A stretch of DNA of 64,000 nt, from NCBI GenBank assembly GCA_020184695.1, contig JAANOX010000279.1, positions 186,001 through 250,000 of the forward strand, in the 5' to 3' direction. Positions 1 through 64,000 of the stretch are shown here, piece after piece. Made by a program: the position numbers and the translations under genes. The notes under the pieces were generated by a model. That model searched no databases and was not told the DNA's origin. It worked only from the letters and a program-made list of their open reading frames with translations. The DNA comes from Histomonas meleagridis 2922-C6/04-290x. Lineage: Eukaryota; Protista; Parabasalia. Positions within the stretch are counted from its first letter, which is position 1. The number at the start of each line of letters is the position of its first letter.

Positions 1-1898
1 TACAGAAGCATCTACGTCATATTGTTACCAAAAAAGAGACTTCTTTTCAATTCATTGATGACACTTTCTTTGATATTGTTTCTTCATTACATCCATCTGA
101 TTCCGAAAAATTCTTCCAAGCTCTCCTTGACCCCCTCACACCAATCGAGCTATCAAGCGCTTCTAAATTCGCTAAAGTCACAATCTTTTCGCCATACCAA
201 GAAGACCCATCAATGACCGTTTACTATAGTCCGCTCATTTTGAATTCTATCGGCACGTCGCCACTTTTCAACCCGTGTCAGAAGCTATATCATGATCTTG
301 CTCGTTCTCAATCGTTTACCAAGAGTGGGTATATGAAAGATGCTAATCTAGCCGAGCGCCTTAATCTTGTTAAGTCACTTCCACCATTAGCTGATGTTTC
401 TTCTTACAAAGATCTTTTACGTACGTTTTATCATGAATGTCTTAATGACCAAGCGTTGTTACCAGCATTATTCCGTTCGATTAAATGGGATGAAGATGAA
501 GCTAATCAAGTTTTAGAAGAATTAAAAACATTTGAAACAATTGATATCGAATATGCTCTCGAATTCTTTACTAATCGTTATGAAATACAACCGATACGAG
601 AATTTGCTGTACGATGTATCTCTAAGGTCCCACGAGAAGAACTTCAACTTTACATTCCACAGATATTGCAGGCGGTTAAACAACGATACACAAACGGTCT
701 CACCGAAATTTTATTGAGTCATGCGAAAGAAGACGTTTTGTTTGCGTCGTACTTATATTGGAACGCTTCTATTGAAAAGGATGACGAGAAAATAGGCGCA
801 TTATATAATTCTCTTCTAGAAACTGTATCAGAAGAAGTTCATGAGTCATTAATGCTTCAAACAAATCTGATACAATCAGTTGAAAAATTCCTTAAAGCTG
901 CACAAGAAGGAAGTAAAACACCACAAGCAGTAAAGGATAAGGCAACAAAGCTATTGTTGGAAGACCCAGAACATTCGAAACTTCAACATTTTACAAGAAC
1001 AAGATTACCATTTAAACCTGAATTGTTTACTGTAGGAATTAACCCGAATAATATTAGATGCTTCCAGTCTAAGTTAAAGCCTGTAATGTTAGATTTCATA
1101 ATTGACGATGGAACTGATTTCAAAGTTATATTCAAGATTGGCGATGACATGAGACAAGATCAATTAATCATCCAACTGTTTAGAGTGATGGATACTATTT
1201 TCAAGAATGCATCTTTAGACCTTTTAATTACACCATATGCAACTCTTGCATTTTCTGCATCTTTTGGATGTTGCGAATTTGTTGAAAATTCGAAGGCTAT
1301 ACGTGATATTAAAGATAGTGAGACTGGTCCTAAGACGATTCGAGGTTTTCTTGAAGAAGAATCTAATTGTTGTAATTTTACCATTCAAGAAAAGATTGAG
1401 CGGTTCACCAAGTCATTAGCCGCTTATTGTGTGATGACTTATGTCCTTAAAATAGGTGACCGACATGATAACAACATCCTCGTGACGAGGGATGGCCGTT
1501 TGCTCCACATCGACTACGGTTACATCCTTGGTGATGTGACAAAACCGTTTACGCCACCGTTAAAATTGAGTCAAGAAATGGTTGATGTGATTGGGCCCGA
1601 TGGCTTGGATCAGATATGTAATTGGGCTGGCCCTGCGTTTAACAGCTTAAGGAAGAGGGCGAGATTGATACTTGTGTTGATTGAATTGATGTTTACCGCA
1701 CCATTAAATTGTTTTAAAGAAGACCCTTTTAGTAGATTACATAAGGTGGAAAATAACTTGCAGCTGAATTGTTCCGAAATAGAAGCATTTAACGTGTTGA
1801 AACAAGCTTTCTCAAACTCACTTAACTCAATGGCACAGAAACTATGGGAGGCTGTGCACGGTATGGCTATAACTGCAACAGCACCTTCATCGCAATGA
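1..1898 (+). CDS. VPS34: Class III phosphatidylinositol 3-kinase (Vps34-like), 5' truncated by window edge
   Basis: The 561-aa ORF frame stays open from position 3. It has a PIK helical domain (LQLYIPQILQA), IFKIGDDMRQDQL, catalytic KIGDRHDNN and HIDYGYILG motifs. Confidence 0.88.
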   Translation, partial: QKHLRHIVTKKETSFQFIDDTFFDIVSSLHPSDSEKFFQALLDPLTPIELSSASKFAKVTIFSPYQEDPSMTVYYSPLILNSIGTSPLFNPCQKLYHDLARSQSFTKSGYMKDANLAERLNLVKSLPPLADVSSYKDLLRTFYHECLNDQALLPALFRSIKWDEDEANQVLEELKTFETIDIEYALEFFTNRYEIQPIREFAVRCISKVPREELQLYIPQILQAVKQRYTNGLTEILLSHAKEDVLFASYLYWNASIEKDDEKIGALYNSLLETVSEEVHESLMLQTNLIQSVEKFLKAAQEGSKTPQAVKDKATKLLLEDPEHSKLQHFTRTRLPFKPELFTVGINPNNIRCFQSKLKPVMLDFIIDDGTDFKVIFKIGDDMRQDQLIIQLFRVMDTIFKNASLDLLITPYATLAFSASFGCCEFVENSKAIRDIKDSETGPKTIRGFLEEESNCCNFTIQEKIERFTKSLAAYCVMTYVLKIGDRHDNNILVTRDGRLLHIDYGYILGDVTKPFTPPLKLSQEMVDVIGPDGLDQICNWAGPAFNSLRKRARLILVLIELMFTAPLNCFKEDPFSRLHKVENNLQLNCSEIEAFNVLKQAFSNSLNSMAQKLWEAVHGMAITATAPSSQ

Positions 1899-2519
1899 GA
1901 TGCGAACAGTAGAATTGTGACCAAAATATCAAATAAAACGTTTTTGCATATTGTTTTGTTTGTTGATTTGCATTAAATAAAAAGAATTTGATATCTGAAA
2001 AAGAGATAATTTGTTATATTTATTTTATGGATTTAAAAATGATTTTAATCAATAGTTCATTTTCGATATGATAAAATTTCACTTATTGAATTGCTTCTTA
2101 TGTTAATCCGTCATCAGTAATGTATGTTAGCATCATATTGGTATGAATTTTTACTGTCTAAAAACCTCTTAAAATAAGTTCTTATAGTGAAATCAAGAAG
2201 CATTAATAACACCACATTCCATCTTAAAAACGTTGTTATTTTTAACACTTCGCACAAATTGTTACCAAAACAATATCAGATTTTTCAGGTAGCTTAAAAA
2301 ATATAAAATAAATATTGAAATGTTATATAATAAACACAAATAAAAACACATTTATAAACATTTATAAATAATGCTAAAAATGTCATAACAATTACTATAA
2401 AAAAGGTACTTTTTCTATGACTATACAGTTTTCGAAGAGATGAAATAAATTGGATTAAAATTGTTTACTTAATTTGTTTTAGTGTTATTCTTAGCAAAGT
2501 AAACAATTAAATAATTTTT

Positions 2520-5500
2520 TTATTTGGAAAGAAGATTAATGTCTTCTTGAGTCAATGGAAGATAATCACTTAGTGTTTTAAATATTTAAAATCGATTCCA
2601 AACAATATATTAAAACCTTAAAATATTGAAACAAACATTAAATAAATAAATTTTATATCTTTAAGACTAAAATCGATTCCTTTATGAGTGAGAAGTAATT
2701 GAATAATTTCAGCATTCTCAAATTTAGCTGCATACATAAGTGCTGTTTTAAATAATTTGCATGATTTCCAAATATTGTCTTGAAATCGTAAATAATTGAA
2801 ATAAATATTAAATAAAACAATTTAATATCTTGAATATTGACATCAATTCCTTTTTGCTCGAGAAGTAACTTAACACCTTTTGACTTTTCTCGTTTAGTTA
2901 ATATGATAAGTGCTGTTTCAAATAAATTAAATAATTTCCGAATAATTTTTGGAAACTTTAAATAATTTTTTGAAATCTTAAATAATACAAAAAAATATTT
3001 TGAGCATTAACATCAAGACCTTCTTTTTGGGTAAGTAATTGAATAACTTTAACTTTAGCACTTTTAGCTGCACGTAATAATGGAGTTGCAAATAATAAAC
3101 AGAAACTCCAATTAAAATTATGAAATTTTAAATTATTAAAATAAATTTCAAATCATTCAAAAAAATATTTTTAATATTGACATTAATATCTTTATGATCA
3201 ATCAGTAATTTAACTATATCAAAATCACTATCGAATAATGCTATCAAAAGTGCTGATTCAAATAATTTTAATGATTTCCAAATATTATGTTGAAATCACA
3301 AATTATTACAACAAATATCATATAAAGCAAATAAATATCTTGCGCATTAACATCAATTCCGTCTTTTTCAAGAAGTAATTTAATCATTTCAATATTACCA
3401 GAAAAGACTGCTTCCATAAGCGCTGTTTGAAAAAATTTAAACAATTTCCTAATAATATATTGAAACGTTAATTTAATAATATAAATATCATATAAAACAA
3501 ATAAATATCTTGTGCATTAACATCAAAATCTTTTTGTTCAAGAAGTAATTTAGCAAATTCATTTTTTTCATGTTCAATAGCATGAACAATTGGTAAAGAA
3601 AATATTATGAATAATTTCTAAATAATATTATTAAATCCAAAATGATTAATACAAATTTCAATAATAATAAAAAAACTTTAATTACAGAATTTATATTTTC
3701 TTTTCGTACAAGTGCTAATAATAAATCAGGATCGCCTTTTTCAAATACTAAATCCATGAATGGCTTAAATAAAGTAAATAAATTCCAAATATAATATTGA
3801 AATAAAAAATAATCAAAGCAAATTGAAAACATTATAAATTAATAGCTGTAACATGGATGTTGATGTCTTTATGCTCAAGAAGTAATTTAAATATTTCATT
3901 ACAACCATTTTCAAATGCAAATAACAATGGTGTCCCAAAAATTTTAAATTAATACGAAATATTATTTTGAAATAGAAAATTAGTATATTTGACTTTTTCA
4001 ATATTAACATCAATTCCTTCATGCTCAAGAAGTAATTTTACCAATTCTATATTATTATTTTTAATTGCAATAAACAGTGGTGAATAAAATATTTAAAATA
4101 ATTATCAAATATTATTTTAAAATATAAAATTATTGAATTAAATATCAAACATGTTAAACAAATGGCAGCATTATTAACATCAATTCCTTTCTGTTGAAGA
4201 AGTAATTTAACAACATCTATAGCACCAGAATTACAAGCAGCTTTTAATGGTGTCTTAAATAATATAATAAAATACCAAAAAATTAATTAAATAAACAAAC
4301 TCACAATTGACATCAACGTCATTCCTTTCAAGAAATGATTTAACTTCATCTAATTTCGAATTTTCGCATGCATCAATGAAATGTTGTTTAAATAATCTAT
4401 AAAAACAAGAAAATATTGAAACAAAAATCAAAATTATGCCTTTCAATCTCACTTTTAATTTTTTCAGCAAAATTTGGATGATCACTTTCTAGTGCATGCA
4501 TAACAGCAGTTTTAAATATTATAAAAAAACACCGAATTTTATTTTGATATATTAAATAATAAAAATATATTTTAAATTAAATTAAAAAATGTCTTTGGTT
4601 TCCGTATCAACTCTTTTATTTGTACGAAAGAAAGTAGATAAATTCAAATTGTTCCCGCTTTTAGCTATAAACATTAGAGCTGTTAAGAAAACAATGAATA
4701 AATTCCAAAAATGATTACCAAATATCAAATCATTAAAATGAATTTTAATACTATCAAATAAATATTCTTTGCATTTAGATCAATATTATCTTCTTTAAGG
4801 AGATCTGAAATAAAGGAAAATGAATCTTGTTCTGCAGCATACATAAGACATGTATTAAATAATTTTAATGAATTCCAAATATAATTTATAAACATTAAAT
4901 TAAAACAGTAAATTTCAAATGTATTGAAGAAACATCTTTAGCATTTACATCAAATCCTTTTTTTTTCATAAGTGCATCGAAAGATTGTATATTTCCATTT
5001 TTGATTGCATGATGAATGGCTAACATATTATCTTATAAGAAATTCCAAATCTAAAAATGATATATGAAATTTTTGAAAAAAATATTAAATGTTTGAAATT
5101 CATATCTTTGGCATTAATGTCAATTCCTTCTTGGTCAAGAAGTAATTGAGTAATTTGATAGCGATATGTTTCAGCTGCCCACATAAGTGCTGTTTTAAAT
5201 AATTTAAATAATTTCCAAATATAGTTTTGAATTATCAAATTTTTAATTTGATCTTTAAATAAAGTGTTTAAATATCTTTAGCATTAATGTCAATTCCTTT
5301 ATCCTCAAGAAGCTCTTTAATTTTGTTTAAGTTTTTAAGTTTAACAGCATTTATTAAGGGAGGATCATATAAAGAAAAAATATATTAAATGATCAAAATA
5401 ATCTTCAAATAAATTAAATAAATGTCAATGGCGGCATTTTTATATATTTCTGATTCACTAAAAGAGTCAGTATCAGAACTATCAGAAGTATAACTCGTGA

Positions 5501-5522
5501 TACTACTACTGTATGAGCTCAT
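2520..5522 (-). CDS. Multi-ankyrin-repeat protein (about 612 aa if inserts are removed), split into 19 segments by 18 non-GT-AG inserts
   Basis: ATG at 5522, preceded by Inr-like TCACA. Segments of 30-34 codons mostly read as ankyrin repeats (e.g. FKTALMWAAETYRYQITQLLLDQEGIDINAKDM, FGTPLLFAFENGCNEIFKLLLEHKDINIHVTAI). The last segment FKTLSDYLPLTQEDINLLSK ends in TAA at 2522-2520. No stop codon in any coding segment (manual translation). Confidence 0.8.
2583..5420 (-). other. Array of 18 intron-like inserts in the ankyrin gene
   Basis: Operational boundaries lie between the I/V/M codon after AKD and the F-equivalent codon two before TA/TP (a few nt of slide possible). 71 nt: 5200-5270, 5030-5100, 4860-4930, 4690-4760, 4517-4587, 4090-4160, 3770-3840, 3603-3673, 3433-3503, 3263-3333, 3093-3163, 2923-2993, 2753-2823, 2583-2653. 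51 nt: 5370-5420, 3940-3990. 34 nt: 4260-4293 and about 4393-4426 (inferred). Confidence 0.8.
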
Positions 5523-5535
5523 TTATTGATGTGAG
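5523..5535 (-). promoter_or_regulatory. Initiator (Inr)-like element upstream of the ankyrin gene ATG
   Basis: Sense strand TCACATCAATAA-ATG; matches the trichomonad Inr consensus TCA(T/C)(T/A) within about 12 nt of the ATG. Confidence 0.5.
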
Positions 5536-5849
5536 GTGAGCCACAAATTTTGTGTTGGGTTAAATAACCGCATCCCATTTTTTCTATGTTAAATGATCGA
5601 AAAACACTTTTTTCAATGGCTGTTGCAACAACGATGCATCGTTTTTGGGGCACCCCCGGATGATCATTATTGAATAGTTTATATTCCACGTTAAAGATTT
5701 CAACCGTCAAAAATTCACCTCTCGGCCAAGGGGAAAAATGACGGTTGTAAGCTTTCAATTCGAAGAGCACACAAACAATTCAAAAAGTTTTTGACTTTGC
5801 ATTGAGGTGTCAATATCGTTTTTTCCTTTCTGCTTCTGAAATATTTTCG

Positions 5850-6371
5850 ATGTTTTCTTTAATGTACTTTACAATACTGAGTTTTAACCTCTTAAGTGAT
5901 CAAAATCAGGCATCATATTTTTTTGAATGTGATGGATTTTTAGTTTATTCTAATTTTTCACAAAAATCAGAAAATGTAAAAATTCCCAAAAAATTTATTG
6001 CAAAATGTAAAAATTCATTATCTTCAAAGAAGGTTTTAGAAAACTCACCTTTTCTTGTCTATAATGAACCAGATTTAATGAATATCATTGATAATATTGT
6101 ATACATAAATAAAACAAAGAATGGACAAATAGAGCCACTTCCAGGTTATTTATTTTCAGGTATTTCTTTTTATGCAGGAACTAAAAACGTTATGATTCAA
6201 GCACCACAACGTGTTTACGATTTACAAATTGAATTAAATTTCTCTCTTAATAACTCAGAAGAAATTATTTCATCAATTGGTACTCTCCATGGAATTGCAG
6301 GTCAATTTGATCTACCACCTTTCATCATGAAAAATATAGAGTTCCATTTGACCATATGTTTTAAGACATAG
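5850..6371 (+). CDS. Hypothetical protein with hydrophobic N-terminus (possible signal peptide)
   Basis: Open frame 5802-6371; first ATG at 5850 (MFSLMYFTILSFNLL); no recognised family. Confidence 0.55.
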   Translation: MFSLMYFTILSFNLLSDQNQASYFFECDGFLVYSNFSQKSENVKIPKKFIAKCKNSLSSKKVLENSPFLVYNEPDLMNIIDNIVYINKTKNGQIEPLPGYLFSGISFYAGTKNVMIQAPQRVYDLQIELNFSLNNSEEIISSIGTLHGIAGQFDLPPFIMKNIEFHLTICFKT

Positions 6372-6649
6372 TTTTCATTATTATTTACAAAAAAATTTTA
6401 AATCAAATGAAAAACATAAAAATTGATAAAGAATTTGGTAATAGAATTAGAATAATTATTCGGTAATGATAAATATAATAAAGCTATTAATGGATTTAAA
6501 TATTTTGGAGCGTGAAAAGTTGTTATGAAATTCAATTTTAAAAATGTTAAAGATAATGAAAAATAAATGTTTTACCATTAACATGTTACAAACATTGGAA
6601 CACAAGAAAAACATTTAACAGAACTTAATATTAAATATGTTAAACTTTA

Positions 6650-7618
6650 TTACTGATTCTTTGATTTTAACTTTGCAAAATGCCTTTCTACAACTTCAAC
6701 CGGAAGCGCGTATACTGGATCCATCTTTGGAACTCCATATTCCTTAAGTTTATCAAACAACGAAAGCCCAGCAATGCCAAGGAACGTATGGAATGGGTCT
6801 GCAAAGTTTCCAGGGCGATCACCGATTCCACCATCTTCAGCATCTTGTGAAGAAAGCACGAATTCCTGCAATTTGTCGGCGTCGACCCATTTCTGCTTCC
6901 CAATCATTGCTATTGACGCGCCAACCCACCACGAGTAGCAAACATCGGGAAGCTTCTCAGGGCGACCGTTAAAACCGCCCTTTGGATCTTGTCTTTCTGA
7001 AAGCCAAAACCCGAGAGATTCGTGGTCTATTTTGTCGATTGCGTTACAGATCGAAAGGGATGTAAGGACTGTAAGTACTTGGCCTGCATGTGACTCACAA
7101 CCTTCAACTACACCAAATCCTCCATCGAAATTTTGGCATTTGATAAGCCATTCAACAGCTTTGTCAACATTGACGGCATCTAAATGTCCTAATAATGCAA
7201 GACTGGCTAATGCACAATATGAAAATCGTGTATCAACTTCTCCCCATTTATCACCCATAAATGAACCATCTTCAAGTTGTAATGTCTTGACCCATGAGAC
7301 TACTTTGTCGGAATCAATGCGATCAAGACAATCAAATAAAATTAATACTTGGATCCCTGATAAGGTTTGATGAATGTGTGGATCATTTCCAACATTGCCT
7401 GCAATTCCTCCTTCAGGTGTTTGGCAGCTGACTATGTAGTCAACTATTTCTTCTTTGTTGACTTTGTCAATTCCGCCAAGAAGATAAAGAGCTGAAAGTC
7501 CCCAGTAATAAGTATTTGTACGAATTGGGTAGGTCTTCATTTGTTCGAGTGAATCCTTGTCATTTAATAACTTTAGAAGAAAATTAATGTGCTTCTCTTT
7601 GAGTAAAACAGTGCCCAT
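6650..7618 (-). CDS. RABGGTB: Rab geranylgeranyltransferase beta subunit
   Basis: Prenyltransferase repeats: [45 protein letters not shown]. Likely ATG at 7618 ([10 protein letters not shown]). Confidence 0.93.
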
Positions 7619-7625
7619 TTTAAAA

Positions 7626-7661
7626 AACCGTTTTCGTTTGAACAAAACCGTCAAAAGTGAC
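7626..7661. promoter_or_regulatory. M3-like (AACCGT, twice) and M2-like (AAAGTGAC) core promoter motifs upstream of RABGGTB
   Basis: AACCGT at 7626 and 7646; AAAGTGAC at 7654. AACCGT recurs near other starts (18838, 20278, 23653, 33925) and AAAGTGAC at 20306. They resemble motifs described for Trichomonas vaginalis promoters. Confidence 0.5.
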
Positions 7662-7952
7662 ATATAAAATGTTTTGTATCAGCTTCTGTGCATTTAAAGC
7701 TCTTTTTCATTAATTTGCTTGATAATAAACAATCATGCCATGATAAGGTTTGTATATCTATGATTCCCAAATAAATGTAAATAATTAAAAAATTTGGAAT
7801 TAAATTTAAATATACTCAAGTGAACAATATTAAACAAGTAGGATGTGGATTTGCTTCAATGATTGATATTTTATATGAATGTTCCGATTATTTTCTTGAA
7901 AAAAAGATCTTATTTTTAAACGGCCTTCTTTTATAAACGTACATCGAAACTT

Positions 7953-10103
7953 ATGTCTGGCTTGCATCAATATGTAACATTAGATGCAAGCACAATAGAA
8001 AGGAAAGCAAGGAAGAAAAGAAAACCAGGTTTTAAAGAAAATCAAGAAAATTTTACCGGCGGTATATTATCTCCATTTTATCCAAAATCTCAGCAATACA
8101 ATTTTATAGGGTTGGATGTGCAGGATAGCAATCGACCTCTCCTTGTTTTCCCAGATGGACATATTTTTTTAGAAACATTTTCCCCATTTTTTAAACAAGC
8201 AAATGATTTTGTTCAACAAATTGCAGAACAACTCACAGATTCTCAATACATTCACGAGTTTCAAATCACTCCTCATTCGATTTTACATGCACTCTCCAAT
8301 GAAATAACAGAAGAAACAATAATTCGGACTCTCGAATTATTTAGTCGAATTCCAATAGCAGACGATCTAAAAACAATGATCACAAGTACTTCTGGAACAG
8401 CGGGCAATATTATAATTATTGAAAGTAATGATAGATTTTTCATTCAATGTTCAGAAAATCCCATTTTCGAATATCTTCGTTCAACACTTTCAGCATTTAT
8501 ACCCGAGAAAGATCCAAACAAAGATTACTTTGAGATACGAGACCAAACTATTCTTCCATTTCTGATATCTGGTATTGGTATTACTTCTTTTGATTCTCAA
8601 AACTCAATAATTCGTAGATTTGAAGTCGATTCGACCAATGTTGAAAATGTCAAAAAAGAATTACGTCAAAACCTAAAAATTCCATTTATTGAAGAGTTTG
8701 ATTTTGTAACTATGAACTCAAAACTTGACATTGAACTTGCTCATGAATTTAAGTTAATGTCATATCAACAAAGTGCTATAGTTAACACATTTAAAGATGG
8801 ATTTGCGAAAAATGGCTTCATTGTTTTACCATATGGAACAGGTAAAACCATTGTTGGTATATCCATTTTATGCACAATGAAAGTTTCCACGCTTATTTTT
8901 TGCGAAACAAAAAAAGATTTGAATTATTGGTATAAAGAATTACAATACCGTACTAACATTAGCCCGAATTTACTCATTAAATATTCTCCAAATATAGTCA
9001 TAGAATATCCTGATGACCCATATATTTTAATTATCACATATTATGATTTTATGCGGAATCATAAAAAACATGGATTAAGTGGCCAACTTGCATCTGTTCA
9101 ATGGGGGCTGGCTCTACTTGATAACATCCAATGTTTTTTTTCACAGAAATCAATTTGTATTTTTGACATTGTGAAAATCAAAACTAAAATTGGATTGACA
9201 CCGACTCGTCTTAAATCAGATTTATCTGTTGTTGACTTTGAATCACTTATAGGCTCACAAATATATTCGACAACATTTTCTAATCTTATAAAAGAAGGGC
9301 TATTTCCTCAAGTTAATTGCTTCGAAGTATACTGTACTATGGCGAATATGTTTTATGGGTCATATCTCAAATCAAATTTAATCCTGAAAAAGCGTATATT
9401 ATCAATGCTTAATCCAAATAAATTTCGTACCGTTGAAAGATTAATTAAATATCATGAAGAAAGGAAAGACAAAATCATCGTTTATTCTGATGTTCCATTT
9501 GTTCTTGATTTATATCATAAGAAATTAGACGAACTCAACATAGAACGACCGTTAATTACTGGCAAAACGTTAAAAAGTGAACTTCAAAGACATATTGACA
9601 AGTTTACAAGCTCTCCGACCGTTAATTGCTTGTTTATTTCACGAGTTGCAGATAAGTCATTTGATTTTCCTACAGGTAATGTTTTAATCCAAATTTCATC
9701 ACATTTTAGTTCTGCTGATATTGAGATAAGAAGAATCAGCCATTTTTTAAGGCCGAAGCAAGGACAAAATAAAACATATTTTTATGCTGTTGTTAGTGAG
9801 GATACAAAAGAAATGTATTTCTCAAGAATTAGACAACAAGCTTTAAGGCAAAATGGTTTCGATGTAAATATCGTCAATAATCCAAGAAAAAAATGGAATG
9901 TTAAATCGAGATTACATTACTCAAAAATTAAAGAACAAAATGAATTGTTGGATGAATGTTCAAATGCACCAAAGGATTCGGGAATAATTGAACATTTCGA
10001 AGATGATGAGGAAAATATCGAAAATATTTTAAGAATTCCACAAAGTTTTGCTCCTTCAAAACCGAAAATAATGAACGCTTATAAGCCCCTACAGAATAAA
10101 TAA
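7953..10103 (+). CDS. XPB/Ssl2 (ERCC3)-like helicase paralog with degenerate motifs
   Basis: N-terminal XPB domain (PDGHIFLETFSP, IHEFQITPHSI), Walker A LPYGTGKT, MLNPNKFRTVERLIKYHEERKDKIIVYSD. Walker B reads LLDNIQ instead of LDEVH. Confidence 0.85.
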   Translation: MSGLHQYVTLDASTIERKARKKRKPGFKENQENFTGGILSPFYPKSQQYNFIGLDVQDSNRPLLVFPDGHIFLETFSPFFKQANDFVQQIAEQLTDSQYIHEFQITPHSILHALSNEITEETIIRTLELFSRIPIADDLKTMITSTSGTAGNIIIIESNDRFFIQCSENPIFEYLRSTLSAFIPEKDPNKDYFEIRDQTILPFLISGIGITSFDSQNSIIRRFEVDSTNVENVKKELRQNLKIPFIEEFDFVTMNSKLDIELAHEFKLMSYQQSAIVNTFKDGFAKNGFIVLPYGTGKTIVGISILCTMKVSTLIFCETKKDLNYWYKELQYRTNISPNLLIKYSPNIVIEYPDDPYILIITYYDFMRNHKKHGLSGQLASVQWGLALLDNIQCFFSQKSICIFDIVKIKTKIGLTPTRLKSDLSVVDFESLIGSQIYSTTFSNLIKEGLFPQVNCFEVYCTMANMFYGSYLKSNLILKKRILSMLNPNKFRTVERLIKYHEERKDKIIVYSDVPFVLDLYHKKLDELNIERPLITGKTLKSELQRHIDKFTSSPTVNCLFISRVADKSFDFPTGNVLIQISSHFSSADIEIRRISHFLRPKQGQNKTYFYAVVSEDTKEMYFSRIRQQALRQNGFDVNIVNNPRKKWNVKSRLHYSKIKEQNELLDECSNAPKDSGIIEHFEDDEENIENILRIPQSFAPSKPKIMNAYKPLQNK

Positions 10104-10139
10104 ATGTAAGTATTATTCTACTTTGGTTTTATTATTAAA

Positions 10140-10320
10140 AAAAACTTCAAAAATGATTTTGATAAAACAATTCATAATAATAAAATTTTTTAAAAATATT
10201 AAATATTCCCCGAATTACCTTTTTGCTCAAGAAGTAATTTTACGATTTATAAATGACCTCCATAAGATGTTAATATTAATATAAGTGGTGTATTAAATAA
10301 TTTACATAATTCCCAAACAG
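10140..10320 (-). pseudogene. Solitary decayed ankyrin repeat with flanking insert-like sequence
   Basis: Sense strand TTTGGGAATTATGTAAATTA-TTT AAT ACA CCA CTT (FNTPL...GGHL*IVKLLLEQKG); has an in-frame stop and truncated DINAKD. Confidence 0.65.
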
Positions 10321-10330
10321 AACAGCAATT

Positions 10331-11239
10331 TTGAAGTACTTTATCAAACCTCATCATATTATTTTAGGAGCATCAATAATTCAAGCTTTTATTCTTGTCA
10401 TTTTGATTAGTACAACAGTTTTTACATTTGTTTTTAATAAAAATTTGCATTTCCATCACCAACAAAATCAAATTGAAAACCAATGTAATTTTGTGTTTAC
10501 TACTGCAAGTTCTTTTTCATTTATTCATCTTGTTAACAACAAAAGTTTCAACACATTTGATGATCAACAAACTGTTAATATTTTGGCTAAAGCAAAAGAA
10601 AAATGTTACCAAACAGATTCATATAACTGCCAAACATTCTGCTGTATAAATGTCAGTAAAGGAACAGTCATTGATGAATGTCTCCCACCAACGCAATCGT
10701 TCAAACAATCGAACACATACTCATACACATTCACGAAGTCGAATACATTATTACCTTCGAATGTAACGCTGAAACTTTTGCTTACGAATTCATATTCCAT
10801 TACTGAAACTGTTACAATTTCTGGTTCATATTCTTACACATATGTTTTGACTTTAATTGGAGTTAGTTGTATATATGTCAGAACAGATTTAATTTATTAT
10901 GAATATATTGTGACTCGTTATTCGAAGTTACATAATTTTTATTAAAATTTTTATTCGAATTTCTTCACAATTATCGACATCATAAATCATGTTGAAAATG
11001 GTATTTCTCAAAAGGCTTTAATAGGTATTATCTGCGGCACAATAATTGCAGTTTTGCTGATTATGGGAATTGGCATATTTCTTGTGAAGAAATCAAAGAA
11101 AAGTAACAGCGAATTACCAGCGAATAAACAGCGATAAAATTCGAAACTAAAAATTCAACTGGAAGAGATATGAGATCAGATGAAGTAAATCAGGAAAAAA
11201 ATGAACTCGTGTTGGAAGACCGGGACCAATGGATATAAA
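10331..11239 (+). pseudogene. Disrupted surface-protein C-terminal half (S/T/Y-rich stalk, TM helix, cytosolic tail)
   Basis: The ORF 10331-10945 S/T/Y-rich stalk resembles the stalk of the BspA at 53835. After the stop, other frames give ALIGIICGTIIAVLLIMGIGIFLVKK (TM) and a tail ending EDRDQWI*. Confidence 0.6.
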
Positions 11240-11388
11240 AATGATGTGTGAAACAATGATAGTAATGTGTCATTTTTCATTAAAATATCACAAAATTAAA
11301 AAAATATTTTATACACGCAATTTTTATATAATTACAACGAAATTCAAATAACCAAATTGAAATTTCAGATCTTTTTTCGAGCAAAAAT

Positions 11389-12204
11389 TTATTCTGTTTT
11401 TGCACTTATTCTTTTTTCATTTTTTTGAGTTTTGGTTTTTGTTACATTTAAATTTTTATTTTCTTGATCATTAAATTCAATTTTTTTTGTTTTTTGTTTT
11501 GGTTCAACGCTTTTGCTTCTTTTAGGTTTATGATCTCGAGTTAACGGCACATCCTGTTTAAATGCAATTTGCTTTTTGCCTTCGGTTTTGCGTTTGGATT
11601 TAGTTTTATAAATTGAATTTTTGGCAATTTCTTCGCTCCGTTTGTCAATAAAACGAAGGTGAATCGGTTCAGTTTGGAAATTTTCATTCATTTGGTGAGC
11701 ATCGTTTTTATGTGTGGTGCTTTTTTCTTGACGATTAAGGAAATCTTGGAACGAGGTTCGTGTTGATCGTGTAGATATGGATCTTCTAGTAGAAGACAAA
11801 CTCTCACCGCGCGAAGAAATTGATTTGTTGGGTTGTTTGTCAGGATTAGACCTTTTCCATATTGGATCAATTTTCTTATTTTGGAGATATTTTTTGTTTT
11901 CTCTAGAACATAAAGAGCTATGTGTAGGTAAATCATTTTTAGATTGCATTGATGGGAGATGAGTTTCTATTTGAGAAATAAGTTTCCCATCTTGATCCCA
12001 AAACTGTTCATTTGTTTTTGAACGAATGATTGGTATCATCTTTGATCTTTTTGGTGAAATGGAATCTTCAATTTGGTTTTTATATTTTTGATTTACTCTT
12101 TCCCTTAAAAGAGCTGTTCTTCTACTTGGCGAGCTTTGGTTCGTGCCTTTAGAAATACTTGACACAGAATTAGCTCTTTTTAATGCAGAGAAAGAATGCG
12201 ACAT
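11389..12204 (-). CDS. Hypothetical basic, S/K-rich low-complexity protein
   Basis: Long open frame; first ATG at 12204 (MSHSFSALKR); no domain recognised. Confidence 0.65.
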   Translation of the reverse strand: MSHSFSALKRANSVSSISKGTNQSSPSRRTALLRERVNQKYKNQIEDSISPKRSKMIPIIRSKTNEQFWDQDGKLISQIETHLPSMQSKNDLPTHSSLCSRENKKYLQNKKIDPIWKRSNPDKQPNKSISSRGESLSSTRRSISTRSTRTSFQDFLNRQEKSTTHKNDAHQMNENFQTEPIHLRFIDKRSEEIAKNSIYKTKSKRKTEGKKQIAFKQDVPLTRDHKPKRSKSVEPKQKTKKIEFNDQENKNLNVTKTKTQKNEKRISAKTE

Positions 12205-12441
12205 ATTGGGAAGATGCACGTTAAGAATTTTTTATATAAATAAAAAAATACTTTTCAACATTTCTTTCATTAGACATATAAAATGATTCTTTGAATTTAT
12301 TAGAAGCTTATGCGTAAAACACTTCAAGTGATTATATTTATTTAATCTGCTCGTTACAAATCAATAATAAATTGTTAATCATATTAAATATTTCTTACCA
12401 AAATTATTGTTGAAATGATTTAAATGTCTTTTAGTTGGATT

Positions 12442-15400
12442 TTAAGCTTTGTAGAGATCGTTTTTGTTGATTGCACCAGTACAGCCGCCATTGTGATAAA
12501 TAACTGCTCTGTTACCATTAATTTCTCCAACCACAAAAACTGCATTATACACCCAGTTATCCCAGTGATAGTTTTGACCATAAACTTTTGCTCCTACTCT
12601 GACCCTAACTCTGTCGCCAACTCTGATTTCTCTTCTTTCTCTTTCAATTCTCTCTCTTTCTTCTCTTGCCTTTCTTTCTCTTTCTGCTGCTTCTCTTGCC
12701 TCTCTTGCCTTTCTTTCTCTCTCTTCTCTTTCCATTCTTTCTCTTCTTTCTCTCTCTTCTTTTTCTCTTCTTGCCTTTCTTTCTCTCTCTTCTCTTTCCA
12801 TTCTTTCTCTTCTTTCTCTCTCTTCTCTTTCCATTCTTTCTCTTCTTTCTCTCTCTTCTCTTTCCATTCTTTCTCTTCTTTCTCTCTCTTCTCTTTCTCT
12901 TCTTTCTCTTTCTTTTTTGATACCATCTATTTTTCTATGTACATCATCTGCTGTTGTATTTACAATTGAAGTAACATCTTGAATAACTTGATTTTTATGA
13001 GCGCTGTCATTAGGGGGAATTTGATTGAAAAATCCTTGTGTATTAATAATTTGGTTTTTCAATTGATCGCGATTAATTTCAATAAGTTGATTTGGTGTTT
13101 TATCAGCAGATTTAGCTATTTGCGTTGCTTGATTTTACACCTTGTTCTAATTTCTGCAAACGCTGGTTTCTTTTGAACGTTTGCATTATATTCATTGCAA
13201 TATTTTTTGCTAACTTCTTTAAGCTTATTATTTAAATCGTTTTTATGATTGTTTGGAAAGTTTTCATATGTTACTTGTTTCGAAATAATATCATTAAATA
13301 TTTGGTTTTCATCAACTTTAGGTGATTCATCACGATAATTACTTGCTCTTGATTTTGCATCAATAAATTGCTTTGCAAATCCATCAGCAATTTTAATTTT
13401 ACTATCAATTAATGCTTGAAGTTTTTGTTTTGAGTTCCTTTGTCGAGTGAATTCATTAGTACTCTCTGCACTAATTTTCTTAATTAAATCACTAATTAAT
13501 TTTATTTTATCAGATCCTTTAACATCTTCATTTTTAATTGGAACTTGACTTTTAATGTATGTTTCAATCTTCTCAGAAGTACATGAATTTGGATCAATAT
13601 CTTCAAATACAATTTTACCATTTAGATTTTGCTTGATAAATTCAGATGCTTTGTTAATAAACATTTGTCTATATGCTTCAAATATTGATGCCCATGATCT
13701 ATACTTATCTTTGTTAATACTTCCATGTACATATTTAGCATATTTTAATATTTGATTTTTGATAAGATTATGTCGAGTTTCATTAAGCTGAATACCATCA
13801 AAATATTGCTTAATAAATATCGGAATTTTTTCGTTTGTGTAATTTTCTGGCTTCTTAACTAATACATCAAAATCTTCTTTGTAATAAACATTTTGGAACA
13901 TGTTTTGATAATCAATAAGAATAATACTTTTAATTTCATCATATTTTTGAGCTGAAAATTGATCCCATTTTGGAAGTGCTGAATAAGCGTTATTGAATAT
14001 TATTGTTATACGGTTAATAATTATAGATATTGTATTGTTAAGTTCACTTGATTTATATTCTTTCATATAATCAAGTAATTGTTGATTATTATAATTCTTA
14101 ATGATCCCATCACATATTTGTTGTATATGTGTAGTATCAAATAAATTTTTGTCAACATCTTCTTGAAATGATTTACTTTTCATTAAAGAAAGAATTTGAT
14201 TTGATGCATTTAAAACTATTTCATCAGATGTTAATGTTTCTGTCAAATCCTCTATATGTATTGTTAATTGTTCATTAGCATTTGACTTTATTTGTATACA
14301 AGCATTTGTAAATTGAATAGTAATATATTCTTTAATTAAATTATTATACATTTCAAGTGCCTCTTTTGAAAATGAATTAACTAAGAAATCATTTGCAACA
14401 TTATTATCTTTTAATATATTTAAACAAAATGTAAAATCTTGTTCTAATAATTTGATACACTTTGGAATATAAACTTGAAGTTCTTCATCAAAAACTTGCT
14501 TAAATATATTTGATAGGCTAGAATTAAAATCTGATTTAAATGATGGGATTACTTTGAACTTCGAAAAGAATTTGTAATATTCTTCTATATATGAACATAA
14601 TGTTTGCCCATCAATTTTAGGTCTACTTTTTATTGTATCATTTATCAAAGTTACTATATCTTGTAATGATTTCCAATAAACATTAAGGCAAACATCATCT
14701 TGAGGAACATCATTACTGCATTGATATGGTCCGCATATAATAATATCTATATCATCAAGATATATTTTTGGTATATTGTTATCAACAAAAAAGTCAGAGA
14801 AAATCCTTTGTAAAGTTTGTTCATATGATTTTCTGTTTTTATTAGTATTACGGAAATTATTACGATCAATGGTATATCCGCATGCAGTAGAAAAGATTGC
14901 TGTCTTTGGATTTGGTGTTTTTAGTTTTGTTTTCATGAATTCAGAAAGCATAAACTTATTTATAAGTTGAGAAACATCATTTGTTTTAGGTGGGCCATTT
15001 GTAATAGAGATAGTAATTGTTGCAACTTGGAATAAAGTAAGAATCCCAGAAATTAGATATTGTGAAGAACCTTGAAGTGATTCAAATCCTTCTGTATCAC
15101 AAAAGAAAAGGTCACAATCTTCTGTATTACTTTTGTTTTCAACACCGCATACTTCTAGTAACTTATGAAGTCTAATTGGACCATAGATATTACATCCAAC
15201 TGTAATACTATTTGCTGTGTTTGCGGCTTTGAATGGTTCTTGAATAACATAGGTCTTTTTATTGCCTATAATTCCATGTATAAGCTGATTTAAAGTTGTA
15301 CTTTTCCCACTTCTTGTTGTTCCATAAAAAACAATCAGATGGGGATAATTTGCATTCTTAAAGGCATCTATTACCTCTTGATTTATTAAGGGCACACCAT

Positions 15401-15530
15401 TCAATAAAATGATAAAGTCCATCATCTTCTCCCTTTTGTGCATCATGATCAAACAAATAAAATGATGTGAACATTTAAAGTTGTCACAAATTTTTCGGCA
15501 AATTTTTACTCCTTTGACAAAAACAATCAT
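12442..15530 (-). CDS. Guanylate-binding-protein/atlastin-like large GTPase with long helical region, E/R-rich helix and C-terminal SH3-like domain; 1-nt frameshift near 13135
   Basis: P-loop GTTRSGKS and FCDTEG in ORF 15530-13116. The frame of the downstream ORF is open from about 13135 (NQATQIAKSAD...) to 12442. One extra A in TGTAAAATCAA joins the two. Confidence 0.72.
12620..12920 (-). repeat. 33-bp coding tandem repeat encoding (ERERRERMERE)n, probable single alpha-helix
   Basis: Repeated unit tctcttctctttccattctttctcttctttctc on the plus strand; translation is almost entirely E/R. Confidence 0.85.
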
Positions 15531-15789
15531 AAGGGTACTTTTGTTGATGTACCTGTCAAAAGTTACTGTTTTGGCTGAACAAAATCTGAAATCATTGATA
15601 TTGGAGGTTTAAAAAATGTCAAATATTTTGATAGTACATTTAAAACCTTATGAATTTGCATAGAAAAAATTTAACAAGATATTCAAAATTGAATGTGTGG
15701 ATGTGAATAAACCGTCAGTTGAGGTGGTTAAATGATGATTTTTTTTAGTTTTAATTGATGGTCACATATTAACTCTCATTGAATCAATA

Positions 15790-16060
15790 ATAATATTATA
15801 ATAAAAATTAAATAAAATATATATACATCATTATAATTAACATCAATTCCTATTTGCTCATTAAGCAATTTGACCATTTTGAGTTACATATATGAGCACT
15901 GTATTAAATATTTTAAATGATTCCCAAATATTATTTTAAAGCTTGAAATCATTAAATTCAAAATCAATTCGTTTTTGCTCAAGAAGTAATAATATTACTT
16001 CTGAGTTACCATGTTCAGATAAAGAAATAAGTGTTGCTTTAATTAATTCCAAATATTTAT
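15790..16060 (-). pseudogene. Decayed ankyrin+insert units (about 2)
   Basis: Remnants of LLLEQKRID and EQIGIDVN, plus the insert core AATAATATTTGGGAATCATTTAAAATA-TTT AAT ACA; contains indels. Confidence 0.6.
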
Positions 16061-17507
16061 TTGGTATTGCTCTTTGTTGAAATAAACAATAAATCAACTA
16101 ATTTAATTTTTTTAGTGTTAATATCAATTAATAAATTTTTTTGATCAAGAATACATTTTACAAGGAAACTATTTCAAGTCATTGAAGAATAAACCAAAAT
16201 ATCATTTGGGAATTAAACATTTTCCAAATTGGAAAATTAATTTAGAAATGAAATCGAAAACTTCATTCCTTCTTCCAACAAAAACAAAAAGAGTTCATAG
16301 TTATAACGCATTATACATTCCTTTTGTATTTCTTATTATCTTTGTAAAGTTTATTTTCATAAAGATAATGGAAAACTTCATTTTTATGATATTGAATTGT
16401 AATATCAAATGTATGCTGATAAATCAGAAACATGTAAATATGTTTCACTTATATTAAGATGTATTTATTAATAAAAATTTAAAACATTTAATAGCAGAAA
16501 AAAATGCTGCATAATAAATCAACGAAACATTTTATTTATTAATAAAATATGAACACCTTTCATAAGTTGATGGTTCGATAAATTGATTAAAATTAATTAT
16601 CTTGTGATGATAGATCTCGAAGTTTCATCATTTCGAATTATTTTTGAGATTTTATTCGGATTAACTCCTTCTTTTAATAATTTTTATGAAGTTCCCAATC
16701 ATTCTTTGAAAGTGTTTTGTAATAAACTGAAAAAGGTAAATATGTTTAATGTTACTGATTCCTTTTTCTTTTAAATATTATATGAAATTTAAAGATTTTT
16801 TATTTAAAATTTTTGGTTTAATAAGCTGCTTCCAGGAAGGATGATACAGAAATTAATTAATTAAACGAAATTAAAAGAATACGGATTAACATTATACAAA
16901 CCCGTGATGAAAGATGTTGATGTTGACACGTTTCCTTCATTTAAAGAAAAATTAGATTCAATCAAAATAATTTGAAATTTCTAGAATTCCTTTGAGAATT
17001 CATTCATCATTAATGATTTTACCTGAGTTTTTTGTTGAATTATGACTTTGTTGATTTCCCAAATGAAAAATAAAACAAATTTTCCGTTTCATTGCTTTTC
17101 TTGGATCCAATAACTTTTGCTTAATTATACATCTTTTATAGTGTTTTAAATATGTGCATAATTAAAATTAAAATTTGTCTCGATTCATCAGAATAAATAA
17201 ATTTCGTTCGATAGTAAAATATTGAAATGAGTGAAACATCATGTTAGTTTAATATTAAAGGTATATGTTTATATCAAAAAAAATCATTTTTTATGAAAAT
17301 CAGCTGATTTTCAAGACGATTTAATCATTTTTTATTAATTTGCTAAATAAAGTAATTACACATCTTAACTTTGCATTGCTTTTTTTACAGTAATGACGAC
17401 ATGTTTCTATAAAAACAAATAAACTTGATAACAAGAATTTTTTGAAAATTGCAACCATAACAAGAATTGACTAAGTTTGTTTGTAACGAAAATCAATTTT
17501 AAATTAA

Positions 17508-18488
17508 ATGCAAATCTCAAAACAAGATTCACAAAAATTCGCGGACCTTTCTCGTGCTTTTTTGTACAAATCAATGGAGTGTATATTTCTTCAACGTTGT
17601 CCAAATCAAATTCAAGATTTTTGTAATGATGAATATAATTGGTTTTCAATGAACATTTTAACATCTCCCTCATTGCGTAAAGTGGCCAATGTTTCTTATG
17701 GCCATGGTTGGTTCAAAATAAGTATATATTTTAAAGCGCATAAAAAAGATCCAGAAATCATTGAACAATGGTATCTTTTTCATCTTCCATATCAACACTC
17801 AGAATCGGTTCCTTACTCTAACACTGATTTATCCAGCATTAAACAACATACATATCGATCTTATTCACAAACACTCCGTTCAATTTACTCAATAATCAAT
17901 GCACTTCCTGTAACAACTTTATCCATTGTCTTAAGTGAGATACAATTAACAAAGCCTCCTATCATTTATGCAGAAGTAAGTCCATTTCAAAAATTTCCTG
18001 CAAAAATCGAGAAATTTTGTGAACAAGAAACATCAAGAATACAATTTAAGACAACGTATTCCCCAATTGGCAAGACAACAGTGATATGTAAGTTCAGATT
18101 AGATATCTTAACTTTGATTCCATCACCAATTAGAACTGCTCCTCATATTGATCTCTCAGGATCGATGAAGAGTGCACAATCGTATGAAGATTTCGCTGTT
18201 AGTGGGCAAGAAGAAGCATATGGAACAAGTATCCCACAATCAGAATATACTCGATTCACTCAATCTGTTTGTGAGGCGCCTCCTTTATCTTTTGTACCAA
18301 ATGGCGTTGGGCCTATGAGCATTGGTGATGTTTCCCAGAAGAATGAAATGGATATCGATGAATTCATTGAATTTCTCGAATCATATAAAGACAAAAAATG
18401 TGAAGAGTTCCCGAAGGTAGGAGATATTTGGCATGAATTTCAAATAATGAATGCCAGATTAGAGAAATTACTTAATAATAATGAATAA
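17508..18488 (+). CDS. ATG13: Atg13-like N-terminal HORMA domain protein
   Basis: Motif order typical of the Atg13 HORMA domain: AFLYKSMECIFLQR, NWFSM, IIEQWYL, YRSYSQTLRSIYSIINALP; followed by an S/P-rich disordered tail. Confidence 0.58.
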   Translation: MQISKQDSQKFADLSRAFLYKSMECIFLQRCPNQIQDFCNDEYNWFSMNILTSPSLRKVANVSYGHGWFKISIYFKAHKKDPEIIEQWYLFHLPYQHSESVPYSNTDLSSIKQHTYRSYSQTLRSIYSIINALPVTTLSIVLSEIQLTKPPIIYAEVSPFQKFPAKIEKFCEQETSRIQFKTTYSPIGKTTVICKFRLDILTLIPSPIRTAPHIDLSGSMKSAQSYEDFAVSGQEEAYGTSIPQSEYTRFTQSVCEAPPLSFVPNGVGPMSIGDVSQKNEMDIDEFIEFLESYKDKKCEEFPKVGDIWHEFQIMNARLEKLLNNNE

Positions 18489-18883
18489 ATGTTTGTTATT
18501 TCACATCACATGTCATTCAATAAGTGAAATGACTTAACGTCTTTCATTTTTGAATCAATAATATTTCTTTATTTTGTGCATTAATCGATACTTTCTCTTT
18601 AGGAACTTATTACAAATAATTTTCTAAATTAAAACTTTACATTCTGTTGAGAAAAATTTAATTAATCAATCGATGAAATTTCAATTTTTTTTGAAAAATT
18701 ATTACTCATTAATACGTTGCCTTTTCATATAAAAACATAAAATTAATTTAAAGTATCATTTTGATTGTTTTTTTACAACGAATGAAATTATATTTCCGCG
18801 TTATATTAACCGGAAAATAAACATAAATTTGAATACAAACCGTTTTATATAATACGTAAACCTTCCATTCAAAAATTCAATTC

Positions 18884-20158
18884 ATGTCAAGTGCGCTCGC
18901 GATGCAGATGCAGGGCTTCCTCGAAAAAATGGGCGGATCTGTGCACAGCTGGAAGCGAAGGTTTTTCGTTTTGCGCCTAAAATCTCTTGAATATTACAAG
19001 GACCAAAATATGAAAGAAAAACTCGGCTTTATTCCTTTAGTCGATTGTAGCGTTTCAATCGAACAACCAACAGGAGACCCCGGGTACTATTTCCTTTTGC
19101 ACGTACCTCCTTCCGCTCAAGCAAAGAGACCAGATTTCCTTATCCGTGCCTCCAGTGATAAAGAGCGCAAAGAATGGATGGACAAAATACGCGAATGCAC
19201 TGTCATCACAGTTTTCAAGCAAAGGCTGTTCAATGCGACAATGGTCAATCCGAATAGAGTTGGGCTCTATCTTCCAATCCCATATTTCATTTCCAAGGCT
19301 ATAAAGTTCATCGAAGAGAACCTTGACGTCGAAGGTATTTATCGTCACAATGGTTCATCTGTCAAATATGAGGAAACAGTCGAACTCATTAACCAGAACA
19401 AAGACGTCGAATTCACTCATTGCCACGATGCCACTGGTACAGTGAAGCTATTTCTTCGTACACTTTCAACATCAATTATCCCGCCGCAAAATTTCGAGAA
19501 ACTTAAGACATTAAGTAGCCTTCCGCTTGAGAAACAAATCGAAGACCTTCGTTCTATGATACGACTTCTTCCCATTTCCAACTATTGCTTACTTGCATAT
19601 CTATTTGCACATTTACGTCGAGTTTTAGAGCATTCTGGTTCAAACCTCATGGACGCAAGAGCTATCTCTGTTTGCATTGGCCCTTCTCTTGTTTACTCCG
19701 AGGAAGGGAATTCTAATGAAGCATTCACTGAATCATCAGTCCAACAATCATTATGTACTTGCATAATAGATAACTATGATGAAATATTCGGCGAAAATCC
19801 GCTCATGTATTACAACTCGACTGGCGTGACTTCGTTTAACATCGTTGTGATGCAACTTGACGAAGACTGTCCTTTCATGCTCAGGGCACCCCAGGGCTCT
19901 ATCGTTCAAACGGTTGCTGTCGATTGCGACGGTTGGACAATATCCGTTTACAACAACAATTGGGGATGCGTACATAAAACAGCGCTGGAACCTATAAAGG
20001 ACTCAAAGACTATCGTGAATGCAATCGCTAGTCAAACCCAAAAATGGGAATTGACACAAAGCCAATTAATTAATCTGCAAAATAAATGCCCAGAAGCTGT
20101 GCAACTGTATCAAGCGCTTCAAGACAAACTAAAAGCACTTCGAGAAAAATGCAAGTAA
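18884..20158 (+). CDS. PH + RhoGAP domain protein with degenerate C-terminal SH3-like domain
   Basis: PH domain (GFLEKMGGSVHSWKRRFFVL...ERKEWMDKI), arginine finger GIYRHNG, NLMDARAISVCIGP, and a C-terminal DGWT...WGCVH pattern. Confidence 0.88.
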   Translation: MSSALAMQMQGFLEKMGGSVHSWKRRFFVLRLKSLEYYKDQNMKEKLGFIPLVDCSVSIEQPTGDPGYYFLLHVPPSAQAKRPDFLIRASSDKERKEWMDKIRECTVITVFKQRLFNATMVNPNRVGLYLPIPYFISKAIKFIEENLDVEGIYRHNGSSVKYEETVELINQNKDVEFTHCHDATGTVKLFLRTLSTSIIPPQNFEKLKTLSSLPLEKQIEDLRSMIRLLPISNYCLLAYLFAHLRRVLEHSGSNLMDARAISVCIGPSLVYSEEGNSNEAFTESSVQQSLCTCIIDNYDEIFGENPLMYYNSTGVTSFNIVVMQLDEDCPFMLRAPQGSIVQTVAVDCDGWTISVYNNNWGCVHKTALEPIKDSKTIVNAIASQTQKWELTQSQLINLQNKCPEAVQLYQALQDKLKALREKCK

Positions 20159-20379
20159 ACTTGTTACCAAGTTCAGGTAATTAAATTTTTTTTGGTATTG
20201 TACGATAGGTGAGAATACGTTTAAATCTAAACCGTCAGATAAAATATTAACGTTTTTTCTTCTCAAAATTTGTGCTAAACCGTAAAAATTGTTTTGAGAG
20301 CGCGGAAAGTGACGTTAACATTGAATTCTCTATCGTTCATTGAGGCGCCCCAAAGTTTGCATCTAACGTTGAGCGGTTC

Positions 20380-20387
20380 GGGCGCCC
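20380..20387. promoter_or_regulatory. GGGYRCCC palindromic motif upstream of the NOMO-like gene
   Basis: GGGCGCCC ends 38 nt before ATG 20426; the same motif sits at similar spacing before other genes (see findings). Confidence 0.5.
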
Positions 20388-20425
20388 TGGAAAAGGGGTA
20401 ATTTTTGCCCAACGCGACCAATAAA

Positions 20426-23400
20426 ATGCTTGTTTTTACCCTCATTTCGCTCACAGTGTCAACAGATTCTGCGGGTGTTGGTGGGTTTGTATCATTCCAA
20501 TTTCCTTATAATGGGGATAAGGCGAGTTTGTTTTCGCAACTCACAGTGGTCATCAAAACGCCGCAAGGATCATTAATTGATACCGCAGAAGTCCAGCCGA
20601 CAGGTTATTGGGTAATTCCGACGCCGCAACACAGAGAGCTTGTTATTACAATACGTAAGCCGTCCGGCCTTGTGATATCGCCGCCGACCAGTTACATCCA
20701 ATATCCATTCAACAGTAACGTTGACTTCCAAATCCAAGGATTCTCAGTTTCGGGCACAATCGTTGCGAAGGCAGACAGTAATTCACTCGTTCATGTGTCA
20801 CTTCTTGTTGAAGTAACAAATGGAAAAGATATCACAATATCAAACATGTCAAGCACAGACGGAACTTATACAATTGGCCCTTTACCACCAGGCGAATACA
20901 AAGTATCATTAAAAGATGCAATAGCAGAATCTCAAAAAGTGACCGTCGATAAACCATTATCAGAATGTAACCCATTAATTATAACAGAATGGGCACAAAG
21001 TGGTTCCGTCGAATTCCCAGAAGGTACAACTAAGCATTCAGTCAAACTTCAATTATCTGGAGAAGGTATATCTCAAGAAGTCGAAACAGATAAAGACGGA
21101 AGATTTGTCCTCAAAGGATTAAGCGTAGGTTCGTATCAATTAAAATCAGCTAACGAAGATATAATTATATCATCAGCAAGTTTCAGTATTTCTGTCTCAA
21201 AACTTCCTGTTCCTATAGTTATGAGATATGAAGGGCTCAAAGTCCATGGTAAAGTTACATTTCCAGATGCAAAAGGATTATCAAATGTTGCTGTTACTTT
21301 AAATCCTGGAAATCATCATACGAAAACAGACGAAAATGGAAACTTTGTCTTCACCCAAATCTTAAGTATTGAAGCACCGAAACTTGAAGTTAGTTATCCA
21401 TTTTATAAATTTGAAATCCCAGAAATTCCTCCAATAACCATTGAACCATTACCTCTTATTAATGTTCTTGTTACTGAAGCGCCAATCAATTGTCGTGTTG
21501 AATGTCCTAAAGCTGATCTTACATTTACTGGAGCAGTTAACACAAAAGTGACAGTTACAAATGGCACTTTTTGTATCACATCACCAGTTGGAGAAGACGT
21601 TACAATTAAAGCAGAATCAGAATGCGGATTTGAATACAACGAAATAACCGTCAAATCACCTAATGAAAAAGTCAGATTTTCACGAATGAAAGCAACCGTT
21701 GATGGAACCGTTAAATGCATTAATGACAAATGTAATACAAATACAATTCTTAAACTTATTAATTCTAATTACAAATATGAAACCAAATTGAATGAGAACG
21801 GTCAATTCACATTTGAAGATATTGAATTTGGCAATTATAAGTTATCAATTTTGAATACAAAGAATGAAAAGTTTGCGATATCTAAAAAAGACGTTAAAGT
21901 ATCAGAAAAGTTCACAAAAGTTGGAGAAATTGGCGCTCAAACGAGTTTTGTATATAATGTAACAGTATCACATTCAATGAGTGTCAAATGTGGCGATGAA
22001 ATTCTTCAGTTACAACGCGGATTAAATACAATTGAAACCAAGTCCACAATCATTGAATCATATGACTGTCATAAGTTTTCAAATGTTAACATTCAAATGA
22101 ACCAACGAATTATTGTTGAATCCATTGAACGTCAAGTTATTGTCAATGGTGAAGAAGGTACATATACTGTCTATTTAAATAACGAAGAGTTAAATTCTCC
22201 ATATAAATTCAATCAGAAAGTTGATGAAGAAGTAACAATATCATTAAAGGCTATTGCGCCATATGTTGTTAATCCAGAGTCACAAAAAGTTAAAAGTGTT
22301 TCCACATGTGAAGAATGCGGAATTAAATTCGATGTCATTCGAGGTATCGAATATTCGGGCAAAATCATTCCTGCAGTAAGTGGCGTATCAATGACAGCTA
22401 TATCCGATGGCAAAGTAATATCATCGACGTTAACTAATGATCTTGGCGAATATTCACTTGGTTCATATCCTTCTAATATTAATATCGAAGTTACTGCAGT
22501 TTTAGATGGGTATAAATTCACGAAAAAAGAAAAATCATTTGATTTCGAATCAGAGAAATTATCATCAATATATGTAACATTTGAACATCAACCAAATGCT
22601 AATGTTAAAGGTATAATGTTATCTATTTCAAGAGTTGATGGTTATGCACATAATGTAATGATCGATGATGAAAATTCAGTCATTAATAACCTTGAAAAAG
22701 GCCAATATTATATCAAACCTATCTTAAGAGAACATGAATTTATACCTTCTCAAACTACTATCGAATTAACTCAACAAGAAGCTAATATTTCATTCTCTAT
22801 AATCCGTGTCAAATTCGGCATTTCAGGTGAAGTTCGTAGAGTAACAGGTGAACCTGAACCAGATATAGAAATAGAGGCCGTTTATCCAAACGGTGAACAT
22901 CAGACGACGGTTACCGATAGCCATGGCAAGTTCCGTATCGGCGGCCTATTACCTAATCAAACAATTACATTAATTTCTAAGATTAGTTCTACATCATTGA
23001 TTGGCAAAGTTACGCCTACGCAACTTAAGGTTAAAATGGAAAATGAAGAAAAGACAAATATTCGGTTCATATCATTAAAACCAAATCCTTCATTTGATAT
23101 CATTGGAGAATTGGATATTTTGCCTGATTTCTTACCTTCAATGAACGTTGCTTTAATGTCTTCTAATGGTAAAGTTGTCGATAGATTTACTTTCCCTTCG
23201 AAACTTAGTAATATGTTCTATTTCACGAATTTAACTGATGAGAAATATTTCATTTATGCAGCAAGTACAATGCAAGCTGCTAGAATTAATTGTACCGCAC
23301 CTGAAATAGAAAAACAAACTCCACAAGTTAATACTGTAGTAGAATGTCAAGTAGCTCAAGATGAAGCTATAGAAGAAACTCATGGTAGTGTTGTAGCTGC

Positions 23401-23539
23401 CACAGCATTAGCTATTGTTACAGGTATTGTTTGGGTTTGTATATTTAACTTGAAGAAGGTGAAAGAACTAATTTTGGATGCAAAACAAATGGTTCTTCCT
23501 AGCAAAAAGACTAAGAAAGGTAATAAAAAGCAGAAATAA
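20426..23539 (+). CDS. NOMO: Nodal modulator (NOMO)-like ER membrane protein
   Basis: Signal peptide, repeated prealbumin/carboxypeptidase-regulatory-like beta domains (TDKDGRF, TDENGNF, TDSHGKFRIGGL), a single C-terminal TM helix and a basic tail; about 1037 aa. Confidence 0.72.
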   Translation: MLVFTLISLTVSTDSAGVGGFVSFQFPYNGDKASLFSQLTVVIKTPQGSLIDTAEVQPTGYWVIPTPQHRELVITIRKPSGLVISPPTSYIQYPFNSNVDFQIQGFSVSGTIVAKADSNSLVHVSLLVEVTNGKDITISNMSSTDGTYTIGPLPPGEYKVSLKDAIAESQKVTVDKPLSECNPLIITEWAQSGSVEFPEGTTKHSVKLQLSGEGISQEVETDKDGRFVLKGLSVGSYQLKSANEDIIISSASFSISVSKLPVPIVMRYEGLKVHGKVTFPDAKGLSNVAVTLNPGNHHTKTDENGNFVFTQILSIEAPKLEVSYPFYKFEIPEIPPITIEPLPLINVLVTEAPINCRVECPKADLTFTGAVNTKVTVTNGTFCITSPVGEDVTIKAESECGFEYNEITVKSPNEKVRFSRMKATVDGTVKCINDKCNTNTILKLINSNYKYETKLNENGQFTFEDIEFGNYKLSILNTKNEKFAISKKDVKVSEKFTKVGEIGAQTSFVYNVTVSHSMSVKCGDEILQLQRGLNTIETKSTIIESYDCHKFSNVNIQMNQRIIVESIERQVIVNGEEGTYTVYLNNEELNSPYKFNQKVDEEVTISLKAIAPYVVNPESQKVKSVSTCEECGIKFDVIRGIEYSGKIIPAVSGVSMTAISDGKVISSTLTNDLGEYSLGSYPSNINIEVTAVLDGYKFTKKEKSFDFESEKLSSIYVTFEHQPNANVKGIMLSISRVDGYAHNVMIDDENSVINNLEKGQYYIKPILREHEFIPSQTTIELTQQEANISFSIIRVKFGISGEVRRVTGEPEPDIEIEAVYPNGEHQTTVTDSHGKFRIGGLLPNQTITLISKISSTSLIGKVTPTQLKVKMENEEKTNIRFISLKPNPSFDIIGELDILPDFLPSMNVALMSSNGKVVDRFTFPSKLSNMFYFTNLTDEKYFIYAASTMQAARINCTAPEIEKQTPQVNTVVECQVAQDEAIEETHGSVVAATALAIVTGIVWVCIFNLKKVKELILDAKQMVLPSKKTKKGNKKQK

Positions 23540-23667
23540 TAAACAAAACACATAACTTTAATTAACACATCAAAATATGTTTTGATGTTATTAAATTGTC
23601 ATTTTATTTTGAATGATTTTATTTTTGTCATTTATTCTGTACAATTGACATAAACCGTTAGCCAAAA

Positions 23668-25710
23668 ATGGCTAAGTCGATTTCTCATGTCCTGACATTG
23701 GTAATTTTAATATTATCATGTGTGTTGGCATTCATTATTCGACAATTTGCTACCGTAATTAATGAACCACTTATTCATGAATTTGATCCTCATTTTAATT
23801 GGAGATGTACTCAATACATTGATAAACATGGTCTTTATGAATTCTTGGGTTGGTTTGATAATATTTCTTGGTTCCCACAAGGGAGACCAGTTGGTGAAAC
23901 ATCTTATCCAGGTTTAATGTATACATCTGCAATTATCAAATGGACATTACAAAAGATTCATATTAACATTGATCTCATGTATATTTGCGTTTATATTGGT
24001 CCTGTATTTTCAATTTTCTCAGTATTAGTAGCATTTTTATTTGGTAAATTATTAGGATCAACAAAACTCGGACTTGTTTATGCAGCTGTTACATCTTTTA
24101 TCCCAGGTATGATTACACGAAGTCTTGGAGGTGCATATGATTATGAATGTATATCATTATTCATCATTGTTCTTTGCTTCTATACATTTGCACGCGCACT
24201 TAAGACAGGATCTATTATGTGGTCTACCATATCCGGTGTTGTTTATGGTTATCTAGCTCTTACATGGGGAGGTTATGTATTTGTTGCAAATTGCATTCCA
24301 CTTTTTGTCTGTGGTCTTGTAGCACTTGGTCAATATACATGGCGTCTTCATATTTCATATTCTATATGGGCCATTGTTGGTACCATATTAACATATTCAA
24401 TTCCATTCATTTCCGACAAGATTGTCAAAAAACCGGAACACTTTGCATTAATTGGTGTCTTCATTGTCCTTCAAATCTGGGGTCTCTTTACTGTATTCTA
24501 CAAATGGCTTAGTCAGCCATCTTATTCGACATTATTAATTTCATCCATTATGTCACTTCCACTTTTGTTAATGGCGGTTGTTACGATAGGCATTTCGACA
24601 GGTTTACTTGGCGGCTTCAGCGGCCGTTTAATGCAAATGTTTGATCCCACATATGCAAGTAAACATACAGCTATTATTGCTTCCGTAGCCGAGCATCAAC
24701 CTACAGCATGGGGCAAATACTTCATAGATTGTGCCTTATTTATAGTTTTATTCCCAGTTGGATGTTATATTATCATCAAAGAATATTCCATTCATAAGAA
24801 ATTTGATGAGACGAAACTTTTAATTTTAATATATGGAATCTCCACCTTATATTTTGCATCTATTATGATTCGATTAGTTTTAGTCTTCACTCCAGCTATG
24901 GTATTAATCTCTGGTTTAGGTCTTGATTACATAATGAAGTTAGTCTCACGCAAACGTAAAGATCAAATCTCAATTGTTTCCACCATTACATTGTTCATCA
25001 TCTGCATCTATTCTGTCTTACATGCAGTTTGGTTCTCATGTTATTCATATTCCGGCGATCACATTCATTTCCCAGTGCTCACACCACGGGGCCAAGAGTC
25101 GTCCGATGATTATCGCGAAGGATATCGATGGCTCTGGACGAACACCGGCGTCAACGAGCGCGTGATGAGCTGGTGGGATTACGGGTACCAGATCTCTTCG
25201 ATGGGCGGGCGCGCGTGCATGGCTGATGGCAACACGAACAACTTCACGCACATCGGCATCATCGGAATGACGATGAGTTCGCCCGAAGCCGTCTCGTGGC
25301 GACTCGCGCGAATGATGGACGTCGATTACATGTTAGTTATCTTCGGAGGAGCGTCCGCATACTCCGGAGACGACATTAATAAGTTCTTGTGGATGCCGCG
25401 AATCGCAAATCAGACGTTCACAAACATCAGCGGAGATATGTACCAAGTGAACCCGTACTCAGGACCAGTGGGAGAACAAATGACAAACAACATGACAAAC
25501 TCAATGATGTTCAAGTTCTGCTATAATAACTTTAAGAGATTCCAATTGTACCCAACGCAGCCAAAGGGAATGGACTACACAAGACATATCATAGTGAAGG
25601 ACATAGACAACATAAAACTGACGTTGTTCCAAGAGGCATTCACAACGGCAAATTGGATCGTCAGAATTTATAAGGTGATGCCCGACCCGCTGTGGGATAG
25701 AGTCTATTAA
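23668..25710 (+). CDS. STT3: Oligosaccharyltransferase catalytic subunit STT3
   Basis: IHEFDPHFN, ASVAEHQP, SWWDYGYQI, DGNTNN and DDINKFLWM motifs. Confidence 0.97.
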   Translation: MAKSISHVLTLVILILSCVLAFIIRQFATVINEPLIHEFDPHFNWRCTQYIDKHGLYEFLGWFDNISWFPQGRPVGETSYPGLMYTSAIIKWTLQKIHINIDLMYICVYIGPVFSIFSVLVAFLFGKLLGSTKLGLVYAAVTSFIPGMITRSLGGAYDYECISLFIIVLCFYTFARALKTGSIMWSTISGVVYGYLALTWGGYVFVANCIPLFVCGLVALGQYTWRLHISYSIWAIVGTILTYSIPFISDKIVKKPEHFALIGVFIVLQIWGLFTVFYKWLSQPSYSTLLISSIMSLPLLLMAVVTIGISTGLLGGFSGRLMQMFDPTYASKHTAIIASVAEHQPTAWGKYFIDCALFIVLFPVGCYIIIKEYSIHKKFDETKLLILIYGISTLYFASIMIRLVLVFTPAMVLISGLGLDYIMKLVSRKRKDQISIVSTITLFIICIYSVLHAVWFSCYSYSGDHIHFPVLTPRGQESSDDYREGYRWLWTNTGVNERVMSWWDYGYQISSMGGRACMADGNTNNFTHIGIIGMTMSSPEAVSWRLARMMDVDYMLVIFGGASAYSGDDINKFLWMPRIANQTFTNISGDMYQVNPYSGPVGEQMTNNMTNSMMFKFCYNNFKRFQLYPTQPKGMDYTRHIIVKDIDNIKLTLFQEAFTTANWIVRIYKVMPDPLWDRVY

Positions 25711-26178
25711 ATAAACAAATTACATTTGTATTTGATGTGTATTATATGAAGTACAAAACTTTTTGGCAGGTAACGATGAGACATTCAAAGAGGCACTGAA
25801 TCTAAATTCTGTCAATTCCCTTTTCAAAAACATCTTTCTACATTATTATTATTTTTTAAGCTCAAAGTAGCAACTGATGATATTCTTCAACTTTGTTTTG
25901 ATGATCCATGTAACTTATCAACATAGTGATTCATTACAAAACGAACATATTTTCCATATAAAACTTGTACAAACAAAATATATGATTTCCATCAATACTC
26001 AAAATAACATTACAAATTAAGTTATAAAAGTGAAGCCCCAAATCTAATAAAATATGTACCTCTATTTAGTATTTCAAAAGTATGTGAATTCTTATTTTAT
26101 AAAATATTTCTTTTTGTTATCTTTTTCATCTTATTATGCATTAAAAGTAAGTTATTCTCAAGAAAATTCAAAGAAAGA

Positions 26179-27656
26179 ATGAACATCTTTGTTACACCAA
26201 TTGTTTTTACTTTGCTTTTAATATCATCATATGAGGAATATGACACTACTACTAAAATTCTTACTATACATACGGCTGAAGAGTATAATGAAATAGATAG
26301 ATGCGATTATGCAGAGCATCTTATCATTGAAGATGGAGTTACAACTGTTACAGAAGAGGCATTTGATGATTGGTCATATTTGCAAACAGTCATCATTCGA
26401 GGACCTGTAACAATAATTTCTATAGGATTTTCTAATTGTGGAGAATTAAGAACTGTTGAAATTGAATCTGATTTAATAACACTTGGAATCGAATCATTTT
26501 CATTTGATCGAAAGTTATGAAGTATAACAGTGCCAAATACACTTGAATTTATTGAATATGGAGTATTTCAAGAATGTTATGAATTAAAAAATTTCATAAT
26601 TCCAGATAAAGTCGTTAACATTAGTTAAATCTGCATTTGCAGTTACATTTGGAAAAAGCGTAAGTAGAATTGATATTATGGATTTCAAATGTGCGGCTCA
26701 TTAGAAAGTTTAACTTTTCCAGATTCATTAACTTTCATTGGCATGTCTGCATTTAGAGAATGTCGAAATTTAACATCTGTTACTTTTGGTATTCATAGCT
26801 CATTCATCATTGAATATACATCATTTGGAGGTTGTGATAAATTAGAAAGTATCGATTTACCATATGGATTGAAAGAGATTGGTTCGTTAATATTTTCAGG
26901 ATGTAAATGATTAATGAATATAACAATTCCAGATTCTGTTACTGAAATTTAAAGTGAAGCATTTGCTTCTTGTCCATCATTAGAATATATCGAAATACCA
27001 AAATCAGTTCAAGAGTTATATCCTGATGCTTTCGAATATTGCGTTTCTCTTAAACAAATTTATGTTCATCCTGATAATCAAAATCTTTCCAACTATAATA
27101 ACGATGGAATTGTATATAACAAAAATATAACAAAAACCATAACTTATCCAGCTGGTAAAACAGATTATTATTATTTACCTGATTCTATTGGAATAATTGG
27201 CGAATTATCATTATGCTATAGTGAAAATCTTACTAGTGTTGTGTTTGGGGAAAATGTTAAAATAATTGAAAGATATCCATTTAGTAACACGGGTGCAAAC
27301 ATTCGATGTGTATATTACTTAGGTGAAGTTATGCCTGAGTTTACTGGTTATTTTGATGTTTCTTTGGATTGTAGGATACATATACAAGTTCAAATGTATT
27401 TGATCAATCAAATACGTTAACTCAAGAAGAAAATTCCCTTCCGAAAGGCGCTGGAATTTCGTGTGGAGTTGTAGTGTTTGTTTTAATTATCATTGGTTTG
27501 GTTATTTATTTCATAGTGTTCCAGAAAACTGTGAATAATGATAATTTAATACCTGAGGAAAAAGAACACACATCTTCTTCTGGTTACATGCACACCGAAG
27601 AAACAGATAGAGAATTAAACAAGTTTGTTCAAGAAGAAGATGATAAATGGATTTAA
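26179..27656 (+). pseudogene. BspA-like leucine-rich-repeat surface protein, multiply disrupted
   Basis: TpLRR repeats (LTFPDSLTFIGMSAFRECRNLTSV), several in-frame TGA/TAA and frameshifts; TM at about 27460-27520 and a tail ending EEDDKWI*. Confidence 0.82.
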
Positions 27657-28039
27657 AGGGAAAAAATATTATATAAATTTCTTGGAAATTCTAATTTTTT
27701 TATTTTTTTTTTATTTTCGAACGAAGTTAAATAAAGTAAAGTTATTTTGTTTCTTCGTTTTTATTTCGTAAAGATTATTGTTTTAGAAATTTTTTAGTAT
27801 TTTCTCTTCATCTTCAATCTTGAATATGAATATGATAAAAATTTTTATTTGGGTGAAACAAAGAACAAATAACAACAGTATTGAAATATGTCTGAGTTAT
27901 AGGTAAAATAAAAACAATTTTATTTATTTATTTTATTTGATAACTTAAATAATGTTAGATAATCATGAAAAATAAACGTCTTTATAGACTTTTGAATAGA
28001 CACATAGAAATGTTTCTGAGAAAAAGCGAACAAGGCCAA

Positions 28040-28969
28040 ATGAAGCTTTGGATAGACACTGATTGTGGAATTGATGATTCTACTGCAATCTTGATATGTC
28101 TTGCATGCCCTCATGTTGAAGTCGTTGGTATTTCATGCGCAGGAGGTAATGCTCCACTCAAAAACGTAATTCATAATGTAAACAGAACACTTAAGGTATG
28201 GGGTCATGGTGCTGAAAAAATCCCTGTTTACGCAGGATGTCCAGAGGCAATTCTTCATCAGTCAATTTTTGTTCCTGGAATCCATGGTAAAGATGGATTA
28301 GGTGATATTGATGACAGCCACTTTGATTACGATCTCACAGATAATCTATCACCAGAACATGGGGTTTTTGCTCTTATCAACGCAGCCAAGAAATATCCTG
28401 ATCTTTGTCTTTTAACACTTGGTCCACTTACAAATCTTGCTCTTGCATACCGTCTTGATAAGGAGGCCATTAACAAACTCAAAAGTATTACAATCATGGG
28501 TGGAACTTCTGATAATGTTGGTAATTTCTCAAAATGGGCTGAATTTAACATAAGAGCTGATCCAGAAGCTGCTGAAATTGTCTTCCGAGACATAGATAAC
28601 TCAAAGATAACAGTGAGTAGTTGGACTCTTACAACAAAACATCGACTTACTCCGGAAGACGTTAAACGATACACCGGTAAAACCGATACAACGATGCAAA
28701 AGTGGCTTCATTACACATGGCAATCAATGATACGCTTTAATAATAATGGAACGATGACTACAGCAGATCCAATTGCTGCATTTGTACTTTGCTATGGTAA
28801 GGATGGAGGTGTAACACAATGGAAACGTTATAAAGTTAGCGTAATTTTATCGGGTGAACAAGCTGGAATGACTGTTGCTATCCCAGATGAGACAGGCGTT
28901 CTCTACGCAATGGATATTGATCATGAAATGTATATGCAAACTGTTGAGAAACTTTCGCTTGATCATTAA
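28040..28969 (+). CDS. Inosine-uridine preferring nucleoside hydrolase
   Basis: DTDCGIDD, IHGKDGLG, LGPLTNLA, AEFNIRADPEAA and ADPIAA motifs. Likely ATG at 28040. Confidence 0.93.
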   Translation: MKLWIDTDCGIDDSTAILICLACPHVEVVGISCAGGNAPLKNVIHNVNRTLKVWGHGAEKIPVYAGCPEAILHQSIFVPGIHGKDGLGDIDDSHFDYDLTDNLSPEHGVFALINAAKKYPDLCLLTLGPLTNLALAYRLDKEAINKLKSITIMGGTSDNVGNFSKWAEFNIRADPEAAEIVFRDIDNSKITVSSWTLTTKHRLTPEDVKRYTGKTDTTMQKWLHYTWQSMIRFNNNGTMTTADPIAAFVLCYGKDGGVTQWKRYKVSVILSGEQAGMTVAIPDETGVLYAMDIDHEMYMQTVEKLSLDH

Positions 28970-29481
28970 AATTTTTTAGTTTTTTAGATTCTAAACTTTA
29001 TTTTGAAATTTCTAATTAAAACAAGTTTTGGATGAATTATGTACCAGGGAAAAATTTCCAAATTTTATCACATTCATTTACATTGACTGAATTGGGTTCA
29101 TCTTTTTCTTATATTGATCATATCTTCGTTTAATATGATTATATAGTTCTCCAATATTCAATATAAGAATGATTGTCAAGATTAACACATATGTTCATGC
29201 GTTTCTTAATAATAGAGCTCGCATGATCATATTTTAATATTATAAAATTAATTTAACCAAAAAGAAGAAAGAGATATAGAAAATGAAATTGAATAATGAT
29301 TTTAATCAAATGTTTATTCTTAAAAAGAAATATAGGATTAAATGATTAAAGAATTTCAAATGATGATATTAAAAATGTTTAATGTTAAAATCTAACACGA
29401 TATAATCCATTATTTTATTTAAACTGATTTAGACATTAGAAAAAAATATTTATTTGATAAATTTAATACATTTTATTAAAA

Positions 29482-30222
29482 TTAAGCATTTGATGCCATA
29501 TCCGATGTAACTGAGATAGAATGTTTAATTACAGGTGGATCTTTTATCTCTGTCGCAAGAGTCTTTAGGAGTCGAATTGTTCTTTGAGAAAGTGCTGACA
29601 AATTAATTTTTAGATCATCTTCATTAAAGTCAATCGTTGGCTCATTCTCTTGTAAAATATGAAGGAGTTTGGATAATTGTTGTGGATCGTCAACATAACG
29701 AAATGATTCTGAGATAAGTTTAGTATCTTCTGGCGTAAGCCAAGATCTCGCGACTTTTCGTTCTGGAACAAGCATTTCCATGTCTGGCGATAAATTAAAT
29801 TTGTCTAAATAAGGCGATGGTTGAGAACCAAAGAGTTGACAAAGCTCTGATTGTGCTTGAAGATATGTATTAACCCAAAGTTCATGTGGAAGAGATTCAA
29901 CCTTCTTCATAAGACGCGAAAATATTTTGGAGAGTCGTCTGGATATAAATGCCATAAGTGAATTATCTCCATGATAAGTAATTGCATTACTCCAAATTAA
30001 ATTAACATCATTTTTAAAATCAGAAACACACTGGTATTGGTGGTTGTTAAGCTTTTTCCGTACGGTTGATAAATCACTTGGATTTTTTATAACTGAAAAA
30101 TAATCTGGAACATTGTCTAAATTCGGATCTACTGGATTTAAAAAAACTTCTGCTATTGGGTGCAAAGATAATTCATCTATAATTTCTGTGCATAATTTAA
30201 TTTGTTCTTCAGTAAAAGCCAT
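29482..30222 (-). CDS. Bromodomain protein with C-terminal ET-like domain
   Basis: FLNPVDP...YFSVIKNPSDLSTV...NAITYH; C-terminal DLKINLSALSQRTIRLL. Confidence 0.88.
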   Translation of the reverse strand: MAFTEEQIKLCTEIIDELSLHPIAEVFLNPVDPNLDNVPDYFSVIKNPSDLSTVRKKLNNHQYQCVSDFKNDVNLIWSNAITYHGDNSLMAFISRRLSKIFSRLMKKVESLPHELWVNTYLQAQSELCQLFGSQPSPYLDKFNLSPDMEMLVPERKVARSWLTPEDTKLISESFRYVDDPQQLSKLLHILQENEPTIDFNEDDLKINLSALSQRTIRLLKTLATEIKDPPVIKHSISVTSDMASNA

Positions 30223-30347
30223 TTTATTTAATATTATCACATCACAATTCAGCGCAAAAGATCTCTGAAAAAGTTTGTTTAACGTTCGTATTTTTTGGTG
30301 GTTAACGATTAAAACAATCAGAAAAAAAATGTTGTAAAATTAAGTGG

Positions 30348-30794
30348 ATGGACAACGCTTTAACTCCAGAACAAATAGAAAGCTTCCGAAAGCGTTTTAA
30401 TGATCTTGATATAACGAAGACAGGCAAGGTAGACAGGGAAACAATGGCTGAAATTTTACATGATGAAGCAGAACAAATCGAGCAATTAATGATAATTTTG
30501 CTATTTGAAAAATATGATTTGAACCATGATGGATACATTTCATTCGAAGAGTTCATCACATTCTGCTCTGAAATGAAAGATTTATCAGAAGTTGCAATTC
30601 TTCATCAGATATTTAATCTTGCTGATGTTGATGGATCAGGATATCTTGACGTCACAGAAGTTGAAAGAATAGGTAAGCTTATGGGCTTGGATATTTCAAA
30701 AGAAGATGCTTGGAGTACGATAGATGCATTTGATCGTGATGGAAACGAAAAAATCGATTTTTCTGAGTTTCTACAAATCATATCTAACAGGTAA
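30348..30794 (+). CDS. Calmodulin-like EF-hand protein
   Basis: Four EF-hand loops: DITKTGKVD, DLNHDGYIS, DVDGSGYLD, DRDGNEKID. Confidence 0.92.
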   Translation: MDNALTPEQIESFRKRFNDLDITKTGKVDRETMAEILHDEAEQIEQLMIILLFEKYDLNHDGYISFEEFITFCSEMKDLSEVAILHQIFNLADVDGSGYLDVTEVERIGKLMGLDISKEDAWSTIDAFDRDGNEKIDFSEFLQIISNR

Positions 30795-31011
30795 TTCTAT
30801 ACATTTATGCATAAATTTTGTCACATTTTATGATTTTATTCGAAATATACAATTGAGAATTAAACAAATCAAACAAACAAACAACAAAAAACCCAAATAT
30901 TGAGTTTGCATGTTTTGCTTCGTTTTTTTTCACCAGATATTTAGTGATTACATAGATTCAAAAAAAAAATCATGTGATTAGTAAATAATAATATTTTGTT
31001 GTGTTTACTGC

Positions 31012-31449
31012 TTAAAACGGGAGAATTAAGACAACGTTGAAGAAAAATATCCAAAATGCAGCAAAGAATAATATTCCAATTGCTCCAAAAAGTTCTGTCG
31101 AAAACAAAAATGAATAGACCATAAGTAATACAGCCGCACCTGTCAATGTATAAGAGCCAATGGGATGCTCTTTTAGCATGTTTTGGGCTCGATCACCTTC
31201 TTTTGATGTTGTTAATAATAAATAAATTGCAATACCAATGATCACCAAAAGCATAATGATACAAAACCTGAAAGAGTTTTTTTGGTAAAACTTTTCATTC
31301 ATAAATTTTGAATATCCCTTTGTCATAAAAATGATCATTCCAATTGCGAAACCAGACACGAGAACCCACATAGTTCTCTTGAGCTTGAATTCGGTATTTT
31401 CATCATTTTTAAAAGCTTGGGGTTGTTTTGGGGCGTCTTGTCGAATCAT
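31012..31449 (-). CDS. Small four-TM membrane protein (weak TMEM128-like resemblance)
   Basis: Four hydrophobic segments; ends FNVVLILPF. The family assignment is tentative. Confidence 0.6.
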   Translation of the reverse strand: MIRQDAPKQPQAFKNDENTEFKLKRTMWVLVSGFAIGMIIFMTKGYSKFMNEKFYQKNSFRFCIIMLLVIIGIAIYLLLTTSKEGDRAQNMLKEHPIGSYTLTGAAVLLMVYSFLFSTELFGAIGILFFAAFWIFFFNVVLILPF

Positions 31450-31931
31450 TACACAAAGTTCGGTGGTTTACGATTAAAACCGCTTAATAGTACGATCAAA
31501 AACCACTTTAGAAAGAAGCATTTAGGATTCATCTTGTTATATATGTTAACATAGTTTTGCGAAACTTATTTAAATACATTTAATTGAAATTTTATGAATC
31601 ACTATAAATATAAGTTTCAATTGGAATAATTGAGAAGTAAATTACTAATCAAGTTAAAATCAAAACATATTATATACAATAATGCTTGTATGGTTTCCAA
31701 CTAAATAATCTGTGATAAATAATATAAATTTTTCTCAAAACCTGTATTTTTGTCTTTGATTTTTCGAACCTTAAAAAGTGATAGGTGATGATCTTTTTAA
31801 ACGTTCTCTGGGATTTTGGTATTCAAAAAACCACCAAATATGTTCTTAAAATTGTGTGCATAAGTGGTTGAGCATATAAAAAAGTGATTTTAAATGGATG
31901 AAAAGAATTTTCTATCGACCATTTATCATTA

Positions 31932-32267
31932 ATGTCAACACTTGATGTCACCCAACCTGATTTTGAAGATGGCTTATTATGTTTTGATCCTTTTTTAGAA
32001 CCATTATTCCAAATACGTCCTACAGATTTCATCAATGATAATTACCAAGAATTTTTTACAAACCAAAATATTGAACCACCAATCCCCTGTGTTGCTGATA
32101 TGATGCAAGAAGGAGATCAGGAAATACAGCCAGAGGAAATGTACTATCCAACATTTCGAATTCCAAACCCTATAACAAGTTCACACATTTTTAATAGATA
32201 CAAATGCCACAATTTTCCTATTGTTAAATACGAAAATTTTATGGATAAATTTAAGGATATGGATTAG
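31932..32267 (+). CDS. Hypothetical acidic protein
   Basis: 111-aa ATG-initiated ORF with coding-like composition; no domain recognised. Confidence 0.5.
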   Translation: MSTLDVTQPDFEDGLLCFDPFLEPLFQIRPTDFINDNYQEFFTNQNIEPPIPCVADMMQEGDQEIQPEEMYYPTFRIPNPITSSHIFNRYKCHNFPIVKYENFMDKFKDMD

Positions 32268-32555
32268 ACAAATTAATTTATATATTTTTGTAATAAAACA
32301 TATTAAATAGACAAAGACACTATATTTTTAACTTTTTTTGTTCGACATATAAATTAATTTTTGTGAATTGAAATAATTTTTTTTAAGTTTTTATTTTTTC
32401 CAAAAATATCATTCTTATAACATCCACTGCCTTTAGCGCATAAGGTTTTTGTTTGTTAATTTGAATTTTATCATTTTTTCATCTTTTTATGAAACTAACA
32501 AATCAGAAAAGGGCACCCCAGTATCCGAACAAACATTATCAAATACACTTTCTCA

Positions 32556-33875
32556 ATGTTGGCCCTATTTCTGTTTCCTTTTGCTCTTTCCGAAGCAGAT
32601 TTAATCAACAATGCTGTTAACAGAAAATATCAGATACAAGATGATCTGATCATTGTGACAGTTACAGCGAAAGTCTACAATCAAGGAACTTCATGCTCAA
32701 GTTACACTTTCACAATTCCAGAACGCGAAAACGAACATATTGGACATACAACAGCATCTTTCACATCAAACAACATCCGCTCTTTTGATAAATCCCTTCC
32801 AATATCTGTAAACGGAAATGAATATACCGTTGATTTAAAGAAGAGCATACCAACTGGAGAAGAGTTCACTCTTTACTTCTCTTATACACTTGGTGATTAT
32901 CTTTTGTTCACAAAGCAAAAAGTCGCATTGAACCAAAGAATTCAACTTTATTTCAATACAACAAAGTTTTTCAAGTCCAAATATCAAACAAAGAAATCAT
33001 CTCTTTCAATCGTTGGTATTCCAAGATCATCCATTACTACACCAAAACATGTTCTTGAAGATTCCGGAGTTCGAATGCAATCTTCAATGATTATCCTTAA
33101 TGATTTGACTAGCGATGATGGATCAGACTTCGAAATTGAGTTTACAACCTCACATCCAATGCTTCGTGTTGATAAAATAATTTCACAAACATCAGTCTCT
33201 CACTGGGGAAAGACTAAACAAAAGGCCTTCTACTCAATAACAAACGCAGGACCAAAGTTCACCGGTGAATTTAACAGAATTGATTTCAATCCTCGAACAA
33301 CTCCATGTTTCACTCAGTCCATAGAAATGCGTCCTCCAGAAGGCGCTCGTAACTTTTGGGCCTCTGATGAGTCCGGACTTCTTCAGAAGGAACTTCATTT
33401 GACAGGAAATGATTTATTGATTCCTCTTCGTGGCCCAATGCTCAGCAGTTGGAAGGCAACATTCACTGCTGGTTGGACTGTTGACACTTCAGTGTTTGTT
33501 TCTGGCGGATATCGCTTCAAAGCTCCACTTATTCCAAAATCAGTATCAGCGCCCGTAACAGAAGTTGTTGCTGAGTTCGTTCTTCCAGAAGGAGTAGAAG
33601 TAGTGGATGTTCAGGTTCCAATTGATGCCAATGTAACAAAATTCATTGAACCACATAATCTTGACTTGAATGGTCGTACTGTTGTAAGGATCGAAACCAA
33701 TCATCTTTCGACTGAAGATGATGTTCCTATCATAATTGACTACAAATTAGGATCTTATTATCATTTCTTGAAGATCTTAACTTTAAGTGTTGCATTTACT
33801 ATTGTCTTTGTTGCAATCATTGTCGCAAGACGTTTCGATTGCAGTATATCAAACAACAAAGAAAAGTCCGAGTGA
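32556..33875 (+). CDS. RPN1: Ribophorin I (OST1/RPN1)
   Basis: Signal peptide, VSHWG, GEFNRIDF, LRGPMLSSWK and a C-terminal TM; GGGCACCC ends 37 nt before the ATG. Confidence 0.82.
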   Translation: MLALFLFPFALSEADLINNAVNRKYQIQDDLIIVTVTAKVYNQGTSCSSYTFTIPERENEHIGHTTASFTSNNIRSFDKSLPISVNGNEYTVDLKKSIPTGEEFTLYFSYTLGDYLLFTKQKVALNQRIQLYFNTTKFFKSKYQTKKSSLSIVGIPRSSITTPKHVLEDSGVRMQSSMIILNDLTSDDGSDFEIEFTTSHPMLRVDKIISQTSVSHWGKTKQKAFYSITNAGPKFTGEFNRIDFNPRTTPCFTQSIEMRPPEGARNFWASDESGLLQKELHLTGNDLLIPLRGPMLSSWKATFTAGWTVDTSVFVSGGYRFKAPLIPKSVSAPVTEVVAEFVLPEGVEVVDVQVPIDANVTKFIEPHNLDLNGRTVVRIETNHLSTEDDVPIIIDYKLGSYYHFLKILTLSVAFTIVFVAIIVARRFDCSISNNKEKSE

Positions 33876-33951
33876 ATAAATTTATACTTTTCAAATGTGA
33901 TTTTTTTGTTATGGGGTGCCCAGAAACCGTTATTGTGTACGTTAATTAAAA

Positions 33952-34524
33952 ATGGAATTTGATGATTGCGATTATTCATGCCAACAAATTCCAAGTAGAA
34001 CACGTGAAGAAAAGAATCTCATAAAGAATCGTGATGCAATCGAGAAAACAAGACTAGCTGCCCGTCATGAACATTTTGAAAGATATCAGGCTGTTGATGA
34101 TATTATTAAACCAATTCAATCATCTAGTTGTATTGATGATGTTGATAGATTTAATAGAGATTATACTCAAGATCAGAAACGAACAAAAGAATTCGAAAGA
34201 CAACGTATGCTTGCTAGAGCTGCAGCAAAACATGAACAACAAGTTCAATATGAAAGAGCAATAGAAAAAAGAAGGGAAGAAGAAGCAGAAGAAATGGCTA
34301 AGGTAATGGATCAATGTTCAAAACATGACAAAAATAATGAAAGTACTCTTTATAACCCTGTAACAAATCAAGATCCTTTAGAAGGAACAAAACAATACAC
34401 AGCACAATTAGAATTAGATAAAGATAGAGAATTTCGTCGTGAGGTTCGAGCAAGAAGAATACAACACAGCTCAAATTCAACACAATACGATCCAATCACT
34501 GGGCTGCCCCGAAAATTTTGGTAA
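33952..34524 (+). CDS. Hypothetical coiled-coil protein with two Y[ND]P[VI]T motifs
   Basis: 190-aa ORF with charged helices; LYNPVT and QYDPITG. Confidence 0.7.
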   Translation: MEFDDCDYSCQQIPSRTREEKNLIKNRDAIEKTRLAARHEHFERYQAVDDIIKPIQSSSCIDDVDRFNRDYTQDQKRTKEFERQRMLARAAAKHEQQVQYERAIEKRREEEAEEMAKVMDQCSKHDKNNESTLYNPVTNQDPLEGTKQYTAQLELDKDREFRREVRARRIQHSSNSTQYDPITGLPRKFW

Positions 34525-34562
34525 GGAAAGTGATAAAATAAACTATTGAATTAACTTTCTAA

Positions 34563-35150
34563 TTACGCTCAAAAGAATTGAGGCACTTTAAGGTTGTTGT
34601 TGTAGGTTCATTACATGCAGGAAAATCTTCTATCATCCAAAGGTTTGTAAATGATCAGTTTAATTCGAATACTTGTTCCACTGTTCAAGCAGGATTTTTC
34701 GAAAAAACATTAGATGTTGAGGGAACAAAAATTGCATTGGAAATATGGGATACAGCAGGCCAAGAAAAATTCCATTCATTGGTACCAGTATACTACAGAG
34801 ATGCTTCAGCAGCAATAATTATATATGATGTGACTGATGCAAGTAGTTACACTAAATCAAAACAATGGATTAATGAAATAATAGAAGTTAATGGGCCTAA
34901 TCTTTGTATGATGTTAATGGGTAATAAGTATGATCTTCAGGCAATCCGCGTAGTTCCCCAATCAGATGCAACAGAATACTGTGAATCAATGGGGATATCA
35001 TACATTGAGGGAAGTGCAAAAACTGGTTATAATGTTAATAAGATGTTTTATGAGGTTGCATCACGATTATATCACCAGTCCACGACCATTGATCAAGTAG
35101 ATGTAAGGCTAGAAGGTGAGACCAGAGAAAAAAGCAAGTGTTGTACATAA
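34563..35150 (+). CDS. Rab GTPase (Rab5/Rab21-like) with no in-frame ATG at its N-terminus
   Basis: GSLHAGKSS, WDTAGQE, GNKYD, GSAK and C-terminal CCT. An in-frame TAA at 34560-34562 lies just upstream. Confidence 0.85.
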   Translation, partial: LRSKELRHFKVVVVGSLHAGKSSIIQRFVNDQFNSNTCSTVQAGFFEKTLDVEGTKIALEIWDTAGQEKFHSLVPVYYRDASAAIIIYDVTDASSYTKSKQWINEIIEVNGPNLCMMLMGNKYDLQAIRVVPQSDATEYCESMGISYIEGSAKTGYNVNKMFYEVASRLYHQSTTIDQVDVRLEGETREKSKCCT

Positions 35151-35426
35151 CAATGTTTGCGGATAAGGTGATGGAAAATTCCAACACAAATAGAATCATT
35201 CAAATGACAGAATTCCTTAAGGAGAGTTATAATAAAGTACAATCGTTATACTTATATGTTTTTAAGTTAAACAAAGTTTCAACAAATTTTTATTTCTTTT
35301 ATCATCTGTATCGTATAATTCAAAAACCGAAATAAAATTCTGAATTCCACTTTTTCATTATAAATATATGATGTTGCTTCTGAATTAAAACAATTCTCAA
35401 AATTCATATCAAATAAGTTTTATTCA

Positions 35427-38096
35427 TTATGTATCAAACAAGTATTGCCATTGTGATCCCCTAAACTGTGTTTTTAACTCATTTCTATTATCCATAATTT
35501 TCCAAGCCTGATCTAATTCACCACCAATTAACATCAAAGCCACAGAATAAGTTAACCAATTTCCATTATAAGTTTCTACCGCAATAATTTTACAATCGTT
35601 TTTTGATATTTTCCCACTGTTATATAGTGGTGCCAAATTATCCAAAATTTTAATCAAACTCAAATTTTTATCAATTTCCTCATATTTCACCAACACTTCG
35701 CTCAACTTCAATTGTGCAATATTTGCGAATTCGAAAGCAACATTTGGCAAAAACAATATCATTAAATTTAACAAACATTTTTCAATTACTTCAAATAATT
35801 TTTTTCTAATTTCCACATAAAACTTCTCATTTAATAACATTCCATCACAATCGATTAAACCATTTTCATTTCTCATTATATTATTCGTTAACAAAGGATC
35901 CATAAACCTCATTAATGACTCAACGAAATCCAAATCGTTATACATTTTCTCCAAAATAAATAACGAAGCTGGAAATGCGATTTCAGGTCCTTCTTCTTCC
36001 ATTATAACTGGTAATAAAATCGATGCATTTGAAATTTCATTTTTTGTTGTTTCTTTACGTTGATTAAACTCAATGATATCTTTGCTTAAGTTCATTGATA
36101 ATTTTGCTATGTCCATAAATATATTCGATGGTAATCCAAGAAGTTCAAATACTTTTTGTCGCTCTTTAGATTCAACTGCTCGTAATGTGGAACATAAAAT
36201 TTGATTCATCTCCTTTGGAAAATGATATAAAAAGATTAAACATTCTTCGCCCATGTTTTTCCGTAATGAAAAAATACAGATTTGACGTAAAAGATTTTGG
36301 AAAATTGGAGAGTTTTGCATCGACTTTAAAATATTCGCTGCTTTATGCGGCGTTTTCATTTCTTCAACAATAGATAAATCAAAAAATTGATTAACTTTTG
36401 GAATAAATGGTGGTAATGAATTCGATTTTAATGACATTAATGATGAACAATTTGGAAATGCTCCTAATATAGTTTCATTCGTTTCAATAAACAATGAAAA
36501 TTTAATGTTTGAAAGTGATGAGATATAAACCTTAAGTCCTGTTATTATAAATAATAACCCGAAATTATGGTCAATTAAAAAATTCGAGACATTGGAATAA
36601 ACGGTCGCTGCGGTTTTGTTCGTTATGTTGTAAACCATTAAATCTCTGTTTGAAAGCAAAACAATCACTTGGTTACTTAGGGAATGAACATCGACTAAAA
36701 AAGGTTTAATTTTTAAAGGAAATGTTGTAGGTGTTTTAGATAATATCGAGAATATTTGAATTTGGTTTTCAAATGCTAAAACACAACTAATTAAATCACT
36801 TTTAATGAGGATTGGTTTTGAAGGGATGTTGAATTTTTGAATTGGTTGAAAATTCAGAACGTTATAAAAAATTAACTCAAATTTTCTTAAAGATATTTCA
36901 TTTACAACGCAAAGAATTGTGTCGATCCAAGACAATCCGCAAATGTTTAAATCTTTAGGTTGTTTTGGGCATAACCATTTACCACTCGTTCTACTAATTA
37001 AAACTATGTTTTTATTTCCGGATATAGCAAAAAATCGGTTTTTCTCATCACTCGAAATATATTTAATTTGTTGAATTTTGTTTTTGTAATATGTTGATAA
37101 ATGATAATATATTGGAACAGCCGAATTTTCAGTTGCTCTAAATTCGATAATTGTATCAATGTTATATAAAATAGGAGAAGAACAATGTAATATGTTATAA
37201 ATTGGAACTTTACATATTCCTTTGTTAATTGATAATATTAAATAATTGTTTTTGATTATTGTAATAGAATTTGTTGAATAAAATTCATCTGTCTTAAAAT
37301 ATCGTGATGATTGGGTAATATATGTCCACATATAACATGTACCATCATTAAAAATAATATATAAAGTTTGTCCATCATCACTCCAATCAATTGAAAAAAA
37401 TGAATTTTTATTATTTGTTTTAATAGTCCATGTTTGAGTTAAATCCGTAATAAAAATAATTCCTTCTCGACATAATATTGCTATGTGTGAATCAGTTTTA
37501 CTAATGGTTATTGACATTGCATAATTTGTTTCGATTTGTTGAAGATTAAATTGAAATTCTTTACGTAAGTCAAAAAGTGACAGATGAACATCAAATTTAT
37601 AACATTTACCATCTAATGATAAAAGAACACAATGACTTTGGTTTACACAAATTCTTTTGATCGGAAAATCAATCAAATGATATTTCTTAAATTGAAATTT
37701 TGGATTATATATAAGAATATCTCCATCTTCAGTTCCACATATTAAGTTTGAATTCCAAATAGATATGGTGGTTACTAAAGTGCCTTTGGGAGGATGGATT
37801 ATTCTTTTGAGAATGATTTTTGTAGATAAAACAAAATTGTAAATAAATCCAAAATTAGTTAGAATGAAAAAAGTAGAATCAGAACTCCAAGTGGATTGTG
37901 TAAATATTCCATTTAATTCATTTGGGAGTTCGTATTGTGTAATTAATGGATTTGGAAGATCAATTGAATTCCAGATTCCAAAAGATGTGGGGGACAAAGT
38001 TAAATAAAACTTACCTGAACTACTGCGTGAAATTTCTGTTGTGAACTGTTTGTTAATATGTGGATATATTGCACTTGGATGATCGAGAAATATCAT
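35427..38096 (-). CDS. RIC1: RIC1-like (Ric1-Rgp1 Rab6 GEF subunit) beta-propeller protein
   Basis: Long beta-rich N-terminus; C-terminal STLRAVESKERQKVFELLG, ASILLPVI and SLMRFM resemble the RIC1 domain. Confidence 0.6.
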   Translation of the reverse strand: MIFLDHPSAIYPHINKQFTTEISRSSSGKFYLTLSPTSFGIWNSIDLPNPLITQYELPNELNGIFTQSTWSSDSTFFILTNFGFIYNFVLSTKIILKRIIHPPKGTLVTTISIWNSNLICGTEDGDILIYNPKFQFKKYHLIDFPIKRICVNQSHCVLLSLDGKCYKFDVHLSLFDLRKEFQFNLQQIETNYAMSITISKTDSHIAILCREGIIFITDLTQTWTIKTNNKNSFFSIDWSDDGQTLYIIFNDGTCYMWTYITQSSRYFKTDEFYSTNSITIIKNNYLILSINKGICKVPIYNILHCSSPILYNIDTIIEFRATENSAVPIYYHLSTYYKNKIQQIKYISSDEKNRFFAISGNKNIVLISRTSGKWLCPKQPKDLNICGLSWIDTILCVVNEISLRKFELIFYNVLNFQPIQKFNIPSKPILIKSDLISCVLAFENQIQIFSILSKTPTTFPLKIKPFLVDVHSLSNQVIVLLSNRDLMVYNITNKTAATVYSNVSNFLIDHNFGLLFIITGLKVYISSLSNIKFSLFIETNETILGAFPNCSSLMSLKSNSLPPFIPKVNQFFDLSIVEEMKTPHKAANILKSMQNSPIFQNLLRQICIFSLRKNMGEECLIFLYHFPKEMNQILCSTLRAVESKERQKVFELLGLPSNIFMDIAKLSMNLSKDIIEFNQRKETTKNEISNASILLPVIMEEEGPEIAFPASLFILEKMYNDLDFVESLMRFMDPLLTNNIMRNENGLIDCDGMLLNEKFYVEIRKKLFEVIEKCLLNLMILFLPNVAFEFANIAQLKLSEVLVKYEEIDKNLSLIKILDNLAPLYNSGKISKNDCKIIAVETYNGNWLTYSVALMLIGGELDQAWKIMDNRNELKTQFRGSQWQYLFDT

Positions 38097-38148
38097 CCAG
38101 AATAATTGGAATACGTTTAACGATACATAAATAAACGTTCTTTATGAG

Positions 38149-38946
38149 ATGCTTCATGGAAAAACTGCTCTAATAATTGGAGCTACTTCTGATATAGGAG
38201 AATCAATTGCTCAAAGTTTTGCACGAAATGGCGTGTCGCAATTAATATTACATGGAAGAAATGAAATTCATCTCCAAAAAATCTCGACATGTTGTAAAGA
38301 ATTTGGAGCTAAAGTAAATTTTATACAGGGTGATTTATCAAACTCAAGTAATACTAAATTATGCTGTGATAAAATATGCCAATTACTTAACTTTCCGTTG
38401 GATGTATTTGTTTATTGTCCAGGAATATGTGGTGATATGGATCCAGTTGCATTTCTCCAAATGAAAAATGATTTTCTTACTGTTTTTCAAATCAACTTTA
38501 CTTCATGTGTTAAAATATTTGAATCAATCATAAATCACATGTCGGACAAATCATCTGCAATTTTTATTTCATCCACAAATTCCTTCGAACCCATGGAATG
38601 TGGCTCTGCATATTGTTCATCTAAAGCAGCAATGACACAATACATGAAAAACAAAGCTAAAGAATTATTACCAAAATATATCCGTGTGAATTCTATTGCT
38701 CCGGGGATGATAAAAACGAAACTTCATGATCAATATTTCGAAAGCAAAGAAGAATTGGACGAATTTTTCGATGAAATTTCGAACGATACACCGTTAAAAA
38801 GAATTACGTCAATTGACGGAGTTGTAAATTCTGTTTTGTTTTTTGCATCGGATTTGTCGAGTGATATAAATGGTACTGAGTTAGTTATTGATTGTGGTGC
38901 ATCATTATATCATGACGTAACAAAAAATATAGAAGTTGAAGAATAA
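38149..38946 (+). CDS. Short-chain dehydrogenase/reductase
   Basis: GATSDIG glycine motif, catalytic YCSSK, RVNSIAPG, INGTELVIDCG. Confidence 0.92.
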   Translation: MLHGKTALIIGATSDIGESIAQSFARNGVSQLILHGRNEIHLQKISTCCKEFGAKVNFIQGDLSNSSNTKLCCDKICQLLNFPLDVFVYCPGICGDMDPVAFLQMKNDFLTVFQINFTSCVKIFESIINHMSDKSSAIFISSTNSFEPMECGSAYCSSKAAMTQYMKNKAKELLPKYIRVNSIAPGMIKTKLHDQYFESKEELDEFFDEISNDTPLKRITSIDGVVNSVLFFASDLSSDINGTELVIDCGASLYHDVTKNIEVEE

Positions 38947-39703
38947 ATTTTTGATTAAATTTTGTTTAAAACTTTTTTCTGTGAAAATTAAAAATGAGCG
39001 ATTTTCGTTGCCTAAATATAAGAATATGGTTATGGAGCTACATAAAACTTTATTTTTATATTAATATTTATGACCTCTTCAAAAATGTGTTTTACAATGT
39101 ACATTTGTTACACATGTACCTTCGAAATGTGTTACAAGATAAAATAACTTTACAAAATCATATTTTTCAGGTACCTTAAAAAAAGCAAATATTGGATAAA
39201 TACAGAATAAACTAAAATAAAATGCTTGTATATGTACAACATATAACAAAGGGAATAATGTTTTTCTATTAATATAAAATTAAGTTTTATGTAGTATATA
39301 CAAGAATGTGCTTCGCTTTGCTCAGCAAACAATAAGAAATTTTTAAAATAAACTCATTGAGATATAAAATTATAACAAAGATAAGAGGATAAAAGAAAAA
39401 TATTGGGAGTGAGAAAATTAGTGAGTGTGTTAATTTCATAGAAACGCATGATCGTATATAGTTTGAAATACATTGATCAACATATAGATGACGTTTTAAT
39501 AGTAAATAAAATAAATTTGAGGTAAAAAAATGAGTGAAAAAATTAGAATTTTCGAATATAAAAACAAAAAGATCAAAAACGTGAGGTGAGCGGGTCGTGA
39601 TTAGATCCTTTCCCAAATGGGCATCGGCTAGCCGATTTTGGATCCAAAATTTCCTGCCAATATATTCAAAAAGTGGAGAGGAAACTTTGTTACATTTGGC
39701 CAA

Positions 39704-40645
39704 ATGGCTCGAATTTTTTTGGATTTGGTTGATTTTAGTTACATAGTACTCACAATTTTTGCATCAGCTGCAATTCTTTATGGATGCACTTCTTCATCAA
39801 ATTTATTGTTTCGAAATGGATTAAGGCCATCATTTCTCAGAGTAACACCAGATTCAGAAACAGAAGTTACCCCCAAAAGCATTGGGTTCATGGTTACCTT
39901 TAGCTCAATTTTACTTTTATTAATATTTTTTTTTGCCAAAAATTTAATTTTCATTTTAAAATGTCTTGCGTTAGCTACAATATTTGTTAGTACTGCTTTT
40001 GTTCTTTGGGATTGGTTCCGTTTTTTACTTCCAATCAAACTCTCCACACTCATCAATTATATTGTTTCTGGATTAATCACCCTAATTTGGTTTAAAACGA
40101 ATCATTTTCTTGTTACAGATCTCATTGTTTTTTGTATTTCAGTTGTTGGAATTACATTTATAAAAATCAACAGATTACAATTTGTCCTTTTACTTGCCAT
40201 TGTATTTCTTATATACGACGTTTGGTGGGTTTTTATATCTCCTGTTGCATTTGGCAAGAGTGTTATGGCCGAAGCTGCAATGTCAACAATGTCATCTCTT
40301 CCAACAGCATTTTCCATTCCTAAAAAAGAAGGCAGCGCCTTAATTGGCACTGGTGACATTGTTATTCCCGGAGTTGTTCTTAATTTCTTCCTTAATTGTG
40401 ATAATCGTTATAATTCTAATCTTTTCACAACTTCATTTCTTTCATATATTTTTGGAGTTTGTTTAACATTAATAATGGTTCATGTTATGGGGAAAGGTCA
40501 ACCCGCATTGTTATGGATATTTCCATCTGTTTTAATCATAACACTCATTAAAGCACACTTTGATGGAGTTCTTGGAATGATTTGGAAAAATGGCGCAAAT
40601 CCTTTAAAGCAAAAACAAGATGAAAATGAAGAAGTCCAAAAATGA
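39704..40645 (+). CDS. Signal peptide peptidase (GxGD aspartyl intramembrane protease)
   Basis: YDVWWVF, IGTGDIVIPG, GQPALLWI. First ATG at 39704. Confidence 0.9.
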   Translation: MARIFLDLVDFSYIVLTIFASAAILYGCTSSSNLLFRNGLRPSFLRVTPDSETEVTPKSIGFMVTFSSILLLLIFFFAKNLIFILKCLALATIFVSTAFVLWDWFRFLLPIKLSTLINYIVSGLITLIWFKTNHFLVTDLIVFCISVVGITFIKINRLQFVLLLAIVFLIYDVWWVFISPVAFGKSVMAEAAMSTMSSLPTAFSIPKKEGSALIGTGDIVIPGVVLNFFLNCDNRYNSNLFTTSFLSYIFGVCLTLIMVHVMGKGQPALLWIFPSVLIITLIKAHFDGVLGMIWKNGANPLKQKQDENEEVQK

Positions 40646-41154
40646 TATTGGCTGATCATGTTTATTAATAATAAATATTTTATTTGATGTTCAATCTGTT
40701 TTGAACCAAAGTAAATTAATTAACCATTGAGGAGGTTTATATGAAATTATGAGGTTTTATGATTTATTTCTTTTGCTTGAAACCAATTTCTCAATTTTCT
40801 TTTGAAAATAAATTGATTCAAAATCAAAACGAAAAATTGGGTTTAGCGTGTTTTCAAAATTAAAATTATAAAAAAGGAAGCCATCCGATTCTAAATGCTT
40901 TCGGTTTTTCGATTGGCAATGGAATTTCAATTCAAAACCAAACAGGGATAAAACCCTAGAATTTTTCAATTATCTCAAATTTGTGTGAAGGAAAATGATT
41001 GAATTGAAAATTGCAAATAAAATTTTTCGGTTAATAGAATTTTTGAATTAGTTTGAATGTTTTATAAGCATTTTAAAAGTAGAATTCAAATTTTCTGATA
41101 AATTGAGCTCACACAAAATTTGTCTTGTTTCAAAAAATAAATTCACAAAAAAGA

Positions 41155-41706
41155 ATGTATCGCCAACCAATGCATTACCCACCTCTTTATATTGGAGGTC
41201 AACACCAATATCAAATGCAAACAACAACGCCAAGAAAGCAAGTTACAAATCAATTTTGTGATCCAATGGTTATGTACAATCCAATCCAATATCCAATGAA
41301 CCCAGCTGTACAACAAATGCCATCATCCTCTATGTATGGTCATAATGTTTATCCAAAGAAGACTTTTCAAGAAGCTCCACCTCCACATCAAAATATTTAT
41401 TCTGGTTTTCAAAGAATGCAATACCCAAATTTTCAAATGTATCAAATGCAACAGAAAATTACTAAAGAATCTTCATTTCCACAACCACCAAAAATCAAGG
41501 AAAAACAAATTTCAAAGAATAATATCCCTTTTCCGAATACAATCATCCAAGGAATTCCAAACTTCATATTTCCTATAAGTAGTCCACATTTTGATCTTGA
41601 TCTTTCAGAGCCACCTGGCTTTTTTAATATAATTGGGAGAGGAAACTTACCTTCTTTAAGTTTTGATTCTGGAATAGTTTGCCCAACACAAGAAGTTGCT
41701 AAATGA
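41155..41706 (+). CDS. Hypothetical Q/P/M-rich protein
   Basis: Low-complexity N-terminus followed by PPGFFNIIGRG; first ATG at 41155. Confidence 0.65.
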   Translation: MYRQPMHYPPLYIGGQHQYQMQTTTPRKQVTNQFCDPMVMYNPIQYPMNPAVQQMPSSSMYGHNVYPKKTFQEAPPPHQNIYSGFQRMQYPNFQMYQMQQKITKESSFPQPPKIKEKQISKNNIPFPNTIIQGIPNFIFPISSPHFDLDLSEPPGFFNIIGRGNLPSLSFDSGIVCPTQEVAK

Positions 41707-41944
41707 AATAGAATTTTATTGTTTTTATTAAAGCAATTTCTTTTTTAATTTTGAATTTAATAAAAATTTTGATTCACGAAATGATTATAAAAAATTAAAG
41801 ATAATGTAACAATGTAACAAATGTTATTAGCACTGAAAATGAATTTTAACAGCGCATCCCCTCATTTTCGAAATGATGATTATTTTGGGGTACCCGAACG
41901 AGGGATGATAGCACGATCGAAAAAAAATTCGAAAAAAACTATTT

Positions 41945-42496
41945 TTATGCAAAATATGTTTTTGGGGTGAAGTCGTTTCCGCCTAAGTTGTCAAAGACAG
42001 TGTCGTATGCCATTTGGCGTTTATAAGAACCGACAACTAAATCGCTTTGATTTGCAAACATCAAATCAAAATCTGCATCTTCACCAACAGATACGTTGGG
42101 TATTTCTTCTGTATCTCTATTGTATTGTTTTCTTTCGCTAGGTTGATTATTATTAACCTTAGCTAATAATGGAATTATATGAGGTGGGATAGCTTTAGTA
42201 ACTGGTCTCCCAGGCGTTTGTTTGCATTTTCCGATATAAAAAACGCCTTTTCCAAAGAAAATCCGAAAATGAGAATTACATCTGTTACAATGGAGTTCAT
42301 AACAAGTTTGGCTAATCACTCCAGTTGAGATTGACAATGCGTCATTAATATTAATTGATTTATTATGTATAATCTGAAGGGATTTACAAGATGAAACCCT
42401 TGGGCGTTCTGTTGGAGGAACGTTTGGAAATGATTTTGGTGGGAGGGCTTGGCCATGAGTCACTATGTTACCACACTTGCAAGAAAGGGATTTCAT
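41945..42496 (-). CDS. Hypothetical protein with putative zinc-binding cysteines
   Basis: CKCG near the N-terminus and CNRC at about residue 70. Confidence 0.7.
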   Translation of the reverse strand: MKSLSCKCGNIVTHGQALPPKSFPNVPPTERPRVSSCKSLQIIHNKSININDALSISTGVISQTCYELHCNRCNSHFRIFFGKGVFYIGKCKQTPGRPVTKAIPPHIIPLLAKVNNNQPSERKQYNRDTEEIPNVSVGEDADFDLMFANQSDLVVGSYKRQMAYDTVFDNLGGNDFTPKTYFA

Positions 42497-43490
42497 CCAA
42501 ATGAATGGATTTTATTTGAATGTGAGCTGATTGTCATTTCGGTTTTATTTAATTTTTTATGTCAGAAAAAATTCTGAAGTTTTAAAATTTCTTGTTGTAG
42601 CGGCTCTGATTCCTTTCTTCAAGTAGAAACTCATATTTGAAAGTAACAAAGGAATTTACTAAAATTTATATATATATAATTTTTTATTAGAAAATGGTTT
42701 ACTAAGGAGGAAAATAGGTTTCATTGAAGATAATTTATTTTAAAAGTCGATAACGAATTCAAGCGGAGGATGACTTCCGAATAAATTTCTTAAAAACTTA
42801 TTTTATTTATCTTTTTTCGTTAGGTTTGAAAATGATTAAAAGATAAATTTTTATTTTTTGATTGATTTTTTCAAGGAGATTATTGATTTATGAGAAAACT
42901 AACTTGTGATAGCAGAGTCCCAAGTACATACATAACCATATAACAATTTTTTATCAATTTTATAATTTAATTTTTGACAATTTTAGTAAAAATGATAATA
43001 TGCAAGCTGGGGTTGATTATAAAATAAGCACGGCAACATAATGAAATAATATTTTGATATATATAAAAGATTAAGTCTTTTATCTGATTTTTGATATTCT
43101 TTTGAAGTGAAAATCATGTGGCCATTGAAGGGTTGCTAGAATTTATCAAATAATTATATTTTTTAATGAACATATTTGATATATTGGTAGACATCTTCAT
43201 AATTTTGAATTTTTCTTAGAGGAAATTATCAACATCTTGATTGGCACTTGTTATTTGGTGATTATTTGTGTATTTCTCTTAACTGTAATGAATTTTCCAT
43301 TTGATGAAAATGAAGATTTTAATTCTGAAGGAAAGATTTTTGTCTGTCGGTTAAAATGAATGGTTTATAATTTTTTGGTGCCTGAATTCAGGTGTTGTAA
43401 CCATTATTATGCACACAATTTTCAATGCATATAAAAGTGAAAAATCTTGCCGGATCGAGTTTTTAATTCATGTAACCAATTTGGTTTGGA

Positions 43491-44213
43491 ATGGAAGAAA
43501 ATGAAAACATAGAAAAAGAAAAAATCGAAAAACCACAAGACACCAAACCAAAGGTGGTTGCAGCGCACTCATTTCCTTCTATTACCCAAACAACGAAAGA
43601 ATACAATAACGAGTGTTCAAAAATTAAAGATATATTGCATATATTCGAAGCTTCAAAAGATAAGGTATATGAAATATCAGATTTGTGTAATTCATATTTA
43701 ATTACAAGAAGAGTTTTGTACGATTTTATTACAATTATGACAGCGATCAAAGTAACAGAAAAGGTATCAAACGAAAACTTCATTTGGAAAGGGATTAAGT
43801 TTTACCCGGTATTCATTAAAAGTATCAAAGATGAAATATCATCTTTTTCAAATTGTGATTTCACTATATTTAATTGTAGTGATAACGACAAACTTAAAGA
43901 TGTAACAGTTAAGCTTTTGAAGTTGTTTTTCTATTTGGGGGCAGAAGCATTAGATATCAGAAGGGCCTCGATTTTATTTATTGATGGAACTGTTAAGAGA
44001 AAGACAATGCTAAGAAAGTTATACACTATTTCGAACTCGCTGGAAGTAATAGGTCTTATTGAAAAGACAGATCAACCAGCATTTATCAAAATTAACATAT
44101 CTCCAATTCCTTTATCAGGAATAGAGCTACTCCTCAATCATCCGATAAAAATGCGGGAAGAAGAGATCTTTGTTCGTAGAAGAGAAAAATTTAATGAAAT
44201 TACAGAAAATTGA
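43491..44213 (+). CDS. E2F/DP-family winged-helix protein with two DNA-binding domains
   Basis: RRVLYDFITIM and LRKLYTISNSLEVIGLIEK resemble the RRxYDxxNVL signature, present twice. Confidence 0.7.
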   Translation: MEENENIEKEKIEKPQDTKPKVVAAHSFPSITQTTKEYNNECSKIKDILHIFEASKDKVYEISDLCNSYLITRRVLYDFITIMTAIKVTEKVSNENFIWKGIKFYPVFIKSIKDEISSFSNCDFTIFNCSDNDKLKDVTVKLLKLFFYLGAEALDIRRASILFIDGTVKRKTMLRKLYTISNSLEVIGLIEKTDQPAFIKINISPIPLSGIELLLNHPIKMREEEIFVRRREKFNEITEN

Positions 44214-44490
44214 GTTTAATCCGATCTTATTTTGTCCGCATAATAATTCGAAAACTAAAAATATCAAAGTTTTAGAGTTAATAAATTGTTCATATCGGAA
44301 TTCTTTTTTGGTGTTTAACATCTTGCAATAGCCATTAATAAACGGTCGTCCTGCACAAAAATCTTCAAATAAAGTAATGAAAATTTCTCTCAAAAAGTTT
44401 TTGTATTATAAGGATTTGCCAAAATCTTTTTGTCATTAATTTTTGTGAGTAAATAATTATGTCGAGATTAGAGGTTTTGACATGGTTTGT

Positions 44491-44495
44491 CCTTT
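44491..44495 (+). promoter_or_regulatory. M5-like (CCTTT) initiator element
   Basis: CCTTT ends 6 nt before the RPS18 ATG. M5 is reported upstream of ribosomal protein genes in T. vaginalis. Confidence 0.55.
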
Positions 44496-44501
44496 TGTTG
44501 G

Positions 44502-44966
44502 ATGCCTCTCGAAGTTACTGATCCTTCAGCGTTTCGTGATATGGTTCGTATGTTATCAACTAACGTCGATGGACGTAAACCACTTTACTTAGCACTTACA
44601 GCTATCGCTGGTCTTGGTCGCAGATTTGCTCATGCTGTTGCTCGTCGTGCTGGACTTGATCCACTTAAGCGTGCCGGTACACTTACATCACAAGAAGAAG
44701 AACGTATTGTTGCTATTATCCAAAACCCTGTTGAAAATGGAATCCCAGTTTGGATGCTCAATCGTAGGAATGATCGCGCATCAGGAAAGAACCTCCAATG
44801 GGCTTCAACTGATCTTTCATCTAATCATCGTAATGAAATTGAGCGTATGAAGAAGATGAGAATGAAGCGTGGTATTCGCCATAGCCTCGGTCTTAAAGTC
44901 CGTGGTCAATGCACTAAATCTACTGGCCGTCGTGGTGTTGCAGTTGGTGTCGAACGTAAGAAATAA
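44502..44966 (+). CDS. RPS18: 40S ribosomal protein S18 (uS13)
   Basis: TNVDGRK, GLGRRFA, GIPVWMLNRR, RGIRHSLGLKVRGQCTKSTGRRG. Confidence 0.97.
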   Translation: MPLEVTDPSAFRDMVRMLSTNVDGRKPLYLALTAIAGLGRRFAHAVARRAGLDPLKRAGTLTSQEEERIVAIIQNPVENGIPVWMLNRRNDRASGKNLQWASTDLSSNHRNEIERMKKMRMKRGIRHSLGLKVRGQCTKSTGRRGVAVGVERKK

Positions 44967-45029
44967 ATTTATTTCACATTATTAATTATTTTCTCTTTTA
45001 TAAGTTTTTAACTTATAGAGAATCATTCT

Positions 45030-45420
45030 TTCATTAATTGATCATGAACTTCAAAATCATCCAGTGAAAGTTTTGAAATATCATCAATTTATATCATATA
45101 AAATAATAATTATTGAGATAACAATAAGAATGCACATTGTATTGGGATCCCGAAATTGTTCGTGATGAATAATATTCTTATCCAGTGACATTTAGGCCGC
45201 CGGAATTGTTATGTACATATTAACATGCTTTGTTCCATTTAATCCAAAACGAAATGCTTCTACAAATCCTCAATGGAACTAACAGTTGAATTTCAAATTT
45301 CTGAACAAGCGAAAGATTTAATATTGCAAATGATGAACATTAATCCAAAACAAAGGATAACAGCATGTGGAGCTCTCGAGCATAAATGGTTCAAGAACAT
45401 GAAACTTTTCCAGTATTGCA
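45030..45420 (+). pseudogene. Decayed CAMK-type protein kinase fragment
   Basis: LYWDPEIV, DI*AAGIVMY and ISEQAKDLILQMMNINPKQRITACGALEHKWF in broken frames. Confidence 0.75.
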
Positions 45421-45641
45421 CTTATTATTGATTTTAATGAGGATATAATTTTGGATTTGGAATGTCTTTTACAAAATAGATACTAAAAATTTAGTTAAGT
45501 GTTAAAGTTTTCTTCATTATTCACAATTTAAATATTAAAATTTAGGATTTGAATTTTTGTTCGTACTTTTTTTGAAGCAATTTGTTGACAATAAAATATA
45601 TATATTATTTTATTAGTACTTCATGAATGAATGTTACAATT

Positions 45642-47486
45642 TTACCCTTTTTCGTGAAGCAAGTTAACTATTTCTGCAAATCAATCTAAATGTGCCAACT
45701 TCTCTGCCAAAGAAAGTGCTGTATTAAATATTTTACATAATTTCCAAATATTATTTTGAAATATCAAATTATTTAAATAAATTTTAAATAAAACAAATAA
45801 ATATCTTTAGCATTAATATCAATTCCTTCTTGTTCAAGAAGTAATTTAACTATTTCTGTATGACCATTCCAAGATGCAAACATAAATGCTGTATTAAATA
45901 ATTTAAATAATTTCCAAATATTTTTTTGAAATAAGAAATTATTAAAATAAATATTAAATAAAACAAATAAATATCTTTAGCATTAATATCAATTCCTTCT
46001 TGTTCAAGAAGTAATTTAACTATTTCTGTATGACCATTCCAAGATGCAAACATAAGTGCTGTATTAAATAATTTAAAAAATTTCCAAATATTATTTTGAA
46101 ATAAGAAATTATTAAAATAAATATTAAATAAAACAAATAAATATCTTTAGCATTAATATCAATTCCTTCTTGTTCAAGAAGTAATTTAACTATTTCTGTA
46201 TGACCATTCCAAGATGCAAACATAAGTGCTGTATTAAATAATTTAAAAAATTTCCAAATATTATTTTGAAATAAGAAATTATTAAAATAAATATTAAATA
46301 AAACAAATAAATATCTTTAGCATTAATATCAATTCCTTCTTGTTCAAGAAGTAATTTAACGATTTCTGTATTACCTTTATCAGATGCATAAATAAGTGCT
46401 GTTTCAAATAATTTAAATAATTTCCAAAGATTATTTTGAAATCCCAAATTATTAACATAAATACAAAATAAAACAAATAAATATCTTTAGCATTAATATC
46501 AATTCCTTCTTGTTCAAGAAGTAATTTAACTGTTTCTATATGATCATTTAAAGATGCATAAATAAGTGCTGTATTAAATAATTTAAAAAATTTCCAAATA
46601 TTATTTTGAAATAGTAAATTATTAAAACAAATAATAAATAAAACAAATAAATATCTTTAGCATTAATATCAACTCCTTGTTCCAAAACATATTTAACAAG
46701 TTCAGAATTTCCTAAATCTATAGCAAATGTTAATATATTACTTGGAATTAAATTATTTTGAAGAAAATGTTTAACAAGATATAAATTGCCAATTTTTGCT
46801 GCTTCATTGATTGTAGATTCATTAATTTTCATTCGTTTTTCAAGTAAATATAAAAAAATTTCATAATTTCCGCTTTTGATACATATATTTCCCAAATCAT
46901 TAATATCCTTTTGTTTCATGTTTTCATTTAAATTTTCTAATTTATTTTCATAAAGATATTTAAAGATATCATTTTGATGAAATTCAATTGCTGTTTCATA
47001 TGCATCTTCAAATGAAGAATGATTTTGTTCACATAAATGAATGATTTCTTCATTTCCACCTGCAACTGCATATTTACCTGTTTTATCTAATTTTGCACCA
47101 TTCACAAGTAAAAGTTTAAAACATTTAATAGATCCAAAAAATGCTGCATAATCAATTAATGAAACTTTTTTCTTGTTAATAAAAGAACATCTTTCATAAA
47201 GTGATGGCTCAATATATTGATCGAAATCAAAATTTGTTTGTGATGATATTTCTCGAAATTTATCTATTTCGTCATTTAGAATTATTCTTGCAATTTCACT
47301 TGGATTATGTCCTTCTTTAATATATTTTTTATGAAGTTCCCAATTATTCATTGATAATTCTTTATAATTTTCTATAAAGATTTTATCAATTTTGTTCCCA
47401 TTGAAATGAATTATTGTTTTAATTTCATTTTCTGTTTTATAATGAAAAAAACGGTGAGTTAATATTTTTGATAATGCTTTTATCAA
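45642..47486 (-). CDS. DUF3447-type ankyrin protein whose C-terminal repeats are each interrupted by a 71-nt insert
   Basis: Insert-free N-terminal exon (IILNDEIDKF, SLIDYAAFFGSIKCFKLL, AVAGGNEEIIHL), five full ankyrin segments and a terminal segment. TGA at 45683-45681, TAA at 45644-45642. The start is uncertain: the ATG at 47505 is 1 nt out of frame, across a T7 run. Confidence 0.72.
45729..46680 (-). repeat. 170-bp tandem repeat (99-nt ankyrin segment + 71-nt insert), six near-identical junctions
   Basis: atatctttagcattaatatc occurs at 45801, 45971, 46141, 46311, 46481 and 46651 (exact 170-nt period). Inserts at 46579-46649, 46409-46479, 46239-46309, 46069-46139, 45899-45969 and 45729-45799. 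Confidence 0.93.
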
Positions 47487-48242
47487 TTAAATTTCGTTCA
47501 ATCATTTTCGTTTTTGATTTAAACTTACAATGCAGCTCATTAAATCATTTGGTCTCTCTCATTAGTGATTTAGTACACCTAATTTATTAATATAGAAATT
47601 TAATCATTTTATCTATCACATTTAGGCTTTCAATATACACATATTGTTTCATATCTTATTTAATCCTTACTATCTCATTTTATCTCTCTCTTATAAACAT
47701 TTGTGATTCACTTAATCATTTTTTGCATTTTTGTCTATTTTGTTTAATTTTTTAGTATGTATTTTAAAATAGTTTTTGCGTTTTTAAATCTTTAGTTATA
47801 TCTTTGAATTTGTGGTTATATAACAACTGTTATTACAGCAAAATGACATCTAAATTATTTTTTTGATACTAAAATTGACAAGTTTTGTCTGTAGCAAAAA
47901 ACGATCCAGGAATATTTGTGTATTTTGAAGAAAAAAATGATGACAGTTTTTGATTTTTGTATAGTTTATTTAATATAAAAACATCAGCTTTTTAGTGCAA
48001 ATTGCAGGAAATATAAAATGATATCATACCTCTATGCAAACAAATCTATTGTTTGAAAATTTGCTTTCTAATGCAAAAAACAAAAAGTTAATAATTTCCC
48101 CTTGGATCATTTTCAGAATTTATATATGAATAAATAAATGCATGAGCTTTACAAAAAAAGCATCAATAAAAACTATAAAGAATATGTATTGTTGTTATAT
48201 TTGATTTTCATCTAAATGAAATTGCAACCGTTTGTAACCCGT

Positions 48243-49481
48243 TTATTTAATGCTTTGAAAAATTGACGGCTTTTTCAGAAGTTTACGATTTATTGCATCA
48301 TACAAAAACGTAAGCGCACAAGATCCGATGAAAGTTATATATACAGAAATAAATGCAACCAATTTTGATGAATGATTTGCATCAATTAAGATATTAATTA
48401 TTCCTGTGATGATATTTGCAAAAGCGAAAAACGCTAAAGAGTTTTGATCAATTAACATATAAAATGGACTTAATTCGTAATAATTAATTTGATAATTGTT
48501 TCCGACTAATAATGAAGAATAAATTATAAACAAAATAAACAAAATGAATGATGTATCAACAGATGCTCTTGACGGGAAAATTATTTCACAAGAAGACAAA
48601 ATTACAGGCATCAAATAAATTGTAAATAATATAACTTGAGATATTAAATTATATTTTTCTTTCATTTTAAAGCCCATAAAAAAAGATATGAAATAAAGTG
48701 AAACATAACCTAAAAATGGATATTTAAAATTCGATATTTCATGAACTAAAAGTGTTACAATACTTAAAACAGATGTAGGAATCTTAAGTAATGCAGCAAA
48801 TGATGCTATTAATTGAATTGACCCTATATAACCAAAAAAGTTACAGTATTTCCCATACTCTGATTCAGGAGAATAATAATCAACAGATTTTGTAAGAATT
48901 ACTCGAGTGAAATATAAGAGAACGTTTATTGTTCCACTTTTTAGGCACTTTGAAAAAGTTTGTGATGCAAAACCATTCAAAACAACAAAAACTGCAGCGC
49001 CAACATCCATAAGACTAATTGTAACATGCTTGGGATTATAGTTGTCTTCGAATTTAAGAAGATCACCTACAATAAGAGTACCATTCCAATTATAGATGTG
49101 ATTTGAAACTTTTGCAATATTTGTTGGAAACCAAGGAAAATCAACAAATATTATACATACCAAAGTTAAAAATAAGAGCGTAAGTTTTGTTAATGTTAAT
49201 GGATAACTTCTTTGATTTGGAACAAATGGTTTTTTCTTTCTTAAAAATATTGGAATATAAAATAATAATATAAATAAAGAATTTTTGTATATTATTAAGA
49301 ACATTAAAAGGCCCAATAATATGATTTCGAAAAGAATTCTGAAATATATATTTTTAAAATTACTTGAAATAATACTTACCGACATTAACACTAAATGAGC
49401 AGAGTAGCAAAGGCATAATATTTCGAATGGCTCTTCCCCTGTTCTTCCTGTGTAAAATTGTATTTTTTTGAAATCAAACAT
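48243..49481 (-). CDS. PIGW: GWT1/PIG-W-like inositol acyltransferase
   Basis: Polytopic membrane protein with VDFPWFPTNIAK, ISLMDVGAAVFVVLNG and YYSPESEYGKYCNFF, matching the conserved GWT1 blocks FPRRFAK, SLMDxGVG and EYGVHWNFF. Confidence 0.75.
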   Translation of the reverse strand: MFDFKKIQFYTGRTGEEPFEILCLCYSAHLVLMSVSIISSNFKNIYFRILFEIILLGLLMFLIIYKNSLFILLFYIPIFLRKKKPFVPNQRSYPLTLTKLTLLFLTLVCIIFVDFPWFPTNIAKVSNHIYNWNGTLIVGDLLKFEDNYNPKHVTISLMDVGAAVFVVLNGFASQTFSKCLKSGTINVLLYFTRVILTKSVDYYSPESEYGKYCNFFGYIGSIQLIASFAALLKIPTSVLSIVTLLVHEISNFKYPFLGYVSLYFISFFMGFKMKEKYNLISQVILFTIYLMPVILSSCEIIFPSRASVDTSFILFILFIIYSSLLVGNNYQINYYELSPFYMLIDQNSLAFFAFANIITGIINILIDANHSSKLVAFISVYITFIGSCALTFLYDAINRKLLKKPSIFQSIK

Positions 49482-49534
49482 TGAGTAAACCGCCTAAAAT
49501 TGACAAGGTCTGTTTGTCTTTCAATTGGGACAAA

Positions 49535-49996
49535 ATGAGTTCAAGAGACACATTTACTGAAATTGAAAAAAAATTTTGCATGAAAGTTACAGATAAGCTA
49601 ATAAAGTGCCCACTCTCAAAGCCATTTTTAGTGCCTGTTGATGAAAATGAAGTCCCAACATATCGTTCAATTATTTCAGATCCAATGGATCTTGGTACAT
49701 TAAAGAAGAAGCTTGCTGATAATAAATATAAAAACTCGGCTGAGTGGGTAAATGATTTGATGAAAATTTGGTCAAATGCTGAAAAATTTAATTATGATGG
49801 AACTCCCATAAATGAAATAGCAAAAAGGTTAAGAAAGAAATCACAAAAAAAGTTGATGATTATTCCTAAAACAGAAATGGATCTTTGGTATCTTCAATTA
49901 AAAAAAGCTTCCAACAAAGTCACCCAATTCCTTAAACATAATCCACCAAATGTAGCTGTTTCTCAAAAGCAACACAAGTCATCCAAACATATGTAA
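49535..49996 (+). CDS. Bromodomain protein
   Basis: PFLVPVD, YRSIISDPMDLGTL, IWSNAEKFN. First ATG at 49535. Confidence 0.88.
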   Translation: MSSRDTFTEIEKKFCMKVTDKLIKCPLSKPFLVPVDENEVPTYRSIISDPMDLGTLKKKLADNKYKNSAEWVNDLMKIWSNAEKFNYDGTPINEIAKRLRKKSQKKLMIIPKTEMDLWYLQLKKASNKVTQFLKHNPPNVAVSQKQHKSSKHM

Positions 49997-50766
49997 TATA
50001 GAATATTTTGTAAATAAAACTTTTTAATTTTAGTTATCTTTAAGTTTCTTTTTCTAATGAACAAAATCAGTTTTTGTTCATTATGTTATGTATTGATTTG
50101 TTTCGCCATTATGAATTTAACACGTTTTTTGTATTATGAAAGAATATTTAAAAAATAATTTCGACAAACAAATTTTTGTTTTCACACACAAAATACCATT
50201 TACTTACTTTGCATGTTTTTAGCTTAGTTCTTGAAAACATAGAAATAAGATTTCTGATTAATATTAAAATTTGTTGTAATTGAATTTAATTATATACCGT
50301 GCAGTTCGCATGTAAGGAAATCTACATGTTCACCTGGTGCTATCATAATTTAAACAAAACACTTGATCAATAGCTTTTCTCAGTTTCGGGTACATTTTCT
50401 ATAATTTCGTTTTTTGCTTAATCCTACTTCCAACGATGTATCACTGGAACATGATGGACGAGAATTGATATTTCAAATTTCTCAAGCGTATTATCAGTGA
50501 TTGAGTATTTTGGTGGTGCGAATGTAAACGTTGATTTTGGTTTTGTTGTTTTCGTTGTACATTATTAACTTTTTCTTTTCTTTGGTTTTGTTTTCGCGAA
50601 TTTATTTTTTTCAAACATGTACAATAAATTCGACACTTTTAACGATAGAAAGCAATTTTTACAATTCGATGATTTACAAATATTCTTTGGGGTGCACCAG
50701 CCATTTTCATTTGTCCACCATAAATCGGTTTTTCAGAAATTTTGATTAAAACGGTATTTCACATTA

Positions 50767-52026
50767 ATGGCGAACATCAACACCCCAGTTATCATTGATG
50801 TAGGTACTGGTTACACCAAATTGGGCTACTCCACGAACAATCGCCCCGATTACATCATTCCAACATTAATTGGAAACAGAGATCTTAAGAATGTTTCCCA
50901 AGCTCAAATGACCGGAACAGAGGATCTTGATTTTTATATTGGTTATGAAGCAATACAAAATCAAACCCTTTATCCAAACCACAACATCATGAAACACGGT
51001 CAAATCGAAGATTGGGATAAAATCGAACAAATGTGGGAACAATGTCTCTTCAAATACCTCCGCTGTGAGCCAGAAGATCACCCAGTTCTTTTGACCGAGC
51101 CACCATTAAACTCCCCAGATAACCGTGAATTCACAGCCGAAATTATGTTCGAAACATTCAACGTACCATACCTTTACATCGGTATGCAAGCTATGCTTGC
51201 AATTGCGGCTTCATGGTCCAAAGAAGGTCAAAAATCATTAACTGGTTGTGTTGTTGATTCTGGTGATGGTGTTACTCATGTTATCCCAGTCGTCGAAGGT
51301 TACCCAATCTCCAACGCCATTCAACACGTACCTGTCGCAGGTCGTGAAATGACTCTTTTCATCGCCGATCTATTGAAAGATCGTGAACCACAAGTCCCAC
51401 CAGAAGATCGTTTCACAGCAGCTCGTGAGATCAAGGAGCGTTTCTGCAAGGTCGCCAAGCATCCAAGTCCGACATTTGCCATGTTCGATAAGAATAGATC
51501 CAAATACATCACAAAGTATCAAGGTGTTTCTTCAAAGACAGGCAAGCCATTCGAATGTGAAGTAGGTTACGAACGATTCCTTGCACCAGAAGTTTGGTTC
51601 TCTCCAGAACTTGTCAGTAATGAATACACAACACCAATTTCCGTTCTCATTGATCGCGCAATCCAATTGTCACCAATCACCAACCGTATGCAATTGTACA
51701 ATAACATTGTTCTTTCCGGTGGTTCAACTACATTCAAAGGATTGGCCGGTCGACTTCAAGCCGATGTTCAAGTTCTTGTCGATGAAAGACTTAGAGAGAA
51801 TGCAGAGCGTGAATCTAAAAGAATTAATCGTAAGATTGAGGCCGGTAAGGTTCCAGTTAGGATTGTTGAACATCGCCGTCAACAATACGCTGTTTGGTAT
51901 GGTGGTGCTATGCTTGCACAAACAGGCGAAGCATTCTTGAGGAAATGTCATACTAAACAACAATACGATGAGGTTGGTCCATCAATTGCACGCGCAAGTG
52001 CAATGTTTGGCGACAGTGCTGTCTAA
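50767..52026 (+). CDS. ARP3: Actin-related protein 3
   Basis: DVGTGYTKLG, DLDFYIGYEA, YLRCEPEDH, LTEPPLNSPDNRE, NNIVLSGGST. Confidence 0.95.
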   Translation: MANINTPVIIDVGTGYTKLGYSTNNRPDYIIPTLIGNRDLKNVSQAQMTGTEDLDFYIGYEAIQNQTLYPNHNIMKHGQIEDWDKIEQMWEQCLFKYLRCEPEDHPVLLTEPPLNSPDNREFTAEIMFETFNVPYLYIGMQAMLAIAASWSKEGQKSLTGCVVDSGDGVTHVIPVVEGYPISNAIQHVPVAGREMTLFIADLLKDREPQVPPEDRFTAAREIKERFCKVAKHPSPTFAMFDKNRSKYITKYQGVSSKTGKPFECEVGYERFLAPEVWFSPELVSNEYTTPISVLIDRAIQLSPITNRMQLYNNIVLSGGSTTFKGLAGRLQADVQVLVDERLRENAERESKRINRKIEAGKVPVRIVEHRRQQYAVWYGGAMLAQTGEAFLRKCHTKQQYDEVGPSIARASAMFGDSAV

Positions 52027-52399
52027 AAGCCAATTAATAAATCAAGTTTTATTCCTCTATTTGATATGGAGAATCATCGTAAACAATTCAATTTTGAAAT
52101 GTTTATACAGCACTTTTTGCTTTGGAAAAAGTGGTTTTGGGTTCACTTTGATCGTATTTGTGAATGAAGACGTTTATTTGGCACTTTTTGATTGTTTTCA
52201 TCAAATTGCAGTTTTATTTAGCAGTTATTACAAAAAGTGACGTCTTCTATGTTCAAGTAAATTATTTTTGTTAAAAATGTTTTTGGTCGATTTTTATTAC
52301 TTTTTTTTGTAAGCAGATAAAAAACAACGAAAATAAATTCATTCAAGTGCGTCCCTTTATTGGGTTATTTTTCGCATCCGAGTGTCATCCCCTGTGAAA

Positions 52400-53000
52400 A
52401 TAATTTCCAAATATTATTTTGAAATATCAAATTATTATATTAATATGAAATAATACAAATGAATCTATTTAGCATTAATATCAAGTCCTTGTTTATTCAA
52501 GAGTAATTTAACAATTCTATGAACTTTTTCATATGCATAAAACGAGCGCTGTTCAAAAATAATTTCCAAACATTATTTTGAAATCCAAAATTGAAATAAG
52601 TTTTAAATGAAACAAATAAATATTTTCAGCATTTACATCAATTCATTCTTTTTCAAGGAGTAATTTAACTATTTCAATATTTCCTGATTAAAAGTAATCA
52701 TTTTCAGTTTCGTTTTGGTTAAATTTTTAGAATGAAGTTCGATATGTTTGGATGTTCCTTCTATGGATGTTGATATTACATTCATTTGCAAATGAGTCAT
52801 AAATCCAATTGGTGGCAGACAGTTTTTCTAATATATTTGAAATATAATGTGATTATTAAGTGTTGTTGCTATGATAGCACCAGTTCTTTTAAAGAAGATG
52901 ATAATTAATCCACATTTCAATCTGTTAACAAGAAATTACTAATTTCCTGTGAACAAATAATTTTTAAATTAGCGAAAGAAAATCTTGTATCATCAATTCA
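52400..53000 (-). pseudogene. Decayed DUF3447-ankyrin gene with insert-containing units
   Basis: Remnants of LLLEKE*IDVNAE and LDINAK, with insert cores (ttccaaatattattttgaaat at about 52405 and 52563); many stops. Confidence 0.6.
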
Positions 53001-53389
53001 ACGAATAATAAATTTATTATATATAAAATTCCAATTTCATTTGATTGTATAATTGTAATTAATTTGGTATATCAAACATTTCATTCACAAAATGAAACTA
53101 ATTATTATATCATCTTTTTTAAAAATCTAAAGATAATGCAAGTAAAGTAGAAGAAACCAACAAAAATAATTTTAATATCGTTTAACATATTAATGCACAA
53201 ATAGGAATGTATCTTCCTAATATGGTGAATTATGAATATTATTGTTATTTCATTCGTTAACTTTTTTTTTCAAAAGCCAAAATATATTCTTTCTAATCAA
53301 TGATGTGCATTTTAATGTTTATATAAAAATAAAATTTAAACTAAAATTATATTTATTAAAAATCTATTTTCTATAACAAGAAAAAATTA

Positions 53390-53638
53390 CACATTTACAA
53401 TAAATTGTTCTTTTTTAAAATCGGCTGCATGAGGATCTTCTTCAACATTAGCTTCGATCCGGATTCGGCCGAAAAGTTATTATTTGTTTCTTTATCATTT
53501 TGATAATCATTTTCATATTCGATGCTGTTTTCTTTTACGTAAAATAAAAACCACGATAACCAAAACAATTATTAAGACAACAACAGCAGCACAACCACCA
53601 ATAATTAATCCATTATCAATACGATTATTTGAATTCAT
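53390..53638 (-). pseudogene. Orphan TM + cytosolic tail fragment of a surface-protein gene
   Basis: GLIIGGCAAVVVLIIVLVIVVFILRKRK then, in another frame, EEDPHAADFKKE, similar to the EDPFATDFEE tail of the neighbouring BspA. Confidence 0.6.
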
Positions 53639-53834
53639 AGTGTTTTATTTTAATATTGTATATAAATTATAATAAAATGGTAAAAATGAAGAATATTCAA
53701 CTGTTATATATATATATATATATATGATAGCATATCAGATTCATATAATAAATGATGATATGTTATCTTATTCAAACTTGATTCTCAGGCAATAAATTTA
53801 TATATAAATTCTTTTACAAATGAAAGGTATTAAG

Positions 53835-56667
53835 TTATATATTAATTTTATTATTTTCTTCGAAATCTGTTGCAAATGGATCTTCTTTAACGTTATCCAT
53901 TTTCATTACTGTTTCCAATGTATCAATGTTTTCAAATTCATTTTGTTCTTCACTTTTTGATGTATTTTCTTCTTTAATTTTTTTGTTTTTGATTTTAATT
54001 ATTAGAATTATAAGTAAAATGATTATGATTATAGCAGCAATTGTAGTACAAATAGATATGATAAGTGTTTGATTATTTTTTGATGATGCTATGTCTGTTG
54101 GATATAAAATCGTAAAGAAATTAGAATAAAAACTGAGATAATATGAATATATAACTATTGTATATTTATAGTAGAATAATAATGTCGGAATGTAAATGAT
54201 ATCTGTCGATGCATGTGAAACTGAAAATGAATTTGAAATAGAAGTGTAAATTGATAGAGTTTTCGTGAATATTAACGTAACTGTTAGTGATAACATGTAT
54301 GAAGTACTTATATTACTAAGAATTGTGAAAGTAATATTTGGATCATACAATTCAAACGTATTCGTAAATGTGTTTGAGAATGATTTCGATGATGTAAATG
54401 AGTTCGTAGGCCATGGAAAACATCCGGCAATTGTTATGTCACGTGAAATATTTAATGCACCAAAATTATTTGATTCAGATTCATATTCTGTTGTCGTCAT
54501 TACAATTGTAGTGTTAATTGATTCAAATGAATTCGATTGAATATTAGGTTCTGTTTCACCATAATAATAAATACATTTAAGTTTAGTACAATTTGCAAAT
54601 GCTCCCGATTCAATTTCTTGTAAATTGTCATAAATGAATATCGTATATAAATTAGAACAATAATAAAATGAATTCATACAAATCTTTTTAATACATTTAG
54701 GAATTTCAAATATATTATCTGTTCTTCCAATTGGATATGATATGATTTCTGTAATGTTTTTATTATAAAGAATTCCATCTTTTTCATAATTAGAATAATT
54801 TGCATTATTTTGTGAGACATTAATAAATTGAAGTTGATTACATAAATAAAATAAATTTGAACCAATGATTTCAACTGAACTTGGAATTGTAATATTAATT
54901 AATGAAATACAATTTCGAAATGTTGATGATCCAATTTCTTTAATTCTTTCGCTGAGATTTACGATACTCAAATTAGTGCATGAATAAAATGCATGTGAAC
55001 TAAGATTTTTAACTGTACTTGGAATTGTAATATTAATTAATGAAATACAATTTCGAAATGTTGATGATCCAATTTCTTTAATTCCTTCGCTGAGATTTAC
55101 GATACTCAAATTAGTGCATGAATAAAATGCATGTGAACTAAGATTTTTAACTGTACTTGGAATAGTAATATTAATTAATGAAATACAATCTTGAAATGAT
55201 GATGATCCAATTTCTTTAATTCCTTCGCTGAGATTTACGATACTTAAGTTTGTACACGAATAAAATGCATGTGAACCAATGATTTCAACTGAACTTGGAA
55301 TAGTAATATTAATTAATGAAATACAATTTCGAAATGCTGATGATCCAATTTCTATAATTCCTTCTTTGAGATTTACGATACTCAAATTAGTGCATGAATG
55401 AAATAAATTTGGACCAATGATTTCAACTGTACTTGGGATCGTTATATTAAATAATGAAATACAATCTTGAAATGCTGATGATCCAATTTCTTTAATTCCT
55501 TCTTTGAGATTTACGATACTTAAGTTTGTACACGAATAAAATAAATTTGAACTAAGATTTTTAACTGTACTTGGAATAGTAATATTAATTAATGAAATAC
55601 AATCTTGAAATGATGATGATCCAATTTCTTTAATTCCTTCGCTGAGATTTACGATACTTAAGTTTGTACACGAATAAAATGCATGTGAACCAATGATTTC
55701 AACTGAACTTGGAATAGTAATATTAATTAATGAAATACATGAATAAAATACATTCGATTCAATACTTGTAATAGTATTTGGTATATTAATATTTTGAATA
55801 ACATGTTGAAAATGCTAACATTTCAATTGATTTAACACCTTCTTCAATGTTAACTGTATATAAATTTATACATGATTCAAACGATGATGATCCAATAATT
55901 TCAACTGTACCTGGAATAGTAATATTTCGTATTGAAGAACATGATGAAAACGATGATTTTTGAATAATTATTACACTTTCTGGAATTATTATCATATCTG
56001 TACTTTTCCCAAAAGGAAAATAAAGAAGTTCTGTAATATTTTTATTATAAAGAATTCCATCATTAGCATAATTAGAATAATATGAATAATTATTTAATAC
56101 TTCGATCATTGAAAGATTAATACATCCTGAAAATGATGAAATAGAAATCGTTTTAATTGAATTTGGTATTGTAATATTCGTTAATGAAATACATTTCTGA
56201 AATGCATTTTTTTCAATTTCTTCAATCCCTTCGTTAAAATTTATTTGAAATAATTTAGAACATTATTCAAATGAATAGGGTCCAATTGATTTAACTCCAC
56301 TTGGAATATCAATATTTTCTAATGAAATACATTCACGAAATGATGATGCAGATATTGTTATTACTGATAAAGGAATTTTAATATTTTTTAATAATGAACA
56401 TGAATAAAATGCTTCTTCTGGAATATTAGAAATCCCTTCTTCAATTATAATATTTATAGCACGTTTTTTAAGATCGGTATATATAAAATCATTATCATTT
56501 TGAATCGTCAATGTTTTTGAATCTTCATCAAAATAATATTGAAAAGTATATGTAAAAAACATGAAAAATATAAATAATAATGAATGAAGATTTTTATTTT
56601 TAATTGAAGACAATTTTTTTTTGTTATTGCTTAATAAGAACATTATAAGATTAATTAAAGCAATCAT
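53835..56667 (-). pseudogene. BspA-like LRR surface protein with one in-frame TAA (about 56264) and one frameshift (about 55790)
   Basis: TpLRR repeats, S/T stalk, TM helix and EDPFATDFEE tail. The frame is open from about 55785 to 53835; the upstream ORFs are collinear. Confidence 0.8.
54880..55745 (-). repeat. 138-bp coding tandem repeat (two 23-aa TpLRR units per period)
   Basis: Near-identical blocks encoding CISLINITIPSxVxxxxSxAFYSCTNLSIVNLSEGIKEIGSSxF. Confidence 0.88.
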
Positions 56668-57482
56668 ATTTCTTTTAAAAATTAAGAAAAATTGATAAAA
56701 ATATTAAAAAAATATATGAAATTTATAGATTTAGAAAACATCAAATATGACTTTATAAAATAAGATAAAATTTGACTTGAAGTATTCGAAAAGATTGCAT
56801 TATTAAATAAATTTGAGTGAATATTAAATAGAAGATGAATTTTTACATTAAATGAATCTTTTAAAATATGATTGACTAATTTTTTAGTATCGTATGTGAG
56901 AAACATGTTATTTGAAAGTAATGGTGTTGTCGAAGTGCTCAGCATTAACTCTGTATCTTCTCTCTACCAATTTGTTCGTTCAAAAATCTTCGAGCTGAAT
57001 TTATACTCAGAATTTTCAATTTATTATGCATCTAATTTTTCTATGCACCGCTGAGAGCTTTTTTTGTTCAGGTCCACTTTTGAAGCGAAGATTATCTTGG
57101 TTGTAAATTTTACATTCTAATCAAAAAAATCAAAATATTGTGAACTTTTCAGCGGTTGTTGGTATACAAATTGCAATTAAAAGGGACAATTGTCAAAAAC
57201 AAAAAAGATTTTAAATAGTTTACTGGTACAACCCTCAACGTTGGAATGCATTCCCTTAGAGATTCAAAAACATTATTTTACATAATCTATTAAAAATATT
57301 TAATTCTTAATTTCTTTATACAAGACTTCTTGACTTACAAACAGGACATTTTCAGTTTTTTTTTGCAAACAGGACGCACTAAACCCATGTCGATCATTTT
57401 ACCATTGTTTTCAGCAGGTGTGTTGTAATTTATATTTTGAACTTTCTTTAACATTATTAAATTTCTTACAGGAAGAGGTGAA

Positions 57483-58121
57483 ATGAATAGAAAATATTGG
57501 GTTAAAAGTTTCATAGCATATTGCTCTGTCTACAAGGCAAACGATTTACATAATGATTATATTGTTTCCTTGAAGATTCGAAAGTACACTTTGCCAAATG
57601 AGTTAGAAGAAATCAATCGCGAAGTAACAGTTTTAAGGGAACTGAATCACCACAATGTTGTCAAGTTTGCATTGGCTCTTGACTTTTTCCCCATCAACTT
57701 GACTCGTTATATAAAAACTCATCAAATCCAGCCCGATTTGCTCAAGTCTTATGAGGATCAACTATTCTCATGTCTTAATTATCTTCATTCCAAAGGAGTA
57801 ATTCATCGTGACATAAATCCCTCGAATGTTCTTCTTGATGAAAATTGGCATCTTAAGATCGGTGGCTTCTCGTTAGCTCAATTTGCAACTCCACAAGCTT
57901 CTACGCCTAATTTAGTGACAGCACATTATCGTACAACACGAACTCTGTTGATGTTTCTAGCGCAGGTTGTGTTCTTGCCGAAATGCTCATTAGAAAACCT
58001 TTGTTCATTGGAGATAACGACGCTGAAATCCTCCACAAAATATTTAATATCATTGGAACTCCAAATGAGGCTTGTGGATGTGATTATATTACAAAAATTA
58101 TCACATCCGTTCCGAACATAA
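57483..58121 (+). pseudogene. Decayed CMGC (CDK/MAPK-like) kinase
   Basis: IHRDINPSNVLL and LKIGGF (DFG lost); after a frameshift, GCVLAEMLIRKPLFIGDNDAEILHKIFNIIGTP; internal deletions. Confidence 0.78.
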
Positions 58122-59029
58122 TCCTACAATTGTAACACTCAACAAGTTCAAATCTAACTAATCATTATGCATGTTTCAAATCAATTAATCTTTCAAAGAT
58201 AAAGTTGAGGAAATATTTCTACAAATACCAAATGAAAATATCCCAAAAAACGAGTGAAATATATTTTGGAAATGAAAGTATATAAAATATTTTTGAGACT
58301 GAAGCTTAATATATTGAATGATTAAAATACATATCTACATAAATTTTACAAATGAAAGAACAAGTGTTTGGCAAATTGATTTGTTTCATTCTTCAGCGAT
58401 TCTCAATTTGTTATTTTATATCAAAAAATAAAAAACTTCTATATGTACATATAATTTTAAAATTGTAAAATGAAATAATATTTTTGGTCAGAGAAAAAAT
58501 CTGATTTGTGGTTTTACAATTTTTTGAACTTATCTCAAATTTATCATAAATATCGAAATAAAAATTACATCACTATACTTACATTTCCATTTTGAAATAA
58601 TATTTCATTAAATAATCCTTCAAATATGTAATATTATCACCAAAACATTAATCTCTTAAGTTATTTTTGCAATTACCATTTATAAATTCTCTTTATTACA
58701 AATTATAAAAAACCATGAAAAAATAGTTTACATAATAATTTCTAATATGATATCGTATTTTGATATACATATTTCTATTAATAACCATACATCATTGACA
58801 AGAGAATCTTTTTGATAGGATAGACATTTTTTTTGCAGGTATTTTATTTTGTAGATGTGTCACTTTTCGGATATTTACTTTTGTAAAGCAAGCCAAACAA
58901 AAAGCAAACAGCTGTATCAAGATACTTTTGTTAGTGATGATTTTGAATAACAAATATAATTTATTAATGAATAAGAAAATTTTCTACTAATAGAATTGTT
59001 TCACAATATTCAAATTGTTGTTCGAAATA

Positions 59030-59450
59030 ATTTAAATAATTTAAAACTTTGAAATTTCAAAATACCAAAATAAATTTTAAACAAAACAAATAAATATTTT
59101 TAGCATTAATATCAATTCCTAAAAATGATTGAAAGAAATATTGATGAAAATAAATGAACATCAGTTCCTTCTTGTTCAAGAAGTAATGAAACGATTTCTG
59201 TATAACCATTTAAAGATGCTAATATAAGTGATGTCCAAAACAATTTAAATAATTTCCAAATATTATTTTGAAATCCTAAATTATTAATGTAAATATTAAA
59301 TAAAGAGAATATTTTTAGCATTAACATCAGTTCCTTCTTGTTTAAGAAGTAATTTCACAATTTGATCATCATGACCATTATAAGATTCCCACATAAGTAC
59401 TGTCCAAAACAAATTTTATAATTTCCAAATATTATTCTGAAATATTCCTA
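59030..59450 (-). pseudogene. Decayed ankyrin+insert array (about 3 units)
   Basis: FWTVLMWESYNGHDDQIVKLLLKQEGTDVNAKNI, a 67-nt insert, then FWTSLILASLNGYTEIVSLLLEQEG and a deletion junction; no start or N-terminal domain. Confidence 0.7.
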
Positions 59451-59527
59451 AATTAAATTAAATTAGAATTCGTTACTTTTTGCCTCATAAAGAACATAAA
59501 AAAATTTAAAATTTATATTTACTATAT

Positions 59528-61357
59528 TTAATTATTCTCATAAGGTTCAATTGATTGTTCGAATTCATTTCTTTTCCTTTCTAACTCTTTTATGTCGACA
59601 TTTTTTTCATTATTCGATAACCAATGAATCAATCTTTCGATGTATTTCTTAAGTGAATCTATTTCCTCCTTACTGTTTTCCTGGTACAACTTATTTATTC
59701 TGCGCCTCATTTCATATAACTTATTTTGGAAGTCATTAATAGCATTTATTTTTTCTTCGAACATTCGATCGATTTCTCGGTATTTTTCTGCGTCGTTCAG
59801 CATCTTCATGATTTGCTCATCTGTAAGTCGCCCTTCCTCGTTGGATATGGAATATACTTCAACGTTATTGGTTGAAATTTCTCGAACTGTAACTTTCAGA
59901 ATTTGATTGATATCGAGGTCAAAAGTTATTTCTACTTCTACCTCTCCTTTAGGAGCACGTCGTATGTTTTTAAGAGTAAATTTTCCTAATAAATTATTAT
60001 ACTTCTGATTTTGACGTTCACCTTCCAATACATATATTGAAAATTTGTGTTGGTAGTCATGGTTAGTGGTGTACCTTTTGTGATAAGTACATGGGATGAT
60101 TGTATTACGAGGAATAATGAAATCAGTTTTATCGTGTGTAATACGAACACCAAGTGAAAGCGGAGTAACGTCAACAACTTCAATTCCGTCAAGAGGACTT
60201 GCATTAATAGCTGCTCCATATGCAACAGCAATTTCGGGATCAATATTACGACATGGTTCTTTGCCAAAATATCCATGGAGTTTCTCTTTCAAAAGAGGTA
60301 TCCGAGAAGATCCGCCTGTTAGTACAATATCATCGATTTCAGTCTTGTTAAGCGAAGCACTTGCAATTGTTTCACCAACCGTTATTATCGTCCTATCAAA
60401 AAGTTCGTTGTTCAAATCTTCGAATTTTTCCCTCGTAATTTTATCTTCGATTAAACCAACTTTGCTATTAAATTTAATTGTTGCTTCATTGTGAACAGAC
60501 AAATTAATTTTTGCACTTTCACATTCTCCCATGAGAATGTATTTTGAGCGCTCTTCACTCATTATATCAAGATGATGATTATTCTTGAAACAAGTAGCAA
60601 AATAATTGAACATGTTATTATCAAAGTCACGACCACCAAGATTTGGATCTCCGCCCTTTGCCAAAACTGTACATTTATCATATTCGATTTTAACAATGGA
60701 AACATCAAATGTACCACCGCCAAGATCATAAATAAGAATAATTCGAGGTTTATATGGGTTGAAATTTGGATCATTAATTCTCTGCACTTCACTGTATGCT
60801 ATTGCTGCTGCTGTTGGCTCGTTGAGGATACGCATTACATTTAATCCAGCAATTTCACCGGCAGCTTTTATGGAATTTCGTTGAGCATCATTAAAATATG
60901 CTGGAACTGTAATAACTGCGGATTTTACTTTCACATTAAAGGTTGTTTCGATGTTGTTTTTGATTTGTTCGATTATCATTGCGGATATTTCTTCAGGATA
61001 AAATTGCTTTGTTTCACTTCTCCATGTTACTTTTATTAATGGGCGATTGTTTTCACCACGTTGAACTTTGAATGGCCAAAGTTTTAAATATTCTTGTATA
61101 ATTTCATCATCATAATTACGTCCTATCAAACGCTTGACATCAAAAACTGCATTCCCGACGTTACTTATCGCTGTGTTTTTTGCTTCAAGACCGAACAGTC
61201 TTTCATTTTCGGTAAATGTGACAAAAGAAGGAATAGTCAGCGTACCTAAATCAATTTTTGTTGAATATACCTTATCATTCATGATAATGCATCCACAGCT
61301 ATTTGACGTGCCGAAATCAATTCCAATTGGTATCTCGTCTTGCTCATCTTTCTCCAT
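59528..61357 (-). CDS. Hsp70-family chaperone lacking the EEVD tail
   Basis: GIDFGTSNS, VFDVKRLIGR, VITVPAYFND, NEPTAAA, DLGGGTFDVS, VTPLSLG. Confidence 0.93.
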   Translation of the reverse strand: MEKDEQDEIPIGIDFGTSNSCGCIIMNDKVYSTKIDLGTLTIPSFVTFTENERLFGLEAKNTAISNVGNAVFDVKRLIGRNYDDEIIQEYLKLWPFKVQRGENNRPLIKVTWRSETKQFYPEEISAMIIEQIKNNIETTFNVKVKSAVITVPAYFNDAQRNSIKAAGEIAGLNVMRILNEPTAAAIAYSEVQRINDPNFNPYKPRIILIYDLGGGTFDVSIVKIEYDKCTVLAKGGDPNLGGRDFDNNMFNYFATCFKNNHHLDIMSEERSKYILMGECESAKINLSVHNEATIKFNSKVGLIEDKITREKFEDLNNELFDRTIITVGETIASASLNKTEIDDIVLTGGSSRIPLLKEKLHGYFGKEPCRNIDPEIAVAYGAAINASPLDGIEVVDVTPLSLGVRITHDKTDFIIPRNTIIPCTYHKRYTTNHDYQHKFSIYVLEGERQNQKYNNLLGKFTLKNIRRAPKGEVEVEITFDLDINQILKVTVREISTNNVEVYSISNEEGRLTDEQIMKMLNDAEKYREIDRMFEEKINAINDFQNKLYEMRRRINKLYQENSKEEIDSLKKYIERLIHWLSNNEKNVDIKELERKRNEFEQSIEPYENN

Positions 61358-61653
61358 GAAACTTACTGAAAATAAATGCTTGAAAAAATGCCGAATTTTT
61401 TTTGTTATGACATCTGGCCAGATAACTTTTTGATAATATAAATGGTCGTAACAAAATTTTGAGGCAACGTCACTTTTTTCATGTGAAACTTATCAAGTTT
61501 TTCTATATCTAGAATTTAAACAAATCGATGAAATGATATGTAGGAAAGGTTATTAATCGAAAGCAGTTTGCTTACGAAATTATAATTCTTTTTATCTTTC
61601 TTGGCCATCAGAAAATTATATTAAAGTTAAAATAAAATAATAACATTTTAATA

Positions 61654-62202
61654 TTATGTTTCTAAAGAAGAATTTGGCAAAATGTTGATCCCAGAGCTAT
61701 TTTCTTCCGAATCATGTGATGTATCAATCCTATCGCTCATTTTTACAAGTGTTGTTTGAAGCATTTCTCGAAACTCTTGAACCATTTGTTCTGATTTTGC
61801 TTCGTTTTTCTGTATAATTTCATCTTTTTGTTGCTTTTGGAGTTCAAATTTATCTTTTGTTTTGCGTATTTTCATTTGAATTTCAGATAATTTCTTTTCA
61901 AGCTCTGCTGCATACTTTTGAAGTGCTTCAATTTGCTTTCTGTTATCATTTTGTTGTACTTTAAATTCGCGAGTAATATCACCAACAACCTCTTGTGTAT
62001 CCTTAACAACTTGTTGATGATCTTCATTTGCTTGGTTTAACCTTGTTCCAGCTGAATTTAAAGAAGATTTTAAAACAACTTTTTGATCCTTTTTTCTTTG
62101 AATTTGTTTTTCCAGGTTTTGAGATCGAAGCCTAATTTCCTTTCTTGGGTCTGGCGCAATAGGAATTTTTGTCGGTGGTCCTCTGGCTCTTTTCCCAGGC
62201 AT
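61654..62202 (-). CDS. DRC12: Dynein regulatory complex subunit DRC12/CCDC153-like coiled-coil protein
   Basis: DITREFK, KDEII and MVQEFREMLQTTLVKMSDRI resemble the CCDC153 pattern. Confidence 0.62.
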   Translation of the reverse strand: MPGKRARGPPTKIPIAPDPRKEIRLRSQNLEKQIQRKKDQKVVLKSSLNSAGTRLNQANEDHQQVVKDTQEVVGDITREFKVQQNDNRKQIEALQKYAAELEKKLSEIQMKIRKTKDKFELQKQQKDEIIQKNEAKSEQMVQEFREMLQTTLVKMSDRIDTSHDSEENSSGINILPNSSLET

Positions 62203-63462
62203 TTTGCAGCTGCTGAACGAATTTTTTATACGTTACTTTTTTGGGTACCCCATACGGGGTACACCGACCGATAAAAGACGTTTAGGTGATAAACGTGAAG
62301 TGACTTAAAGTCTTTATTTTATAAAACGAATTTATTTATCTTTATATGTTCACATAAATTTATCATCACCATTATATTCGATAATTGATTTCCGTAATAA
62401 AGGAATACCATAAAATTGTTGTGATGTCGAATTTAAGAAACATGTTGCACCTAAATTAACCACTATAACCTGTTGAAGATACTATTGTCGCATCACCATC
62501 AATTCTCTATTCATTATAAATTGTTCGTCAATTATGTACATTATTTGATGCATTAATATTTCTGGCGTTTCTAATGTGATAAACATTGTTATGCCATATT
62601 AAATGATGAAATATTTCGAGGATTAGAATTAACGAATAAATATCAATTAATGATTGAGTTTGATATTGATGCATTAATAATTTACATAAAAGCATTTGCT
62701 TAAAGATCGTTAATAATGAAATGATTCTAAATTATCTCCATTTCTCCAATAATGGGTTAATGGAGTCTATGTTCAGAACATATGACAACGATATGCATTA
62801 TATGATAGAAACAAAATATTGACCATAAAAATGATTCCTTATGAAAAATCAAAATTGAAATAAAAATATTTTTTCATTGGTTCTATGAAATTTTTCCAGA
62901 TTCCAGATTTTTGGCGGCCAGTTTAAAGAAAAACTCACCTGAATTTGTGTGTTGAGTTTTTCGCAACTGTAGAAAATGAAATAAATTGCAAATAGTTTAC
63001 TTGTATACAAAAAAATAAAACTCACGTTCATCTTTAAAGATTTTTAGAAAAACAACCATCCAAAAAATCGGTTTTGGTGTAGGCAGTGCATACGAAATAT
63101 CATATGAATCAGGTTCTAAAGATCCAAATTTCCCAGATCCTAATTTACCACATGATCGTGAACAATGTTTAAAAACATTAAAGTATGTATTATGAACAAT
63201 ATTTTAGAATGGCTTTTCGTTAACTAAAAGTAAATAAAATTTCAGATTCTTGAAATAAAATTGATGGAGTGAATATTTTCCAATTATTTCTTGTTCTTAT
63301 GTCCTTCATGATGCTTTCAAAACTTATATTTGGAAAATTAAAACAGTCTTTCAATGACCGTTTAGCAACTGTAGGGTTTTGTCCTAACCGTCCGTTCGGA
63401 CGATATCAAATCAAGAACTTTAACCGTTTTATGACATTGAAAATTGTTTTGTTCTTCCATAG

Positions 63463-64000
63463 AAATATGCGTCACCTCACCAGTATTTCTGTGGCACCTC
63501 CCGTACAACTGTAAGTTTTGTGAGTGGCACTTTTTATACTAAAGCAATGAATCCAATGCTGACTAACGATGAAGCCCAATGTGAATTTTCCACAGCTGAC
63601 CTCCAAATGCTACCGGCAGGGCTTCTCGAAGATATGGGATTCGAAGCCAAAAGGTCATCATCGCAAATCCAAGATGATATTCCATTAAATAATAATTATT
63701 TTGTCGAAAAAGTTCGTACCAGATCTACCCTTGCTCCACCAATTTCAATAGAGTTTCCAAAATCTAGACAGAAAAGTTCTTCATTGATTAGATTTAATTT
63801 TTTAGTTTCCAGTCCTCATGGTCTTACCCCTGTTCAAGCTGGTGTTCACCGCCAGCTCGTGCCTAAAGATTATGTCATATACAGTGATGGCCCTGTCCTT
63901 CGTTATGGAGTTGCAGTTCATGCAGATGTCAACAAAAGTAGTGAGAAGGAAGAAAAACGTCCTTATATGTCATCAGACAAATCCATTATTCGATTTATTG
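63463..64000 (+). CDS. Partial or disrupted hypothetical CDS running off the window edge
   Basis: The frame is open from 63463 (first ATG 63547) to the window end. Upstream coding-like sequence (63269-63460) has stops and a frame change. Confidence 0.5.

Follow-up and report, generated by a model that had tools for sequence, protein, structure and literature searches.

An 80-nt intervening element carried once per ankyrin repeat: a possible class of unconventional, intron-like sequence in Tritrichomonadida-like parabasalids

Parabasalids are textbook intron-poor eukaryotes, and the few introns that they have carry rigid GT-AG and branch-site motifs. Two types have been described in the trichomonads Trichomonas vaginalis and T. 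stableri, type A of 55-196 nt and type B of 23-28 nt. They have invariant GT..AG ends, a degenerate 5' motif published as GTWYWD and a 12-nt 3' motif that includes ACTAAC, and they do not exceed one or two per gene and number fewer than 100 per genome. Recent surveys of parabasalid introns filter splice junctions by GT-AG and branch-site motifs, and junctions such as those described below would therefore have been discarded. We analysed a stretch of 64,000 nt (the window), which belongs to a parabasalid, its XPB, RabGGT-beta and DUF3447-ankyrin genes having their closest matches in Histomonas and Tritrichomonas, and in which one ankyrin gene is interrupted 18 times by short elements. These elements resemble the trichomonad introns in that they come from the same phylum, are short and AT-rich, and in many cases start with GTTTAT, which fits GTWYWD. 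However, most of them start with A, they have no in-frame AG and no ACTAAC, and 18 of them lie in a single gene.

Other described systems share some of these properties. The non-conventional introns of euglenids interrupt nuclear protein-coding genes and have no GT-AG or other conserved terminal dinucleotides; the elements, too, are without conserved terminal dinucleotides. The lineages are nevertheless unrelated and, whereas the ends of euglenid introns are joined by base pairing, end-to-end pairing in the elements does not exceed chance (mean z -0.05), and neither a consensus structure nor a conserved fold was detected in them; there is a weak tendency towards a central hairpin (z -0.7). The paired ends that characterise euglenid-type introns and the bulge-helix-bulge recognised by tRNA endonuclease are thus not a property of the elements, and splicing of the endonuclease/ligase type, raised in the original prediction, finds no structural support. 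In intron-rich eukaryotes, exon-per-repeat genes (ankyrin genes among others) also have an intervening sequence at a fixed position in the repeat, duplicated together with it, but these are ordinary GT-AG introns of uniform phase, whereas the elements occur in phases 0, 1 and 2 and are better conserved than the coding sequence around them. In the case of T4 gene 60, Magnusiomyces mitochondrial byp and Euplotes, coding sequences are broken by short stretches that cannot be translated yet are kept in the mRNA, with many shifts per genome needed in Euplotes frameshifting; the elements differ from these in having no take-off hairpin, no matched codons and no uniform shift direction, and several units offer no path at all. 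Finally, silent cassettes such as Borrelia vls and the trypanosome VSG pseudogenes likewise combine variable open segments, conserved non-coding blocks and untranslatable arrays. In this case, however, there is no known expression site or intact acceptor, and a relative from an independent metagenome assembly (L020) has a complete N-terminal domain, a start and a C-terminal tail like a normal gene. In agreement with the original prediction, we found no description of such an element-removal system in the literature.

The interrupted gene (gene 1; 2520..5522, minus strand) runs from ATG 5522 to TAA 2520 and, as predicted, consists of 19 coding segments and 18 inserts; all 19 segments comprise a whole number of codons and are free of in-frame stops. 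Segment 1 (5424..5522) encodes a short, Ser/Thr/Asp-rich N-terminus of 33 codons that has no Pfam match and differs from the DUF3447-type N-terminal domain. The first element (5367..5423) is 57 nt long and in phase, contains one in-frame TAA, starts with ATTTATTT as other elements do and has no GG motif. Segments 2-6 (4591..5366) are ankyrin cores with four interleaved 80-nt elements, which gives a unit of 170 nt, and a fifth 80-nt element (4511-4590) lies directly after segment 6. The middle of the gene (4254..4510) is degenerate. It contains segments 7 and 8 and two short elements, one at 4387-4426 (40 nt) and one at 4254-4299 (46 nt), whose lengths differ from 80 nt by about one or two 20-nt modules. 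A 60-nt element (3934..3993) is in phase, contains an in-frame TAA and has a TTTGGG that abuts the next core. Segments 11-18 and eight 80-nt elements form a regular array of 167-170-nt units (2577..3933), and segment 19 (2520..2576) is a short, non-ankyrin C-terminus ending in TAA. All these features are on the minus strand. Most units of the gene are exactly 170 nt long. Measured between 30-codon cores, the element lengths are, in order, 57, five times 80, 40, 46, 80, 60 and eight times 80 nt; 14 of the 18 are exactly 80 nt, and the different lengths mean that all three phases are represented, as had been claimed. The coding length of 1839 nt given in the original prediction needs qualification: it is reached if ~9 nt of every insert are retained (exactly 9 gives 1842 nt), and the cores alone sum to 1680 nt.

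The segments of gene 1 match positions 3/4 to 32 of the Pfam Ank profile (PF00023), and several single segments score 24-32 bits against a curated cut-off of 21.1, which places them in this family. The part of the profile that the element replaces is the loop between successive ankyrin repeats (positions 33 and 1-3). It amounts to four codons, which at the sole insert-free junction, present in L020, read Lys-Asn-Gly-Phe. The elements are about 80 nt long, AT-rich and assembled from 20-nt modules, with length variants of 40, 46, 57, 60, 63 and 81 nt. The absence of a conserved motif, as originally predicted, holds for GT..AG, AT..AC and ACTAAC, but the inserts of gene 1 are mutually homologous, are better conserved than the cores (65% versus 58% pairwise identity) and have conserved internal motifs. 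The element starts with RTTTATTT, contains TTTCAAAATAATATTTGGAAT and ends with TTATTTAAN. A near-invariant GG within TTTCAAAATAATATTTGGAAT has an information content of ~3 bits, and a C thirteen nt upstream of it reaches 2.2 bits. An example of this best-conserved part is the imperfect palindrome ATTTC..(13 nt)..GGAAAT, including the GG, at 2764..2786 (minus strand). A scan of the window against Rfam returned no snRNAs or other known RNAs, and a scan of JGI metagenomes with a 22-nt motif gave chance matches only, none of them beside ankyrin cores.

The cores and the elements have very different stop-codon contents. The core frame of gene 1 has no stop in ~480 codons, compared with 30 and 84 stops in the other two frames, and a neutral simulation of 13 cores predicted ~10 stops, with a probability of ~3e-5 that all would be open. 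The same holds for L020, in which the cores have no stops against 7.6 expected. By contrast, the three frames of the elements contain 17, 52 and 15 stops, respectively (14 units), which is close to the neutral simulation. In the element at 4511-4590, for instance, each of the three frames has met a stop by nt 19, and the earlier statement that the inserts are closed by stops is correct. The dN/dS ratios among cores are weakly below 1 (0.80 in gene 1 and 0.54 in L020), and that between L004 and gene 2 units is 0.76, too saturated to decide; the dN/dS test is soft because synonymous sites are saturated. Among the checks that had been proposed, stop depletion in these genes gave a clear outcome and dN/dS did not. 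Together these data support the view, already put forward in the original prediction, that the repeat cores have been kept open by selection and the elements have not. Judged from its reading frames, the element is not translated. Making a protein from such a gene would hence require removal of nearly the whole element, of which at most ~5 nt at the 5' side and ~9-11 nt at the 3' side could be retained.

The window contains the same element, at the same position in the repeat, in a second gene and in three decayed copies, and beyond the window it is present in independent metagenome assemblies and in genes of Tritrichomonas foetus. Gene models of Histomonas end at the equivalent point; candidate genes there are KAH0793109 and KAH0792903. 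The second gene (gene 2; 45650..47486, minus strand) is a DUF3447-type ankyrin gene copy that misses ~120 N-terminal residues. Histomonas and Tritrichomonas have DUF3447 ankyrin proteins to which its N-terminal domain is homologous, and of the two genes only gene 2 can be assigned to this family by that domain; a relative (L018) matches PF11929. The C-terminal array of gene 2 consists of 170-nt units that are 93% alike and carries the same 80-nt element as gene 1. The decayed copies, all on the minus strand, comprise one whose N-terminal domain and cores are disrupted by stops and frameshifts (15800..16800), a two-unit fragment whose cores contain in-frame stops (52400..52700) and, directly downstream of an HSP70-like gene, another fragment with two to three units (59040..59480). 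L020 is a full-length gene in which 14 intact cores are accompanied by an N-terminal domain and a C-terminal tail; its linkers, of 80 and 60 nt, have both frames interrupted by stops, and at one canonical junction the element is missing. The 80-nt element is also found in L004, L005 and L007, which come from other samples. In T. foetus, TRFO_20532 (MLAK01000617.1, with its downstream 0.8 kb at about 74,360-75,110) and TRFO_21112 (MLAK01000628.1, within 58,239-68,302) have intact ankyrin cores past the annotated stop, after short AT-rich interruptions. An 81-nt interruption among these is laid out like the element, and the flanks of one interruption restore a Gly-x-Thr-Pro junction. Further long, generic ankyrin matches (P0077, P0078, P0088 and P0196) were discarded as relatives, as they came from unrelated organisms.

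No shared GT..AG or AT..AC solution keeps the frame across the junctions of gene 1, and at 9 of the 15 junctions tested an in-frame, stop-free GT/GC..AG is absent altogether. The trichomonad 3' motif, in which the ACTAAC branch site is fused to AG, is absent from the element consensus and alignment. The elements thus have neither of the hallmarks of a canonical U2-type trichomonad intron. They are not U12-type AT-AC introns either, as neither ATATCC nor a TCCTTAAC branch is found in the alignment; AT is often present at -2, as is AC at +82, but the resulting 84-nt spacing breaks the frame. TA or TTAA pairs, which bound eliminated sequences in ciliates, are not found at a frame-consistent spacing in the alignment. 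In general, AT-AC, GT-AC, TA..TA, TTAA..TTAA and direct-repeat boundaries were all out of frame or inconsistent. A single excision of 59 nt ending at the GG motif was rejected, since four units carry stops in the retained 21 nt, and so was removal of the first 20-nt module only, which would produce an in-frame 60-nt form but leaves later downstream-frame stops in 9 of 34 units. An alternative genetic code was dismissed as well: the genes in the window end with TAA (15), TGA (4) or TAG (1), and there are long ORFs in the standard code.

The explanation that we prefer, and to which we give an even chance, is that the elements are copies of one ancient, conserved, unconventional intron-like element that is excised from RNA. 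Removal would take place at the level of the pre-mRNA, like that of an intron occurring once in each repeat, a view that derives from the selection patterns. The signals used would be other than a terminal GT-AG, and recognition would probably depend on the conserved internal motif and the AU-rich composition. Since the elements have no conserved terminal dinucleotides and no ACTAAC, no known machinery fits their excision; the enzyme could be the spliceosome or another one, and we favour neither. The element probably originated by tandem duplication of ~20 nt around the loop-coding sequence, and the GG motif may be a remnant of the codon for the loop glycine. Because the design is common to relatives including T. 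foetus, the element is probably removed by an undescribed route. The broader reading is that Tritrichomonadida-like parabasalids (the source organism, gut relatives, T. foetus and probably Histomonas) possess an unrecognised class of intervening sequence: an AU-rich element of ~80 nt with a 20-nt modular structure and without GT-AG, present once per ankyrin repeat and up to 18 times per gene, and precisely excised from RNA by machinery or rules yet to be described. This we advance tentatively, and rate a little short of an even chance. It should be noted that several observations count against excision: if 9-12 nt are kept, the loop has Phe where ankyrin repeats usually have Gly; dead copies of the family are many, with three in the window, and gene 2 itself is truncated; dN/dS among the cores is only weakly below 1; a search for spliced products of T. 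foetus TRFO_21112 that bridge the element gave no match, in part owing to a length filter; and known trichomonad introns are rare, of the GT-AG type and limited to one or two per gene.

Some of these observations could also be accounted for if the arrays past the first element are not expressed as protein. According to this explanation, the family turns over rapidly and the arrays are dead, or even "born dead", translation is confined to what precedes the first element, and the cores are intact through recent origin or through gene conversion from functional paralogues; in a variant, the arrays are silent donor cassettes in which the conserved elements serve as blocks of homology. Decayed copies, which are numerous both in the window and in L018, the missing N-terminus of gene 2 and the dN/dS near 1 in gene 1 are consistent with this, as is the fact that the public gene models of both Histomonas and T. 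foetus end at the first element, and the variable cores with conserved flanks recall cassette systems. However, the out-of-phase 80-nt element is common to all units and must therefore be older than their divergence of 35-40%, over which the cores acquired none of the stops expected in gene 1 and L020 while the elements gained stops freely. Moreover, copies that are genuinely dead do carry core stops, the unique C-terminal tail of L020 is intact and in frame with its last core, and the architecture has been kept across several independent metagenome assemblies, apparently from different organisms, and in T. foetus. Gene conversion would also presuppose donors that share this architecture and are functional themselves. 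We regard dead or silent arrays as unlikely.

Excision from RNA would not be needed if the elements were translated as long hydrophobic loops between the repeats, which is how gene callers treat the in-frame versions of 63 and 81 nt; the 80-nt form would be a frameshifted derivative of these. This view is supported by metagenome ORFs that span two or three 63-nt elements and predict a conserved peptide, one of them running on into a transmembrane tail, by TRFO_21112 of T. foetus, which reads through an 81-nt element, and by third-position changes in in-frame elements, some of which appear synonymous. Yet when elements are sampled without a bias for ORFs, about 4 of 13 in-frame 63-nt versions contain in-frame stops and are flanked by intact cores, and one of the "ORF" calls had TGA read as Trp. 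Read-through is impossible in gene 1 and L020, and 80 nt is the dominant length across several independent assemblies. Structure prediction of a read-through product gave no confident fold (pLDDT 39.6) and is uninformative by itself. We consider translated loops improbable.

A mechanism acting during translation, in which the mRNA retains the elements and ribosomes cross them by programmed -1 frameshifting or bypassing, appears very improbable. Successive core ORFs do overlap in the -1 frame at ~12-15 of the 18 junctions, most units shift by -1, slippery-looking heptamers abound in the AT-rich element sequence, and some units have a stop right after the upstream core, comparable to the take-off site of T4 gene 60. 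In several units, however, the upstream and the downstream frame both contain stops, so that no shift path exists; this is the case at 3 of the 15 gene 1 junctions tested and at several junctions of L020. Where a path does exist, the permitted window may be at the 5' or at the 3' end depending on the unit, and these windows are not homologous; in unit 1 the codons of the obligatory window (AAA GAT ATT) are unable to re-pair in the -1 frame. Crossing elements of 40/46, 57/60 and 80 nt would take shifts of +1, 0 and -1, respectively, and those in phase contain in-frame stops. There is no slippery site where a programmed -1 shift would need one, nor does the consensus unit have matched codons for take-off and landing at a frame-consistent spacing, and the bypassing suggested in the original prediction is not supported. 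In addition, eighteen consecutive events would be required, each with an efficiency near 100%, and stops in the elements accrue at neutral rates in the very frames that would be read. We give hardly any credence to loss of the elements from the DNA itself, whether programmed or through somatic rearrangement, or to frame breaks that stem from assembly errors: the modular lengths and the short direct repeats (ATTTA) near both ends could allow slippage or deletion, and 80 nt differs from an in-frame 81 nt by one base per unit, but the 80-nt form recurs in independent contigs from different samples, with names suggesting different assemblers (SPAdes-type NODE, k87, scaffold), adjacent genes have long intact ORFs, no TA/TTAA boundary repeats occur at frame-consistent spacing and DNA elimination is not known in parabasalids.

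If the elements are indeed excised, the parabasalid phylum would have a second, motif-independent way of removing intervening sequences, and intron counts and ankyrin gene models would be wrong in Tritrichomonas, Histomonas and their relatives, with hundreds of ankyrin genes truncated at the first element in present annotations. They would also provide a system in which to study the birth of introns by local tandem duplication and recognition without terminal dinucleotides, a system that is tractable because T. foetus is cultured and public RNA-seq exists. If they are not excised, the dozens of open cores that lie in untranslatable arrays in several assemblies and in T. foetus would still need explaining.

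Two minor points concern the loop and the start of gene 1. A micro-exon encoding x-Phe-Gly-x, flanked by introns of 51 and 17 nt, was rejected because it needs a 17-nt intron and likewise has no splice signals; such a micro-exon would give a perfect ankyrin loop and would fit the conservation of the GG and some of the synonymous variation. Immediately 5' of the ATG of gene 1 lies a TCA-type initiator-like sequence.

Gene 1, an ankyrin-repeat gene running from 5522 to 2520 on the minus strand, consists of 19 segments that all comprise whole numbers of codons and contain no internal stops, which agrees with the stop-free coding segments of the original prediction. The segments lie at 5522-5424, 5366-5274, 5193-5104, 5023-4934, 4853-4764, 4683-4591, 4510-4427, 4386-4300, 4253-4164, 4083-3994, 3933-3844, 3763-3677, 3596-3507, 3426-3337, 3256-3167, 3086-2997, 2916-2827, 2746-2657 and 2576-2520, all on the minus strand. 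They are separated by 18 AT-rich elements, which in the 5' to 3' direction measure 57, 80, 80, 80, 80, 80, 40, 46, 80 and 60 nt, followed by eight of 80 nt. Segments 2-18 are ankyrin cores of ~30 codons each, matching Pfam Ank positions 4-32; the element occupies the position of the loop between ankyrin repeats, and a unit of core plus element is exactly 170 nt long in most cases.

The elements form a single conserved family: the 80-nt ones can be aligned without gaps (alignment A1), and their identity is 65%, versus 58% for the cores. The element consensus, built from 34 80-nt copies found in the window and at three other loci, begins with RTTTATTTG, contains TTTCAAAATAATATTTGGAAT and finishes with TTATTTAAN; its information peaks are a GG (~3 bits per base) and a C located thirteen bases upstream. 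The interior is composed of four 20-nt repeats, and whole modules account for the length differences among the 40-, 60- and 80-nt variants; each module shifts the frame by one, so that all three phases are present. In the upstream frame, translation of the GG motif gives x-Phe-Gly-x, which fits the need of an ankyrin loop, and the variants GGA, GGT and GGG are present. The motif is probably what remains of the loop codons whose tandem duplication produced the element.

Cores and elements differ in how they have accumulated stops. The core frame of gene 1 contains none in ~480 codons, the other two frames 30 and 84. In a neutral simulation that started from the consensus core and gave each core its own observed number of changes, presupposing a star phylogeny and equal rates at all sites, ~10 stops were expected in 13 gene 1 cores, and the probability of all of them staying open was ~3e-5. 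For the elements, the stops observed by frame were close to those of the same simulation (17 vs 28, 52 vs 62 and 15 vs 21); the element is protected in none of the three frames. Because the same out-of-phase 80-nt element is present in every unit, it is older than the 35-40% divergence of the units, and the cores have therefore been kept open while the elements drifted. The dN/dS among the gene 1 cores is mildly below 1 (0.80; 0.72 in the structural C-terminal half), to which we give little weight since the A+T bias of this genome goes with saturated synonymous sites. The stop patterns indicate that the gene 1 cores are under selection, as had been proposed for the coding segments, and that the elements are not translated.

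Using a single stop-to-stop piece as query, dozens of ENA metagenome ORFs were matched; the loci compared are short. Among them, the 3.1-kb locus L020 represents a full-length relative in which a 271-residue N-terminal ORF, 14 cores and the C-terminal tail are all intact. Its cores contain no stops, versus 7.6 expected under the neutral simulation (P ~4e-4). The elements of L020 are nine of 80 nt, two of 60 nt and one of 74 nt; in one of the 80-nt elements both relevant frames are closed by stops, and one in-phase 60-nt element is interrupted by an in-frame stop. The last junction is element-free and reads Asp-Lys-Asn-Gly-Phe-Ser, a canonical ankyrin loop. The 80-nt form is also found in other samples (L004/L005 and L007). 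On some contigs there are in-phase 63-nt versions, which gene callers have translated into a conserved peptide. These versions are likewise taken to be non-coding because, on inspection of whole contigs, ~4 of 13 are interrupted by in-frame stops with intact cores beside them, because the ORF for protein P0022 (L024, 86-496) is not translatable in the standard code, its source gene caller having taken an in-frame TGA as Trp, and because the predicted structure of the read-through product has no confident fold. The P0022 call implies that the family's database entries include some artefactual "proteins", produced when a bacterial alternative code was used on a protist contig. In the relative L006 (1-444), an array with 63-nt elements continues in frame into a stalk, followed by one transmembrane helix and a short basic tail, a layout by which some family members may be membrane-anchored. 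L018 has a one-base frameshift in its unique N-terminal domain (~355-400) and stops in one core and in one element; in contrast to the intact arrays, it is clearly a dead member.

From untranslated elements between selected cores we infer removal from the RNA. Excision under non-canonical rules would be the likeliest mechanism, and we hold it with about even confidence. A single excision fitting every 80-nt unit would have to start within the first ~5 nt of the element and stop at most 9-11 nt short of the next core, a range that allows AT or GT as the first dinucleotide and AA, TA, TT or AT as the last. No in-frame GT-AG or AT-AC-like ends were found at the 80-nt units, a GT/GC..AG solution of any kind was absent at 9 of the 15 gene 1 junctions tested, and the published trichomonad motifs (GTAYGT or GTWYWD; ACTAACACACAG) were not found in the elements, apart from GTTTAT, which fits the degenerate 5' motif of trichomonad introns. 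The predicted lack of canonical splice signals is thus borne out. The main rival, that the arrays are unexpressed and their cores are either renewed through gene conversion or kept as donor cassettes, seems unlikely to us, given that the shared element is old, that the ends of L020 are intact and that the architecture is kept across lineages. Within RNA excision, the elements have no consensus fold and their ends do not pair, which makes euglenid-type or endonuclease-type recognition less likely and counts against the endonuclease-type removal originally envisaged. Frameshifting was attractive at first, as most gene 1 junctions show a -1 overlap between consecutive ORFs; it was rejected because some units offer no path, the windows are non-homologous, the remaining lengths require different shifts, and stops gather neutrally in the frames that would have to be translated. 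Translational bypassing, also among the original options, is not supported, since matched codons are missing.

No comparable system was found in the intron literature on parabasalids, Tritrichomonas, Histomonas and Dientamoeba, which is consistent with the earlier suspicion that the system is undescribed. Trichomonas intron surveys used canonical motifs as a junction filter, the T. foetus intron models were declared unvalidated, and Histomonas was reported to have few introns, never more than one in a gene.

The window holds further copies. Gene 2 (47486-45650, minus strand), a DUF3447-type ankyrin gene with five to six 170-nt units carrying the element, is probably a truncated copy, with ~120 residues missing at the N-terminus. 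Among named species, its N-terminal domain is closest to proteins of Histomonas meleagridis, for which the gene models end at the first element; remoter homologues are TRFO_20532 and TRFO_21112 of Tritrichomonas foetus and one T. musculus protein. In the T. foetus DNA, intact ankyrin cores continue in other frames past the annotated stops, separated by AT-rich stretches of ~19-20, 46, 47, 72, 81 and ~190 nt. The 81-nt stretch shares the element layout (GTTTAT at the start and TTTGG ~20 nt before the next core), the flanks of one interruption rebuild Gly-x-Thr-Pro on removal of 20 or 47 nt, and one 72-nt interruption could be GT..AG. Decayed copies with the element and with stops in their cores lie at 15.8-16.8, 52.4-52.7 and 59.0-59.5 kb of the window. 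A 15-codon piece resembling the C-terminal half of an ankyrin core (10202-10246, minus strand), directly 3' of the XPB stop codon, is probably a further relic of the family.

The window is AT-rich throughout (G+C ~30%) and encodes a PI3-kinase, RabGGT-beta, XPB, RhoGAP, STT3, GWT1, an actin-family protein, HSP70 and a BspA-type LRR protein; its housekeeping genes are without introns and use the standard code. In the window, the element was seen only in ankyrin genes, since the BspA-type LRR gene (Pfam LRR_5; 53835-55385, minus strand) is an uninterrupted ORF; its tandem repeats (54839-55739) measure 138/414 nt and are 90-92% alike. XPB has its best matches among gut-metagenome sequences (44%), followed by Histomonas and Tritrichomonas (37%). 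RabGGT-beta is 88% identical between the window and the human-gut relative L001, versus just 44-50% for XPB in the same pair; the two genes are divergent neighbours at 6650-10103 of the window and are separated by 7 kb and three genes in L001 (1887-12172). From the XPB and RabGGT-beta matches, the organism is a parabasalid close to the Tritrichomonadida, in line with the original reading. The PI3-kinase ORF (213-1898) covers the PIK and catalytic domains. It begins just ~200 nt inside the window and is small for a kinase of the Vps34 type; the N-terminal part may be encoded upstream of the ORF or be missing. Between two minus-strand ORFs, an imperfect CT-rich microsatellite (12627-12915) has periods of 24 and 33 and strong AT and GC skew.

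Follow-up and report, generated by a model that had tools for sequence, protein, structure and literature searches.

Introduction

U12-type introns are variable in their terminal dinucleotides and have a 3' splice site chosen by how far it lies from an internal motif. The nonconventional introns of euglenids are defined by end-to-end pairing and by short C/G-containing motifs, and in animal ANK genes the one-repeat exons are 99 bp long, with introns at the same loop position because exon and intron were duplicated together. Type A and type B spliceosomal introns of Trichomonas vaginalis and T. stableri always have GT/AG ends, said to be without exception in Trichomonas, and their branch motif, of ACTAAC type, is fused with the 3' site; a gene has one or at most two such introns, ankyrin genes are among the hosts, and Trichomonas reportedly lacks the minor spliceosome (PMC12316389). 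Histomonas meleagridis is a parabasalid parasite of poultry, and its genome paper gives at most one intron per gene (PMC8529796). Parabasalids are regarded as nearly intron-free; in the H. meleagridis DNA analysed here, a stretch of 64 kb (the window), a single ankyrin gene carries 18 T-rich intervening sequences without canonical ends. No description of these sequences, here called spacers, was found in the literature on parabasalid genomes and introns, and the literature on Dientamoeba held nothing relevant to them.

The spacers resemble the introns of T. vaginalis and T. stableri in being short and in having an internal motif whose spacing from the 3' junction is fixed, but they have neither GT/AG ends nor an ACTAAC-type motif and number up to 18 per gene. 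With the euglenid introns they share non-GT-AG ends, occurrence in nuclear protein-coding genes and, if they are removed, an obscure route of removal; unlike these, they have no detectable end pairing or fold, consist of 88% A+T and are confined to a single homologous site in one repeat family. The introns of Stentor (15-16 nt), nucleomorphs (18-21 nt) and Paramecium (20-30 nt) are likewise very sharp in length; however, those are GT-AG introns at the minimum size of the spliceosome, whereas the spacers have a main class of about 70 nt, coexisting shorter classes and non-canonical ends. Animal ANK introns differ from the spacers in being ordinary and variable in length. In phage T4 gene 60 and in the yeast mitochondrial 'byps', too, an ORF is broken by a short non-coding stretch of defined length, and the likeness extends to a stop codon that sometimes stands right after the take-off site. 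On the contrary, the spacers have no matched take-off and landing codons that keep the frame and no stem-loop, and 18 gaps occur in one nuclear gene.

Ankyrin exon arrays

Gene 1 (2520..5522, minus strand) runs from a start codon at 5522 through 19 ankyrin exons and 18 spacers to a stop codon at 2520-2522. Gene 2 (45681..47426, minus strand; start codon at 47426, stop codon at 45681-45683) begins with an N-terminal part that matches Pfam DUF3447 and Ank_2, followed by six ankyrin exons of 93 nt and a last exon. Tandem Repeats Finder reported a period of 170 (93+77) at 2574-3552 and 45714-46678, and five loci of this ankyrin/spacer kind were found in the window. The spacer site falls at the same loop position in each repeat, between Pfam Ank positions 32 and 3.

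All 19 exons of gene 1 are open, cycling through the three frames in a stretch of 21-25% GC, where, by our estimate from base composition, only about 5% of random 31-codon frames would be open. The Pfam Ank profile matched all eight exons tested over positions 3-32 of 33 (E-values 2e-3 to 5e-10), five of them reaching the gathering score. Conservation by codon position in the gene-1 exons was highest at second positions (0.71). A non-coding satellite or dead tandem repeat was rejected on the openness of all 19 exons and the conservation of second positions, and because truly decayed copies, described below, look different from gene 1.

The GenBank gene models break off within the first spacer and the arrays themselves carry no gene call, which would fit a cell that makes no single array protein: the first ORF would be translated alone, possibly with a hydrophobic tail encoded by the first spacer, and the downstream units would be relics or a reservoir for recombination. 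Stretches of about 20 hydrophobic residues on reading past the upstream exon, the three decayed copies in the window and an in-frame TAA in one exon of another array (L010) agree with this. However, the product of gene 1 would then have about 45 residues, yet 18 more exons are open and ankyrin-like with conserved second codon positions; distant relatives keep the same open exon-plus-spacer layout, and the arrays of Tritrichomonas foetus and T. musculus finish in proper terminal repeats with stop codons. We consider translation of the first ORF alone rather unlikely. An ORF between the DUF3447 gene of L010 and its array was considered as a transposase and gave no Pfam match.

Spacer lengths

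Spacer length was taken on the minus strand between two anchors, one where the '..(N)A(K)D' codon ends and the other where the codon preceding T-A-L begins. The length between these anchors includes 3 nt more on each side than the insert of the sequence-only reading, 77 nt here being 71 nt there. The distances in gene 1 were, in order, 57, five times 77, 43, 43, 77, 57, 77, 83 and six times 77, and the value of 83 becomes 77 once two further codons are counted as exon.

All spacers of both genes lie on the minus strand. Spacer g1_01 (5367..5423) measures 57 nt (formerly 51) and has an in-frame TAA. The next five measure 77 nt: g1_02 (5197..5273; formerly 71 nt at 5200-5270), with a stop codon directly after GAT ATT; g1_03 (5027..5103), where a downstream-frame stop at -9, 9 nt before the next exon, limits the possible upstream extension of that exon; g1_04 (4857..4933); g1_05 (4687..4763); and g1_06 (4514..4590), which a single frameshift cannot bridge. 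The short class of 43 nt comprises g1_07 (4390..4432) and g1_08 (4257..4299), the latter made of a 20-nt 5' part and a 23-nt 3' module. Spacer g1_09 (4087..4163) has 77 nt and several downstream-frame stops, the last again at -9, and g1_10 (3937..3993) has 57 nt, an in-frame TAA and about 20 nt missing from its 5' half. The remaining spacers measure 77 nt: g1_11 (3767..3843), g1_12 (3600..3676, or 83 nt under the initial anchors, which end the preceding exon two codons earlier), g1_13 (3430..3506), g1_14 (3260..3336), g1_15 (3090..3166), g1_16 (2920..2996), g1_17 (2750..2826) and g1_18 (2580..2656, the last insert, which previously ended at 2583). In gene 2 all six have 77 nt: g2_01 (46576..46652), g2_02 (46406..46482), g2_03 (46236..46312), g2_04 (46066..46142), g2_05 (45896..45972) and g2_06 (45726..45802).

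The sequence-only reading had put 14 of 18 inserts of gene 1, and all six of the DUF3447 gene, at exactly 71 nt, and both counts were borne out (14 of 18 and six of six at 77 nt between anchors). It had also placed the exceptions in discrete classes; the two inserts of 51 nt stood, 20 nt below the main class, while the two supposed inserts of 34 nt are 34 nt shorter than the main class and measure 37 nt in the same convention, a value that depends on boundary placement. An independent caller based on an exon HMM gave 77 nt at every main-class junction of the window that it called between confidently matched exons, its sole discrepancy being one short-class junction read as 40 and not 43. In a MAFFT alignment, 18 spacers with their flanks showed no internal gap. 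Spacer lengths span all three classes modulo 3. The length distribution over all loci has peaks at about 43, 57-61 and 77 nt, and 24 of 46 stringently called junctions fall at 77.

Constraint on spacer length

Three decayed copies, all on the minus strand, were found in the window. A DUF3447-ankyrin copy (15760..16760) has frameshifts and stops in its exons, spacers of 70 and 42 nt and a third one lost. A decayed ankyrin fragment (52385..52720) has one spacer of 67 nt and a second, truncated one of 68 nt. An ankyrin fragment without N-terminal part (59010..59480) has spacers of 73 and 71 nt and one truncated at its 5' end; it lies directly downstream of an Hsp70 gene. All six measurable spacers of the three copies (73, 71, 70, 68, 67 and 42 nt) were thus off the main length, whereas none of the 20 main-class spacers of the two intact genes carried an indel. 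Since indels occur in all decayed copies and in none of the intact ones, spacer length is under selection.

The length of 77 nt recurs in a third H. meleagridis array and in metagenomic relatives, whose homologues keep the 77-nt register at protein identities of 31-60%; their spacers are 0.54-0.65 identical in register and 0.31-0.46 when shifted. The earlier proposal that insert length is constrained and not accidental was upheld by both comparisons. Its corollary, that the inserts are not junk tandem duplications, stood as far as the constraint goes; however, tandem duplication of the 170-bp unit did build the arrays, so that duplication and constraint both apply.

Equal lengths could in principle be a matter of history only, with recent duplication of the 170-bp unit or of genes leaving too little time for indels and with no selection on length. 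The array of gene 2 shows 93% matches at its period of 170, two of its spacers (g2_03 and g2_04) are identical, the spacer motif occurs beside ankyrin exons alone and is never dispersed, and the length classes differ by sub-repeat blocks, as this history would predict. On the contrary, gene-1 spacers are just 65% identical yet free of gaps, the spacers of the decayed copies are less diverged than these and yet all have indels, and the register is kept in the third array and in the distant relatives. Duplication without selection on length is in our view unlikely.

Sequence and structure of the spacers

Ungapped pairwise identity among the gene-1 spacers was 0.654 against 0.41 expected by chance, and third codon positions of the gene-1 exons, at 0.54 against 0.39, fell below the spacers. 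The insert sequence had been described as drifting at fixed length; by these values it does not simply drift. The consensus at the 5' end is ATTTAT in the context GAT/ATT, and the internal motif is TTTGGAAWT. TTTGG starts 23 nt upstream of the downstream anchor, and only this 3' module is invariant. GG stands exactly 20 nt before the first full codon of the next exon in 39 of 55 exons from six loci, in which every other offset between 14 and 26 nt upstream, the region of the module, was seen at most once; the placement of GG and TTTGG is common to the 43-, 60- and 77-nt classes. The 5' part carries a 20-nt periodicity, and the length classes are discrete because blocks of about 14 to 20 nt, most often 17-20, have been gained or lost in the 5' half.

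Exact matches to the spacer motif all adjoin ankyrin exons and none is dispersed; matches with one mismatch occur elsewhere in the window in about the number expected by chance. An origin as introner or MITE-derived intron was rejected on this absence of dispersed copies, and no terminal inverted repeat was noticed on reading the spacer ends by eye.

RNAalifold predicted no consensus base pairs for 18 spacers with their flanks, single-sequence folding gave z-scores of -1.8 to +1.7, centred on zero, and a named-helix test found no covariation in the sole candidate hairpin. Rfam gave no match to any RNA family, either at gathering thresholds or at E-values up to 1, so that a hosted small RNA such as a snoRNA or miRNA was rejected, and ARAGORN found no tRNAs. 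A tRNA-type (bulge-helix-bulge) or IRE1-type intron was rejected on the lack of a conserved helix-and-bulge or stem-loop. The sequence-only reading had suggested machinery guided by a fixed RNA fold or gauging the full 71 nt. The sharp main class, with its 24 stringent junctions at one length, would suit such a device, but the fold is contradicted by the absence of pairs and covariation, by energies like those of shuffled sequences and by the Rfam result. A general 71-nt ruler is contradicted by the 43-nt and 57-61-nt spacers that occur in these genes and elsewhere in the genome, one other H. meleagridis locus (L003) having spacers of about 43 to 67 nt. We regard recognition of a fold or of the whole length as very unlikely.

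Splice signals

The spacers cannot be ordinary GT-AG introns, in line with the sequence-only suggestion of a skipping machinery that may not read terminal dinucleotides. GT is wholly absent from g1_01, g1_02 and g1_03, and several spacers lack it together with their flanks. Position counts revealed no AG at the homologous 3' position and no conserved G at either boundary, as U2-type signals would show, and no frame-preserving GT-AG, GC-AG or AT-AC boundaries common to the copies were found by eye and by position counts. A 22-nt GT-AG reading suits g1_08 only and is defeated elsewhere by upstream stop codons. Splicing from the opposite strand would imply a unit of 90 nt and would not yield the observed frame shifts; GT...AG around the spacers on the plus strand results from Thr and Ala codons. 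TGG of TTTGG was also considered as tryptophan in a longer exon, which was rejected on the stops between motif and exon in g1_03, g1_09, g1_10 and others.

The 3' motif ACTAACACACAG of parabasalid and diplomonad introns, which goes with a 5' GTAYGT, was absent from the ankyrin genes. With two mismatches allowed, ACTAACACACAG had two matches in the window, fewer than chance predicts and neither of them in the ankyrin genes. Signals of U12-type introns were defined as AT-AC or GT-AG ends, a 5' site /RTATCCTT and, 10-15 nt away from the 3' end, a branch site TCCTTAAC. An ATAT context at the start, a U12-like trait, is shared by many spacers; neither the 5' site nor the branch site was found in the spacers, and AT...AC boundaries would imply 82 or 84 nt, breaking the reading frame.

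Reading frames across the spacers

Substitutions by phase in the spacers (0.370/0.323/0.339) showed no 3-nt periodicity. Straight translation across the spacers is precluded by their lengths in all three classes modulo 3 and by the stops in g1_01, g1_02, g1_03, g1_09 and g1_10. Within the spacers, stops in the two frames carried on from the neighbouring exons numbered 26 and 19, with shuffles giving 47.5 +/- 6.4; one frameshift suffices to bridge 23 of 27 spacers against an expected 35%. This depletion counts against an intron model, as ordinary introns need not show it, but the signal is weakened by shared ancestry and by the simple shuffle null.

Translational recoding, in which the ribosome enters the spacer and shifts by -1 or hops on an uncut RNA, would account for the depletion and for the bridgeable majority. 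A 2026 preprint, which lends this some support, reports stop-codon read-through in Trichomonas and notes that the 2007 genome project and later work left possible frameshifting of split genes as an open question. On the contrary, four spacers are unbridgeable by one shift, among them both of 57 nt with their in-frame stops, the position of the required shift differs among copies from the first codons to the last, coding periodicity is lacking, and take-off and landing codons, read from the sequence, are not matched so as to keep the frame. Recoding would also add a hydrophobic stretch of about 25 residues to each repeat, which from general knowledge of the fold would prevent ankyrin stacking. 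Recoding is in our opinion quite improbable.

Proposed removal of the spacers

Because intact, conserved ankyrin units stand in shifting frames, the spacers would have to be removed for the protein to be made, most likely at the RNA level; and as they are without normal intron ends, the cell would have to skip them by an unusual route that makes no use of GT-AG ends. The reading that we prefer, with confidence evenly balanced for and against, is that the spacers are unconventional intervening sequences removed from RNA, spread via duplication of the 170-bp exon-plus-spacer unit, and that their 3' module alone is ruler-like. Each spacer consists of a constant 23-nt 3' module opening with UUUGG and a 5' part of U-tract sub-repeats (20-nt period) that spans about 20, 34-40 or 54 nt. 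The 3' junction would be set at a fixed distance from UUUGG, which resembles the spacing from branch site to 3' site in parabasalid and U12-type introns, and the excised length may be 68, 71, 74, 77 or 80 nt. A small indel would misplace the junction and break the frame, and for this reason would be removed by selection. The module would have been copied in tandem and between genes; as part of the same explanation, and with the same balanced confidence, the uniformity at 71 nt in genes 1 and 2 would reflect descent by module copying together with purifying selection. The absence of a conserved terminal dinucleotide or fold that known machinery could use counts against this explanation; the negative searches for joined exons and a stop codon after one L003 spacer, both described below, do so too.

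A bolder version, which we put forward tentatively and consider doubtful, is that Histomonas, and probably tritrichomonads more widely, possess a previously unseen route of RNA excision, non-spliceosomal or strongly diverged spliceosomal, acting on U-rich spacers without a terminal-dinucleotide signal and with the 3' cut placed by its distance from UUUGG. Such a route would mean hundreds of unannotated intervening sequences in an organism called nearly intron-free. If removal from RNA is true, the intron counts and the rules of splice-site recognition of the lineage need revising, current models truncate a large ankyrin/DUF3447 family in Histomonas, T. foetus and T. musculus, and an apparently distance-placed splice junction becomes testable. 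If the spacers are not removed, a large family of open, conserved exon arrays is maintained unjoined, which would still be odd.

Other loci and relatives

Searches for joined exons gave no transcript-derived protein or contig, either in protein searches or in an exhaustive representative search seeded with a spacer-free junction, and no cDNA or peptide evidence of spacer removal was found in the databases searched. In JGI metagenomes neither the DNA pattern of the spliced junction nor that of the 3' module had a match.

Removal at the DNA level, like that of ciliate internal eliminated sequences, would make the assemblies the unprocessed form. Quantised lengths, AT-richness and the lack of GT-AG ends, together with TA that is frequent but not invariant near both ends, are features of the spacers that speak for such elements. 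However, the spacers occur in all assemblies examined, namely two independent long-read ones from cultured cells, and in short-read metagenome contigs, and neither nuclear dualism nor programmed DNA elimination is known from parabasalids. DNA elimination is extremely improbable. At locus L003 one spacer is followed by TAA as the first exon codon, so that junction positions may not be homologous everywhere. Ankyrin genes of T. musculus and T. foetus carry T-rich, non-GT-AG spacers at the same position; the spacer feature is old and widespread.

Spacer lengths in the two ankyrin genes

Gene 1, an ankyrin array on the minus strand (start codon at 5522, stop codon at 2520-2522), consists of 19 stop-free segments running through all three frames in turn, and every segment tested matched Pfam Ank positions 3-32 of 33. 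Spacers were measured between anchors independent of any splice model, namely the end of the conserved D/N codon and the start of the codon preceding T-A-L. In gene order the distances were 57, 77 (five times), 43, 43, 77, 57, 77, 83 and 77 nt (six times), the 83-nt spacer becoming 77 if the exon takes two further codons; one common length is thus found in 14 of the 18 spacers, while two are shorter by 20 nt and two by 34 nt. Gene 2, the DUF3447-ankyrin gene (45681-47426, minus strand), carries six 77-nt spacers between 93-nt exons. The sequence-only reading had reported 71-nt inserts at 14/18 and 6/6 junctions, respectively, and this was confirmed: its insert is the 77-nt string less the first codon (usually ATT) and the last (usually TTT), and its coordinates 5270 and 2583 were reproduced. 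An exon HMM used as independent junction caller, whose extrapolated anchors may err by 3-6 nt at partial exon matches, gave 77 at all window junctions called between confidently matched exons bar one, a short-class junction called as 40 instead of 43. The MAFFT alignment of spacers and flanks was gap-free.

Selection on spacer length

Three decayed ankyrin copies lie in the window at 15.76-16.76, 52.39-52.72 and 59.01-59.48 kb, decayed status being assigned by exon frameshifts, stops or truncation and not by spacer length. In sequence, the spacers of these copies resemble the gene-2 consensus more closely than gene-1 spacers resemble one another; nevertheless they measure 73, 71, 70, 68, 67 and 42 nt and contain small indels. 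Indels occurred in 0/20 main-class spacers of the intact genes and in 6/6 decayed spacers (Fisher's exact p ~4e-6; still < 1e-4 with the near-identical gene-2 copies taken as three), array copies being non-independent samples. Both the length and the register of the spacers show purifying selection.

Sequence constraint and architecture of the spacers

The ungapped pairwise identity of gene-1 spacers was 0.654, against 0.41 by chance and 0.36-0.44 at a shift of 1-3 nt; at a shift of 20 nt it was 0.54, which shows that ATTT tracts recur within the spacers at a 20-nt period. Third codon positions of the gene-1 repeats showed an identity of 0.54 (chance 0.39), so that the spacers evolve more slowly than silent sites; insert sequence does not simply drift, as the earlier view had it. 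The second spacer base is T in 22/22 copies, TTTGG occupies positions -23 to -19, and there is hardly any variation in the T at -5 or the TTT at -3 to -1. In 39/55 exons from six loci a GG is placed exactly 20 nt upstream of the anchor; no other GG offset between 14 and 26 nt upstream, the module region, was seen more than once. Each spacer can be divided into a 5' part that varies in length (in the window 20, 34 or 54 nt) and a 3' module that is always 23 nt long, and the shorter classes lack 5'-half blocks of ~14 to 20 nt, most often 17-20. The T-tracts are alternately ~13 and ~7 nt apart, within an exon-plus-spacer unit of 170 bp; as DNA they would be phased A-tracts, reminiscent of bent or nucleosome-positioning DNA. 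AUUUA pentamers also appear to be dense in the spacers.

Coding potential, intron signals and RNA structure

Spacer lengths cover all three modulo-3 classes and substitutions in the spacers showed no 3-nt periodicity. Both 57-nt spacers contain in-frame stops; among the gene-1 spacers, numbered 5' to 3', g1_02 has TAA directly after GAT ATT, and in g1_03, g1_09 and g1_18 a stop lies 9 nt upstream of the next exon. Several copies cannot be translated through. Given boundaries homologous across copies, the removed piece has to take in no less than positions 6 to -9 of the 77, leaving 65, 68, 71, 74, 77 or 80 nt as its possible lengths. Several spacers contain no GT anywhere, no conserved AG or AC was found in them, and the parabasalid motif ACTAACACACAG was absent. 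Searches of the spacers against Rfam and for tRNAs returned no family and no tRNA. The proposed fixed RNA fold was not borne out, since the spacers yielded no consensus fold, their folding energies did not exceed those of shuffled controls, and the single candidate hairpin lacked covariation. The spacers are neither coding sequence nor canonical introns.

The distribution of stops speaks in part for recoding or intron retention: the two frames continuing the flanking exons hold 26 and 19 stops, against 47.5 +/- 6.4 in mononucleotide shuffles (65 in the third frame, which is enriched), and a single frameshift could bridge 23/27 spacers against 35% expected, both signals being inflated by shared ancestry and phased T-tracts. 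The remaining four spacers are unbridgeable, and we consider this explanation improbable. In the upstream frame many spacers (2580-5423 and 45726-46652) would yield a hydrophobic stretch of ~20 residues, which could matter if a spacer were sometimes retained.

Possible excised length and mechanism

Spacer-free junctions were found in the metagenome contig L001 ('N-VMF-ESAL', 9 nt between anchors) and in the H. meleagridis locus L010 ('R-KV-RNSL', 6 nt). Filling Pfam Ank positions 3-32, the exons leave three profile positions unfilled; repeats would be 34 residues long if 68 nt were excised and 33 if 71 nt were, either of which is possible. The exons are conserved coding units, the spacers have neither canonical signals nor folds, and the size of the 3' module is fixed. 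We suggest that the spacers are excised at the RNA level by a process blind to terminal dinucleotides, with the 3' junction set by distance from UUUGG, which would account for the intolerance of small indels. The uniform 71 nt of genes 1 and 2 may derive from duplication of the 170-bp module combined with selection.

Other loci and relatives

The N-terminal part of gene 2 has homologues on ENA metagenome contigs (51-61% identity), and nearly all of these predicted proteins terminate within a spacer, their last residues being either '..INAKDI' or a short hydrophobic tail. Their spacers (L007: 80, 77, 77 and 77 nt; L001: 77; L002: 60) keep register with the Histomonas spacers when aligned. In L010, an array of ~20 exons, the full list holds eleven junctions at 77 nt (six survive a stricter anchor filter), several at 60-61, and others at 70, 72, 76, ~80 and 88 nt; the H. 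meleagridis locus L003 has spacers of 43, ~64-67, 43-44, 61, 45-46, 60, 62, 60 and 63 nt. The 46 stringently anchored junctions comprise 24 at 77, eight at 60-61, a cluster at 40-46 and singletons. A length of 77 nt (71 in the sequence-only reading) is thus a sharp mode kept across genes and species, but not a universal requirement.

L010 has an in-frame TAA at 9490-9510 in one ankyrin exon that is otherwise sound ('..VVKLIL*QKGVDIN..'), and its DUF3447 ORF is separated from the array by ~1.2 kb of unrelated DNA, in which lies a 249-residue ORF without Pfam match; L010 may be a recently inactivated copy. At L003:6975-6985 a TAA follows one spacer at the first exon codon before T-A-L, where either the junction lies further 3' than elsewhere or the repeat is defective.

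Tritrichomonas DUF3447-ankyrin genes (L005:4080-4460 and L006:4070-4440) have shorter spacers at this position of the repeat (40, 34 and 33 nt in T. musculus, 52 and 25 nt in T. foetus), likewise T-rich and with no frame-keeping GT-AG ends, and the arrays of both species finish in proper terminal repeats. One T. musculus spacer starts with ATATCATT, includes TTTTAAC and looks U12-like, but with AT-AG boundaries it would be one base out of frame.

H. meleagridis DUF3447 protein models end inside the first spacer, as do those of T. foetus and T. musculus, and the H. meleagridis GenBank annotation leaves ankyrin exon arrays without a gene (L003:6288-7600, L010:8513-11829, L004:11830-19332). Current proteomes probably contain truncated versions of a large protein family.

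Gene content of the window

The window is AT-rich and eukaryotic, with densely packed genes and long unbroken ORFs (PI3-kinase, XPB, STT3, ribophorin I, Hsp70, an actin-family protein), and bears parabasalid hallmarks, DUF3447-ankyrin and BspA-type LRR genes. The H. meleagridis genome is reported to have a GC content of 28% and no more than one predicted intron in any gene (PMC8529796). The Hsp70 of the window (59528-61357, minus strand) has an identical protein sequence encoded on contig JAANOX010000279.1 of the H. meleagridis assembly GCA_020184695.1, which identifies the organism as H. meleagridis. This Hsp70 is a divergent paralogue, sharing only 44-47% identity with the two proteins of the species that carry a cytoplasmic Hsp70 annotation. 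At 57483-58135 (plus strand) a gene for a CDK-like protein kinase changes frame near 57940, without involvement of an ankyrin-type spacer, and from ..YR.. to ..DVSSAGC.. it is ~10 residues short; a pseudogene or an assembly error is the probable explanation. A BspA-type leucine-rich-repeat gene at 53835-55739 (minus strand) carries an array of tandem 138-nt units in a 414-nt super-repeat with 90-92% matches, and a microsatellite-like CT-rich array with periods of 24 and 33 (12627-12915) overlaps ORFs on both strands.

Follow-up and report, generated by a model that had tools for sequence, protein, structure and literature searches.

Organization of the locus

The window analyzed is a stretch of 64,000 nt from Histomonas meleagridis, a parasite of poultry (contig JAANOX010000279.1). 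An initial annotation had described its positions 12442–15530 as coding for a GBP-like large GTPase which is apparently fused to a bacterial-type SH3-like domain. The four parts named there (GTPase, helical body, E/R segment, and terminal domain) are all found at the expected positions on the minus strand. They are distributed over two reading frames, as follows:

13116–15530, minus strand: ORF1 (804 codons), with ATG at 15425 as its probable start according to the alignment with relatives
14526–15425, minus strand: large GTPase domain of the GBP/atlastin type (approximately residues 1–300 from the ATG at 15425)
13119–14525, minus strand: helical body or stalk (approximately residues 301–769 of ORF1)
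13116–13134, minus strand: frame break, consisting of the ORF1 stop codon TAG (13118–13116) and a 16-nt stretch which is open in both frames (13134–13119)
12913–13134, minus strand: stretch of the second frame which continues the helical body (about 74 residues, no ATG)
12628–12912, minus strand: E/R-rich segment (95 residues, built from 11-residue [33-nt] repeats)
12445–12627, minus strand: terminal SH3-like beta-barrel of the lysin C-terminal, putatively wall-binding type (61 residues)
12442–13134, minus strand: second reading frame (230 codons), open from 13134 to 12445, with its stop codon at 12442–12444

The protein is devoid of a signal peptide. An exact look-up of ORF1 in public assemblies returned no record. 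Runs guessed to be RNA contain 47–59% of the words sampled from the locus.

The GTPase domain

ORF1 carries the P-loop GTTRSGKS, which has an internal Arg as in GBPs, and, within FFCDTEGF, the G3 motif DTEG. Both are conserved in the relatives. When the AF2 model of residues 1–332 (pLDDT 74.7) was compared to the PDB using Foldseek, the large GTPase domain of human GBP1 was retrieved with an E-value of 2.4e-9, and the best 50 matches are exclusively to GBP1, GBP2, GBP5, atlastin-1, atlastin-3, or RNF112 (TM 0.45–0.63). A profile search against PDB sequences found GBP5 (E 6.6e-5) and GBP2 (E 9.4e-5), and the profile alignment pairs the N-terminal hairpin and the P-loop with those of GBP5, GBP2, and GBP1. 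Atlas features gave GBP clusters at 0.96. By modeled fold and by profile comparison with PDB sequences, the N-terminal domain is a large GTPase of the GBP/atlastin class, as had been annotated, with GTP binding and hydrolysis being predicted.

The Pfam GBP model (PF02263) did not match ORF1 at E ≤ 1 or at E ≤ 10. Pfam retrieved generic P-loop families alone, each under its cut-off. The G4 motif (T/A)(L/V)RD was not recognized: there is no RD at the expected strand, and the alignment has a conserved Asp column.

The helical body and the E/R segment

Over 97–99% of its length, ORF1 shows 27–28% sequence identity to six metagenomic proteins of 1031–1152 aa (P0001–P0006), one of which is encoded at the end of a macronuclear chromosome from a rumen ciliate. 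From residue 245 onward, the AF2 model of residues 1–332 shows helices. The long helical body that had been proposed is supported by this model together with the homology to helical relatives.

The subsequent segment of 95 residues consists nearly completely of E, R, or K, and comparable E/R/K segments precede the terminal modules in relatives. It is presumed from its composition to be an ER/K single alpha-helix spacer, which would span approximately 14 nm if fully helical. The segment announced by the initial annotation is thus present, while its single-helix state is deduced from composition.

The terminal SH3-like domain

The AF2 model of the terminal domain (pLDDT 78) has five strands which form an SH3-like barrel. 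A profile search resulted in 203 matches at E ≤ 1e-3, 28 of them at E ≤ 1e-10 (best E 4.4e-25). The matched proteins are mostly wall hydrolases (GH25, amidase, CHAP, or M23) with one to three C-terminal copies of the domain, and 142 of 180 copies are located in the last fifth of their host protein. Among the best 70 of the 203 profile matches, Pfam assigned 46 matches to catalytic families of peptidoglycan hydrolases (GH25, 14; Amidase_2, 13; Amidase_3, 9; CHAP, 4; glucosaminidase, 2; M23, 2; NlpC/P60, 1; Phage_lysozyme2, 1). The family consensus, KVGDxVxVxxGAKVYG...SWVY...VxEIxGDRxVI...G.VTGAV...DL, fits the motif which had been named initially for Firmicutes and phage hydrolases, and its conserved core is retained in the eukaryotic copies. 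An Atlas structure search found lysin models at TM 0.70–0.79. Homology search and structure prediction, both suggested as checks, thus agree with the assignment to modules of cell-wall hydrolases.

This family is not a named one. Pfam assigned no family to the domain even at E ≤ 10, including the named SH3b families SH3_3 and SH3_5, and no family was found in scans of PHROG and NCBIfam. In proteins that also contain SH3_3, the two are separate domains. Foldseek found nothing at E ≤ 0.001 in the PDB and BFVD. A search of PDB sequences with the domain and a 46-member profile gave chance-level rows only; a HERC2 Mib domain (E 0.74) from the PDB sequence search was dropped. Also set aside was P0012, an Ig-like repeat protein from Pectobacterium, for which the matches are only repeated and partial.

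None of the sequence matches checked is a member of a KOW, Tudor, or SH3 family from eukaryotes, which would have spoken against a bacterial affiliation. By fold, VIA comparison to the PDB gave Z-scores of 6.2–7.5 to KOW, SH3b, GW, and Tudor domains. This is a tie (KOW, Tudor, and eukaryotic SH3 at Z 7.5–6.2 vs. bacterial SH3b at Z 6.9), so that the fold search cannot separate them.

The family is overwhelmingly bacterial or from phages, with the few eukaryotic copies nested within. A tree of the domain (62 columns, 182 rows) is poorly resolved and is compatible with, but no proof of, a single eukaryotic clade. Because the family otherwise forms C-terminal repeats of peptidoglycan hydrolases from phages and Bacillota, the module was probably acquired from bacteria or phages, in agreement with the lateral origin proposed initially. 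With dN/dS at approximately 0.08–0.1 against the stand-alone paralogs, the terminal domain is under purifying selection according to sequence comparison. Judged from its context, it is a putative binder of peptidoglycan or of the bacterial wall.

Terminal modules of related proteins

CW_7 is a known peptidoglycan-binding repeat. At the position which is occupied by the SH3-like domain in Histomonas, proteins P0001–P0006 carry CW_7 (E 6.7e-12), a ricin-B lectin (E 7.8e-9), or a DUF3597-like module. An Atlas cluster of 94 proteins (about 1076 aa in length) resembles the query; CW_7 is present in 99% of them. The end of the metagenomic protein P0011 is 66% identical to the terminal domain from Histomonas; the GTPase of the P0011 group is distantly related (25% identity over 148 aa). 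The recurrence of such modules in GTPase relatives strengthens the idea that the module targets the GTPase to bacteria, with wall binding itself being a prediction, and suggests a bacteria-targeting protein.

The frame break and the ancestry of the gene

In the assembly, the frames of the GTPase and of the tail are offset by one nucleotide, and a fused ORF is absent. The second frame begins after a TAA stop codon (13137–13135), and both frames are open only in 13134–13119. The break is adjoined by an A4 run (13136–13133). Runs of A are a typical place for nanopore length errors.

The ORF1 tail aligns to positions 10–68 of the body profile from the relatives. The second-frame stretch ahead of the E/R repeat aligns, with a weak score (8.6 bits), to positions 91–127 of this profile and is thus collinear with the ORF1 tail. 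There is no ATG ahead of the E/R repeat in the second frame. The part order GTPase, body, domain is retained in the decayed paralogs on C82 and C17, and the C82 copy has kept the HRxID motif, which is followed by the E/R segment and the domain. In the metagenomic proteins P0011 and P0158, a GBP-like GTPase and the same terminal domain are encoded within one ORF. The homology across the break, the lack of an ATG, the part order in the paralogs, and the architecture of P0011 and P0158 indicate that GTPase and tail belong to one ancestral gene. The fusion suggested initially thus holds for the ancestry of the gene, but not in the literal sense of a single ORF in the assembly. A single polypeptide would be made from the locus if the one-base offset is a length error of the assembly or is bypassed.

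Reading the 23-nt GT..AG stretch 13138–13116 as an intron would join the frames. It was rejected as it poorly fits the type B motifs from Trichomonas and has no CTAAC branch site (for motifs, see PMC12316389). Inspection of the break revealed no candidate for a 17-nt micro-intron with RT...TT ends. As to programmed -1 frameshifting, a canonical slippery heptamer is absent from the break.

Proposed function and alternative explanations

The explanation which we prefer, and which we consider reasonably probable, is that the locus is one gene by descent, coding for a cytosolic protein in which GTPase, stalk, spacer, and SH3-like module serve to coat or tether bacteria. Lysin binding modules work outside the cytoplasm. 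In a protein without signal peptide, the module would thus reach its ligand only on bacteria to which the cytosol has access, as when they escape or when a phagosome ruptures. On such bacteria, or on an endosymbiont, it may bind peptidoglycan or a wall-associated polymer, with the spacer keeping it approximately 14 nm away from the stalk. GTP-dependent dimerization of the GTPase domains could then assemble an oligomer which coats or tethers the bacterium, comparable to human GBP1 on Gram-negative bacteria. Ligand, localization, and oligomerization are all inferred, as is a role in antibacterial defense or symbiont control. In the literature searched, we found no description of a GBP-like GTPase with a lysin-type tail.

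If the offset is real, the locus may be a recent pseudogene, from which at most a truncated, tail-less GTPase is made and whose architecture records past function. This has some plausibility, since at least four other family copies in the genome (C82, C17, C14, C153) are decayed with many stops and since Illumina reads were used to polish the assembly, which is called highly accurate (PMC8529796). We nevertheless consider it rather unlikely: over about 3 kb, in a genome with 28% GC, the coding sequence is disrupted only once, the frames of 804 and 230 codons being otherwise open, and this occurs beside an A4 run, where nanopore length errors are typical. In addition, the catalytic motifs and the core residues of the domain are intact, and dN/dS of the domain is about 0.1 against its paralogs. 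Even less probable, and very doubtful in our view, is that two genes are present, one for a tail-less GBP-like GTPase (ORF1) and one for a small protein which comprises E/R helix and SH3-like domain and uses a Met within the repeat as its start. Counterparts of both products exist: tail-less, shorter GBP-like paralogs have 469–488 aa, P0021, a metagenomic protein of 100 aa, is made up of E/R helix and terminal domain and nothing else, and two ATG-initiated ORFs of 73 aa on C277 code for the terminal domain alone (for the 73-aa paralog, an exact look-up in public assemblies gave no record and a word-index search no match). The second frame, however, is open without ATG for 74 codons above the repeat, up to the ORF1 stop; these codons align with the stalk of the relatives, if with a weak score, and the ORFs leave no intergenic spacer and no room for a promoter.

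Finally, a fused protein may be made in which the module has been redirected to a ligand that is not bacterial (glycans of the parasite itself, the cytoskeleton, or a protein), the GTPase acting in membrane remodeling or trafficking. The PDB fold comparison, which places the domain equally near to KOW, Tudor, and eukaryotic SH3 as to bacterial SH3b, would permit this, and a cytosolic location speaks against routine contact with peptidoglycan. In Tritrichomonas musculus, moreover, the same domain is joined to an N-terminal region which is unrelated and contains a coiled coil. We consider such a redirection unlikely, as CW_7 and a ricin-type lectin occupy this position independently in relatives and as the eukaryotic copies retain the conserved core of the family.

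The preferred reading, a bacteria-coating or -tethering GTPase, is of wider relevance. GBPs are central to cell-autonomous immunity in animals, and how they locate bacteria and how old this role is are open questions. The GTPase family described here joins a recognizable wall or glycan receptor to a GBP-like GTPase and swaps the receptor between lineages. This would provide a simple, testable model for ligand-directed GBP assembly and would mean that large GTPases directed at bacteria also occur in protists which dwell on and among bacteria. In Histomonas, the culture of which requires live bacteria (PMC8529796), it would be a concrete molecule at the interface between parasite and bacterium. 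The analysis also highlights an uncharacterized family of lysin C-terminal domains, the ligand of which is worth studying. More tentatively, anaerobic protists of the gut, among them parabasalids and rumen ciliates, might possess previously unrecognized cell-autonomous sensors for bacteria, in which a GBP-like GTPase is combined with interchangeable, acquired glycan receptors. If so, a sensor GTPase would be joined via a rigid charged helix to a lysin SH3-like, CW_7, DUF3597-like, or ricin-B receptor, uniting pattern-recognition receptor and GBP effector in one polypeptide for defense, prey handling, or symbiont control.

Comparison to known systems

Animal GBPs bind LPS and have a CaaX box with a lipid anchor. 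The Histomonas protein shares with them the large GTPase fold, the N-terminal beta-hairpin, the GxxRxGKS P-loop, and DTEG, followed by a long helical extension and a C-terminal targeting device (putative in Histomonas). It differs by being only about 15% identical, by not matching the Pfam models GBP and GBP_C, by the unrecognized G4 motif, and by having neither a CaaX box nor a polybasic tail. Instead of lipid anchor and LPS, targeting would rely on a folded domain which binds the wall and is carried by an E/R helix. The animal proteins hGBP1, hGBP2, and hGBP5 coat cytosolic Gram-negative bacteria (PMC12091997).

With the SH3b modules from phage endolysins and Bacillota autolysins (SH3_3 of phiSM101 Psm, SH3b of LytB), the terminal domain has the SH3-like barrel in common, and its family is likewise terminal, in one to three repeats, on GH25, Amidase_2/3, CHAP, M23, and NlpC/P60 domains. 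Unlike these modules, it belongs to a distinct, unnamed sequence family, separate from SH3_3.

Trichomonads have laterally acquired antibacterial NlpC/P60, GH19, and GH25 enzymes with SH3b or LysM (PMC6299479, PMC12612818; the word GTPase is absent from the latter). The Histomonas module would be a further case of a bacterial wall-targeting module which parabasalids took up laterally and kept under selection. Whereas that toolkit consists of secreted hydrolases with signal peptides, the Histomonas module resides on a predicted cytosolic GTPase and is not accompanied by a hydrolase domain.

The order of parts is shared with P0001–P0006, P0011, P0157, and P0158, which have a GBP-like GTPase, a stalk, a charged helix or coiled coil, and a small terminal binding module. 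P0001–P0006 differ in the nature of this module. In the P0011 group, the module is SH3-like as in the Histomonas protein, but the GTPase is distant.

Locus organization and frame break

The assembly of the attenuated H. meleagridis strain (43,133,364 bp in 281 contigs, 28.8% GC; PMC8529796, Table 1) is based on nanopore reads with Illumina polishing, the parasite having been cultured with E. coli (PMC8529796). The features of the locus are as follows.

Features of the locus (positions in the window)
15530-13116, minus: ORF1, GBP-like GTPase frame, 804 codons
13134-12445, minus: second open frame, read from the sequence
Start of the second frame, ahead of the E/R segment, minus: Met-less stretch, 74 residues
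12912-12628, minus: E/R segment, 95 residues, 11-residue repeats
12627-12445, minus: terminal SH3-like domain, 61 residues, as quoted in the initial annotation

Alignment with relatives places the start of ORF1 at the ATG at 15425, resulting in 769 residues. The initial annotation had described a GTPase apparently fused to an SH3-like domain. These parts are indeed found in this order on the minus strand, but one frame is shifted by a single nucleotide against the other, and their open stretches overlap only at 13134-13119, beside an A4 run; the assembly thus does not show the "fusion" as a continuous ORF. The break may reflect an assembly length error or a real frameshift, or it may be bypassed; two intron readings of it fitted poorly. 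Between 47% and 59% of the sampled words of the locus are present in four 2023 runs guessed to be RNA, in keeping with transcription. Directly downstream (11389-12219, minus strand) is a low-complexity ORF of 276 codons, rich in Ser and Lys.

Evidence for a single gene

Five observations indicate that GTPase and tail are one gene by descent. The last residues of ORF1 align to positions 10-68 of the stalk profile of the relatives, and the opening residues of the second frame, which contain no Met, align to positions 91-127 (a weak match, 8.6 bits), so that the profile order is kept across the frame break. The second frame has no ATG ahead of the E/R repeat. Decayed copies on contigs C82 and C17 show GTPase, body, and domain in the same order. 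The metagenomic protein P0011 (761 aa) carries, in a single ORF, a homologous GBP-like GTPase (E 2e-10), followed by a coiled coil, a proline linker, and a terminal domain which is 66% identical to the window copy; P0158 has the same layout. Finally, comparison of the terminal domain with its paralogs (dN 0.19, dS saturated) shows that it has evolved under purifying selection.

Decayed GTPase-plus-domain copies, each with many stops (related DNA pieces; contig positions)
L007/L005 (C82:3754-5028)
L004/L016 (C17:470032-470350)
L009/L012 (C14:167141-167515)
L015 (C153)

In the C82 copy, very few E/R residues separate an HRxID motif from the domain; the long E/R repeat of the window copy (95 residues) therefore looks like a later expansion. 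The contig of P0158 also codes for a second large P-loop GTPase (979 aa; L024:1473-4412, minus strand) and a BspA-type leucine-rich-repeat protein (L024:1-1119, minus strand), neighbors which hint at an origin from a parabasalid or Entamoeba-like protist.

The GTPase domain

A Pfam scan returned only generic P-loop families, all below threshold. The proposed GBP/atlastin class was borne out by three other approaches. A profile built from ten members of the family ranks GBP5, GBP2, and GBP1 highest among PDB sequences (E 6.6e-5 to 6e-3), the alignment covering the N-terminal hairpin and the P-loop. The AF2 model of residues 1-332 (pLDDT 74.7) matched the large GTPase domain of hGBP1 in Foldseek (E 2.4e-9), all 50 of the 50 best rows being GBP, atlastin, or RNF112. 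Language-model features of the query agree with this assignment. The P-loop is GTTRSGKS, with an internal Arg as in GBPs, and DTEG is present; a G4 RD motif was not recognised in the sequence.

Three shorter H. meleagridis paralogs (469-488 aa) lack any terminal binding module.

Intact tail-less GBP-like GTPase paralogs
L008:1192-2658, minus
L010:1216-2673, minus
L014:1216-2625, minus

Their P-loops (GKTQTGKT, GKAQTGKS, and GKHQTGKS) are devoid of the internal Arg, and one of the three lacks the DT of DTEG.

The terminal SH3-like domain

The AF2 model of the terminal domain is an SH3-like barrel of five strands (pLDDT 78). Its fold comparison to the PDB was unspecific (KOW, Z 7.5; listerial autolysin and LytB SH3b, Z 6.9), and Foldseek against the PDB gave nothing at E<=0.001. 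Nearly all matches from the ESM Atlas structure search are wall hydrolases of phages or Bacillota (GH25, CHAP, tail lysozyme, and Amidase_2, the last with or without SPOR; TM 0.70-0.79 over 60-66 residues).

Decisive was a profile search against 1.84 billion proteins, which yielded 203 matches at E<=1e-3 and 28 at E<=1e-10 (best 4.4e-25). As had been predicted, the best matches are mostly wall hydrolases: Pfam domains in the 70 best of the 203 include GH25 (14), Amidase_2 (13), Amidase_3 (9), CHAP (4), glucosaminidase (2), M23 (2), NlpC/P60 (1), and Phage_lysozyme2 (1), accompanied by LysM, SPOR, SH3_3, and CW_7. The domain is C-terminal, in 1-3 copies, and its computed consensus agrees with the lysin motif given in the initial annotation. 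The family is distinct from SH3_3, both being found side by side in the same proteins. Because neither Pfam nor PHROGs nor NCBIfam names it, and a PDB sequence search found no relative of solved structure, we infer binding to the bacterial wall from context.

Relatives with other terminal modules

A word-index search with ORF1 retrieved six proteins (P0001-P0006; 1031-1152 aa) with 27-28% identity over 97-99% of the query. All six share the same plan and differ in their last 40-130 residues: P0001 ends with a CW_7 repeat (E 6.7e-12), P0006 with a ricin-type beta-trefoil lectin, and P0002-P0005 with a common third module whose likeness to DUF3597 is below threshold. Their contigs are from rumen metagenomes (22-25% GC), and that of P0002 terminates with (CCCCAAT)n, which is the rumen-ciliate telomere repeat. 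An Atlas cluster with 94 members resembles the query; its proteins are about 1076 aa long, and 99% of them have CW_7. Another gene, whose end lies just upstream of P0001 (L019:2-582, on a rumen metagenome contig with 22.5% GC), has three more CW_7 repeats there, suggesting that members of this family occur as tandem paralogs.

Interpretation

The most plausible reading of the protein is a cytosolic GBP-like GTPase with a laterally acquired putative bacterial-wall-binding module on a rigid charged helix, this module taking the place of the C-terminal lipid or LPS targeting device of GBPs. The sister proteins of other gut protists carry other peptidoglycan or glycan binders at the same position. 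Ligand-directed, GTP-dependent assembly on bacteria reaching the cytosol or on damaged phagosomes would be the likeliest mechanism, for which we infer ligand, localization, and oligomerization; by analogy, it would resemble the way in which GBP1 coats Gram-negative bacteria (PMC12091997). The chief caveats concern the break between the frames, the large number of dead paralogs, and a topological problem, as lysin binding modules normally act outside the cytoplasm. Full-text literature searches returned no protist protein described as a GBP-like GTPase linked to a wall-binding module, and the word GTPase is absent from the text of a 2025 article about the antibacterial toolkit of trichomonads (PMC12612818).

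Spread of the SH3-like domain in eukaryotes

The H. meleagridis contig C277 carries two near-identical ORFs with little beyond the SH3-like domain.

Stand-alone 73-aa SH3-like ORFs with ATG start (contig C277)
L002:1471-1692, plus
L003:1498-1719, minus

Each shares 71% identity with the window copy; between the two there are 6 nt differences (1 synonymous, 5 non-synonymous). In Tritrichomonas musculus KAK8888783.1 (P0185), the domain follows an unrelated N-terminal region; this protein and P0031, 334-358 aa in length, consist of an unrecognised N-terminal region, a three-fold coiled-coil repeat, and the SH3-like domain at the end. Parabasalids have therefore shuffled the module onto several scaffolds. 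In a poorly resolved domain tree, the eukaryotic copies fall into one 14-row group (SH-aLRT 90), nested in a starred clade (SH-aLRT 95) with Amidase_2, GH25, and NlpC/P60 lysins. Two further copies lie about 880 nt apart (L023:802-984 and 1687-1860) on a sparsely coding 2.1-kb JGI metagenome contig (42% GC); one of them is P0010 (63 aa), which shares a VIYHNGxCTG motif with Histomonas.
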